A stretch of DNA of 64,000 nucleotides from Mobula hypostoma (Eukaryota), in assembly GCF_963921235.1 (NCBI RefSeq), contig NC_086108.1, positions 70,558,001 through 70,622,000 on the forward strand, in the 5' to 3' direction. The translations under genes and the position numbers were made by a program. The notes below the pieces were generated by a model, which was not told the origin of the DNA, did not search any database, and worked only from the letters and a program-made list of their open reading frames with translations. The stretch's first letter is position 1. Each line of letters starts with the position of its first letter. Shown one piece after another: positions 1 through 64,000 of the stretch.

Positions 1-368
1 GGGAAACTCAAAAGAGCCAAGTATATTTTCAGATCAATTGCAAATGTTAGGTTCTTCTGCACATTCAATTCTTCAGTTTTTCTTACTTTAAAATATTCAG
101 CAGATCAGGTAACAATTGTATTAAGGAAAGAGAAACAGGTGATGTCTCAGGTCAAAAGTTACAGATTTTTAACATTTTCTGCTTTTGTTTCAGATTTCCT
201 ATATTTGATTTTTTTTTACGTGTTATATGCAATTACTGGCTTAGGTCTAGTGCTTCCATAAGGCAAAAAGGTTCAGTGTAAAATGTTTCTCAATAACTTC
301 TGTGTTCAACTTTACAGAGTTGTTCAGTGCTGTGACAACATTGTAACAAATTTCTTTTTGCTACTTAG

Positions 369-528
369 CGGAATTGGTTGTGGACAAAGCGATGGAGCTG
401 AAATATATTGGCGGGGTTTATGGTGGGAATATTAAGCCTTCCCCGTTCCTTTGCCTGACTCTCAAGATGCTCCAGATTCAGCCTGAAAAAGATATAATTG
501 TTGAATTTATAAAGAATGAAGATTTCAA
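369..528 (+). CDS. PRPF38A: PRPF38A coding exon 2 (160 nt)
   Basis: ttag|CG...TTCAA|gtatgt; encodes ELVVDKAMELKYIGGVYGGNIKPSPFLCLTLKMLQIQPEKDIIVEFIKNEDF, the PRP38 domain. Exon 1 is not in the window. Confidence 0.97.
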
Positions 529-1049
529 GTATGTATGATTTTAATTAAACTGTAATGCTTTTAAATCTGTTGAGTTAGTTTTTGCTTTATCACTCTTAAT
601 CTACTTCACATAATTTCGATTATACTGTAAACATAATAAACTTACTTGAAAATCTGCTTGTGAGAGATGCCATTCTTAGTGACATTGCCTGCTTTTAGAT
701 GGAGAGCATTAGTTTGAATGGGAAACCTCTGCCTGTGGGATCTTTCTCACTTTAAGCTGATTCCTTCAAAATGGAAGAGTGAAAGATGTCACATTCTTTT
801 CCTCACCACACATTTTTTCAGAAGCACGATGAAACTGGAAATGATGTAATATTTATTACCGTGCGCTAACTAAAAATGATAAATTTTGTTTATAAATTGT
901 TGTCTATTGCTATCAACCTCTAACGTTGTATTGAGTATTTTATCAAGTTTCTCTTGTGCATTGTCTTCTAGCACAGGAAGTTCTTTAGTATCTAAGGTTT
1001 GCTAAGGGAAACAGTAGCTGAAGCATTCAACGATTGGCTTTCATTACAG

Positions 1050-1171
1050 ATATGTCAGATTGCTGGGTGCACTGTATATGCGGCTAACAGGCTCTGCTAT
1101 TGATTGTTATAAATACCTGGAACCACTTTATAATGACTATCGGAAGGTGAAGAGACAAAAAAGGGATGGAG
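1050..1171 (+). CDS. PRPF38A: PRPF38A coding exon 3 (122 nt)
   Basis: acag|A...GGAG|gtaata; YVRLLGALYMRLTGSAIDCYKYLEPLYNDYRKVKRQKRDG; phase consistent with its neighbours. Confidence 0.97.
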
Positions 1172-2105
1172 GTAATAATTCTAGTAATCTGAGTAAATAT
1201 GTTTTGAATCATTGTACAATAATTTACGAATGTTTCTATATTAGACTATCATTCTTTGATCACTAAGCTGTAAGGATAATTCTCTACATTGATATGATAC
1301 TGTTTTAGTTACAGTAACTTTGTGCATCATTATCTTTTAACTATGTATTCAAGTATTTATTCTTAAATAATGACGATTCAAGGTAAGTTGTAATGGTCAT
1401 CTTGAATCTAGCAGCGAAACTATTCTAGAAATTGTGTGCCTTTAATTATGATTGATCATGCCATAAAATTGTTTGTACCTTTAGTGCTTTCTTATCAACA
1501 TGGTGTTGAATGTCAGTTAGGAAATTGCCTCAAACATTACAATCTAAATCTTAAAAAAATAGAAAAATTATGAAGTCGAAGGCGATTTGGTGTGACTGTC
1601 AAGTATACACATTAAGTATGATGAGAGTTTTTGCTTCTTCTACTCTTTTAGGTAAAGAATCCCCTTCCCTTCTCACCTTCTGAGAAAAATCTTTTCCTTC
1701 CCTTCTATTTAATCTTGCTACCTGTTAATCTAATTCTACCTCCCTGGTTTTTGAACAATTTGTTAAAGGATATAGGTTGTTTCATACTCATCAGTTGTCT
1801 CCTTGCAGTTAAAGAAAACAACTTCATTGCTGTAATTTTGTTTAACTTAGTAACCAAAACATAAGTTTTGGTGTATTAATTTTTTTTCCCAAATGATTTG
1901 ATCAGTATTTAGAGCATGGTAGCAACAATCAGTGTGTTTACCTTTGTGTAAGATTAATCTATATAATTTATGCAGGTTTGCTACATAAATGTACGGTATC
2001 GGCAAGTGCTGGAAATTTGCGGAGTCTTTACAGCATTTTTTAGGTTTTCTTGTCATTGGTTTTGTATTTTTTTAAATCTTGCATTATCATGTTTTCTTCT
2101 TGAAG

Positions 2106-2191
2106 AGTTTGAACTAATTCACGTTGATGAATTTATGGACGAGTTACTCCACGAAGAGCGAGTTTGTGATATCATTTTGCCCAGGCTTCAG
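2106..2191 (+). CDS. PRPF38A: PRPF38A coding exon 4 (86 nt)
   Basis: gaag|AG...CAG|gtacaa; EFELIHVDEFMDELLHEERVCDIILPRLQ. Confidence 0.97.
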
Positions 2192-2959
2192 GTACAACTG
2201 ATTTTATTCTGTTGCATTGAACAGTATTTAACTGAAGACAAGAAAAGTTTTACTGTTCTCTCCACCCACAAGCCCTTCCATCCAAGTTCACAATCTTAAT
2301 GAAAAGCTACGGATCAGCTGAGATGAGGAATGGACTTGGAATGATCCCAGCAGCCATTTTTGATTCAATAACTTGTCACCATTTTCTCTCACTACTCCCA
2401 CATAAAGGGATGGGGTGTGTGTGCGGCTATTATGGCTGTAAAACACATGGGACCAAGCTCGCCTAAGAGACAGTACTTTCAAGCAAAGGAGAAAACATTT
2501 AGATGTCACATCATTTTACAGATTGGGACCCCTATTACAGTAGTGTGGACTGGAGGGTAGTGAACCATTTTTTTCCCTTAAAACCAAAACTGGTTCTCCT
2601 TGGCCTGATAAATTCAGTTAGAATTTACATTCCATCTTTGATTTCTGCTAAGATGAACTTGGCCTTTTTAACTGGTTCATTTGCTGATTTAATCACTTGC
2701 ATTGTGCTTTTGACCCCATGACAAACTCCACACTCTTGGAACGGATGAAACCATTCTAAAACCCAAGTCTCTTGTTCCATGCTGAGCTGAGTTTCTGACT
2801 TTGTATCCTCTCCCTATCCTGGTATCAAGCTGGTGACAAAATACATATGATTTCTTTCTGTATCTAATACATTACAGGAGAAATTTGATGTTTTTGGTAA
2901 ATGTTCAAAATATGGTCAATCCTCATGTCTTTATTTCAGATCAGTTTTTAAACAGTGTG

Positions 2960-3460
2960 AAATGAACGTAGAGCAGTCCATCGCACAATTTTGTGCTGAT
3001 CTATCTAATCATATTTCATGATCAGTCTGGCTCTTCCCTCCTAGACAGCTGATAACCTTCCTTTTTTTTTCCAACCGTGTGCCTGTCTAAGAGTCTTTTA
3101 AATGTTCTTATTGTGTCTTCCTCTACTACCAACCCCAGCAGTGCACTCCATGCATTCACCACGCTCTCTGTATATATTTTTTAAAAAACCTTCCTCTTGC
3201 ATCTCCCCAAACTCTCCTCCACTCACCTCAAACAGATGTCTTCTGGTATTAGCCATTGCCATCCTGGCAAAAAGATGCTGGCTGCCCACTCAATCTTATA
3301 CATCTCTATCAAGTTGCCTCTCATCCTCCTCCATCCCAAACAGAAAAGACTTGGCTCACTCAGCTTTTCTTCAGAAGACACTTTCTCTAAACTAGACAGC
3401 ATCTTAGGAAATCTCCTTTGCATCATCTTTAAAGCTTCTGCATCTTTTCGATAATGAGGT
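2960..3460 (-). mobile_element. CR1 LINE 3' fragment
   Basis: ORF remnant MQRRFPKML...RRMRGNLIEMYKI, typical of the CR1 ORF2 C-terminus; boundaries approximate. Confidence 0.8.
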
Positions 3461-3647
3461 GAGATTACTATCCAACCTAATTTTGATTTCTTTGTGAATG
3501 ATGAATCTTTTAATAAGTGAAACTCTTAACCAAATTATATTAAATCTTAAATGCATTTGACTCACGTGTTGTATGTGTTACAAATTGTACAGCTAAAAAA
3601 ATTATTGTACATTAATTGTAATGATTGCTGTGAATCTGATCATCTAG

Positions 3648-3755
3648 AAACGTTATGTGTTGGAAGAAGCAGAGATGCTGGATACACGAGTCAGTGCACT
3701 GGAGGAAGATATGGATGATGTAGACACAAGTGAAGATGAGGATGAGGATGACAAG
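3648..3755 (+). CDS. PRPF38A: PRPF38A coding exon 5 (108 nt)
   Basis: ctag|AAA...AAG|gtatgt; KRYVLEEAEMLDTRVSALEEDMDDVDTSEDEDEDDK (acidic stretch). Confidence 0.96.
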
Positions 3756-3764
3756 GTATGTACA

Positions 3765-5515
3765 TGGAGTCATAGAACACGACAGCACAGAAACAGGCCC
3801 CTTGGCCCGTCTAGTTCATATTAATTTGTCTTTCTGTCCAGTCACATCATTGCCCTCCATATCCCTCTTATCAAACTTCTCAAATGTTTCAATTGAACCC
3901 ACATTCACCACTTCCACTGGCAGCTCATTTCACAGTCGCACCACCCTCAGAGTGAAGAAGTTCCTCTCAGGTACCCCTTAAATTATTCACCTTTCTTCTT
4001 CGACCTATGACCTAGTCTCAACCAGCGTCAGGGGGAAAAAGCCTGCATCTCCTTAATCCATCTATACCCCTCATAATTTTGTATACCTCTGTCAAATCTC
4101 CCGTCACTCCAGTGAATTCCTAACCTATTCATCCCCTCCCTATAACTCAGGTCTTCAAATCCCGGCCACATCTAAGTAAATTTTCTCTGCATTCTTCCAA
4201 GCTTATTGATATCTTTCCTGTAGGTAGGTGACCAGAACTCCACACAATACTTCAAATTCAGCCTCACCAATGTCTTTTTCCAGGGGTCCCCAACCTTTTT
4301 TGCACTGCGGACCGGTTTAATATTGACAATATACTTGCGGACCGGCCGACCCTGGCGGGGGGCGGGGGGGGTGCGGTAGGGTTGCCAACGGACAAGAGTA
4401 GCAGTCAAATACGTTGTGTTTATCCCGAGGATGACTACAATGACCATGAAGCCTTGCACGGGCACTAGTACGCATGTGTGTTGTGACTTGCCGATTTTTT
4501 TCTACAAATCGTTTTTGCCGATTCTGTTCGGCGGGGGGGGGGGGGTGTTAATCACGACCGGAATATAGGTGATAAGTGGCTAATACACTCAATTTTGTTT
4601 CTAAAAGGGTTTATCTAACAAATTTAATATTAAATACACAGCGCATATTTTCCTCGCATGAATATAGTGATAAGTCAATTACCAGGAGAGGACGGGGATC
4701 TTGAAGTAAGTGTTGAACGAACTTCCAGTAGAAGTGGTAAAGGCAGGTTCGATATTATTATTTAAAGAAAAATTGGATAGGTATATGGACAGGAAAGGAA
4801 TGGAGGGTTATGGGCTGAATGCAGGTCGGTGGGACTAGGTGAGAGTAGCGTTTGGCATGGACTAGCAGGGCAGAGATGGCCTGTTTCTGTGCTGTAATTG
4901 TTATATGGTTATATAAGTCACTTGTAAGTCAATAGCATCATTACATTTTAAGTAACGTTTGGATATTAAACACACGGCACATATTTTCCCCGTATGAACG
5001 TATAAAATCATTGCAACACACCAAAATCACTGAATCAGTGGGAGCCCTGGGCTGAATACTTGTTTCCCTGCAACAAGACGGTCCTTTCAAGGGGTGATGG
5101 GAGACAATTTAGTTTTCGTTGCACTCATTGCAGAGGTATGTTGGAAATGGAAGCAACGTTTTCAGTGCTTTCGTGGCTATCTCAGGATATTGAGCCTTGA
5201 CTTTGATCCAGAATGCCAGCAGAGATATTATGTCAAACATACTTTTCAGCCCGCCGTCATTTGCAAGCTCGAGGAGTTGATCTCCTTCCCGTACTGACAT
5301 AGATGATGCGCGGGTAATGACCTCGTGTGAGTAATGACTCAACAGTGGGAGTGACAGAGAATGAGGAAAGGTTTCCTCGCAGCCTGGTAGCACATGCCAG
5401 TACCCGGTACCAGTCCACGGCCCGGATGTTGGGGACCGCTGTGTTATACAACTTCAACATAACACCCCAACTTATGTACTCAGTGCTCTGATCTATGAAG
5501 GGCAATGTGCCTAAT
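3765..5515 (-). mobile_element. CR1 LINE 3' fragment interrupted by a hAT element
   Basis: LVRLNLKYCVEFWSPTYRKDINKLGRMQRKFT remnant; CR1 sequence resumes at 5442 after the insertion. Confidence 0.8.
4281..5441 (-). mobile_element. non-autonomous hAT-Charlie DNA transposon
   Basis: TIRs CAGGGGTCCCCAAC / GTTGGGGACCGCTG; diverged 8-bp TSD tctttttc/tgttatac; hAT C-terminal dimerisation remnant FWIKVKAQYPEIATKALKTLLPFPTYLC. Confidence 0.9.
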
Positions 5516-6099
5516 ATTAAATGGATCACAGAAACCTAAAATAATTTAAATGTAAAAGAATGTTGCTGTACTTATTGAGTCCATTCTTGTGCCTTGTAAG
5601 AAGAATACAGCAAGTCCTAAGCCCCCACCTCTTGTTTACCTCTGCAAGTTTTTCCTTTCGTGTTGAATGCTGCACTTAAACTCCCTCACTCGCAGCCTTT
5701 GTCAGTGCATTTCGTTTCCAAGTTATTTACTATTTCATATCCTTTCCTCATGTCACATTTGTCCTTTTGCTGGTCACCTTCAGTCTGTAACAAAAACAGA
5801 AAATTATGGAAAAACTCAGCAGGTCAGGCAGCATCTTTGGAAAGAGTCAACATTTTGGCTCTGTGTTGTTGACCCAATATCACTCAAGTCTTCTGTCACC
5901 CACCCATACAAGTTAGTCAGTTAATCTTTCATTAGAATATAGTAAGAAATTGGAGCACCTGGGGGAAACACTTCCAGGGATACCAAGAAAACCACTTGAG
6001 GTTAGAATCAGATCCAAGTCACTGAGACGATGCAGCAGCAATGCTGTCTGCTGTGCTGCTCTTTTTATTCGAGGCTATTCAGTCATTCTGATAAGTGGC

Positions 6100-9000
6100 G
6101 ACTCTTTGTGTCCAACTACAATGGGGATCATCAAATTTTCCCATTTAGGACCACTACAGCAGAAATCCACAGTCACAGCCGGGGTACTTCAGTAAGCAAT
6201 ATCGTTTTAAGATGTTTAAAAAATCTATCAAATGCTAAGTCGGTGGATCTCCGACTGCAGGCTTGTGTCCCTTAAGAAAACATTTTCTTAAAGGGGAACT
6301 GTACTCACGACCCAAGTCTGCAGTCAGAGATCTACCAATTTAGCTGCAAGTGAAACAGAGTCCTTTGATTCCCACTCTCAACTATCCTGCTGGCAAACGT
6401 AGCCTTTGGAAAATGAAATTGAAGATTCAGAGCAAGGTTGCAGTACCGGAGGAGCATTAGGAGCTGCTGTGTGCTTCATAAAAATGTGGCTCATTCCCGC
6501 CATTTCAGATGCATACTGCAGCTTGATGGCTTCAGCATTCTCTGCAAAGAGTCTTTTAAAGGTAGAGGAGGGGGAATATGCTGTATGACAAACTGATTGT
6601 GGTACACAGACATGGGGGTTCTGTCTGAATCCTGCTCACCCGAAATAGAACATCTAGCCATCGGGTTTTGTCCATTTTATCTGCCGATGGAGTTTCTGCC
6701 ATCATTCTGGTAGCAGTGTACATTTCACCTCCGGCCAACATCAGCCAGACACTGGATGAGCTGAGCTCTGTGATCAGCAGTCTCGAAGCAGGGTACCCTG
6801 ATGCCTTCTCTATCATTGTGGGGGCATTTCAACCAGGCCAGCTTGATGAAGTCTCTGATTAACTACCACCAACATATCACCAGAGGGGCTAGCACACTGG
6901 ACCACTGTTATACCGCCGTCAAGAACACTTATCGTGTCATCCCTTTGGAAAGTTCAATCACCTGGCTGTACTTCTACTCCTGCCATATAGACAGACTAAA
7001 GACCAGTACCGGTGGTGAGGACCAAGAAGGTATTGTCCAGGGTGGTGGAGGAATGCTTACGGGACTGCTTTGAGTGACGGACTGGACAACATTCAGGGAT
7101 TCATCTTTGAATCTGAATGAATACACCACAGTTGTCACTGACTTCAAGACCTGTGTGGATGAGTGCGTGCCTCCTTTGAGAAGGTACCAGACATACCCAA
7201 ACCAAAAGCTATGGATGAACCATGAGATTTGTAGTCTGCTGAGGGCTAGATCTGTGGCATTCAAGGCTAGTGATTCAGAACAATAGAAGTCCAGGTACAA
7301 CCTATGGAAGTCTATTTTTAAGAGCAATAAACACTTCCATTTGGAGATGGAATCAGTTGCACATCAGCTCTGGCAAGGTTTGCAGACCATCACTTCCTAC
7401 AAAGTGAAACCTAACATAATGAATGACTGATGCTTCACTCGAGGAGCTCAACACCTTTAATGCATGCTTTGAAAGGGAGAATAAAACTACATCTGTGCAA
7501 ATCTCTGCAGCATCTGGTCTTGGAGGCCAACATCAAAACATCTTTGGTGTACCTGGTAGGGTTCTGAAAACCTGTGCCACCCTGCAGGAGTATTCAGACA
7601 TCTTCAATCTCTCACTGTTGAGGTTCCCATCTGCTTCAAAAGGGTGACAATCATACCCGTGCCCAAGAAGAGCAGGGTAATAATAACAGCCTCAATAACT
7701 GTCGCCCAGTTGCACTCACATTACTGTGATGAAGTGCTTTGCAAGGTTGGTCATGGCCAGAATCAACTCCTGCCTAATCAAGGACCTGGACCTGCTGCAA
7801 TTTGCTGATCACCACAATGGTCTACAGTAGATGCGGTCTCACTGGCTCTCCATTTGGCCTTGGATCACCCGGACAATAGCAATACCTATGTCAGGCTACT
7901 GTTTATTGATTACACCTCAGTATTCAATACCATCATCCCCTCAATTCAAATCAACAGGCTCTAAAACTGAGCCTTTGATTCTGTCTGCAGCTGTATCCTT
8001 GACTTCCTCATTGGGAAACACCAATCTGCAAATCAGAAATAAAATCTCCTCATTGACAATCAATACTAGTGCACCTCAAGGATGTGTGCTTAACTCACTG
8101 CTCTACTCTCTCTACGCACACAACTGTGTAGCTAGGTACACAGCATTGATAAGTTTGCTGATGACATGCCTATTGTTGTCAGCATTTCAGACGGTGACGA
8201 GGAGGTATATTGGAGCAGGACAGGTCAGCTGGTTGAGTGGTGTCACAACAACTTTGCACAGTAAGACCAAGAAGCTGTTGTGAACTTTAGGAAGGGAAAG
8301 TTGGAAATACACACCAGTCTTTATCGATAGATCAGCAGTGGAAAGGGTGAGCAATTTCAAGTTCCTGGATATCAGCATTTTTGAAGATCTATCCTGGGCG
8401 CAATATATTGATGCAATTACAAGGAAGGCATGACAGCCCCTATATTTCATTGGGATTTTGAGGAGACTTGCTATGTTACCAAAGACTGTCACAAATTTCT
8501 ACAGATGTACCATGTATCTAACTGGTTGCATCACTATCTGGTATCGAAGGGCCACTGCACAGGATCAGAAAAACATGTAAAAAGTTGTAAACTCTGAACC
8601 CTCATGGGCATTAGCCTGCCCAGCATCGAGGCTACCTTCAAAAGGCGGTGCCTCAAAAAAAGAACTATCAATCATTGAGGATCCCCATCACACAGCACAT
8701 GCTGTCTTCTCATTGATATCAACAAAGAGGAGGTACAGGAGCCTGCAGACGGACGTTCAACATTTCAGGAATAGCTTCTTCCCCTCTGCCGTCAGATTTC
8801 TGAATGGATAATGAGCCCATGAGCACTACCTTACTTCATTTTTTTGCCCTTTTTGCACTACTTATTTAATTTATATATATTTCTTGTATCATGTCAGGTC
8901 ACTCGTCTGAGTGCTACTGGTACCATGTAACCCAGTACTTACTACCTGTCGCATGGTCGGCGACTAACCCAGCTCCCCCATCAGGCTTGAACAAGACCTG

Positions 9001-9442
9001 TCAAAGGGCGGATGAACCCTCTCGTAGGGACAATGGCCATCTAGCAAACACGTGCCATGAAGCGCGGAAAGGGCATCCCTTGCATTGAAGCTTGGCCTGG
9101 CCATTCACTGCAACAGAACTTCCCCCAGCCGTCTTGGACCCCACCATGTCGCTGGATCCGGGAGGCGATGTCGAGAGGGTGGGTCTGGAACTGTACAACG
9201 CCCTACTCACCTAAATCCATTCACGCACATGCTGTTCCTTTCTGAGGAGCGGGGTACCACCCCACTAACTGACTGAAAGGAACCATTATCATCCTATGGG
9301 ATGGATAGCCAGAGAGAGAGATTTCTTGTATATTTCTTTATAATTTTTTATTATGTATTGCAGTTTATTGCTGCCATAAACAACTTAATTTCATGTTAAA
9401 AACAATTTAATATGCCAGTGATATTAAACCTTCTGATTCCTG
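6100..9442 (+). mobile_element. degenerate Rex1/Babar-type LINE (endonuclease and RT remnants)
   Basis: ILVAVYISP, TRGASTLDHCY, YPNQKLWMN, APQGCVLNSLLYSLY; 3' end aaaccttctgattc; 5' boundary uncertain. Confidence 0.8.
8890..9320 (+). mobile_element. 431-bp short retroposon (possibly an RTE-derived non-autonomous element)
   Basis: 11-bp TSD atttcttgtat (8879-8889 and 9321-9331); (AG)n 3' tail; CpG-rich. Confidence 0.75.
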
Positions 9443-9983
9443 TTGTGCCTTGAGAGATGTTTGAACTATTTTAGTGCAACATCACCTACTATCGATTTAA
9501 AACCCATCCACACTATATATATATATATATATATATCTATCTTCCCTTGCTGTGATTGCAGAAGTATCTTCTTTCAGAATAAAGACAGAATTGCAATGTT
9601 TATTTTATGCTTCAATAATTAAATTTCCTTTCTGGTTTCTGATTGTCCTATCTTCTTATAGACCATTTCCTGTTACATGCCTATAGAATATTTTTGTAAT
9701 TCCTTTTATACCTGATGCCTGTCTTGTCTCATGTTCTGACTTTGCTTCTCTTATTTTCTTTTTCACTTCATCTTAGATTTTCTGTAATGAACCTGTTTTC
9801 ACTTGTATTATTCAGTTATCTGCAAATGCATTTTAAAAATTGCCAGAGCTCTGTGGATGAATATCAATCATTCATAAAAGACTTAATCTTCCTGCTCATC
9901 TCTCATGAAAATGCATGCAGGCTATAGTTGAAATATCTCTACCTTGTTTGATTAGTCTTGTCGGCCAAGTTTTCATTTTAATA

Positions 9984-10752
9984 CAGTGGATTCTGATCAA
10001 TTGATTAATCAGGGCAGCTACTTATTTGGGACAACTCTTAAAGAACAAAAACTAATCAAATTGCCAGGATTCCCTTCATTTGTTTGGGACACTATACCGC
10101 TTAATTGGGGCAGGAGACTGTTGCTGAATAGTTTCTAACTAGTATCAGATGTCTGCACTTGTATAGCTGTGTTTAGAGCAAACAGTTTTTAAATAGCGTG
10201 AACTACACGTGTATGTGTTCAAAAAGCAGAGATTTTTGTCAGTCATAGTTGGTGAGACATAAGCACTAAGACAATTCTGTTTTGCTCACTGCGGTTTCAA
10301 GCATTTAAGATTAGAGATGCAAGAAATGCTCAAGAGTGAAAATGAAATGATTACACTACGTTAGTAAGTTAGGATCTATGAAAAAATTGAAGGTATCAAC
10401 AATTATCTTGAATGTTACAATGAAAATGAAGATTTGGATGATGCAGTTGTCAATAGTATTGTATGAAGGCAATCCATTATCTGCACTAGTGGTTTGCAGT
10501 GAATTTTGTTCATTACGAACATTAGATGAATTCTGTCGATGACTATTGGGAACTAATACAGTTTTGTAGCATTGTAGTCCTATGAGTAGTGTTCTAATTT
10601 GTTCTGCATTTCACTTGCATACATGATTTGTTACTTGGTTTTTTAAAACTTTTTTTTAACTATTTCCATGGAACTTAGGCTAATTAGGGCAGCTACTTAA
10701 TTTGGCCAAAATGTACTGGTCCCAGTGTCTCACAATTAATAGGAATCCACTT
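9984..10752. mobile_element. Tigger/pogo-like (Tc1-mariner) non-autonomous DNA transposon
   Basis: TA|CAGTGGATTC at the left end, GGAATCCACT at the right end; repeated subterminal gggcagctactta motifs. Confidence 0.7.
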
Positions 10753-10834
10753 TTTCAGGCTAAATCTGGCATCATCATCACATTTCTACATTTGAGTTGT
10801 TGATATCCTTTCATGTATCTATTTTACATCTAAA

Positions 10835-12495
10835 TTAGAGTCATAGGGCACTACAGCACAGAAGCAGGCCCTTTGGCCCTTCTAGTCAGTGCCAAACTAT
10901 TATTCTGCCTAGTCCCATCGACCTGTACCCAGACCGTAGTCCTCCATACCTTGTCCATCCCAGTACCTGTCCAAATTTCTCTTAAATGTGGAACCCGCAT
11001 CCACACTTCTGCTGGCAGCTTGTTCCACACTGTCACTACCCTCTTAATTAAGATGTTCTCACCCATGTTTGCCTCAAACTTCTCACCTTTTACCCTTTAC
11101 CCCATGACCTTTGATTGTAGTCTCACCCACCCTAAGTTGAAAAACCCTGCTTACATTTACCCTATCTGTACCTTTATAATTTTATATACCTCTATCAAAT
11201 ATTCCCTCATTCTCCTACACTTCAGTGAATAAAATCCTAACCTATGCCACCTTTCCCTATACTGTAACTCAAGTCCTGGCAACATCCTTGTAAAAGTTCT
11301 CTGCATTCTTTCAATCTTACTGATGTCTTTCCTGTAGGTAGGTGACCAGAACCCGACACAATACTCCAAATTAGGCCTTACCAGCATGTTATGTAACTTC
11401 AGTATAACATCCCAACTCCTGTACTAAGTGCTTTGATATATGAAGACCAATGTGCTAAAAGCTTGCTTTATAATCCTATCTACCTGTGATGCCATTTTCA
11501 AGCATCAGTTTTCCCAGATACCTGTGTTTTACTACTCCGCAGTGCCCTAATGCTCACTGTGTAAGTCCTATCCCGGCTTGGCTGCCATTTTTCAGCCCAT
11601 TTTTCCAGCTGGTCCAGATCCCACTGCAAGCTTTGATAGCCTTTCTCATTGTTCACTACATCCCCAATCTTGGTGTCATACACAAATTTGTTCTGTAATT
11701 TAATCCCATTAATGTGGTCATCCCTTTCTAATTCCTCAATTTCACCATATAGCTCAGTAGACGAGCTCTCAAGTCTGTTCTCTCCAAGTACTGCTGTGAC
11801 ATGACTATTATACTGGAGCAGAATTAGGCCATTCAGCCCATTACGTCTGCTCCACTCTTTAGTCCCGATGAAGGGTTCTGGCCCGAAACGTTGACTGATC
11901 ATTTCCACGGATGCTGCCCGACCTGCTGAGTTCCTCCAGTGTGTTGTGAGTGTTTGCGATCCACCATCCATCAATTCCATCATGGCTGATTTATTATCCC
12001 CCTCAATCCCATTCTCCTCTCTTCGCTCTGTAACCTCTGATGACCTGACAAATCAAGAAACTATCAACCTCCGCTTTAAATATATTCAATGACTTGGCCT
12101 CCACATCTGTCTGTGGTAATGAATTCCACAGATTCAGCATAAAGAAATTCTTCCTCATCTTTGTTCTAAATGGGTGTCCTTTTATTCTAAAGCTGTACAC
12201 TCTGGTCCTAGACTCCACCACATCCTCTCTATCTAGTCCTTTCAATATTTGATATACTTAGCTGAGATTCCACCCCCCCCCCCCCATTCTTCTAAACTCC
12301 AGCAAGTAAAGGCCCAGAGCCATCAAATGCTCCTCATACATTAATGCTTTCATCCCTGGAATCATTCTTGTGAACCTCCTCTGAATCTTCTCTAATGCCA
12401 GCAAATCTTTTTAGATAAGGAGCCCAGAAGTGCTTACAATACTCTGTGCAGTCTGACGAATGCGTTAAAGCCTCAGCGTTACATCCTTGATGTCC
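10835..12495 (-). mobile_element. two CR1 3' fragments with a small Penelope pLTR fragment (about 11858-11960) nested inside
   Basis: ORF remnants MLVRPNLEYCVGFWSPTYRKD, YDTKIG, NLWNSLPQ. Confidence 0.8.
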
Positions 12496-12569
12496 AAGTG
12501 ATAAACTAGTCTTTAATCTGTTCTTTAAAAGATATATAAAAGGGATATACATGTAGTTTTATAAATAAG

Positions 12570-13455
12570 TAGTATAGATATAAAATTACATTAATCCCAT
12601 TTGCCTGCATTAGGACTATATGCTTTGTCTATTTAAGTTTGTGTCTGAATTCCTTAAATGTAGTTATTTTATATCAACCCACTGCCTCTTATCAACTGCT
12701 CTGTGTAAAACAAAATTTGCCCCTTAAAAACTCCTTCCTCTCACTTCATACCCTTATTGTTTTATTTTTGAAACTCCTACCAGCAGGCAAAGTAAAAGAA
12801 ACTCAGCTTATCTGATCTCTTCCATACTTGGTCTTCCAATCCAGGTAACACCTTAATGATCCTGCTCTGCACATACTCAGTAAATTCAGTGATTCCTGAT
12901 AGGGGCAGCATAGATAAGGTAGTGAAGATGGATACCTACATTAGCTGAGGAACAGTATACGATGGTACAGGTTTATAAAATGTCTGTTAGGTCACAGCTG
13001 GAGTACACCCCAAGTGATTGCACTGGAGAAGATGCAGAGGAGGTTCACTGGGATATTGCATGGGCCTCAGTTATGAGACTTGTTAGGTTGGATTTTCATG
13101 GAGCAGAGGCGGTGTTGGGAGGGTGCTAATATGGAGATTGAAGGTTAAAGGCAGAAGGTAGTGGGAGACTTCCCTACCAGAGATTTCTAAAACTGGAGGA
13201 CATAGATGTAGGGTGCGGGTATGAGAGAAGAAGGGATTTTTTTTCTTCCAAAGGCTGGTTGGATTCTGGAATGCATTGTCCAAGAGGGAGGTACTGTCAC
13301 AGCATTATAGTAAAGCGTACCTCCCTCTCAGGTGGTACATTTTAACCAAGCACCATGACAATAGAGCAAATGAGATTAGAATGGATAAGATGCAATGTTT
13401 TATATGAACATGGTGGGTCGAAGATTGTGTTTCTGTAATGTATATGATTCTATAA
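12570..13455. mobile_element. old CR1 3' fragments in opposite orientations
   Basis: gttaggtcacagctggagtac, tggagaagatgcagaggaggttcac and ctggaatgcattg motifs on +; a reverse fragment precedes them. Confidence 0.6.
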
Positions 13456-13989
13456 ACTCAGCTCTTGACATGCAGCAAAATTCTGTAAACATTTAATTTT
13501 GTGCTAATAAATGACAAGTAACATTCTGAAATAAAAAGCTGGTGTCAACAATAGTTACTGGGAAACTACTACACACTCTGAAAAGCCCAGTTAACCCTAA
13601 CCCATTAACGAACGAGGATGGTGAGGATTTTGTTAATCCAGACCAGTTTAAATTCAATGTATGCAGGCGACCCTCCGTTAGGGAGGTAACTAAGTGGCCT
13701 GTATTCTTAGAAATGTTTCTGAACTATTTTCTTAGAGAACTACCATCATTTTCTGTAACGTGGGGCTGCATCATGTGTGCATCAAAAATGTGAAGTAAAA
13801 GTTGTTTATATTCCACTGTACATTCCATCAGTGTGCATATTATTCCACATCTCAGACTTTGGATAATAAGTTGTGAATTCAACAAGGGTTTCCATTACCT
13901 GAAGAACTGTAATGTGAGATTTAGTGAGTTGATGTCACTCATTTCCCATTGGTCAGCTGGTGTCCATGGTCCCCTTGGCTTATGGATCA

Positions 13990-14325
13990 GTGCAGTGCAA
14001 CTGGTAGAGCTGCTGCCTCAGTACCTGCAATCCTAGTTCACTCCAGACTCCTGTTGCTGACTGTCTGGAGTTTGCATGTGCTCTTTGTGACCATTTGCGT
14101 TTCCTTTTGATTGCTCTGATCTCCAACCACATCAAGGATTTGCAAATTGGTTCTTTAATTGTCCACTGTGATTGCCCAAGTGTGTGACTATGAGAATATG
14201 GGAGAAGTTGATGGGAAAATGGGCAGAATAAAATGGGTTGGAAGTAGAATTATTGTAACTGGTACTTGGTTGTCTGCATGACCTAGAGACCAAAGGATCT
14301 GCTACTGTAATGTGTCACTCTTTGT
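13990..14325 (+). mobile_element. tRNA-derived V-SINE/HE1-like SINE (degenerate)
   Basis: ggtagagctgctgcctca head and ggagtttgcatgt...gcgtttcc central domain. Confidence 0.65.
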
Positions 14326-14561
14326 ACTCACTGTCTCTTGGCATTTTGTATGAAAGTAGTTTAAATATTGTGTACATTAAAATTTTATTTCAACTGTATT
14401 ATTCCCTTAAATTAAGAACAGTTATGTGCTGTTATGGTAGAAATTTTGTGTAATATTTTAGTCTATAAGTATGTATTCAATGCAAACATGCCATGTAAAT
14501 TCCCAGTTGCATTTATCATAATTTTCCCAAGTAAATTTATATTACATGTTGTGACCTCTAG

Positions 14562-14674
14562 GGTGACAGAATGCCAACACCAGAGCCTCCACGAAGAGGT
14601 TACCGAGATCTTGACAGGCCTCGCAGGTCTCCCTCTCCACGGTACAGGAGAAGCCGAAGCAAAACACCAAGACG
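14562..14674 (+). CDS. PRPF38A: PRPF38A coding exon 6 (113 nt)
   Basis: ctag|GGT...CG|gtaaga; GDRMPTPEPPRRGYRDLDRPRRSPSPRYRRSRSKTPR, start of the RS region; follows a ~10.8 kb TE-filled intron. Confidence 0.95.
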
Positions 14675-15854
14675 GTAAGAAAATTGCTGAATGAGGTACA
14701 GAGTGCTGGAAATTCACAATCAATTCATAGGCATATGAAAGAATAGTTGGATGAGTATTCCAGGTATACTTGTACATATTCCCCTTTGTTTATCAATGTT
14801 CTGTTTACAATTTTTTTTTACAATAATACAATTCTTTTAAGAGTTGTGTCTTCGACTTGGCATTTTTTTGCTATAAAACCAATTCCTAATCTTAGTAGTA
14901 GTTGGATTCTGGTGTTTTAATCCAAGGTTCTTTCAGAAGTCAGGAAACAGGCAAAGGCTTAGACATAGCAAGCAGTTATTTGTATATAAATAATTATGCA
15001 AAATACAAATATAATTAATTGTTAAACTGCAAGGAAATAACAGTTAAACAGTCTAATCTAAGAATTAAACAGTTGACTGCAATTGAAAGCGCAATGGAGA
15101 GTGGCAGAGAGGACAACCAATGTCAACAAAGACTGCATTCCCACAGCTGCCTCAGAGAGTGCTTGGTTGGGATGGGAAGTGTGCATTTGAGGAGGGGTGG
15201 GATGGGATGGGCAAGGGAGAATAGAGTTCATGGAAGGTTTGACAGGGTGAGAACTTGCAAAAGTCTGGGGAGAAAAACTGAGGGCCCAGAAGAAGAGGTG
15301 GCAAGAGCCATGGGAGTGAACAGTACTATGGGTTTGGAGGAGAGTGGGCCAGAGAATGAACATTATATTTTTTTTTTATTGCCTTTAACATTCAGTTGTT
15401 AATCACATAATCGTTTATTATGTCACATATTTTAGGTGATTTTAATTAAAATTCTTGTGCTTTGGAGAACTATCAGAAATTTTTCTTCAAAACTAATCAG
15501 GTTCTTGGTTCATACAGTGTTAACAAGAATGTAACCCTTTCGTAGATGTATTTGAAGATCTTGAATATTTCTAACTTTATTTATGTTAGCTGCACTACAT
15601 TACTAGTTATTCGTTAATTTTTGTACATTCTTTGGACTCATGACCACACATTTGTTCATGGTCAGATCTTCTTTAGAATGCACTTGATTAGGTTTTGGAA
15701 TTTATCTGAACAGGTGAAACATGCACATACAACAATAAATCATTGGAGAAAATAACATGTATAATGATTTCCAGTTGGAAGTAATGTCGGAGTAGTGAAT
15801 TGTATATTTAACTTTCTTCAGAAATAATCAATGACTTAATCTTTCAATTTACAG

Positions 15855-15881
15855 GCGCAGTAGGTCTCCCAAAAGAAGAAG
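15855..15881 (+). CDS. PRPF38A: PRPF38A coding exon 7 (27-nt microexon)
   Basis: acag|GCGC...AGAAG|gtacat; RSRSPKRR; phases match exons 6 and 8. Confidence 0.93.
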
Positions 15882-15975
15882 GTACATATATTTTTAATTG
15901 TCCCTTTTAGATAATGTGGGCATCCCTGTTTCTAAGCAGACTTAATGCTTATTTTACTTTATCATTTTACTGAAG

Positions 15976-16073
15976 CCCATCACCACGTCGTGAAAGGCAT
16001 CGCAGCAAAAGTCCCAGACGTCATCGCAGTCGATCCAGAGATCGGCGTCACAGATCAAGATCCAAGTCTCCAG
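15976..16073 (+). CDS. PRPF38A: PRPF38A coding exon 8 (98 nt)
   Basis: gaag|C...CCAG|gtataa; PSPRRERHRSKSPRRHRSRSRDRRHRSRSKSP. Confidence 0.96.
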
Positions 16074-16199
16074 GTATAATTCTTAGCTTCCTTGCAAATG
16101 AATAGCTTGCTGTTTAAATCTTGAAATTTAAACTTATATAGTCTGTTGGATTGGTGAAGATTATAAGTGGAATTAACTTGACATGCTTTCCTCAATTTA

Positions 16200-16780
16200 C
16201 TGTTGTGACAAAACCTGGATGTTCTTTAAGGCTGCACTGTACATTTGCTCCCATTCTGAGTAATGATAGAGTTCCATTTGTTTCCATCTTCCACCCCAAG
16301 AACCCCTAGGCTCAGTGATTATCACCAGCTTCAGCAGATACCACCATCAGACGTCTTCCCCTTCCCTTTCAATATTGCAGTGGCATAGTTCATTTTGCAG
16401 CTGCTTGATTCAGTCATACTCTTCAGAGTCTTGTTATTCAATACTTAAGCTTTTACCTTTTCCCTTCCCAAACGTTCTTACTGAGAAAGCTGTGATTCAC
16501 TTGTGCTTCCAATATAGTATATTGCATGTGATGCTCACAATGTGAACTTCTCTGTACTGAAGAAAACAATTCAGATCATGTGACCAGAATACCTCCGTGT
16601 AGTCCATAGGGGTAATCTTGAGCTTCCCGATGCCTGTCTCTTTAATTCTCCATTTCAATCCCACTCTGCCCTCCTTCACCGTGTCAGTAAACATGAGGAA
16701 AACATCTTATTTGCTACCTCAGCCTGTTAATGCCTTCGGGACTCAACATTGAACTTAACAATGAACTTAACAATTTTGGT
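16200..16780 (+). mobile_element. degenerate Penelope-like element (GIY-YIG region)
   Basis: cacttgtgcttccaatatagtatattgcatgtgatgctcacaatgtg resembles FTC.S.N.VYCI.CS.C; similar to the 22279-22530 fragment. Confidence 0.6.
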
Positions 16781-17632
16781 AACCAGACTTTCCAGTTTGT
16801 GTTCAAGCGTGTCATTTGTGGTCAGAAAGAAGGGGACGCTGGGGATCCTCTGTGGTGTGGGTAAACTGAGTGAGGAAGTAGACTGGTTTGCATTGTACAG
16901 CTTTTTTCTTGCTTGGGGTTGTGCAGTGATAGGTTAGAATTTTGATTATGCTGTTGGATGAATAGTGGAAACTAATTCAATTGTGGTGTTCAAACTGGTA
17001 ATGGATGTATATTGAACAGGCAGGACCTGTGCTGTAACCAATGTTTGATTCTGTGGGTATATCTAAAATGTTCAGGTCACCATATCCTGTGGGGGAAAAA
17101 AACTAGAGTTTTGATACTGTGATTAAATTGAATGGAAGAGAAAAGCACTTAAAGATGGGTGTTGGAAGTGAAGTAAGCCCATGAACTTAGGAAATGAGGC
17201 AGAATGATTAAATAGTTAAATAGGACAAGATAGCAAGATGTGTCAGAATGAGTTAAGGGGAATTTGAAACACTGAACATGTTCATATAGTTTTAGTCTGT
17301 GCACAGTATAAACACAATTGAAAAGCAAGAGCCTTTGAATAAATAGATACTAAATGAAAAGGACCACCATTTTAAATTTTTTTTTCTATTTTGAATTATT
17401 TTCAAGCTTTGTATCTGCAGGAGATTTTCTCTCTTCTGACACTGATTTGCACCAACATGGATAACTTTTGAGCTTTGTTCTCCAAAGAAAGTTTGGTGAT
17501 TTTCCTTTATATAATTTTTCTATGTTACATGCAAGCCTTTTGGAGGAAATCATGTGATTTCCATATCCAAAATCTTTCTTGCCATATACATGCTTTCATC
17601 ACTGATACATACATGTTCTACCTTTCAAATAG

Positions 17633-17681
17633 GTCATCACAGAAGCCACAGACACAGAAGTCATTCCAAAACACCTGAAAG
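17633..17681 (+). CDS. PRPF38A: PRPF38A coding exon 9 (49 nt)
   Basis: atag|GT...AAAG|gtaaca; GHHRSHRHRSHSKTPE. Confidence 0.96.
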
Positions 17682-17765
17682 GTAACATTAGTTTAAAACA
17701 ACTTTTTCTTAATAATCGTAATTCACTCTGTGCATAATTTCTAATCACTTCTGCACTGTTCTTAG

Positions 17766-17808
17766 ATCAAAGAAGAGTCACAAGAAGAGTCGCCGAGGAA
17801 ATGAATGA
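17766..17808 (+). CDS. PRPF38A: PRPF38A last coding exon
   Basis: ttag|A TCA AAG...AAT GAA TGA; SKKSHKKSRRGNE*, matching the vertebrate PRPF38A C-terminus as I recall it. Confidence 0.97.
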
Positions 17809-18366
17809 AGGTTCCACAAAATCACAAATCTGCACTTCAAGTGCATCTCAAGACTTGTTTGTAGATAAAACTGCTATGTTAACAATTTTTTGTCTTTGGT
17901 GTTAATATGTTATTTGCAAAAATTCCATTTGACCTAATAGTGCTATGGTGAAACTTTTCTAACATTTTTGGAAGAGGCAGAATATTCACAATTTGGATTT
18001 TTGTGAATAGTAAAAATGTTGAGTACTTTTTAAAGTGTCTTTAATGATTTTTATTACTGTTAACTTTGATAAAATCTTTTGGTTGTGAAATGAGCAAATT
18101 CATTTTTTTTAAGCTGATGCTTGGAAACTGAGACAATGATTATGCAAAAATTCACTTAAGACATGACTGAATCTTTGATTGTTCACAGTCAAAGTTCACA
18201 GTTTTAAGAAGTAAAAACCAATACTATGGAAAACATTAGTGTCATAATTATATTGTACAACTAAAGCACATAAGCATTTATGTGTACAAATTGGCTAGCC
18301 ACAGGATGTTTTGTCCTTATTGGCAAAATACAAATTAACAATTTTAAAAGGAGTCTTTTTGTGTTT

Positions 18367-18372
18367 ATTAAA
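18367..18372 (+). terminator. candidate polyadenylation signal for PRPF38A (ATTAAA; a second copy at 18392-18397)
   Basis: ATTAAA about 560 nt after the stop codon in AU-rich UTR-like sequence; not verified by transcript data. Confidence 0.4.
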
Positions 18373-21218
18373 ACTTTTTACAAATACACAAATTAAACTG
18401 GAGTATCAATATTAATTATGTATTTAAATCTCCTGATGTGATTTGAATCTGACTGTTTTCAGACAAATAGTGAAAAAGTCAGATAGAAAGAGCTTAGCTG
18501 ATCTAGGAAGTTGTATCATGTATTCAGATTCCAACCCACCAGGAGCTATGAGACAGGGTAAACAAGTCTATTTAAAAACCTAGACCATTCTTGGGGGAAA
18601 AATAACTTCTGAGAAATTCCTCTCCTAGAGATAGAGATTCCCATCATGACTTGTACCAACTTTTTATGGTCATATGGTCACAATGCCTCAAATGTTTTCA
18701 TATTTTCAATTCAGTTGTTGACTAATTTATACCTGAAATGCAGATTCATTTCTAGTATTTGCTCTACATGATTATTCATACATTAGTGCCTGTCCCTTTA
18801 TAAACTGATTCTCAGTAAATGCTACATATAAAAATATTGTAAAACATATCAGACTTCATGAAAAATTTACCCGCTATTTAAATTGTAGGTAAATTTAACA
18901 AATTGCTATTTTCCCATCAAAAATTGGTAAAATGATTTGAGAGAAAACTTCTCGGAAGAATAGGTTATGGTAACCATACAGTATAACATCAATAACTATT
19001 TAGTTTGGCGTTTAGTAGATCTGACCATAGATTTAAACACAATCCAAGTATTGGGTGACCTCAACCAAGCCTATATTTGTCAGCCTTCATTCAGTTATAG
19101 CACATTTGTCTACATTCAAACATTTGGATACTTGAACATAATATAAGCCTGTAGTAAAGAATGGTTGGATGTTTAAAAAAAAATGCATCTACTTAAAAAG
19201 AGATTTTGTTTTGGTTCTCTGGACAATGTTGCATTCAACCAACGTCACTAAAGGAGTAATTTTTTTCATTGTGGATATCAACTGGTGATTTTGTTTTGAA
19301 AGATGTACACAATTGGCATTTAATAATCTCAGTTTATTAAAAGTTAAGGTTAGAAAAAAAGAGATGCATCATTAGACTCATGTTACGGTAACATTAGAAG
19401 TCCATTGATGAACTAGGCACCAGAGGATTTATAAAAACTGGGTGCTGTCAGCAAGAAGAAAAATAGTAAATTTAACAATTGTTCTGAGATGTGTATATTT
19501 TAATAATTATAAATTCAATATGAGTTGGTGGCAAATGTATACCAACTGTCACTTTGGGTTATACCTTGAAAATTTCTTGCTGTGACTGCAGTTTTTGTTA
19601 CTCGGTCATTTCAAATTCTGAGGTATCTAGCTTTAATAGATTTCCCCCATATCTTGTTCTTATTTGATGAGCTTCAGGCTACAATGCATTATGACTTTGC
19701 AAGACTACTGCTGTGTTGGTCAAAAATGGAGTCCCTGCTGATTTTGTTTCTCTCTCAATTTAAACATTGGAAAAACCAAAGCTCTGATTTTTAACTCTTG
19801 ATACAAACTCTGCATCCTTGCCAAAGATTTCAACCACCTTGGCCCATGTATTGAGCTGAGATTGACAGTTCACAACTTTGATTTTTATTTTCAAGTTCCC
19901 TGACAAATTGATTCCAAAACCTTCACCCTTGGATTTCTTAGTTTCATAACATGCCAATGTTCCCTTGGCTTTTAAAAAAAGAACGATTTCATAAAAGCTT
20001 TGCTGGCTTACTTAAACATCACCAAAAATCCTTGCTATGTCAATCCCAATCCTCACTGACCATTAGAACAGTTCTTGCTTAACTCCCTTCAAGTTCTCCA
20101 TCCTCTCTATTCATAATTTCATTCAGCCCCATAACCATCTAAGAACTCTGACTTCTGGGTCAAACCATTTTTTGTTTCATCTGTGTGTTTATCGTCAGAC
20201 CCAATGTTCTATCATTTCCTCTCAAAAACTGAACTTCTCCAATCTACTTCTGCTTTAACAGACGCTACCACAATGGCTAAGCATTCAGTAATCCTAAATG
20301 TATATCTCTTGGCTTAGTTACTTTATATGGCTCAGAGTGACTCAAAGTACGCAGCTTGTGATACATAGTACATTGTTCTGCCTTTTTGAATGATGTTAAG
20401 TAAAATTATTGCACAAATATTGTAAGTATTGATCTCACATTTCATAGGATGTTGTACTGCCCACAATTTGAGGGATTGTGAATTCACTAATTACACATTT
20501 AATGAATTTTGTTTTTTTTTAAGTTTTGGATTTATAGCTGTCTTCAAATAGTGTTCTATTGCAACTACCTGGCAAAAATAGAGATTGGCAAATTATTTAG
20601 TATTGTATGGGAGGTCACATGATAATGGTGGTATTTGGGGTATGACAGTGCAGAAATGGGAAATGGTACAGTGTGTCTGTTTTATGGAGTGGCGGTATCG
20701 GGGAAGGGTTAATTGCAATTCAAATTTTAAGTAAACATTTAGTAATGCAAATAAATTGAGCAAAGTTGCATACTTTTAATAGGAATTTTTTATCAGCAAG
20801 TTCTTCAAGCAATAATCTCTTCTGAAAAAAATATTCCCACATGGGGGAGAAAGCTGCCACATTGTTTCGAATTATATTTAACTGCAAACCTTTCGGGTCC
20901 ACAAGTAACTTGTGAAGTAGTAATACAAATAAAATAAACCTAACGTCCGAACTATTTTGTGGTACTGATTGAGAATATAGTAGTAAGGATTTTACCAGAG
21001 ATAGGATGGTTCACATGGGAATGAAAAGTAATTGTACAGGGAACAATAAAGACTTGTGACAAGGGAGTGAGATTATGGCAAGCAAGTCTCGAGATTATAA
21101 GGTTTTATATTTTCCCTCAAGCTACTTCTCATCCACACAATCTCACTACTTTGGTCAACATGAAGACCATTGTGTGATTATTCTAATGTTCTGTGTGCAT
21201 TTTAAATACGCAGCTGAA

Positions 21219-22530
21219 TAGCACACACAAAATGTTGGAGGAACTCTGCAGGCCAGGCAGCACCTATGGAAAAGAGTGCAGTCGACTTTTCAGGCTGAGA
21301 CCCTTCAGCAGGACTGGTGGAAAAAAGATGGGTAGAGTTAAAAGGTGGGGCTAAGGGAGGGAGAAACTGGCAGAGGGAGGGGTGAAGTAAAAAGCTGGGA
21401 AGTTGATTTGGTGAAAGAGAGGCAGGGCTGGAGAAGAGGGAACCTAATAGGAGAGCACAGAAGGCCATGGAAGAAAGAAAGGGGGGTGGGGAGCACCAGA
21501 GGGAGCCGATGGGCAGGTAAGGGAGATAATGTGAGAGAGAGAAAATGGCATGAGGAATGGTGAAGGGGGTTGGGGCATTACTGGAAGTTTGAGAAATTGA
21601 TGTTCGTGCCATCAGGTTGAAGGCTACCCAGACAAAATATAATGTGGTGCTCCTCCAACCTGAGTGTGGCCTCATCGCGACAGTAGAGGAGACCATGGAC
21701 TGACATGTCAGAAAAGTAATAGGAAGTAAAAATGGGTGGCCACTGGGAGGTCCCACTTTTTCTGGTGAATGCAGCTTAGGTGCTTGGCGAAGCGGTCTCC
21801 AACTTGATAGCATGAACATTGACTTCTCTAACTTCCGCCCATGCCCCACCTCCCCTTCATACCCCATCCGTTATTTATTTATATACACACATTCATTCAT
21901 TCTTTCTTTCTCTCTCTCTCCTTTTTCTTCCTCTGACTATACCCCTTGCCCATCCTCTGGGTTTCCCCCCCCCCCCCTTTTCCTTCTCCCTGGGCCTCCT
22001 GTCCCATGATCCTCTCATATCCCTTTTGCCAATCACCTGTTCAGCTCTTGGCTCCATCCCTCCCCCTCCTGTCTTCTCCTATCATTTCGGATCTCCCCCT
22101 CCCCCTCCCACTTTCAAATCTCTGACTAGCTCTTCCTTCAGTTAGTCCTGATGAAGGGTCTCGGCCTGAAACGTCGACTGTACCTCTTCCTAGAGGTGCT
22201 GCCTGGCCTGTCGCGTTCAACAGCAACTTTGATGTGTGTTGCTTGAATTTCCAGCATCTGCAGAATTCCTCGTGTTTGCCTCCCTACCTATGTTGAGTCT
22301 CACCAATATCCAGGAGGCCACTCTGGGAGCACCAGACACAGTATATGACCCCAACAGACTCACAGGTGAAATGTCAGCTCACCTGGAAGGACTTTGGGGC
22401 CTTGAGTGGTAGTGAGGGAGGGGGTGTAGGGGCAGGTGTAGCACTTGTTCTGCTTACAAGGATAAGTGCCAGGAGGGAGATCAGTGGGGAGGGACAAATG
22501 GACAAGGGAGTTGCATAGGGAGTAAATAAT
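21219..22530 (-). mobile_element. Penelope-like element 3' part (Cys-rich linker, GIY-YIG endonuclease, pLTR), interrupted by an inverted pLTR at about 21811-22278
   Basis: PPGTYPCKQNKCYTCPY, FTCESVGVIYCVWCSQSGLLDIGET, LGDRFAKHL...LPVATHF; pLTR with a hammerhead-like motif. Confidence 0.85.
22144..22179 (+). ncRNA. minimal type-I hammerhead ribozyme motif in a Penelope pLTR
   Basis: AGUC-CUGAUGA-AGG(GUCUCGG)CCU-GAAA-CGUC^GACU: intact core, stem I AGUC/GACU, palindromic ACGU stem III. Confidence 0.75.
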
Positions 22531-23179
22531 CTGTTTAAAATTCCAACTTCCATGAGAAAGGCTAGTGTTGAGCATTGATTAAGTACTTGCTTCAGTAAAA
22601 TACTCTTAAAGGATTGTTCCTGGTCACAAGCAGAGACTGACCTTTGGAGGTGCTTCTCTTGTTTTGGGATTGGTATCGGTAGATATGAAACAAATAGTAA
22701 TTTGAGTGAGCAATTGACCAGGATGTAGTGAGAAAATTACAGAGTAGACAAGAGTTTAATTTTATGATATTCAGGTTGATTGAGGGGTTCATCTGAAAAG
22801 AGTCATGAGGAAAATAGTATATTAGTTAGCTAAGTGCACCGACAATGTATTAGCCAATTTCAGCATGTCAAGTATAATGATCAGTGCCTAATAGGATTGC
22901 CATGGGACACAAATCAAATCATTTCAACACTGAAAAAGTAATTAAATGAGGAAGAGATGATGGCGTTTTAAGAAATGTAGCGGAACAATTAAGGAATTGG
23001 AGATTCTGCAGCATCTTCATCAGGAAATTAATTTGCATTGCATTCGATATTTTTTTTAAAATATCACTTTCAGCCAAGGACCTTGTTATATTTGGAAAGG
23101 TCTCAAAAGTTGTGGCATTGTTTTACCAGATTCTCATTTGGGAAGTAAGAGACTCAATGATTCCATCTCTTTTGAAAGA

Positions 23180-24170
23180 TGAGTTTCAAATGAGTTCCAG
23201 AGGCCCAGTCAACGGCGGGAACAGAGCACTTTGAGGAGGTTGCTCGCAGGTTGGCAAAGCTTGTATAAAAGGGACCATGAGAAGGCCCTGGCGAGCAGGA
23301 TTAAGGAAAACGTCAAGGCATTCTACAAGTATGTGAAGAGTAAGAGGATGAGGCGTGTGAGAATAGAACCAATCAGGTGTGATACGTAATGGAAACATGT
23401 CCATGGGGCCGGCGGACGTAGCAGAGGTACTTAATGAATACTTTGCTTCAGTCTTCACCAGTGAAAAGGACCTTGGCAATTGAGGGGATGACTTTCAGCA
23501 AACTGAAATGCTTGAGTATAGACATCAAGAAAGAGGATGTGCTGGAGCGGTTGAGAGGTAATAATTTAGATTAGTCACTGGGACCAGATGAGATATACCT
23601 CAGGCTATTGTGGAAAGCGAAGGAGGAGATTGTTGAGCCTCTGGCAATGATCTTTGCATCATCAAAGGGGACGAGAGATGTACCAGAGGATTGAAAGGTT
23701 GTAAATGTTGTTCCCTTGTTCAAGAAAGGGAGTAGAGATAACCCAGGAAATTATAGACCAGTGAGTATTACTTCAATGGTGGGCAAATTGTTGAAGATCC
23801 TGAGAGGCAGGATTTATGAGTATCTGGAGAGACATAATCTGATTAGGGATAGTCAGCATGACTTTGTCAAGGGCGTGTCATACCTTAAAAGCCTGATTGA
23901 ATTCTCTGAGGATGTAACAAAATACATTGATGAAGATAGAGCAGCGGATGTAGTGTATATGGATTTCAGTAAGGCATTTGATAAGGTTCCCCATGCAAGG
24001 CTCATTCAGAAAGTAATGAGGCATGGGATCCAAGGAGACCTTGCTTTGTGGATCCAGAATAGGCTTGCCCAAAAAAGGCAAAGGGTGGTTGTAGATGGTT
24101 TGTATTCTGCATGGAGGTCAGTGACCAGTGGTGTTCCGCAGGAATCTGTTCTGGAACTCCTCCTCTTTGT
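23180..24170 (+). mobile_element. CR1 LINE ORF2 (RT) fragment
   Basis: [43 protein letters not shown]. Confidence 0.9.
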
Positions 24171-25190
24171 GAGCCTGGGCCTCTGTACCTCTGTAACTGG
24201 ATCCATGACTTCCTCAGTAGGAGACCACATTCAGTACGGATCAGAAATAAGGTCTCCTCCTTGCTGACAATCAGCACTGGCGTACCTTGAGGATGCATGC
24301 TTAGCCCACTGCTCTGCCCTCCCTACACTTATGTCTGTGCGGCTAAGCACAGCTCAAACACCATCTATAAATTTGCTGACCACACTACTATTGTTGACTG
24401 AATTTCAGATATTAACAAGTGGGTGTACAGGAGCAAGATAGATCAGCTGGTTGAGTGGTGTCAAAACAACAATCTTGCACTCAATATCAGTAAGACCTGG
24501 GAAGTGATTGTGGACTTAAGGAAGGGGAAGTCAAGGGAGAACACACCAGTGCTCATAGAGTGATCAGCAGTGGGAAGTGTGGCCAGTTTGAAGTACCTGG
24601 GAGCCAACATCTCTGAAGATCTATCCTGGGCTTAATGTATTGATACAACTACAAGTTTGAGTTCGAGTAGAATTGGCAAGTCACCAAAGACATTCGCAAA
24701 TTTCTACAAGTGAGCCATGGAAAGCAATTTAACTGGTTGCATCACCTTATAGAATGGAGGGGCCATTGGTGAGAACTGAAAAAAGCTGCACAAAGTTGTA
24801 AACTCAGCCAGTTCCATTGTGGGCATTAACCTCCCCAGCAACAAGGATATTTTCAATAGGAGATGACTCAAAAAAAGTGCCATCCAACATTACGAACCCC
24901 ATCACTCAGGACATGTCCTCCTCTCATTGCTACCAACAAGAAGGAGACACAGGAGCCTGAAGACACACTTAACATTTTGGGAACAGCTGTTTCCCCTCCA
25001 CCATCAGATTTCAGAATGGACAATGAAACTATGAACACTACATCACTATTTTTCCCTCTCTTTTTGCACTACTTATTTAATGAATAAATATACTTATTGT
25101 AATTTATAGTGTTTATTATTGTGTATTGCATTGTACTGTTGCTACAAATTTCATGACAAATGGCAGTAATATTAAACCTGATTTTGATTT
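24171..25190 (+). mobile_element. Rex1/Babar LINE 3' fragment
   Basis: cttagcccactgctc and aaatttgctgac motifs; tail aaacctgattttgatt; similar to 48413-49793. Confidence 0.8.
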
Positions 25191-25719
25191 CTTTATACTT
25201 GTATCTTGCATCTAAAGGTATTGCATGTAAATTAGATTATGTCTGGTGCCCCCTTCCTTTCCAGACTGAGTGAACGGTTTCAGCCCAGAACATCAACTGT
25301 TTATTTTTCTCCATAGGTGTTGTTTGACTTGCTGAGTTACTCCAGTATTTTGTGTGCGTTGCTCAGATTTCCAGCATTTACAGTGAGAGACACAAGAGAT
25401 GTGTTTATATTTAGTGGCCCAGTTTGGGCTAATGTTAGTTTGCTCAATAGAAAATTCATGGGATTTTTTTTCATATCTGTTTTAGACTTGTATTACTTAG
25501 ATGTTTTTGAACTTGTAGTTTTGAAACTGGGTTTGTTTGTCTCAGTTCAAACTAATACCAACATTGTTGAAAAACAATGGGATATTGTATAGTGTCATTA
25601 AGAATCGTGTGTGTCACACATAGCCTACTTAGAAATCTGAAATTGTGCTTGTGAGTTGGGGTGCACATAAGGACAACACTCTTAATCGGGGTTGGCCATT
25701 ATCCAAAGGGTGCCTGATT

Positions 25720-26300
25720 TTGATCTTCAGTATTGATGATTGAGATATTTTTTCAGATCCACTTTGAGTTACTTAATATTTGGCTGGACCTGACCTAATT
25801 ATTTTTGCTCTACTTAAACCACGAAGATAACTTGAAAAAATGTACACCAAGTTTCTTTGGGACACCAGCTATGATATAAACCAATAAGACTAAAACTACC
25901 AATTTTAGCAAAATACCAAAGAAATATCTCTGATGTGATTACAGAGGCTCTTTACAGTGACCAAGGTATCCCATTTGTTTTGGATGGTTCTGGGTCAATT
26001 GGTAAAACTTCCCTTACTAATTTGTGGCTAAGGTTTCAAGACAAAACATGATTGCCCTGGCATCATCAGGCATTACACCATACGGTGGAGAAAGCACTCA
26101 GCTTTTAAGCTCCCTTTAAATTTGGCAGATATGGTGGCTCCAATATGTAACTACAAAAAAAAAATCTAACTTATTGTCTTGGATGAATGTACAATGTCAC
26201 ATCCAGTAGCTATTGAAAAATCAGATCAAATTTTGCAAGATATAATAACTTATTGGGAGGTGTTACTTTAATGCTTGCCAAGTGCTACCAGTAATTCCAT
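25720..26300 (+). mobile_element. Helitron RepHel fossil (PIF1-family helicase motifs)
   Basis: QRNISDVITEALYSDQGIPFVLDGSGSIGKTSLTNL (Walker A), IALASSGI, SAFKLPLNL, LIVLDECTMSHPVAIEKSDQILQDI (Walker B), LGGVTLML, QVLPVIP, in order with frameshifts. Confidence 0.85.
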
Positions 26301-26579
26301 GTGCATACATATGAATGAGCATTTTGTGCTGTTGCCTTTCATAGAAGCAATGGAATGTGAATTATCTTTCTCACTTAGAGGTTTAAGGCCCAGTGCCTTT
26401 TGAGGGTAATTATAAACAATTAAGTGCTTTTAATCAAGGATGTTTTTGAGCTGGTTCCTTTTTAAAAATGTGTTTTTGCATTTTTACCCGTTTTATTTAG
26501 ACACTGCATGTAAAACTACCTTAGTTAACTAATTTTTGGAGATGTTTAATTAATATTGAGCAGCCATTCGAGTGAGATT

Positions 26580-28100
26580 CATAGAGTCACAGAACACTAG
26601 AGCACAGAAACAGGTCTTTCGGCCCAACTAGTCTGTGCCAGACTATTAATCTGTCCAGTCCCATCAACCTGCATCTGACCGTGGCCCTCTCTACCCTTCC
26701 CATCCATGTATATATCCAAATTTCTCTTTAATGTTGAAATCGAACCCGCATCCACCACTTCCACTGACAGCTCGTTTCACACTCTTTCAGCACCCTTTGA
26801 GTCCCCCTAAACATTTCACCTTTCACCCTTAACCGATGACCTCTTGTTCTAGTGCCATCCAACCTCAGTGGGAAAAGCCTGCTTGCGTTTACCTTATCTA
26901 ACCCTTCATAATTCTGTATACCTTTATCAAATCTCCCCTCAATCTTCTAGGCTCCAAGGAATAAAGTCTTCACCTATTCAACCTTTCCCTATAACTCAGG
27001 TTCTCAAGTCCCGGCAACATCGTTGTAAATTCTTGCTGCACTCTTTCAATCTTATTGATATCAAGTGACCAGAACTTAGCACAAAGCTCCAAATTAGGCC
27101 TCACTAATATGTTACACAATTTCAGCATAAAATCCCAACTTTGATTTATGAAGGCCAATGTTCCAAAGCTCTCTTAATGACCCAACACTGACCCCTGTAG
27201 CACACCACTTGTCAAGGCCTCCAGTCTATTACCAATCCCTGGCTTCTGTGAAGCCAAAGTCTAATCCAATTTACTACCTCATCCTGAATGTCAAGTGACT
27301 GAACCTTCTTGATCAACCTCTCAAACAGGACCTTGCTAAAGTCCATGTAGATGACATCCACTGCCTTGTGTTCATCAGGTTTCCTGGTAACTTCCTTGAA
27401 AAACTCGATAAGATTGTTTAGACACAAACTATCATGGTCAAAGCTTTGTTGACTATCCCTAATCAGCCCCTGTCTATCCAAATACTTTCTGGTCCCTTAG
27501 AATGGAGTAAGGCTCACTGGCCTATAATTTCCTGTCTTATTCTTAGAACCTTTCTTAAACAACAGAACAGCCTTAGCTATCCGCCGGCATCTCAGCAATG
27601 GCTGAGGACATCTTAAATATCTCCGCAAGGGCCCTGCAATTTCTGCACTAGCCTTCTATAGGGTCTGAGGGAACATCTAGTCAGGCCCTGGGGATCTATC
27701 TACTCTAATTTGGCTCAAGATGGCAAACACCTCCTCCTCTATAATCTGTACATGGTCCATGACCTAACTGCTGGTCTGCCTCTCTTCTTTTGACCGTGTC
27801 CATCTCCTGAGTAAATATAGTTGTAAAAACATCCATTTAAGCGCACACCCATCCCTTTCGACTCCATTCATAGAATACCACTCGGATCCTCCAGAGGATC
27901 AATTTTGTTCCTTGCTATCCGTTTTTTCGTAATATATCTGTGGAAGCCCTTAGGATTCTCCCTCATCTTGTCTGCTACCCAACCTCATGTCTGCTTTAGA
28001 CCTCCTGATTTCCGTCTTAAATATTCTTTTGCATTTCTTATTCTCCTCAAATCCCTCGTTTGCTCCTTCATGCCTATACTGCTATGCACCTCCTGTACAC
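26580..28100 (-). mobile_element. degenerate, internally deleted CR1 LINE
   Basis: GLIRDSQQSF...LIEFFKEVT...VDVIYMDFSK; LVRPNLELCAKFWS. Confidence 0.8.
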
Positions 28101-28249
28101 ATCTAAAATAATGGCACCATGGATCTGACAGTCCTGTCCCTCCTGCAACCAAGACCTACTAACGGCTACAATGTCATAATTCCTCATGCTGATCCATGCA
28201 CTAAGCTCAGCTCACCTGCCTTTCCTACAAAAGACCTTGCATTGAATGG

Positions 28250-28605
28250 AATATTGATGTAATCACAAAGAAGGCATGGAAGTAGCTATAGGAATTTCAT
28301 TAGGAATTTGAGTAGAATTGCTATGTCACCAAAGACACTTATTTTTACAGTTAGAGCATTCTAACTGGTTTAATCACCATCTGGTATCGAGGGGCCACCG
28401 CACAGGATCAGACAAAGATGCAGAAAGCTGTAAACTCAGCCAGCTCCATCATAAGCACTAGCTTTCCCAGCATCCAGGACATCTTCAAAAGTGATGCCTC
28501 AAAAAGGCAGAATCCATCATTAAGGACCTCTATCACCCAGAACATGCCCTCTTCTCATGCCTACCATCAAGGAGGAGGTACAAGGAACCTGAAGACACAC
28601 ACTTT
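28250..28605 (+). mobile_element. Rex1/Babar 3' fragment
   Basis: MQKAVNSASSII...PSIQDIFK; similar to other Rex1 copies in the window. Confidence 0.7.
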
Positions 28606-28915
28606 AGAAACTATACTTGAAAGGAAGCTTTCTACTTACTATAAAGAGCAAAGCACTTCCTTTGAATCAATGGTGACTAACTCTTTTTTTTACATAATGT
28701 TGGGAATGGGTAAAGAATTCCATAAAATTGGCTGTTATCCCTGAACCTGTAAATAATTGGAATGTTTCATTATTTTAAACATGAATGTTATGGGTACCCA
28801 TAAGCAGAGGGTATAGGTTTAAGTAGGAGATTTAGAGGGGATCTGAGGAAGTTTTTCCCCTACTTAGAATATACTGTCTGAGGGAATATTGGAGGCAGGT
28901 ATTCTCATAACTTGA

Positions 28916-30753
28916 CATAGGACAAATTTACAGCACATTACAGGCCCTTCGGCCGACAATGCTGTGCCAACCATCTAACCTACTTTAGAGACTGCCTAGA
29001 ATTTCCCTAGTGCATAGCCCTCTAGTTTTCTAAGCTCCATGTACCTATCTAAGAGGCTCTTTAAAGACCCTATTGTATCTGCTTCCACCACCGCCACTCA
29101 CAGTGCATTCTACGCACCCACCACTCTCTGTGTGAAAAACTTAACCCCAACATCCCCTCGATACTTATTTCCAAGCACCTTTAAACTATGCCCCCTCATG
29201 TTAGCCATTTCAGTCCTGGGAAAAAGCCTCGGCCTATCCACACGATCAATGACTCTCATCATCTTATACACCTCTATCAGGTCACCTCCCATCCTCTGTC
29301 GCTCCAAGGAGAAAAGGCCAAGTACACTCAATCTATTCTCATATCCAGGCAACATCCTTGTAAATCTCCTCTGCACTCTTTCTATAGTCTTTCCTGTAGT
29401 GAGGTGACCAAAACTGAACACAGTACTCCAAGTGGGGCCTGAGCAAGGTCTTATATAGCTATAACATTACATCATGGCTCTTGAACTCAATCCCACGTTT
29501 GATGAATGCCAACACATACTCCTTACTTAACAACACTGTCAACTTGCACAGCAGCTCTGAGTGTCCTATAGACACAGACTCCAAGATCGCTCAGATCCTC
29601 CACACTGCCAAGAGTCTTATATATTATATTCTGTCTTCAAATTGGACCTACAAAATGAACCACTTCACACTTATCTGGGTTGAAGTCCATCTGCCACTTC
29701 TCAGCCCAATTCTGCATCCTATCAATGTCCCACTGTAACCTATCCAGACTATCCGCAACACCCCCAACCTTCGTGTCATCAGCAAACTTACTAATCCACC
29801 CTTCTACTTCTTCATCCAGGTCATTTATAAAAATCACAAAGAGAAGGGTCCAGAACAGATCCCTGCGGAACATCACTGGTCACCGACCTCCATGCAGAAT
29901 ATGACCCATCTACAACCACCCTTTGTCTTCTGTGGACAAGCCAATTCTGGATCCTTGGTCCCATGCCTCCTTACTTTCTGAAGGAGCCTTGCATGGGAAA
30001 CCTTATCAAATGCCTTACTGAAATCCATATGCTCTATATCCACAGCTCTAGCTTCATCAATATGTTTTGCTACATCCTCAAAGAATTCAATCAGGCTCAT
30101 AAGGCACAGCCATGCCATGCTGACTATCCCTAATCAGATTATGTCTCTCCAAATGCTCATAAATCCTGCATCTCAGGACCTTCTCCAATAACTTGCCCAC
30201 CAGTAAAGTCAGACTCACTGGTCTATAATTTCCTGGGTTATCTCTACTCCCTTTCTTGAACAAGGGAACAACATTTGCAACCCTACAATCCTCCAGCACT
30301 TCTCCGTCCCTATTGATGATGCAAAGATCATGCCAAAGGCTCAGCAATCTCCTCCCTCGCTTCCCACAGTGGCCTTGGGTATATCTCATCCGGTCCTGGT
30401 GACTTATCTAACTTAATGCTTTTCAAAAGCTCCAGCACATCCTCTTCTTAATGTCTATATCCTCAAGCGTTTCAGTCCGCTGTAAGTCATCCCCACAATT
30501 GCCAAGGTCTTTTTTCCTGGTGAATACTGAAGCAAAGCATTCATTAAGTACCTCCACTACCTCCTCCGACTCCATGCACACGTTTCCACTATCACACCTG
30601 ATTGGTCCTATTCTTATACAGCTCATCCTCTTGCTCTTCACATACTTGTAGAATGCCTTGGGGTTTTCCTTAATCCTGCTTGCCAAGGCCTTCTCACGGC
30701 CCCTTCTGGCTCGCCTAATTCCATTCTTAAGCTTCTTCCTAGCAACCAAAAAC
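28916..30753 (-). mobile_element. CR1 LINE (5'-truncated) nested in an older + strand CR1 3' end
   Basis: [42 protein letters not shown]; attctcata repeated at 28901 and 30754 as a possible TSD. Confidence 0.9.
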
Positions 30754-31007
30754 ATTCTCATAGCTAAGTACTTGAACCGCTGTGACATGGAAGGCTATGG
30801 GCTGAGTGTTAGAAAATGAAATTAATATAGATAGTGTTTGATAGCTGGCACAGACACAGCAGACTGAAGGGCCTGGTCCTTGCAGTATGACTACATTCAC
30901 TCTATGTTAAATCATTTGTCACCATATGAAATACAGTTTGGATGATAAATTTAGGACAAAGTTTAGAGGAAATAACAATGTAATACAAGATTATTAAAAA
31001 GCTACAA

Positions 31008-31013
31008 TTTATT
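31008..31013 (-). terminator. candidate polyadenylation signal (AATAAA) of TUT4
   Basis: tttatt on the + strand, about 405 nt after the stop and just before repeat-derived sequence begins. Confidence 0.6.
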
Positions 31014-31418
31014 TTTAAAAGGCTTTTGGCACTATATACTTCTGTTCTGAACACAGCTGACCATCTTTAAACCATATTTTCTTTTTTAAGAACCATATAC
31101 AAAGTCTGAGGCAGCCAAAGTATGATACAACAGAGAAAATAAATCCAGTTCTTTTTTTAAAAAAGCTTTTTTTTTACATTTGCATTAGCTTCAAACAAAA
31201 AATGATTTACCCCACCTTCAAAAATGGGAGGCATTAAAATAGATGTGATCTGTATCATAAATCACATTGTGGTGCATTGCAACAAAAATTATTAAAAATT
31301 ATAATCAAGTTTAGTCTATATACAAATCATACAGTTTAAAAACAGTCTTAAAATAATTTTGTTCTTCCCCTTCCCAGATAAGATCTGTAACTGTATATTG
31401 TGTGAATTTCCACTACAG

Positions 31419-31501
31419 TCACTTCTTTTGCTGAATGTAATTCATCCGTACTCTTCCTTGTTGCATGATTGGAAAACGCTGGTTACTGTGGATTGAAGAA
31501 C
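31419..31501 (-). CDS. TUT4: TUT4 last coding exon (83 nt including the stop)
   Basis: ggcag|GT...AAG AAG TGA; GSSIHSNQRFPIMQQGRVRMNYIQQKK*; phase fits; followed by UTR-like sequence and AATAAA. Confidence 0.8.
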
Positions 31502-32199
31502 CTGCCAAAGTAGGCACACAAACAACTTTTAGTGGCAGACATTATACTTATACTTGGTGATAATATAAACATTACATTTTTGGTGCAACTCAGAAAAAAG
31601 TTATGACCTCAGCTACAATGCTATATCCAAACAATTCCACACAAATATGATAATACCTAGTCCTGTCAGCAAACACTAGCTACTTTGCCTTAACTAAAGA
31701 AACTCTTGAACTTGCCTATAGACTTAGTTTACTAGTTACAAATTAGCTGCCGTTTCCAAGTTATGGTATGTACAGGTCAGTTATATGCTGATCTTACCAA
31801 ATGAACGAACAGCAAAACTTTAGTCATTAGTTCTGTTTCATGGCATTTGACTGTTTCAATCCCTATACCTATTCTGAGGTTTCACAAAAAATCTTGATCC
31901 AATTGGGATGAGGGGAATAATGGAACCAATGAATTCAAAGGTTATCTTCTCAGTAGATCTGGGAACAGTTTCTACAGAAAAATCCTGGCACACAAAACTA
32001 AGGGATACTTGGTTATTACATAACTGAAAAATGTTTGGCTTCAGTGGTTTATTAAAATTCTACAGGAACTACTTGTTTTGCAAATCTTTTATACTTGTAG
32101 GGAATTCATTACAAGCTGAGAAGCAATGTTCCAATATTTACCTGCCTTATCACATAGCAAAAGTTATACCAGATTAGAATGGTTTGTTATTATTGGTAC

Positions 32200-32367
32200 C
32201 TTGAGAATAGTAGGATTTGTTCTGCTGAGGATAGTTCGTATTTCCCTGCTGAATGAAGTTTTGAGGCATTCTGTAAGGCCACGGTGCTTGAAAATGAGAA
32301 ACAGGATGATGCTCCCAAGGTATGGTTGGAGGATTTAGTTTTGCAAATTGTCCCTGAAACCTTTGAT
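32200..32367 (-). CDS. TUT4: TUT4 penultimate coding exon (168 nt)
   Basis: atag|AT...CAAG|gtacc; DQRFQGQFAKLNPPTIPWEHHPVSHFQAPWPYRMPQNFIQQGNTNYPQQNKSYYSQ, similar to the TUT4 LNPPIPWEH...WPY...QNF motif. Confidence 0.9.
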
Positions 32368-33567
32368 CTATGTTTCCGTGGAGGAAAGAAAATGTTACAT
32401 GTTTGTTTTAAGACATAATTGCTTAAAATGAACACTTAGCAACCTATAAAACCTCCCTTCCAAACTGAGGGATATGTCTTTTTTTTCCATATTTCTTGTG
32501 TTTTCATATTTCCTGTTTTAGTCTTGCAAAATGTAAAAGTAATATAATTTACTGCAAGGTATACTTACTTCAACAAACTTAGCAGTTTAAAAACAATGTC
32601 ACAAGTACAAGCAAAATATTAGCATTGTACTAAGGGCTGTGAATTTAAAAACACTGTATAGGGTTTAATTAGATTTTTTACAAGCAACGAACTTGTAAAC
32701 ATTAGTTCCATTTATAATTAAATTTAAAACAGAGTTAACTCAGAATAATTTTACACAAGTGCAAAGTTACAGCTCAATTACCCCAGAAACCTTAATCAAC
32801 CTTCTAAAATTTTTGTTGAAGCAATTCTTGCACAAGTAGTAATATTTGTTCAAATAGTGTTTTTCCTGTTGAGATTGTTTGAAATAAAATTCTAAAGATT
32901 AAAAACAAAAAAGTTTGTGATTGGTCATAGGCTTTTTTAATGGTTTAATTTCTCCTGAATCAGTAGTCTTTTTATAACTTGTATTGTAATTATATGATAT
33001 TCAATATATTGCCTACAGTAATCAATTATACAGGATGTATTTTGCTAGTCAATCATTTCCATATAAGATCCATATGGAAACTGCAATTTTTCCTCAGCTG
33101 CAATTAGTATTTTATTGATTCCTCCCCAAACACAAATTCATGTTAGTGTTCTATTTTGCAGATCCAGACATGACATTAGTATATGTGCACACATTCAGTT
33201 TCCTCATACCAATCAATGGTGATTGATAGATAGGGGTTGGAGCCAGCTAACTTTGGGAAGCAACTGTTGTGCCACAGTGTCTGCCCTAACATAAAGCAAC
33301 ACAGATTGTACATCATACGGTCTTTGCAGTGGGGTGTTCATCAGTGCCACCACAGATCATCAACAATGCAGCAAAGCTCATTTATCATCTTATCTATTAA
33401 TTTTGCTCCTCATTCCTCTGGACTCGCCATCGTGTATTTTGCTCAATCACATTTTATATAATACATTAAAATGTTGAATGAACTATAAATGAAAAATTAA
33501 TCATGTCCATTACAGAGTACATTAGAATAATAGCTACATATTAATATAATGAGAAAAAGAAATATAC

Positions 33568-34075
33568 CTGAAGCTCCCAGAGTGCCATTTCCCACTAGTG
33601 TGCTGCGAGTCATGTGATTGTGCCATTGTCCATCGTGAGGAGTGTTGGAGATACCCATGGGCCTGGCAGCAGGCTGAGCAAAGATGATACTGGGATCATT
33701 GAGGTTCATACTGTTGGGACTAGCTGTGTTGCTGCTAGACCGCATAGGGAAAGGCATGTTGGGGTGACTACCAGATGCAGAATGAAGAACAGCAGGCCAA
33801 GTATTAGCGGGCATTTGCACCTGGTGTTGTGGTCTGTGTGACTGAATGAGGCTCACACTGTGCAGGTTGGAATACTGACCTGGATGATGCTGAGTATATG
33901 GTAACAGGGGCAACTGAACCTGACGGGTTGGTTGAGCAAGTGTCTGTGGAAGTTTATTTTGAGAACCAGCCTGTTGGGTCTGTGGATGGGAAACAGTAGC
34001 TGTCTGAGATGCGTTTGGTGTTAATTGCTGATGCGTAGTTTGAGGAGAGTAAGGAGGCATCTGATGTGGTTCTGA
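33568..34075 (-). CDS. TUT4: TUT4 exon (508 nt), Q/P-rich C-terminal region
   Basis: ttcag|TCA...TCAG|gtata; includes NLNDPSIIFAQPAARPMGISNTPHDGQW, which I recognise from TUT4. Confidence 0.93.
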
Positions 34076-34499
34076 CTGAAAATTAGAAACAAAAAAGCAA
34101 TGAGACAAACTATTGCTCAGGTAAATGGATTTCCAGTTTCTAACATTCTTTCACTAAACCATGTTTTAAGAAGGGAGGAAATAATTTACAAAGTTTTGTG
34201 TGTGGCAGGAACGGTAAAGTGATAATAGTTCCAAAATGATTTATTTGATATACCATTTTCAAATACAAATATGGTCACTACAACTATAACGATTCTCCTT
34301 ATCTGCAACACTTAATTTTCACATAATATTGTTAAATTGAATTCAGTTACAATCAGGGGTTTCTCCAGCGCAGTAAACTTTAAAAAGGATTTAGGGAGAA
34401 TAATGATATATGCCAATTTCAACATTAGGGACTTCAAGGCTGGAGGAAACCCTGTGCAACTACAATACTTTGGGCAACAACCAAAACCAAATGACTTAC

Positions 34500-34618
34500 A
34501 CTTTCTGGAGGCTGCCTGCTATGTTGTGGGTAATCCTGATGAAGTTCTGAATGTGACACCGTTGCCTGAGAAGTTGCTACTGTCTGTATACTGGACAGAT
34601 TCCGTGTAGCCTGAGGAA
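34500..34618 (-). CDS. TUT4: TUT4 exon (119 nt), C-terminal low-complexity region
   Basis: tgaag|TT...AGT|gtaagt; VPQATRNLSSIQTVATSQATVSHSELHQDYPQHSRQPPES; phases fit both neighbours. Confidence 0.85.
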
Positions 34619-36118
34619 CTTCAAAATAAAAAAATTTTTTAGATTCCAAACAAATACTTAATGTTAACCATATAACAATTATAGCACGGAAACAGGCCAT
34701 CTCGGCCCTTCTAGTCCGTGCCCAACTCTTACTCTCATAAATGTTGAATAATACTACTTTTTGAATTATTTCACTCTTAATCAATGCTGCTTCTACTTAT
34801 CATATACTTTCCCTTCTGAAATCGCTGATAATCCTCCCTGAGGAAATGACTGGTTACCCTTGCTCTATTAGGGTGGCAAGAAAAAGATACTAAAGCTGCT
34901 CTGGACACCGGGGTCTTATGTTTCTTTGTTTTTTGTGGTAGAGAAATACCAGACCTTCAGACACTTAATATTCTATAACAATGAGATTTGGAACTTGCCT
35001 TGAAAAGCAATTCAATTAATGCTTCTCCATTTCTGTACAAAAGTTCCAATGGGATGTATCATCTGCTATCTAATCGCCACCATGCTTCAATGTGTTCATA
35101 ATTATGGCTCTATCTAAGGATAAAGAACTGGTTAGGAAATTGGCTGAGTAGCAGGAGACAGACGGTAGAAAAAATTAGCAAGGATTCAATCTCCGCCTAG
35201 TGTCCTGCAAAGATTTGTACTGAGACCTTAACATTCATGTTACAGATAACCAAAAAGAAAGCCATAATCCGACTTTGGCAGTGACTCAAAATAGCATTGT
35301 AAGTCATGTAGGTGGAAGTATAACCAAAAGAAGATATTAATCAATTAAGTACTTATCTGGTTCTTAAGGAAATTAAATCTACCAGCCTTGGCCACTTTGA
35401 CATATTTGAAATTTAAGATCCATAGCAAAGCTGATGATTTACAACTGCTGATGACTTGCAACTCCTAGCAAGCACTTATCTCAAAGGTAATTTGAATTTG
35501 GACAGTCAACACAGACGTTCAGTAATGCATAAATTCTATGAATTAATAAAAAAAAGGCAAACCTTGGATCTATAATTAATAGAAAGAGTGGTTTCAACAT
35601 GCTAGATTTCAACACTTAAGATAAGTTTGGATAGGCACATGGATGGTAGCTGTATGGAGGGCTATGGTCCAGGTGCAGGTCAATTGGAGTAGGCAGGTTA
35701 AATGGTTTGGCACTTGGTGGGCTAAAGGACCTCTTTCTGTGCTGTACTTTTCTATGACTCTGAGTGCTGAAAAGCATTACTCTCCACAGCTTAATCTCTA
35801 CATTCTCTGAAGCAATATGGGAGTCAATTTTATGAGCACTACACATATACAAAGATTGTCATTGCTTTCAAGTTTTCTTTGGTTAGGAAGAAGCCTGGGG
35901 TGACTTACTCAACAATTTTCTTTGTATTTTGAGGAAGAAACCTTTCACTTTCATCAACAGCATTAATACATCTGGACAAGCGAAACCTATGTTCTATCAT
36001 CAAGCTCCATCACTGAAAATCTATTCTTAAAATATTTTCCCATATATTTTGAGGGAATAACAACACATTTTACCCATGAACAAATATTAAATATATCTTT
36101 TCGCAACATTATGATTAC

Positions 36119-36288
36119 CTGACACAGTGTTGTTCCGTGTTCGGGATGTTCTGTATTCTGGGCAATCCCTTCTCATATGACCAGTGTCACCACAGATAAA
36201 GCATCGCTTTTCTCTTAATTCTTTTTCTTCTTCCTTTGAATCTTTTGAATCCTTCTCTTCCTCTTTCTCATTCTCTTTCTTCTTCATT
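36119..36288 (-). CDS. TUT4: TUT4 exon (170 nt), third CCHC zinc knuckle
   Basis: taag|A ATG...TCAG|gtaat; MKKKENEKEEEKDSKDSKEEEKELREKRCFICGDTGHMRRDCPEYRTSRTRNNTVS. Confidence 0.95.
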
Positions 36289-36485
36289 CTTAAACAAAGT
36301 AACATGCAGTCAATATCTCAATACTTTATTTGAAAAATGGCAACAAACAAGGATAAAACTCTCATTCCTAGTTTTGACTGATATTATTAATAGTTTTTTG
36401 TTTAATAACAAAGGGCCTTCCAAGTTACTGATACTTTTTCGAATAGCTTTACAAGGTTTATGTAAAATATTATAGTTCATTACAG

Positions 36486-37420
36486 CAGGGGTCCCCAACC
36501 TTTCTTGCACTGCGGACTGGTTTAATATTGACAATATTCTTGTAGACCGGCCGACCCAGTGGGGGGGGGGGGGTAGGGTTGCCAACGGACAAGGGTAGCA
36601 GTCAAATACGTTGTGTTTACCCCGAGTAAGGCTACAATGACCATGAAGCCTTGCGCAGGCACCAGTGCACATGCATGTACCTGCCGATTTTTTCTCGACA
36701 AATCGTTGTTGCCGATTCTGTTCGGGGGGGGGGGGTGTTAATCATGACCGGAATATAGGTGCTAAGTGGCTAATGCACTCAATTTCATTTCTAAAAGGGT
36801 TTATCTAACGAATTTAATATTAAATACACAGCGCATATTTTCCTCGCATGAATTTAGTGATAAGTCAATTATCAGGGGAGCTTGAAGTAAGTGTTGAATG
36901 AACTTCCAGTAGAAGTGGTAGAGGCAGGTTCGATATTATCATTTAAAGAAAAATTGGATAGGTATATGGACAGGAAAGGAATGGAGGGTTGTGGGCTGAG
37001 TGCAGGTTGGTGGGACTAGGTGAGAGTAGCGTTTGGCACGGACTACAAAGGCAGAGATCACCTGTTTCCATGCTGTAATTGTTATATGGTTATATAAGTA
37101 AGTCAATAGCATCATAACATTTTAAGTAATGTTTGGATATTAAACACACAGCACATATTTTCCCCATGTGAACATATAAAATCATTGCAACACACCAGTA
37201 TCGCTGAATCAGTGGGAGCCCTGGGCTTGTTTCCCTGCAACAAGATGGTCCTATCGAGGGGTGATGGGAGACAGTGATACTCGAAGGGGGTTCCTTATGT
37301 CCAGTCTATTCCGCAATTTAGTTTTCGTTGCATTCATTGCAGAGATATGTTGGAAATGGAATCAATGTTTTCAGTGCTTTTGTGGCTATCTCAGGATATT
37401 TAGCCTTGACTTTGATCCAG
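36486..37420 (-). mobile_element. second, one-end-truncated copy of the same hAT-Charlie element
   Basis: starts CAGGGGTCCCCAAC; colinear with 4281-5211; keeps transposase C-terminus KTKLRNRLDIRNPLRVSLSPITPR*DHLVAGKQAQGSH*. Confidence 0.9.
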
Positions 37421-37728
37421 GTAAATTACTCTTCCATTTTTATTTTGGTGTTCTAAACAGAGTGAAGTAGGTAAAACTGCAGCTGTGGCTTCGAGTGTTA
37501 CCATGGAATGGGGATTGATAGAGATGTAACTCTGAACCAGAAGTGACCGGTGAGGCCACTGGTACAGATGTGCAGAAAAATGGATGAAACATTGTTGAAC
37601 GTCTTGCCAACATGATACCGAGAACTCAGGAATGAAAGAGGAGGGAGGTATGTCAGAAGTAATGGCATGAAGTTAGCATGGATGAAACAGGAGAATGGAT
37701 TCTCACATAATTACAAATTTATTGTTAC

Positions 37729-37844
37729 CTCCTTCGTTTTGGACAATCTTTCATGTAATGTCCAATTTTCCCACAGATACGACAACACCTGTCATTTGGT
37801 GCCAACTCCCCATCAGTCAGGATTTTTGAATCAAAAAAATAATC
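37729..37844 (-). CDS. TUT4: TUT4 exon (116 nt), second CCHC zinc knuckle
   Basis: ctag|GAT...AGGAG|gtaaca; DYFFDSKILTDGELAPNDRCCRICGKIGHYMKDCPKRR. Confidence 0.97.
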
Positions 37845-39044
37845 CTAGAAACAAATACCAGTTTCAGGTTAACGATTACTTGATATAGATATAAAATTAA
37901 TTGCTGGAAAATAACATTCTTCAATGATTGGCACATATATGATTTAAAGGTTTGAACAATATGATCTAAGATTTGAAACAAAAAATTCAAATATCAAATT
38001 TAAACAAGCATCAAAGTCTATACATTTTGCTTCTAGTTTTCCATTATTTTTAGTTTCTAACTTCACCCCTATTTTCACTCTTGGTACTTTTTTTCATTCT
38101 AATCCTACAAAGTTTTCATCTATTTAAATTTTCCAGTTACTGAAATCACATTTTGGCATGACTTGTACTCTTTGATCACCCGTGTCTCTTTGTAAAACAT
38201 CAGTCTACTTCAATACCTGTGTATCTCTTCTAATGTTCTTCCTGCATTGGATAACCTTTCTTTTCCTTTTATCCAATGTAGAAGAGTTCTATCTCCACTT
38301 CAACCCCTTTTGTTCTCTCTCCAAACAATCCAGCATGAAATCTTTCTATCCAATATTTAGTTTCTATGTTGGATATGGATATTAGATAGATATTGGTTTC
38401 CAAGCTGACAGCACACTGTGAATCCCAAAAGTCCAGGTTACATGCCTGTAATTACCTTAATTAACTTCCACCTCCTACCAGTCTGTTACCACATAGACCC
38501 CAAAATCCTTGCCAAAATTGCTACCTCTGTGATAGCACGTGAGAAAAATAGACTGAATTAATATGAAAGAACAGTGTAAAACTACAATACTTATGATTGT
38601 TAATTATTTATATTTATTTATGGCTTATAAGTAAGATTTTAGCATTCAAAATAGATCACAATAATTCAGCTCTCAACTGCTAACATTCTAACCTTACAAA
38701 CATTCTAGACAACATATTTTGGAACATACATACCATATCCATTAATGCCATTTGATACAAATTCTGATTAATTGCTACAATATACAACATACTGTAGAAA
38801 CAAATCATTGAGCCCAAATGGCACTTGTCAGTTTTTATAGTCTTACAAGTCTCTCCAAATACCAAATTCAATCCATTTTATTCCTCCCCCCTTGTATACT
38901 TACCTTTTAAAAGGCAATAATGCTCTGCACCCCAACTACTCTATGTGGTAGCAAGTTCTACATTCTAACTACCCCCTGTGATTAATTGAAGTCTTTATTA
39001 GTTCAATTAATAACATATCTAGATTCACGGCCCCTGGTCATAAT

Positions 39045-39183
39045 AATGGCATGATGGTAGCATTGTCAGGACAAACATGATGGAACTGGACAAATTAGGA
39101 GAATGGTTTCCCAAACAAATGCAAATTCATTGTTACCTCCTTCATTTTGGACAATCTTTCATGTGAAGTCCAATTTTCTCCAC
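39045..39183 (-). repeat. partial duplicate of the TUT4 zinc-knuckle-2 exon 3' end plus donor and intron
   Basis: 38/41 nt identical to the last 41 nt of exon 37729-37844; donor AG|gtaacaat kept; intron similarity continues (aatggcatga at 39045 vs 37661). Confidence 0.9.
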
Positions 39184-39453
39184 CTGGAAATATTTACTCA
39201 ATTTCTATCCAATCAAGCTTTCCCACAACATTTAAAGCCCTAGATCAGATCACCTCAGCCTTCTCATAATAAAACATCTCTGAATCAATTTAGTAAACAC
39301 AGTTAGAAACAGTTATACCTTAAAATTAAATTGGCACATAATAAAATGTGTTATTGTAGCAATGCAAGGTGTGGCTCTTGGAAAACTATTTAGGAAATTA
39401 AAAGTGCAGCTAAAGTATCATTTTAAACAAAAGTAAAATAATAGTAAGTATAC

Positions 39454-39536
39454 CGTTTCCATGCCAGAACGTGGAAATACAGGAGTCCCAAATAATTTGC
39501 GTCCATTTATAAAAGCTTTCATTATAAAGTTGGTCA
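39454..39536 (-). CDS. TUT4: TUT4 exon (83 nt)
   Basis: gcag|TG...ACG|gtatac; MTNFIMKAFINGRKLFGTPVFPRSGMET. Confidence 0.95.
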
Positions 39537-39632
39537 CTGCAAGAAAAAAAAACAATTATCTGCATTAAAGCTACATCTATACTTTTGATGCAAGTGAATA
39601 TTTGTAAAAAGCTTAACTGAAAGAGGACATAC

Positions 39633-39680
39633 TTTTCCTTGAGACTCCAGCACCAAGATTGTGATTCAAGTCAAAGGGAT
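39633..39680 (-). CDS. TUT4: TUT4 exon (48 nt), nucleotide-recognition motif
   Basis: ctag|AT...AAAA|gtatgt; DPFDLNHNLGAGVSRK, including the UTP-specificity histidine of TUT4/7-type enzymes. Confidence 0.96.
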
Positions 39681-41963
39681 CTAGAAAACAAAGTCCAGCA
39701 TCATTGAATCTTGTTAGGGTTTAAAGTGTCACTGACTTTCTTCATTCATTCATTCATTTTGCCGTCATAGAATTATTAGAAATAATAACAAGCTTAGATT
39801 TAATGGTGAATTTAGATTCAATTTCAAGATCTCAGAATATTCCAACAGTTTTATAACTTATTGTTTCATCTTTTCATATTCCTTTCAGATGGTAATGAAC
39901 AATGTGACACTGCCTATATAATCAGCTGCTTACAGGCAAAATACAATTTTGTTTTATCTGCAGTGAATAGATGGGAAACTAAAAGCTTGTAGGAAACACC
40001 ATAAATTTACTGATTATAATACAAGGCCAAAAATGGAAGATCACAGAATTTCAGGTTGCTTCATTACAATTACGCAAAAAAATTATTATTTAAGAGGAAA
40101 AACATAGAAACAAAGAAAACCTACAGCACAATACAGACCCTTCAGCCCACAAAGTTGTGCCTAACATGTCCCTACCTTAGAAATTACTAGGCTTACCTAT
40201 AGTCCTCTATTTTTCTAAGCTCCAAAAGTCTCTTAAAAGACCCTATCGTATCCACCTCCACCACCATTGCCAGCAACCCATACCACGCACTTATCACTCT
40301 CTGAGTAAAAAACTTACCCCTGACATCTCCTCTGTACCTATCACCAGCACCTTAAACCTGTGTCCTCTTGTGGCAACCATTTCAGCCCTGGGAAAAAGCC
40401 TCTGACTATCCACACGATCAATGCTTCTTATCATTTTATACACCTCTATCAGGTCACCTCTCATCCTCCATTGCTCCAAGGAGAAAAGGCCATGTTCACT
40501 CAACCTGTTCTCATAAGGCACGCTCCCCAATCCAGGCAACATCCTTGTAAATCTCCTCTGCACCCTTTTTATGGCTTCCATATCCTTCCAGTAGTGAGGC
40601 GACCAGAACTGAGCACAGTACTCCAAGTGGGGTCTGACCAGGGTCCTATATAGCTGCAACATTACCTCTCGGCTCCTAAATTCAATTCCACGATCGATGA
40701 AGGCCAATGCACCATACGTCTCTTCTTAACCACAGAGTCAACCTGCGCAGCAGCTTTGAGCGTCCTGTGGACTTGGACCCCAAGATCTCTTTGATTCTCC
40801 ACACTGCCAAGAGTCTTGCCATTAATACTGTATTCTGCCATCATATCTGACCTACCAAAATGAACCACTTCACACTTATCTGGGTTGAAATCCATCTGCC
40901 ACTTCTCAGCCCAGTTTTGCATCCTATCAATGTCCTGCTGTAACCTCTGACAGCCCTCCATACTATCCACAACACCTCCAACTTTGGTGTCATCAGCAAA
41001 CTTACTAACCCATCCCTCCACTTCCTTATCCAGGTCATTTATAAAAATCATTAAGAGTAAGGGTCCCAGAACAGATCCCGAGGCACACCACTGGTCACCG
41101 ACCTCCATGCAGAATATGACCCGTCTACAACCACTCTTTGCCTTCTGTGGGCAAGCCAGTTCTGGATCCACAAAGCAATGTCCCCTTGGATCCCATTCCT
41201 TCTTCCTTTCTCAATAAGCCTTGCATGGGGTACCTTATCAAATGGCTTGCTGAAATCCATATACACTACATCTACTGCTCTACCTTCATCAATGTGTTTA
41301 GTCACATCCTCAAGAAATTCAATCAGGCTCGTAAGGCACAACCTGCCCTTGACAAAGCCATGCTGACCATTCCTAATCATATTATACCTCTCCAAATGTT
41401 CATAAATCCTGCCTCTCAGGATCTTCTCCATCAACTTACCAACCAGTGAGGTAAGACTCATGGTCTATAATTTCCTGCGCTATCTCTACTCCCTTTCCTG
41501 AATAAAGGAACAACATCCGAAACCCTCCAATCCTCCAGAACCTCTCCCGTCCTCATTGATGATGCAAAGATTATCGCCAGAGGCTCAGCAATCTCCTCCC
41601 TTGCCTCCCACAGTAGCCTGGAGCACATCTCATCCGGTCCCAGCAACTTACTAACTTGATGCTTTCCAAAAGCTCCAGCACATCTTCTTTCTTAATATCT
41701 ACATGCTCAAGCTTTTCAGTCTGCTACAAGTCATCACTGCAATCACCAAGATCCTTTTCCATAGTGAATACTGAAGTAAAGTATTCATTAAGTACCTCTG
41801 CTATTTCCTCCGGTTCCATAAATACTTTCCCCCTGTCATACTTGATAGGTCCTATTCTTTCACGTCTTATCCTCTTGTTCTTCACATACTTGTAGAATAG
41901 CTTGGGGTTTTCCTTAATCCTGCCTGCCTAATTTCCTTCTTAAGCTCCTTCCTATTAGCCTTA

Positions 41964-42243
41964 GTTAGAAGAGACATGATGAACTTGGGCGCTGCACCGT
42001 GTGCCTGGACCTGCCCAAGGCCTCCGCCTAAGGAAGGGCCGAGCTCGAAGAAGCGGCTGCAGCTGGAAGCTGACACGGCCTCGGGCTTGAGTTCGGTGGG
42101 GGCAGCAGCAGACGGTGCCAAGGTGGCCAGCGAGAACAAGCTGGAGGAGAGGCTGCACTCAGTGCTGTCACAAGATTGAAGAAGATGGAGGTGCATAGCC
42201 ACCAACCCCAGATTTGGGATGGCACCCACAGACTGACTGACTG
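41964..42243 (+). mobile_element. 5'-truncated RTE-like LINE 3' stub with (GACT)n tail, carrying the ZFTRAF1 fragment
   Basis: 10-bp TSD attagcctta (41954-41963 and 42244-42253); flanks read VRRDMMNLG...QD*RRWRC, like an RTE ORF end; tail gactgactgactg. Confidence 0.7.
41991..42168 (+). pseudogene. ZFTRAF1: circularly permuted fragment of ZFTRAF1/CYHR1 coding sequence
   Basis: GC-rich island; 42031-42168 encodes EGPSSKKRLQLEAD...ENKLEERLHSVL and 41991-42030 encodes [11 protein letters not shown]; the native protein order is KLEERL(Y/H)[18 protein letters not shown]. Confidence 0.85.
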
Positions 42244-44335
42244 ATTAGCCTTATAATCTTCTAGATCTCTAACATTACCTAGTTCTCTGAACCTTTTGTA
42301 AGCTTTTCTTTTCTTCTTGACTAGATTTATTACAACCTTTGTAGACCATGGTTCCTGTATCCTACCATAATTTCCGTCTCATTGGAATGTACCTATGCAG
42401 AACTCCGCACAAATATCCCCTGAACATTTGCCACATTTCTTCCGTACTTTTCCCTGAGAACACCTGTTTCCAATTTAAGCTTCCAATTTCCTACCTGATA
42501 GCCTCAAAATTCTCCTTACTCCAATTAAACGCTTTTCTAACTTGTCTGTTCCTATCTCTCTCCAATGTTACTGTAAAGGAGATAGAATTATGATCACCAT
42601 CTCCAAAATGCTCTCCCACTGAGAGATCTGACACCTGACCAGGGTCATTTCCCAATACCAAATCAAGTACAGCCTCTCCTCTTGTAGGCTTATCTACATA
42701 AATCTAAACCCCTTGCTCTAGAGAGATGCCAATCGATATTTGGGAAATTAAAATCTCCCATCACGACAATTCTGTTATTATTGCATCTTTCCAGGATCTG
42801 TTTCCCTATCTGCTCCTTGATATCCCTGTTACTATTGGGCGGCCTATAAAAAACACCCAGTAAAGTTATTGACCCCTTCCTGTTCCTAACCTCCACCCAC
42901 AGACTCCGTAGACAATCCCTCCATGGTGTCCACCTTTTCTGCAGCCGTGACACTATCTCTGATCAACAGTGCCACGCCCCACCTCTTTTGCTTCCCTCCC
43001 TGTCCTTTCTGAAACATCTAAAACCCGGCACCTGAAGTAACCATTCCCGTCCCTGAGCCATCCAAGTCTCTGTAATGGCCACAATATCATAGCTCCAAGT
43101 ACTGATCCACGCTCTAAGCTCATCGGCTTTGTTCACAACACTCCTTGTGTTAAAATAGATACATCTCAAACCTTCGGTCTGAACACATCCCTTCTCTATC
43201 ACCTGCCTATTCTCCCTCTCGCACTGTCTTCAAACTTTCTCTATTTGTGAGCCAACCTCCTCTTCCCCAGTGTCTTCAGTTCAGTTCCCACACCCCAACA
43301 ATTCTGGTTTAAATTCTCCCCAGTAGCCTTAGCAAACCTCCCTGCCAGGATATTGGTCCCCCTGGGATTCAAGTGCAATCCATCCTTTTTGTTCAGGTCA
43401 CACCTGCCCCAAAAGAGGTCCCAATGATCCAGAAATCTGAATCCCTGCAATTGTACATTTATTGTTCTGTACATTTCCGATGTTGGTCAGACTAACTGCA
43501 AAGGCAGAAAATAGAGGCCAGGCACTCATCCACAGGGAATGGGAAAATTAAGAGACAGATTACTTCAGAGAGCTTTCGTACATCAGCTGGTTTATATTGA
43601 GCTCAAAGACAACTTTCCCTCTTTCTGGATAGCGAATAGTTTGCAACATAGTGGTAAGAAGTCACATTGTGCCAGAAGGAAAATAAAATGTGGCAGATTT
43701 AGCTTGGTCAAACATTCCCAGGTGCTTCAGAGGTCTATTATTAAAACAACTTGGCATCAAGTCATACATTGGAGTAAATGGCCTACAGCTTAATTGAGAC
43801 ATAATGTTTTATGCAGATATGCAGGGACTTGAGTAATGAATGTTAGAGTTCAGGGCCTAATCAGATGAAGGAAGAACAAATAATACCAAAACAAATAAAA
43901 CCGAGAATGTAGAATTAGATGAGTACAGACGTTTTCGAGGGTTTTGGGCTACAGGAAATAGGCATGGTAAGGTCACGGGAGGAAACTGAAAATAAAGTAA
44001 CTAGTGCAACGTAAGTAAGAGTCAAGAGAAAGAAATAATTCAAAAAATTGTCATAGATGAAGTATTATAGGGGAAAGGTAATGAACAGACAGCAAGCACG
44101 CCAATGTTCCAATCTGGTCTACAAAGACAGTGATAATTTGTTACTGAGATTTATAAGGACAAAGCAAAAAAAATCAGCCTGCTTATATGTTCTGTGCAAA
44201 TAATAATTAAAACTGTTTTGTATTAAAGTACCATCTTTTGTCCTTATACAAAACATGAAAATCTGATGTTGTAAAAGAGACATACCAACAGAGGTAGATA
44301 AAGAATAAATGGATAAATGCATTAAAAATCCATAC

Positions 44336-44513
44336 CTTCTATTGCAATGCATTTTGATGTCCATTGCTTCTCAAATGTTGTTAGAAGTTTCTTCTGTCTA
44401 ATGCTAATGACATATTCCTTGAAATCAAATTCTTCAGTGTAAAACCGCAGAAGGCCTAACCAAAGTTCTCCCACTGATTCTTTGTTCTTCCCAAGTTCTG
44501 GCAGTCTTTTCTT
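44336..44513 (-). CDS. TUT4: TUT4 exon (178 nt), PAP-associated domain
   Basis: atag|AAG...GAAG|gtatgg; KKRLPELGKNKESVGELWLGLLRFYTEEFDFKEYVISIRQKKLLTTFEKQWTSKCIAIE. Confidence 0.97.
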
Positions 44514-45814
44514 CTATACCAAGAAAGATGAATATTTTAAAAGAAATTCAATGCTTGATTGTATAGAATATTAAGATGTGAAACAAGGCAATTCAGCAAA
44601 GATCTGGATGTTGTTGATAGAAGCTTCAAGTTTTTTTTTAAATATCAGCAAATGCAAGACTTTTGCACATGTCCTGAATTTATACAGCTGTAGTTGTCAC
44701 AACATATTTCAGTAAGTTCTAACACTGGACTCCAAGAAATCCAGTCTTTGCACTAAGGAATTCAACTGACAAATTCAGTATCAACAAAACTTGGCCAAGA
44801 CTGCAACTGTATTGATTTCAGAAATTTAGTTTAGTCTTTCCAATTAAATCATAAGACAATTTTAAAATGTCCAAGTTGTTGTAACATCCAGTTTATATTT
44901 TAATATATATATTTTAAAATTACATTTCTGATCCTTTTTAAATATCCCAAGGCATTCAGAAACATTAAAAGTTCCTGAAACTTATAAAAGTTGGCAAAGC
45001 TGTGTTTTATCAGTTGTGAAACCTGTTATAGGACTTACTCTTACAGCTTAATTTATCCCTTTAATAAACTCTTTGAGGTTCTCCACCACTCAGGCCTAAT
45101 CTTTGGGGTCCTAAGAGTTTGAATCTGTGAGATAGGTCTTCCTCATCTGTAATAAATAATTTCAGCTTCTGGATGACTACATTACTTGAAACTATTTTCC
45201 AATCTGGGATCTTTCACGATTGATAATGGCTATTAGGTTTTAATTCAGAAGGAAAGGGTAGTTCTTATTCATTTCTAGGAAAAGAATTGCTAACAACTTT
45301 AGCACAGGAAGAATCAGTGATCTCAAAAGATCTGATCTCTGGTGAACATAGAAACAAAGAAAAACTACAGCAAAATACAGGCCCTTCAGCCCACAATGCT
45401 GTGCCAAACATGTACTTACTTTAGAAATTGCATAGGGTTACCCATATCCCTCTATTTTTCTAAGCTACATGTACCTATCTAAGAGTCTGTTAAAAGACCC
45501 TATTGTATTCGCCTCCACCACTGTCGCTAGCATCCCATTCCACGCACTCACCACTCTCTGCGTAAAAAAACTTACCCCTGACATCTCCTTTGTACCTACT
45601 TCCAAGCACCTTAAGACTGTGCCCTCTCGTGATAGTCATTTCAGCTCTGGGAAAAAGTCTGACTATCCACATGATCAATGCCTCTCATCATCTTATACAG
45701 CTCTATCAGGTCACCTCTCATCCTCCGTTGCTCTAAGGAGAAAAGGCCGAGTTCACTCAACCTATTTTTATTTTCATAAGGCATGCTCACCAATCCAGGC
45801 AACATCCTTGTAAA

Positions 45815-46019
45815 GGAACACTCACAACACGCTGAAGGAACTCAGCAGGTCGGGCAGCATCCGTGGAAAAGATGGTCAACGTTTCGGGCCGGAACCCTTC
45901 GTCAGGACCCGGCCCGAAACGTCGACCACCTTTTCCAAGGATGCTGCCCGACCTGCTGAGTTCCTCCAGCGTGTTGTGAGTGTTGTTTTGACCCCAGCAT
46001 CTGCAGATTATTTTGTGTT
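45815..46019. mobile_element. palindromic Penelope pLTR fragment inserted in a CR1
   Basis: 14-bp TSD aacatccttgtaaa (45801-45814 and 46020-46033); 76-bp inverted arms 45817-45892 and 45909-45984. Confidence 0.88.
45874..45909 (-). ncRNA. minimal type-I hammerhead ribozyme motif, sense to the TUT4 pre-mRNA
   Basis: GGUC-CUGACGA-A-GGG(UUCCGG)CCC-GAAA-CGUU^GACC. Confidence 0.7.
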
Positions 46020-47488
46020 AACATCCTTGTAAATTTCCTCTGCACCCTTTTTATAGTTTCCACATCCTTCCTGTAGTGAGGCGACCAAATCTAAGCACAG
46101 TACTCCAAGTGGGGTCTGACCAGGGTCCTATCCAGCTATAAAATTACCTTTCGGCTCTTAAGCTCAATCCCACAATTGATGAAGGCCAATGCACCGTATG
46201 CCTTTTTAAACACAGAGTCAACCTGCGCAGCAGCTTTGAATGTCCTATGGACTTGGACCCCCAAGATCCCTCTGATCCTCCACACTGCCAAGAGTCTTAC
46301 CATTAATACTATATTCTGCCATCGTATTTGACCTACCAAAATGAACCACCTCATACTTATCTGGGTTGAACTCCATCTGCCACTTCTCAGCCCAGTTTTA
46401 CATCCTATCGATGTCCCACTGTAACCTCTGACAGCCCTCCACACTATCCTCAACACCCCCAACCTTTGTGTCATCAGCAAATTTACTAACCCATTCCTCC
46501 TCTTCCTCATTCAGGTCATTTATAAAAATCACGACGAGAAGGGGTCCCAGAACAGACCCCTGAGGCACACCACTGGTCACCGACCTCCATGCAGAATATG
46601 ACCCATCTACAATCACTCTTTGCCTCCTGTGAGCAAGCCAATTCTGGATCCACAAAGCAAGGTCCCCTTGGATCTCATGACTCCTTGAATACTGATGGAA
46701 GTCTGAGAAAATGGAACAAAAATCCAATGACAAAAGCTCAATATTTTGGATATAGGTATCTTTCCAAGGAACTGGAAGTTTTGAACCAAATTACTTCAAC
46801 AGCAGAGGTAGTTATATATAAGGAATTGTATGTTGCTCCAGATTTTAGCATCTGCAGTCTTTTGTGTCCTAAAGGAATTTAGCCTCTTTCTAAAGGCCAA
46901 CACTCTTATCCCAAGAATTAGTCTGGTGAATTTCCTTTGGACCACCTCCTTTTTTTAGTCAAGGGGACCGAAAGAATGTACTGTCCTCAAGGTGTGGCCT
47001 CACCAACACCTAATACAATTGTAACAAAACTTCCTAATAAATGACTCAAACCGCTTTGCCATAAGGAAGTTTTTGCCTTCTTAACTACTTGATTAACTAA
47101 ACATTTGTGATTCATGCACTGGGATACGTAAATCACTCCAAATGTCATTCATTTGTAGAATGAGAAGATAGATAATAAACCACCTTTTAATTCCTCTTAC
47201 CAAAGTGCATGATCTCACTGTAAACTCCACTGAAAGGGTGAGATAATACTTTTTACTTTATACACAGAAAAATGTTACAAGTACAACTAGAGTGTTGGAA
47301 GCAGAACCCAGGGAAATAAAAATGTTATGAGGAAAAGATAAAATAGATAGTTTTTCAGAAACATAACTTGGCAAATGACTATTCCCGGTACTTGTAAAAA
47401 TATTATTCATCTAAAAAAAATTTCCATAATGGAGGTACATTATCTTTAAGCTAAATTGTACACAGATATTTTAAAAATAACCGATTAC

Positions 47489-47566
47489 CAGTTCTTCAAT
47501 ATCGTCAAAGAAGAAGGCATTCCATCCATCTACCATTCTCTGTGGCATTTCTTTTCCATCAAAAAT
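47489..47566 (-). CDS. TUT4: TUT4 exon (78 nt)
   Basis: atag|ATT...CTG|gtaatc; IFDGKEMPQRMVDGWNAFFFDDIEEL. Confidence 0.96.
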
Positions 47567-48412
47567 CTATAATATACATAAGAAATTGACTTTTATGTTC
47601 AAGTTAGAAGAAAAAAGTACAGAACAATGGCAGCCCCAGTGGATTGGATGATAAACTTGATAAAATATCTGGCATATCTCATGTATTCATTAATTTCTTC
47701 CGTAATACCCATTTGTTACAAAAATAATTACAGACATTAGTGAAACTGTCTGTTGTTTGGTTGTTCTTTTGTATTCCTGTTTGCTATCACTACCTGCTAA
47801 AATATGTATTTTTCACAAACAGTAGCATGACGAGAGTGGAAGTCAAACAGATTCCAACTCTCAAGCAACTCTCACATACACATAGAACCAAACTACACAC
47901 TGCTCTGGAGGAGTAGCAGAGTGAACACTTCCCCACCCCCCCAATTTTTTCCCCTTCCTCTTTCATTATCACAGCATAGATGTTTAATCAAATTAAGGTA
48001 AAAGAATAGTCTGTAACTCAATTTTATTTTCAAGAAAACAAATGAGTACATATCAATGCAGGTGGAAAGCTTTCAATCAAGATAACCAAAAGATCATTAA
48101 ATCTTATATTAGGAATAAAGCAGGGAAAATCCCAAATCCCAATGGAACTGTTCATCTAAAGACATTCTGCTTGGATATTTGTATCATGGCAGGGCTCTAC
48201 TGTAGAACAAAAAGATCCAGGGGTACATATTTTAATCAGATTAAAGTAATAGAATTGCCTGTAACTGTAAAATTTACTTTCAAGAACCGAATGGATAACT
48301 GCATAATATTTGAAATATTATGAAGAAAAGCCTGCACCTTCTCCTATTTGTACCCGATTCAATTAACATTAAATTTGCTGAACTGAGGCTAATGCCACTA
48401 AACTAAAAGCTT

Positions 48413-49793
48413 TGTGCCTAAGAAGAACAACGTGGACTGCCTTAATGACTATTGCTCGGTAGCACTCACATCGACAGTGATGAAATGCTTTGAGAGGTTG
48501 GTCATGAGTAGACTGAACTCCTGCCTCAGAAAGGACCTGGACCCATTGCAATTTGCCTATTGCCACAATAGGTCAACGACAGACACAATGTCAATGGCTC
48601 TCCACATGGTTTTATACCACCTGGACAACACAAACACCTACATCAGGACGCTGTTCATCGACTATAGCTCAGCATTTAATACCATCATTCCCACAATCCT
48701 GATTGAGAAGTTGCAGAACCTGGGCATCTGTATCTCCCTCTGCAATTGGATCCTCGACTTCCTAACCGGAAGACCAAAATCTGTGTGGATTGGTGATAAC
48801 ATATCCTCCTCGCTGATGATCAACACTGGCGCACCTCAGGGGTGTGTGCTTAGCCCACTGCTCTACTCTCTATGTACACATGACTGTGTGGCTAGGCAGA
48901 GATTAAATACCCTCTATAAATTTGCTGACGATATAACCATTGTTGGTAGAACCTCAGGTGGTGACGAGAGGGTGTACAGGAGTGAGATATGCCAACTAGT
49001 GGAGTGGTGCTGCAGCAACAACCTGGCACTCAACATCAGTAAGATGAAAGAGCTGATTGTGGACTTCAGGAAGGGTAAGACAAAGGAACACATACCAATC
49101 CTCATAGAAGGATCAGAAGTGGAGAGAGTGAGCAGTTTCAAGTTCCTAGGTGTCAAGATCTCTGAGGATCTAACCTGGTCCCAACATACTGATGTAGTTA
49201 TAAAAGCAAGACAACGGCTATACTTTATTAGAAGATTGAAGAGATTTGGCTTATCAACAAGTACACTCAAAAACTTCTATAGTTGTACCGTGGAGAGCAT
49301 TCTGACAGGCTGCATCACTGTCTGGTATGGAGGGGCTACTACACAGGACTGAAAAGAAGCTGCAGAAGGTTGTAAGTCTAGTCAGTTCCGTCTTGGGTAT
49401 TAGCCTAAAAAGTACCCAGGACATCTTTAGGGAGCAGTGTCTCAGAAAGGCAGCGTCCATTATTAAGGACTTCCAGCACCCAGGGCATGCCCTTTTCTCA
49501 CTGTTACCATCAGGAAGGAGGTACAGAAGCCTGAAGGCACACACTCAGCGATTCAGGAACAACTTCTTCCCCCCTGCCATCTGATTCCTAAATAGACATT
49601 GAATCGTCGGACACTACCTCACTTTTTAAAAAATATACATATACCCTAGTTGTTTTACTTATTTAGTCATTATATTTATTTATTTATTAATTATATTTTT
49701 CTCTGCTAAATTATGTATTGTGTTGAACTGCTGCTGCTAAATTAACAAATTTCACGTCAGGCACCAATGATAACAAACCTGATTCTGATTCTG
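48413..49793 (+). mobile_element. Rex1/Babar LINE, 5'-truncated, with a 312-aa open RT remnant
   Basis: [40 protein letters not shown]; tail aaacctgattctgattctga. Confidence 0.92.
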
Positions 49794-49992
49794 AAATGAA
49801 TGCTTCCTAATTACTTTCATTTACCAGTTTAATGCATTACTAAGGGCCAGTGGAAGACATTTCTCTATAACAATCCAATTTTGTGGAGAAACCTAATGGG
49901 GTACAATTCCCCATTACAAACAGATACATTATTCTCTGCATACAATAGGAAAAAGTAAATCCCACTGGAATTTCTACTTGATCTAAAAACAA

Positions 49993-50200
49993 AGGCCAGC
50001 ACAACAGAGTAGCAGTTAGTGTGCTGCTTTACAGTGCCAGCTATAATCAGGTTCAATTCCACCGTTATCTATAAGGAGTTTGTACATTCTCCCCATGACC
50101 TCCAGGTGCTCCAGTTTCCTCCCACAAATTAGGGCTAGTAAATCGTGGGCGTACTGCATTAGCACTAGAAGCATGGTGACACTTGTAAGCTGCCTCTAGC
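49993..50200 (+). mobile_element. V-SINE/HE1-like SINE fragment
   Basis: ggttcaattcc B-box; ggagtttgtacattctcccc and ggtgctccagtttcctccca core. Confidence 0.65.
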
Positions 50201-50649
50201 ATATGTTGAAAATAAGGCTAGTCTGATCTTCTTTAAAAAGAATTTCACATAAAAATTCTACCTGTGTTTAACAATTTAATATTCAACTAAAATTTGTAAA
50301 TGAAGTCCAAGGAGCTGAGCTTGTTGTAATCATTCTGAAGTATTCCAGTAGTCCAGACAAACAGAGAGTGCACCACTTGAGAACAGTTTAAAAACAAATT
50401 GCAAATAAAATGATGGCATTAAAGAAAACACAACTGATTTGATTTGATCTGGGGCAGAACAAATGTGGATAAATTCAAGTATGTAATTTTCATGAGTAAA
50501 TATTAGAAAGTAAAGACAGAAATCAACATATATAATGGTTAAGACACCTGGCTGATAGTTGATCAAAAGTATTATGTGGACCATGCTGGAGGGAAGAAAA
50601 CAGAAGTAGATTTAAGGTCACTTCCATTCTGTATAACTCTATAACAAGC

Positions 50650-51040
50650 ATTAGTTGTTGTACTTTGGTAAGTTAAACCAGGGCCGTATTTATACAGTGA
50701 ATAGTAGGGCCCTTATTGTAGAACAGAAAGATCAAGGGGTACAAATACATCATTCCCTTTTAGTAGGCAGGGTTGTGAAGGCAGCATTTGGCATGCTCAC
50801 TGTCATCAGTCAGGGCTTGAGCTGGGACAACATATTACTGCTATACAAGACATTGGTAAGACTACACCTGAAGCACTGTATGCAATTTTGAAGGCCAAGT
50901 TATAGGAAGGATGTCATTTAGCTAGAGAAAGTGCAGAAAAGATTCACAACTGGAGTCTCAAGTTACAAGGAGAAACTGTATGGGATTTGACACTGATGAG
51001 TTGGACAAAGGGTCTATTTCTGTTCTATATAACTCTCTGC
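50650..51040 (+). mobile_element. old CR1 3' fragment
   Basis: LYKTLVRLHLKHCMQF remnant. Confidence 0.7.
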
Positions 51041-52009
51041 TGAAGTGCCAATAAATGCGATGATCAGTTGTAGTCCTTACTGGATAGATATTATACAAAG
51101 TTTGTTGGACCAGATTAATAACCATAATAAGAGAGAGAAGGAAGGAAAAGGAGAACACCCTTCAAAGCACTTTGCTTTGTTAATTGCCAAGTACTTCAAC
51201 ATAAAATCATATTACTAAACTGAGATCCCTAAACTACGTCTGATTATAGAAATAACGTTATTGCACCAATACTTCTGATGTCCCAAGAACTTATATTTAA
51301 CCCTATTTATTTCATTTCCATGACGTTCTTTTGCAATATCTTCTGAAAACACAGTTCCTATGTTTATGCAAGGTAGTTCCTATTAATTCCTCACTTTCAA
51401 CACACTTCACCATCCATTCTCTAGAAGTTGTTAGTCTATTGATCCAAATTTTCTTCTAATTGAATACTGGGGCTATTGGGTTACAAATAAGCTGACTTAA
51501 GAGAAATCCAATTTTATGTAATTCTCCTATGCATTTTTAAAGCATTATTCAAGTAATAATAATATATTCCATGGTGTTCCTTAATAGCCAGAAACAGTAT
51601 ATATTTCATTAGTTTACTTCTGGGTGGTGGTAAGGTGAATAATGAAATAAAATAATTACAGCAAGTGAAAGTAAAGTGATACAATATAAGCTACTATTGA
51701 AAATGGAGTATAAAGTATGTGACAGAAGCAAAAGTTTTGTTTGGGGTTTTTACCAAAGGGGAGGTAAAGAATGTGATGGCTTCTCACCAGTGACTAAAGA
51801 ATTGCACATTATGGCCATTCCTCTGGAGACCCAAACAGCTAAGTGACAAAAAAAATCAAATAATTAAAGCCACTGGAATGGCGTAGCAGAGAGTCACAGT
51901 GCGTTTGTTTCCAGAATTGTTAAAACATGCATGTATTGCACATATGTAAATATAATTTCCTATAATTAATGAAGCACTCAAAAAATAATCACTGCACTTG
52001 TTTTCATAC

Positions 52010-52480
52010 AGAACTGTACACCATAGAAAACAACCCTTCAGTTCAATTCATCCATGCTGATTATAATGCCTATCAATACTAGTCCCAATAGTCTATGTTG
52101 ACTGCATATGTCTACTTCTTCCTCATTCCTGTCCCTGTCTAAATGTCTTTTCAAAGTTGTAATTATAACTGCCTCTGGCAGCACATGAGATCATGATCTC
52201 ATTTAAATTTCCTTTAAATGTCCTTTAAATTTCTCCCCTGTCAGCATATACTAATATCTTCTAGTTTCATACTCCCTACTGGAGGAAGATGACACTGATT
52301 ACCTACTGTATCTATGCTTCTCATAATTTTATAAACCACTGTAAGGTCACACATCAGTCTCCTATGTTGTAGTGTGAATAAACCCAGTCAGTCTGGTATG
52401 TAAAGCTCTCCATTTCAGGCAACATCCTGGTAAATCTGTTCTGCACTCTTTCTAATGCTCCTCCATGATCTTTGTAGTGT
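52010..52480 (-). mobile_element. old CR1 3' fragment
   Basis: caggcaacatcctggtaaatctgttctgcactcttt motif shared with other CR1 copies. Confidence 0.65.
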
Positions 52481-52589
52481 GGATTACCATGTATATACAT
52501 TCAACAGATATGTGAACCATCTGTACTGGTAGAGGTTTTCAGTGAGAGAGGCCCTCAAATATACGTACATCAGGAATATTAAAACTTAC

Positions 52590-52703
52590 TTCTTGGAGAA
52601 CAGGGATAACAGGTGGTTTTCTTTGCTGTAGAAAGTAGAGCACCATAAGGACGTAGGCGTAAGAGGACAGGCTTCCTCTAGAGGCATCACCAATATCACA
52701 ACG
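52590..52703 (-). CDS. TUT4: TUT4 exon (114 nt)
   Basis: atag|CGT...GAA|gtaagt; RCDIGDASRGSLSSYAYVLMVLYFLQQRKPPVIPVLQE. Confidence 0.97.
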
Positions 52704-55346
52704 CTATAAAAAGTGAATTATTCAGTTAGAATAAATCCTGAGAAAACTAATATCGATATCATTGACTTCACATAAGTTCAGCTTGCTATTTCTGTTACCA
52801 GTGATGGACATTCCACTGAGATGTACAGGACAGACATTCCTATTAACAAGAACATTCTCCTGCTCAGTGTGGCCTATTCTCTGACTCCCTTTACACTCAC
52901 CAGGTTGCAGATACAGAATTTCCACTATAATTAGGGGCTTCATCTTAAAAACAACGTAATCTCTACTTCGATCAGTGAATTACCGAGCCTACTTTTGGTT
53001 GCTTTTACAACAACTACTTACAGAGTAACAAGTTCTGTAAGTAAACAGAACTACTGATATCAGACGCAACAAGGAAGTGCACCACTGGTTTCCATGAGTC
53101 AAGGTATATTTATTACTGAAGTATGTATACAGAATACAGCTCTGAGATACATCCTCCTGCCGGCAGCCGCAAAATAAAAAAAAATTCAAGAAAACATCAA
53201 ACACCGAATGAGCAAAAAAAGAACAAATTGCATAAACATAAAGCAAGCGAACATCAAACCAGCAGTCTAGTAGTATTCAGTTCAGCACTGTGCCACTAGC
53301 CCACTGCAGGTCGCAGCGCCTTTCTTTCCTGAAGCACCCCAGTCTGCATTGATCACCCCAATCAACCCGCTCAAAAAGCGCAAAAAAAGTAACCAGAATC
53401 TAGAAACAAATGCAACATGAACCCCAAAGTCCCCCAAAATGAGTCCACATCCTTGGTGAACAATCCTTGCACATGGATCCTAAGACTCCGGCACCTTCTT
53501 CTCACAATGGCTAGCGAGAGGGAGAGGAAGACCAGTCAAATTCAGGCTGATGGTGCCGAACACCCACCCAGCCTTGTCAACTTCAACTTTGCTTGATGCC
53601 TCAACTGGAGAGAAGCAACGGAGTTGATCATGGGCTCACGTGTCGTCTCCAGGCTTCCAGACCGTACACTCTGCTCCAAACCTCACCAAACTCCAAGGTG
53701 CCAGATTGCTCAATCGGTCCAAAAATCACCTGCTCTAATTGCACGCAGCTTAGTACTAGAATCATATTTGACTGAAAATTGTCTGCAGGATGTTGTCATT
53801 GGCCGTGTTGTTCACTGGGGACATTTTGAATGACATAACCCCCAAAACACATAGGATGCAATGGTTCCACTGCACAAAAATCGTGAAAAACAGCTTCCTT
53901 CCCCTTACCTGTACTTTTATTGAGCAATGATAATGTGAAATGTGTAAACAAACCCATATCCTAACATTATCAGTGTGTCTTGCAAATAATGTACTGAAAT
54001 GATATACTCTAACACTGTTACATCAATACTGGAAGATTAATGACAATACTAGTCAGTAACTGTTATGCATTTACCTATTTTTTGTTCCATGAATAAAGGT
54101 TCTAAATAAGTTTAATGAAGAGTCTAAGTACAAAAAGAAGTGATTACCTTAGTATTCTTCTTTAAGAGAATTTCCATAGCCAAAACATTTTTATTTTCCC
54201 ATTTACTAACCGAATTAAATTCAAGAGGTATGACTGTTATCAAATTGTTATAGAGACAACAAAAATATTTGTTTCTGTTGTAATCACCCATAATTTGTGT
54301 AAGGTCTCATCTCCTCCTAAGCTAGGGCTTATTAAAATAACTAAGGGTAATTAATCTATCCAAGGTTGAAGATACTTGCTGAGTTTTATGATCAGCCAAA
54401 TTGGTTATTTCTCTGATTATGAATTTGTTAAGAAGATACCAATACTTGGAAACCCATGCACCCAGTCTCCCTCACATAAGAATCTAGAAATCATTTCATG
54501 ATTATATATTATTTGAACTGTGCTTGTAATTTCAATTCTTATCAGTTAATATCTTTTTTAAAATCGGTGAATAGCATGAACAGACATATAGCATTGAGAA
54601 AATTATATCTTTTACAGTAATTATAGAATTATATTAATATTCAACACAAGTTACAAATTAAATTTTTTCCAAGACTACATTAAAATATTTTTCTGGTAAT
54701 CACAACGATGGAAACAGTACTTTTCACTTTAATTTTTTATCCTTCATGTCATATACCTGAATGTCAAGACATGGTTCTAGATGTACAGAATTGTGTAAGA
54801 AACTAAAGAAAAGGCATATTACTGGCACAATGCACCAGACTCTTTAATACAGTGTCTCTGATTATCAGCTCTTCAACCATTTGGAAATCCCAATGGTTTG
54901 GCACCTGGCTCACCTGGTGATTTTGCAATTTCTATTCAGCTGTGCCACAGTTCTTGTGATCTTTTCCACTTACTGGGGCCCACTTCCCACACTCCCTTTC
55001 CATACCCCAGGGTCCATTTCAGCTGTTCTTGTGTTCCTGTTCATTACTGAGTTCCTGGTTCCTGCACTTCCTTTCCACCCACTGGGACCTCGATTCTAGT
55101 GTTCCTGTCCACTCAACGCATCCTCTTTCTGATTCTAAAAGTCTCCGGTTTCAGTGCTGTGTGTTCGCTGTCCTGAGCACCAGTTCCTACATTTCCTTTC
55201 AATTTCTTTTGTCTGTCCTCCCTTAAAACACACTTGGTCCTAATTCTTACACTTCCATTAAAATTACTAGATTTGCTGAAATGTTTCAAAGAAAGTGAAC
55301 TAAAAGTACGCTGGAGTGTTAATAAAATATCACTTTTGCTCTAGAA

Positions 55347-55426
55347 CAGGGGTTCCCAACCCAGGGTCTATGGACCCCTCAGGTAATGGTCCGGGTCCAT
55401 GGCATAAAGAAGGTTGGGAGTCCCTG
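55347..55426. mobile_element. 80-bp hAT-Charlie MITE
   Basis: TIRs CAGGGGTTCCCAACC / GGTTGGGAGTCCCTG; 8-bp TSD ctctagaa/atccagaa matching the Charlie NTCTAGAN target preference. Confidence 0.85.
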
Positions 55427-55769
55427 ATCCAGAAAGTCTGCTAGTCTGGCACATCAAAATCCAGAGCATTTCAGACTAACAGAGCATCACTGTACTTTGA
55501 CAATGCAAAACTTCCATTCAGAACTTTGCTCAGAAACAGTGAATTCTGCGTTCTTTTCAGTGTGAAACATGGGTGCATGCCTGAGAGGAATGCTGCAACT
55601 CTGATTAAAGAAACCCTCGTGCAAGTAGGCACTTTTCTACTTTTTGTTCTAATTTAAATACAAACACAAAACCCTACAATGAGCAAGCCAATGAATGTAG
55701 GAAATATAATACAGAGGATTAATCTATGATAAAGACGAGTAAACTGCAACTTCTAATCGGTAAATTTAC

Positions 55770-55859
55770 CTTGGCAAACACCTTCATGGTGTATCCCAAA
55801 TATTTTACTCTAGGATCTATGGCAGCATATGTAGCCAGCATCCTTGTGTTATGTTGTGC
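55770..55859 (-). CDS. TUT4: TUT4 exon (90 nt)
   Basis: gcag|GCA...AAG|gtaaat; AQHNTRMLATYAAIDPRVKYLGYTMKVFAK. Confidence 0.97.
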
Positions 55860-56029
55860 CTGCAGAAAACAGAGTTATCACTTAAAAAAAAAGCCTCATG
55901 ACAGATAAACTTAATCATCCTTGTAATCATTTTTAATGATAGAATATTAGACAAATAATGATTCAAATTATATATTATACATAGAATAAATTCAAGTATC
56001 TATGTACGAAAATATCTAGAATTCCTTAC

Positions 56030-56133
56030 CAAAGTATTATACAAGCTGATATCTCCCTCCAACCCACTCTGTCGATGTTCAAATTTTACAATAGGCACTT
56101 TGGCTGTTGTTATAGGCAAGATGTTTCTCAAAC
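56030..56133 (-). CDS. TUT4: TUT4 exon (104 nt), third catalytic aspartate
   Basis: atag|GT...TTG|gtaagg; GLRNILPITTAKVPIVKFEHRQSGLEGDISLYNTL. Confidence 0.97.
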
Positions 56134-57027
56134 CTATCAAAATAGATGTAGTGATTTCTGAACACAATTTGTCAAAATCTTGTTATAATTTAACTGCTTA
56201 AGATTGATCTAATTAAACATTTGGACAGACTTCCAAAAACTAAAGATAACTGGCCACCTGCCCTTGGCTGTACTGTTTCTTCCAGCATAATCCTAGGCAG
56301 AATCTTCCACTGGGAGCCTGGCTTCCAACACATCGAGTCAGCATGTTTCAATGAAGAGGTCAGTATATGCAGCCAGCTACACAAACTGAATGGCTTTGAT
56401 AGTCAATGAGGCCTTGATACACAGGCTCACTATCAAAGCAGACACTCTCATTCAAAGAATATGAATGTCTTTTATACCCACAAGTGTTGAAATTCAATCA
56501 ACCCATTTGCAAAATGAAAACGATTCTGAAAAACATTAGAAGTTTATAAAGATAGAAAAATACATATTACTTAAAAACAATGAGAAACAATTAAATTAAA
56601 TCTGATAAAAAGCCTAACATGCATTCCTCCTAGCAGCTCGTTTCTCCCATTCATGTTAGCGGGGTCTGCTATTGTACTCAGTGCCACCTGGTGTAAGCTC
56701 AGCAGCAGATTTTCCAACCTGCTATCTGGGAAAGCTATGAGAATCGACGGACCAGCAGACTCGTAGACTCCAGGACCATTTCGCCAGTGTAGTACTACAA
56801 TCTGGAACAAGCTTATCTGCCAGAAAACCCCAATGGATTTGTAGAAGATCTGCCCCAATGTTAAATAACTATCAATATGTTTAACAATAATAAAACAAAA
56901 GCTGAAATGCACCAGACAAATAAAATAAGCAGATAATATGTACTAACAAGATTACACATGCCATAATTAAAAATTATGATTATTTGTTCAAATCTTAATG
57001 TTCTCATCAGAAAAAAAATTCACATAC

Positions 57028-57085
57028 CTGGATGCTTTTTAAGAACTTTTGCCAGACCTTCTATTATTTCTTTACAATTGAGTTT
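57028..57085 (-). CDS. TUT4: TUT4 exon (58 nt)
   Basis: ccag|AAA...CCAG|gtatg; KLNCKEIIEGLAKVLKKHP. Confidence 0.96.
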
Positions 57086-57779
57086 CTGGAAGAAATCAAA
57101 CCAGATTTAGAGCATAATACTAGTGCACTACATTCTAAAGCTATGAGACCCCGTGCACACAGCTTGCTAATACCAGATTCTGTCAGTTGGACTAATGTGG
57201 AAGGTTTAGCCAGGTGTGGAAGGATTACTTGGGAAATAATATCAACACCTATTAGACAGGTTTCCATATAAACCTTAATTAAACACAAGAGAGACTGTAT
57301 ATGTATGGCAAAGTAGAATATCTATTTTGAAGGGAGATGCAAAGAGGGGATAGTAATAGCTGAGCTACCAGCAGAGTCCACAGGTTCATCTCTGTGTGAA
57401 GAGAGTTCGATGAGATTGCTAATAGCCTCTTGTGGGCATGCTAAGCAAGTAAGAGAATGAGATAAGTGAAAGGCAGTTTTGGTTGCTATTTATGAAGAGG
57501 CAGTGACTCACAAGTGCCTCAATGGACACTTCAGAAGATCTCAAGGTACATGCAGGGATTTTTTAGACTTTGTTAAAAGCAATTACATATGTTGGGTTTA
57601 AACTCCAAATTTAATATTTCCAGTTTCAATCCTTTGGACTTCACTGCATGGGGCAACTGACTCAGTACATGCATATTAATGCTTTAAAGCCAAATTTACG
57701 GAGCAGCTGAAAAATGACAAATGGATAACTGTATGATATTTCAAACATTATAAACAGAAGTATACAACTTCAGGACTGT

Positions 57780-58070
57780 CAGAGCCCTCTAAAACTCGAC
57801 GTCAGAGGTTTAAAATGAGAGGAGAAAGATTTAAAAAGGATCCAAAAGGGAACTTTTTCCACACAGAGGGTAGCTGGCATACAGAATGTGCTGCCAGAGG
57901 CAATTGCAGAGGTGGGTGCACTTACAATGTTTACAAGACACATGGACAAGGCCATAGATAAGAAAAAGTTAGAGGAATATGGGCCAAATACAAGCAAATG
58001 GAACTAGCTTGGCTGGCATATGTAAGTTTAGCCGAAAGGCCTGTTTCCATGCCGTATGATTTTATGACTA
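57780..58070 (+). mobile_element. CR1 3' end
   Basis: ttttccacacagagggtag...gccgaaaggcctgtttccatgccgtatgattttatgact 3' UTR. Confidence 0.75.
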
Positions 58071-58227
58071 AGCGTATCTGTAACTATTTCAGTACTTTCG
58101 AAAATGAAGCTCATATTTTCACTATCTGGTTGTCTGCAATGAGTGAAGAAAAGAATCACTTCCTAAGATGTCACAAGTATAAAAAAGTTCAAAGCTATGT
58201 TGGATAATATTAAGTAGAAAGTTTACA

Positions 58228-58498
58228 CCACGGTAGCCCAGGGCATTCTGGAGTTTGGAGTGCAATTCTGGTGCCGTTCTATAAGGAGTCTCTGTATGCC
58301 CTCCCTGTGGAATGCATGGGTTTTCTCTGGGTGCTCCAGTTTCCTCCCACAGTCCAAAGATGTACCGGGTAGGTTAACTGGTCATTGTAAATTGTCCTGT
58401 GGATTAGGTTAGGATTAATCTGGTTTGTTGGGGATTGCCAGGGCAGTATGGCTCGAAGAGCCGGAGGGGCTGCTCTGCGCTGTATCGCTAAATAAAAT
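58228..58498 (+). mobile_element. V-SINE/HE1-like SINE
   Basis: gggtgctccagtttcctcccacagtccaaagatg core; 3' ctgtatcgctaaataaaat. Confidence 0.75.
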
Positions 58499-58683
58499 GG
58501 AGTTTACCTGCCGGAGTGAAATGGCAATTAGCATAATTTTTAAATAATTCCTTGGTGATGTATTACTGGCATATTGTGCTCCCTCTTTCCTCTTAGAATC
58601 ATCTTCTCTTACAGGGAGCCATTCTAACTTGGTCACCTTCTTCCACTTCACAAATGTGCTTTTCCATCCTGAGCAAGTCTCAC

Positions 58684-58787
58684 CTCTGCAGTCTCATGGC
58701 CTTCCAAAGTCATGCATATGTCCAAGTCGCTATCACGAAATCCAAATCCATTCTTGGATGAACCAAACAGACACAGTCTGGCCTTAT
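58684..58787 (-). CDS. TUT4: TUT4 exon (104 nt), catalytic nucleotidyltransferase motif
   Basis: gcag|AT...GAG|gtgag; KARLCLFGSSKNGFGFRDSDLDICMTLEGHETAE (GS and DLD catalytic motif). Confidence 0.97.
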
Positions 58788-59283
58788 CTGCAATTCAAGT
58801 TAGTTAATGAATAAACATTAGTGATCCTGGAGTTGTCTATAACAATACTATAAAAGCATAGAATGCTGAAAAGGAAAGAGTTCCAGTAAATTGCTTAATA
58901 AAGGAAGGATGAAGAGTATGAAGGGTAGAACATAGAAGAAAAAGAGTTGGACGAGGAAGCAGAAGTAGAAGCAACGAGGGAAGAGATCAGCATTGGTACA
59001 CAGACATGAGACTGTCTGTGTACATGTTTCTTTCATGCTTTCACTTAGTCCTGGCCTCTCATCTATTCCCTTTCTTTCCTCTCTCCTCATTAATGTAGAG
59101 GTCCAGTGTCACCTCTCTATTGTTATAGTCTCCAGGCACACTACACTTCTTGCTGTGCTCACCATATAGATATACTTATGCTGAATACAACTGTTTTTGA
59201 ATGATTTTCTGTATCACCATATTTTGGGATGCATGTGCAGTGTGGACTGAAAGGAAGGGCACAAACAGACAATCTTGGGTGAG

Positions 59284-59540
59284 AAATCATTGAGGAGGTG
59301 GTGAAATATTAATAACATGAGAGGAGCTCAGAAGGAAAAGGATAGTAAATTCCTAATCCAGCACTTACCTTCAAATTATTTCCTAACATATCTTTCCAAA
59401 TTTTCTCTGGATAATAAATCATGCAGGAGTTGGTGGAATATTTATAAGATGTGAGGAGCTCAGAAGGATAAAGACAATGAATTTCTAATCTTGAACTTAC
59501 CATCAAATTCCTTCCGAATAAATCTTTCCAAACTTGCTAG
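59284..59540 (-). repeat. diverged tandem duplication (period 132 bp) covering the 3' end of TUT4 exon 59501-59581 and its donor
   Basis: gaggagctcagaagga at 59321 and 59453; acttacc donor motif at 59369 and 59501; atctttccaaa in both copies. Confidence 0.9.
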
Positions 59541-59581
59541 GGTTTGTTCCCGATTTTGCTCCTCCAGAGGTGACAGTTCAT
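59501..59581 (-). CDS. TUT4: TUT4 exon (81 nt)
   Basis: ttcag|AT...GATG|gtaagt; DELSPLEEQNREQTLASLERFIRKEFD. Confidence 0.95.
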
Positions 59582-60713
59582 CTGAAATCAAAATTTAATT
59601 ATACACAAGTTTTATCTATGTTTAAACAAATGAATAAAACCAGATGTCCACATGAGTTGTATTGGCATAAAAACATTCAATTACCATTGGATTCCAAAGA
59701 AAGCTTGTGTTGCTTCCTCATTTATTTATTCTCCACGTATGAAAATATACATAGATCTGCAATCTATGTAATAAATTCTACATCTTCTTTTGAAAACCAA
59801 ACCATAAGATTTGTTCTTTTTTCTAATACACATTGTGTCATTTCAGTTTTCTTCTACTTCATTTATGTAATATTGATACTGTCAACTAATGAGGGATTGG
59901 AAATTTAATTCTAATTTAACCAGATTTTAGTTTCAATAGAAAGGAAAATATTCTGCTGTCATTAGTTTTCTTTTGATATCTGGTAACCTACACAATTTCA
60001 AAATAACTTTTAGGTAACACTGAATTTATAATTTCTAACAGAAAAGCACATATAATGCATCCTGTAAAGAAAATGCGGAAGAAAACTTTTAAAAATTCCA
60101 CAAAGAACTTAAATCAAGAAGCATGGGCAAAGTAGCATCACATCTGGTGCAATAAGATCTTAAAAGACAGATTATCCTCAATTTTCCTCATATCTCCTGG
60201 AAAAAACATGTTTTATGGAGAAAGTACAAATGAGGGAGAATTACTACAACGAGCTACCAATTAAAAATCAGAGGAATTGATTTTCCCTATACAGGAACAC
60301 ACAAGATAAAATCTCAATCCTTGTGTATTGAAAGGAATACTTTAATGAGAAGTTTTTATGAACTATACGTTTTTATAATTAGCAAAGGCAAAGTAAACTT
60401 AAGTACAGGAAATGATACTGTATATCATACTTCTTCACAAGGGACATTTCAAAGCACAGCAGTTTCACACTTCTAATTTGTCAATGAACATTACTGTACT
60501 GAGTTGGATTTGATTCATCCACATGGAATTAACATGATTTACAATTTTATAGCAGTACATGAATCATTTACTTCGGACACATGTAGATTGATAAAGTCAT
60601 AGAACGCCACTGATTCAGTGTTTTTCTACTTTGAAGAAGGTATATGTTTTTAGACCAAAATATTACTTAATCCAATACTTACTTTAGTAATTATAAGATG
60701 ACACTGAACCTAC

Positions 60714-60864
60714 CATAACATTTAGTGCAGACTAAATCGAGAATTTGCTTAAATTTATTTATCATAGGTGGCAAAGGCATCAAATCAATCTTCTTGAAGT
60801 CCTCTGGGCAATCGTTCTTTGAATGTCCATCTCGTTTGCAGATGCTGCACACAATCGTGGGAGG
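60714..60864 (-). CDS. TUT4: TUT4 exon (151 nt), first CCHC zinc knuckle
   Basis: ttcag|CCT...TATG|gtagg; PPTIVCSICKRDGHSKNDCPEDFKKIDLMPLPPMINKFKQILDLVCTKCY. Confidence 0.96.
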
Positions 60865-62171
60865 CTGAATATAATACAAAACATTTACTAACTTGAAGCA
60901 TCTTCTAAACAAAAGCAAGTTTACCCAGCTAAATCTTCAGTGTTATTTAAGCATTAAAATAAAATGAACTTCATGATTCCAAATTCACCAAGTGACTGTC
61001 CCTCCATATTCTGAACTGCCACTGCATTCTACGTGGCTGTTACAATCCAGTGGGATAGACAGCTACCAGCAGCCATGCACTGCCAAATCCTATAGTGCAT
61101 TATAGTCCAATCCAGATCCACTGGACGAACTTTGGCCCAGAGCACTTCAATAGATATAACTACCTAATACTGCCATCATCGAAGTGCACTCTATATTAGC
61201 AACACTCTTTTATGAAAATATGCAAGTGGTATTTACTACACAGAATGTGCAAATAATTTAATTTATTGAGCAGCAAATCTCTAGGCAGTGATCTTCATTT
61301 TGTGGGTTATTACTTAGTTTTAAAGCTGACAAATACTTTGTTAAGAGTTTCTGTCCTCATTTTTCATCTATCACCCATTAGAAACCATACTTTGATCTGT
61401 TTTACAAAGAATTCAAAATACTCAAATTGTCAAAGGATTGGTCAAATGTCTGTATCATATAGATTTACATATAGGAAAATGAAAATTACACAAAAATCAA
61501 TAAAAAATACTACTGCAAGATAAATACTCTGATTTCTTTCAGTGATATTATTGTTTCCTCAACCAATTCACCATGTTTCCAAATAATATTTTAAAACGTC
61601 AATATAAAATTGAAATAATTGTTAAGCAACAAGTTGAGTTTAACACATAGCTGTGTTGAGATCTTAAAAGCTCATTAAGTTGACTTCCCTAACTTTTTCA
61701 GTTTTTCTCCTTACTGGAAATCTTTGAAGTGTGGAGGCTGAAGTATTTGGGCCTCCCTACTCTGTAAATATTCTGTAAGTACAAACTCATCTATTGATTG
61801 TTTCATTACACCAATACCAAAATAAAATGAAACACCAATCCAGAAATAGGGCTGACACAGGCAATTTTCTAAAATTTGCTTTGCTTTCCTGTTCTTCCAC
61901 TGTTAATGGGAAGCGTTTTTATTCTATTTTCTTTAAGACAATTCTTAGTATGAACATTGTCACTTGTGTCAATTGTTCAAAGTATAACTACACTGCTCAT
62001 CTACCCATCGCAGCCACTTCAAAACAGTGTGTTCATCAAATGAAAATTTGAAAAAAAACATAGTTACCAAAATTGAGACGTTACTGTTTCTAGATATGTG
62101 GTTGATTCAAAGATTGTACTTTTAAAAATATGAATCACCATGCATTCATGCAAATCTGAATGATAACTTGC

Positions 62172-62995
62172 CTTTCCATTTGTTAGAATGCTTTTCTCAA
62201 AGACATAATACAGTTCCCCTGTTTCTGACACATTGTCCACATCATCAACAACACTGCAGCTCAAAGTTTCAGTTTCTGTTGTGCAAGTCTGTGAGGTAGT
62301 TGAAATGCAACTGGCAGTGCAATTTGTTCCTTCAGAGCAGTGTACTTCAAGTTTGCAACTATCTTTATGTCTTAGTGACTGCAAATTGGCTGGTGGCATC
62401 ACATTTTCCATACTGTTAGACACAAATCCTGTTCCTTTCAGCTCCGCTTGTTTTGAACAAATCTCTGAAGAATCAGACAACTTCAGAGTTCTAGTGGAAT
62501 GCTCCACTGAATTGCAGCTGAGCAATCTTTCATTGGCATCTGTTGTACAGTTGCCAGTCTCTTGATTTCCCATATCAGATTTTAGCAAATTCACTGCAAT
62601 TCCACCAGTGGGAGATGAAACACTCTTCAATTCTAAATGTTCAAGCTCTGTTTTTACACTTTCAATAGACTCAGCAGCTATGTTAGCAAATACCAGAGTT
62701 CCACAGTTACTTGTCCCGTTTATCATTTCTCCATTGGAGGAATGTTCTTTCATATCTCTCTCTGCAGCAGTTCCCTTTTGTGGCAGACGACAATTCCCTG
62801 GATGTTCTTCCAGTTTTGCAATCTTTTTATTGCAAATTTTCCCTTTTTTCCTTGCATCTGGTTTTACTTTGATCCCATCTTTTACTTGACGAGAAGCAAA
62901 ATATTTATATGCAGTCCTAAATCGCTCCAGAATATACTCATACACCATCTGGCTGTTCAAACTCCGAGCAATATTTCTCTTTAGTGCAAAAGGAT
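62172..62995 (-). CDS. TUT4: TUT4 large exon (824 nt): end of the N-terminal PAP-associated region plus a poorly conserved linker
   Basis: aacag|AT CCT; DPFALKRNIARSLNSQMVYEYILERFRTAYKYFA...ELYYVFEKSILTNGK; ends at a GC donor AAG|gcaagt. Confidence 0.93.
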
Positions 62996-63542
62996 CTGTT
63001 AAAAAAAAACAGTATTAAGTTTCCCAGTATCTTTAAAACTAATTATGTATACTTTTAATGCATACAATGACATTTTTAGCACAGTTCTTAAAAATTTAAG
63101 ATATTATTTGCCTGAATGTTGCCATGAAACAAGGTTAAGTAAAGTTTAACATTTCTGATTTTTTTTTAAAGCAAGTGCAAACAAAAATATGTTCCTTTGA
63201 AAAGCAGAAATTTCAATTCAAATTATTTCACTTCGAAGTGTTATGTTTTCTGCTGGAAAATTAGTATAAGTAATTTACCAATATGACCTCAGTATTTACC
63301 AAAACAGCACAATAAACTCTGAATTCCAACAGAACTATCGAGGAAATATAAATATCAGTCTTTTTTTCACCTCTCATCAGCCTATATATGATTTGTACTG
63401 GATTAGGAACAACTATTATTTTACAGTTAGAAGATGGTACACAGAATTATAAGTAAAATTTGAAAGGCCAATATAGCAGAACTAAAATAAATTAAAAGGA
63501 GAAACACTCAAATTAAGAAAAAGCTAACAGTAATGTGTCTTT

Positions 63543-63751
63543 GAAGAAAGCCCTTAACTCCGAGTGGAGTCATTGGGACGTCATCATGACGCCGTTTTTT
63601 TAGCAGGCTTTCTTATTTTTACGAGGCCGAGTTACTAGCTCGACACTCAACCCAGCACGGATGGAAAGCGTGCAAGGGAGCCAGCTGGATTCAAACTCGG
63701 GAGCCTTTGCTCCAAAGTCTGGCGCTGATACCACTACGCCACCAGCTGGCT
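63543..63751 (-). mobile_element. CpG-rich tRNA-derived SINE
   Basis: minus strand: A-box TGGCGTAGTGG, B-box GAGTTTGAATCC; 3' end ggagttaagggctttcttc. Confidence 0.75.
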
Positions 63752-64000
63752 TTAGAACAACTTAATGTTTTCCATCCTGAGCAATGACGGCATATGGATT
63801 GAATACGTTTGAGTTTGCCAAGAACAGACTTCAATTCATAGAAGTTAAAAGAGAAGAAAATCACAACTATTAATTCCCTATTGAATAAAATGAACCTGAC
63901 CACTCAAACATTTCCTTTGTTTCTCATTGTACTTCTATGAAGGGAGTTAGATCACACTGAAATCAATACAATGTAATCAATATTCAATGCAATCGCAGTG

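Follow-up and report, generated by a model that had tools for sequence, protein, structure and literature searches.

How the fragment came to the site in the window

In the window, the 64,000-nt stretch of Mobula hypostoma DNA analysed here (contig NC_086108.1, positions 70,558,001 to 70,622,000, forward strand), two adjoining pieces of the first coding exon of ZFTRAF1/CYHR1 (blocks A and B) stand in swapped order, which raises the question of how an exon fragment came to be rotated so exactly and written into this place. The 178-bp island that they form has a G+C content of 0.65–0.68 in 60-nt intervals starting at 41980–42100, compared with 0.30–0.42 in the flanks, and both its place and the translation of the two blocks were correctly given in an earlier note made from the sequence alone. 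The same note took the island to be the whole insert, while the true insert is 41964–42243 (280 nt), a copy of a dispersed family with 10-nt direct repeats on either side (at 41954 and 42244); excision of the insert together with one copy of the duplication makes the surrounding older LINE read open again across the site. The features of the site are as follows.

41954–41963 (+): target-site duplication, left copy, 10 nt; the longest exact repeat around the island
41964–42243 (+): non-autonomous retroposon copy, 5'-truncated, 280 of about 570 nt; from similarity to dispersed copies
41964–41990 (+): end of the parent LINE 5' UTR, start codon (41976–41978) and 12 nt of ORF, with a 10-nt deletion between the start codon and these 12 nt; from alignment of 13 parent copies against 7 family copies
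41991–42030 (+): block B, ZFTRAF1 exon 1, 40 nt; 39/40 identical to source 1508–1547
42031–42168 (+): block A, ZFTRAF1 exon 1, 138 nt, in the native ZFTRAF1 reading frame; 124/138 identical to source 1370–1507
42169–42229 (+): last codons of the parent LINE ORF, with a CpG-decay stop in this copy at 42177–42179; same sequence at parent 3' ends
42230–42243 (+): (ACTG)n tail, with the parent stop codon inside (42234–42236); tail common to family and parent copies
42244–42253 (+): target-site duplication, right copy
40101–41953 (−): older host LINE, interrupted by the retroposon copy; about 80% identity to other copies in the window, RVT_1 hits and the empty-site reading

The older host LINE, which we take to be CR1-like, resumes to the right of 42253. 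Measured on a full-length copy of 564 nt, the one in the window begins near position 295, and 41964–42243 is, with hardly any room for doubt, an ordinary 5'-truncated retrotransposed copy belonging to a young non-autonomous family.

A dispersed retroposon family

The insert matches 39 other places at 90–93% (40 scored, from 1241 first-look candidates), and a count of other genomic copies, as the earlier note had suggested, gave 443 exact matches to the B–A junction motif, with identical spacing in all 100 of the matches listed and with unrelated flanks wherever copies were fetched. Since 23 of 34 sampled copies match this motif, the copy number is about 650, which is a floor because the sample is biased to well-kept copies. 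Full-length copies measure 564 nt (about 570 nt), their 5' starts vary from position 1 to position 300 and their 3' (ACTG)n tail is fixed, while target-site duplications of at least 7 nt are found in 20 of 33 copies versus 36 of 1056 mismatched flank pairs serving as control. Divergence from the family majority averages 4.9%, falling to 1.9% when CpG sites are set aside, in 30 of the 33 copies (L017, L060 and L063 were dropped by a motif filter), a biased set of which 27 are the best matches to the copy in the window. The family majority differs from the present-day source exon at 3 of 178 sites, none of them A>G. Judged from these sequences the family is evidently young, and a single capture, in the founder, brought in the rotated ZFTRAF1 piece, which retrotransposition then spread.

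At two sites where the family majority departs from the source gene, one in block A and one in block B, the source-gene base is present in some copies (the copy in the window and L019; L009, L010 and L011), which may be older subfamilies or back-mutations. A Pol III SINE with a small-RNA head (tRNA, 5S or 7SL) was rejected, as Rfam gave nothing near a family threshold in two family and four parent loci and the head is an inverted parent 5' UTR. No account of this retroposon family was found in a literature search, with Repbase and Dfam outside its scope. Sequencing runs labelled with eight organism codes, together with two skin metagenomes, share 12–56% of words, and among the runs on record no RNA run was listed as a carrier.

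Parent LINE and reading frame

The family is composed of the parent 5' UTR, start codon and 12 nt of ORF, followed by block B, block A and the parent last codons with the tail. The tail motif without the ZFTRAF1 piece has 194 matches, and of the 30 that were fetched, 27 proved to be parent LINE 3' ends. A near-complete parent copy of about 3.3 kb (L067) shares both of its ends, 2.9 kb apart, with the family, which lacks 2,910 nt of the parent interior by comparison with it. This copy contains one broken ORF with an endonuclease followed by a reverse transcriptase, and is colinear with unnamed proteins of 1008–1025 residues; the anatomy (one ORF, endonuclease then reverse transcriptase, about 3.3 kb) presumably places the parent in the RTE clade. 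The parent ORF opens at the first ATG, which is in frame with the endonuclease domain, and the endonuclease motif follows about 60 codons on; a second family ATG opening straight into this motif was rejected, as two guesses gave 0 matches each. With the parent 5' region as query, 30 of the 42 places found span nearly the whole query. The family 5' part differs from the parent majority at 3 sites in about 190 aligned nt outside the hairpin described below, plus short indels, and stretches of 7 nt and 10 nt present in 13 of 13 aligned parent copies are absent from 7 of 7 family copies. No microhomology was seen at either outer LINE junction. The parent enzyme presumably mobilises the family by recognising the shared 3' tail.

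The family majority has one 86-codon frame running from the parent ATG to the parent stop, in which block A is in its native frame and block B out of it. Among 30 copies, 17 keep the full 86 codons, 2 are broken in other ways, and in 11, the copy in the window among them, the same CpG site brings a premature stop.

Several parent copies show further peculiarities. Inverted 5' segments, as from twin priming, are found in L067, L068 and L070 (G000:C2, about 115.28 Mb), and two distinct extreme 5' ends occur upstream of the shared UTR (L076, L083 and L085 versus L082 and L086). Two short parent copies (L051 and L054) have about 940 nt of upstream flank in common at 98%, either through local duplication or because both carry the same 5' extension. 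Within the 98 nt lost by the family, the parent carries a small stem-loop that we take to resemble the L3 loop of HDV-type ribozymes; it has no Rfam match.

Source exon and exactness of the rotation

The native A-then-B motif has a single match in the 3.48-Gb genome (L036), in a 109-codon first coding exon within a CpG island, whose product matches ZFTRAF1/CYHR1 proteins, those of cartilaginous fishes (sawfish, catshark and skates) ranking first and the best E being 2.4e-21, in agreement with the gene named in the earlier note. ZFTRAF1 exons 2 onward were not found within 40 kb downstream of exon 1, and the gene identity thus rests on exon 1; block A by itself (45 residues) had no match in protein searches, the query being too short and of low complexity. 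On the reverse complement of this locus, block A (1370–1507) and block B (1508–1547) are adjacent on the same strand, so that B natively follows A as the note had it, while in the window B precedes A on the same strand, with zero gap and zero overlap relative to the source exon. The rotation of the 178-nt piece is exact.

Block B ends 4 nt short of the exon-1 donor, which bears out the closeness claimed in the earlier note, although the donor itself, where the note looked for the end of B, is not reached. The piece contains no intron base and lies in sense orientation, and this exonic and sense character does not separate a DNA from an RNA template. The AG that opens block A can alternatively be read as the last two bases of the exon. 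As the sequence stands, the ends share 0 bases and the three junctions (B–A and the two outer ones) are all blunt, whereas a 180-nt version, which entails a 2-nt loss, has three bases common to both ends.

Neither an error of assembly nor a source gene with the B–A order or a tandem copy of its own retains practically any probability, and both are refuted: nothing was found in their support, the source exon is continuous and carries the native A–B order once, without the tandem duplication that the note had named as refuting its reading, and the junction recurs at hundreds of places. Equally negligible is a single circle copied into the genome at the site in the window as one event, as the note had claimed; the exact rotation at this site would suit it, but the piece is a fixed module of a family with hundreds of dispersed copies that hold the same junction inside the same flanks, and the copy in the window, with its own duplication around the larger unit, departs from the family majority at 7.8% of sites, by which this reading is also refuted.

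Fold-back head and A>G changes

The first 55 nt or so of a full-length copy repeat the 5' UTR in inverted orientation, after a 98-nt deletion in that UTR, giving a long hairpin (about 130 nt of the family 5' end) that is present in L018, L019, L021 and L028 and absent from the copy in the window. The fold of one real copy has −93.3 kcal/mol and a z of −8.0, with 0 of 200 shuffles as good. In the hairpin, 15 of 23 parental A's read G in the family majority, whereas T>C is seen at none of 22 sites (the aligner put two of these, both end bases, elsewhere) and none of the 55 A's in the remaining UTR has become G; the parent majority was taken from 11 copies and the family majority from 6 (tip) or 15 (body). 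Fisher tests gave p values of 2e-6 (against T>C) and 1e-10 (against the outside A's), with sites that are not independent. Opposite each changed base the other arm keeps the parental base, giving 15 G–U pairs, from which it follows that the changes postdate the fold-back and arose on the sense strand.

Clustered A>G changes on the sense strand are the mark of A-to-I editing of double-stranded RNA, and the cluster in the hairpin is probably ADAR editing fixed in DNA by reverse transcription. In the founder lineage, 98 nt of the 5' UTR would have been deleted, the RNA would then have folded back into a near-perfect hairpin and been A-to-I edited, and the edits would have been made permanent by reverse transcription, a course of events that we consider quite likely. 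An exact-motif search of the genome for the unedited shortened 5' UTR gave 1 match, a family copy with an edited 3' arm. If the changes are due to ADAR, RNA edits were turned into heritable, amplified DNA, a case of which was not found in a literature search of partial coverage. The editing marks point to an RNA stage of the founder, not to the nature of the ZFTRAF1 template.

Origin of the rotated piece

Capture by reverse-transcriptase jumps across exon-1 RNA that had been cut once is favoured over a DNA circle and a back-spliced circle, with a rough probability of 45%. The exon-1 RNA would have been cut a single time, between A and B, and copying would have begun on a LINE 3' fragment, from which an end-to-end jump took the enzyme onto the fresh 3' end of A. 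From A it would have moved to the 3' end of B, which is the exon end less 4 nt, and from the 5' end of B to a LINE 5' fragment, with about 2.9 kb of LINE interior being replaced. Since both outer junctions come from one cut, ligation of the pieces into a circle and joining by a jump would give an equally exact rotation. The circular template of the earlier note is possible for the founder but not required, since once-cut linear RNA gives the same order. The three blunt junctions require no acceptor and no lost bases in such a chain of jumps, to which the sense orientation, the lack of intron bases and the end 4 nt from the donor also conform, and the other scars of the founder (deletions of 98, 7 and 10 nt, and the fold-back) fit sloppy copying. 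Serial end-to-end jumping is reported in vitro for a modified R2 enzyme (PMC8594491), which is a different enzyme, and tripartite LINE chimeras have been reported (PMC2104539). Against these points, the chain is a rare one, consisting of three ordered jumps or of a ligation and two jumps, and it leaves unexplained that 178 nt falls on the ~180-bp mode of germline DNA circles (PMC10581685). In folds of the source exon the ends are not consistently close, being 12 steps apart in three folds and 58 in the longest, and the captured piece lacks the A>G changes of the hairpin. No intermediate was found, and the order of events and the type of template are what we infer. The searches for intermediates all used exact motifs, by which diverged copies are missed: the intact back-splice junction with two extra bases had 0 matches in the genome, a family copy retaining the 10 nt had 1 match, which is a 2-nt duplication, and the 10-nt deletion without the ZFTRAF1 piece had 3 matches, which by their matched letters are family copies minus part of B.

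Rather unlikely, on the evidence at hand, is an origin from DNA, in which the CpG island of ZFTRAF1 gave rise to a microcircle of nucleosome size. A single cut would have opened it, and a LINE copy in the genome would have taken it up at a double-strand break, losing about 2.9 kb and then becoming the family master. The size of 178–180 bp and the high G+C match the ~180-bp circles of the mouse and human germline (PMC10581685), the source exon is itself a CpG island, and the swapped order on one strand is a published signature of such circles (PMC7188851). The ends of the 180-nt version share three bases, while a blunt 178-bp circle is also allowed, as 40% of circle junctions were without homology in one study (PMC8617514). 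This route nevertheless leaves the sense orientation, the preserved frame and the stop 4 nt from the donor with no intron sequence to chance. A large deletion and a capture must coincide at one break, and the microhomology version requires the 2-nt loss, with 0 matches keeping the two bases. The same three shared bases would equally serve a 180-nt circular RNA, so the junction cannot separate the two. In this still less probable reading, which elaborates the back-splice with a 2-nt loss proposed in the earlier note, the exon-1 donor would have been back-spliced to a cryptic acceptor inside exon 1, a single nick would have opened the circle, and end-to-end copying would have set it between two LINE fragments, with two bases lost at that point or afterwards. 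Block B does end within 2–4 nt of the donor, block A begins with AG, and a 2-nt loss would be in character for a founder that also lost 7 and 10 nt. Adding back 10 nt and 2 nt (12 nt, frame-neutral) moreover brings the LINE start, B, A and the LINE end all into their native frame, for which the chance under random breakpoints is about 1 in 27, a regularity spotted post hoc that we take as a lead, not as proof. The frame argument is weakened in that 13 of the 20 AGs in the source exon would give a whole-codon circle. First exons are without a normal upstream acceptor, and the cryptic one would sit inside such an exon; it reads GAG with 0.47 pyrimidines upstream and ranks 4th of 20 AGs by pyrimidine content, while a stronger CAG (0.73 pyrimidines) 24 nt upstream went unused. 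The intact junction has 0 matches and the short junction is present in 100 of the 100 matches listed, nor was a family copy with the 10 nt matched.

A more elaborate version, which we regard as a long shot, would make the founder a fossil of three RNA-level events, in which a 60-codon first-exon circular RNA was nicked once and captured in frame between the start and stop codons of a LINE, the hairpin was hyper-edited by ADAR and fixed as G, and the kept mini-frame and relaxed hairpin made the element succeed. If this were true, translation would bring the element near the LINE enzyme, and the G–U pairs would hide it from double-stranded-RNA sensors.

Comparison with known elements

The bipartite non-autonomous RTE LINEs, such as Bov-A, RTESINE1/2, WALLSI3 and MAR4_MD (Kojima 2018, PMC5786205), are described as combining the 5' UTR and 3' end of one LINE with loss of the coding interior, and as having a microsatellite tail, target-site duplications and a dependence on the parent enzyme. 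The present family likewise takes its 5' part from a LINE 5' UTR and its 3' part and tail from the same LINE, and bears the marks of target-primed insertion (duplications, variable 5' truncation and a fixed 3' tail). Unlike those elements, which by that description consist of only two LINE ends (PMC5786205), it adds between them the 178-nt rotated exon piece of ZFTRAF1, a fold-back head with A>G changes and an open frame from the parent start to the parent stop; it works like a bipartite element, yet is no plain member of that class.

Non-colinear host exon sequence that multiplied with a retroelement is also known from circRNA-derived pseudogenes, of which 33 circRFWD2 copies are reported in the mouse (Dong et al. 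2016, PMC4897178). In these copies annotated exon ends are joined (exon 6 to exon 2) near LTR sequence, as given in that report, whereas the ZFTRAF1 junction shows the non-colinear order without a donor-to-acceptor junction, lies inside one first exon 4 nt off the donor, and makes exactly one turn within a non-LTR element of hundreds of copies. Transcripts of the family would mimic a back-splice junction in RNA data.

The two gapless same-strand blocks are swapped as in a circle cut once, which is also the pattern described for eccDNA-mediated duplications (Takahashi and Innan 2020, PMC7188851), and the size and G+C-rich origin are nucleosomal, like those of the ~180-bp germline circles (PMC10581685), a fit that is not specific, as exon RNA has the same origin. 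The survey of eccDNA-mediated duplications concerns segmental duplications of >1 kb (PMC7188851), unlike the 178-nt piece, which replaces a LINE interior and spread by retrotransposition. Tripartite template-switch chimeras (Gogvadze et al. 2007, PMC2104539) resemble the family in that several RNA copies are joined directly by a LINE enzyme, with a target-site duplication on either side. They differ in being single insertions of unrelated transcripts, and neither exon rotation nor family amplification is mentioned in the part of that paper drawn on here (PMC2104539).

The site in the window is itself routine, while the exact rotation in a mobile family together with the probable fixed editing is unusual. 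In this family the rotation of a host exon piece, by DNA repair or by a LINE enzyme, and its later spread are cleanly recorded in nature; every junction is readable to the base because the source gene, the parent LINE and hundreds of copies are in one genome. In practical terms, the copies will yield false back-splice calls and false short ZFTRAF1 matches in the Mobula hypostoma genome.

Other features of the window

The window contains a PRP38-family exon (Pfam) at 1967–2299 (+) and, facing it, a TUT4-like exon (hits to solved structures) at 62064–63014 (−); between the two is the insert, which probably sits in a TUT4 intron, and we assume that 33497–34150 (−) may be a later TUT4 exon. A 168-nt stretch at 45817–45984 is 89% identical to its own reverse complement and is probably a small inverted-repeat transposon, with partial copies near 11862–11954 and 21222–21315.
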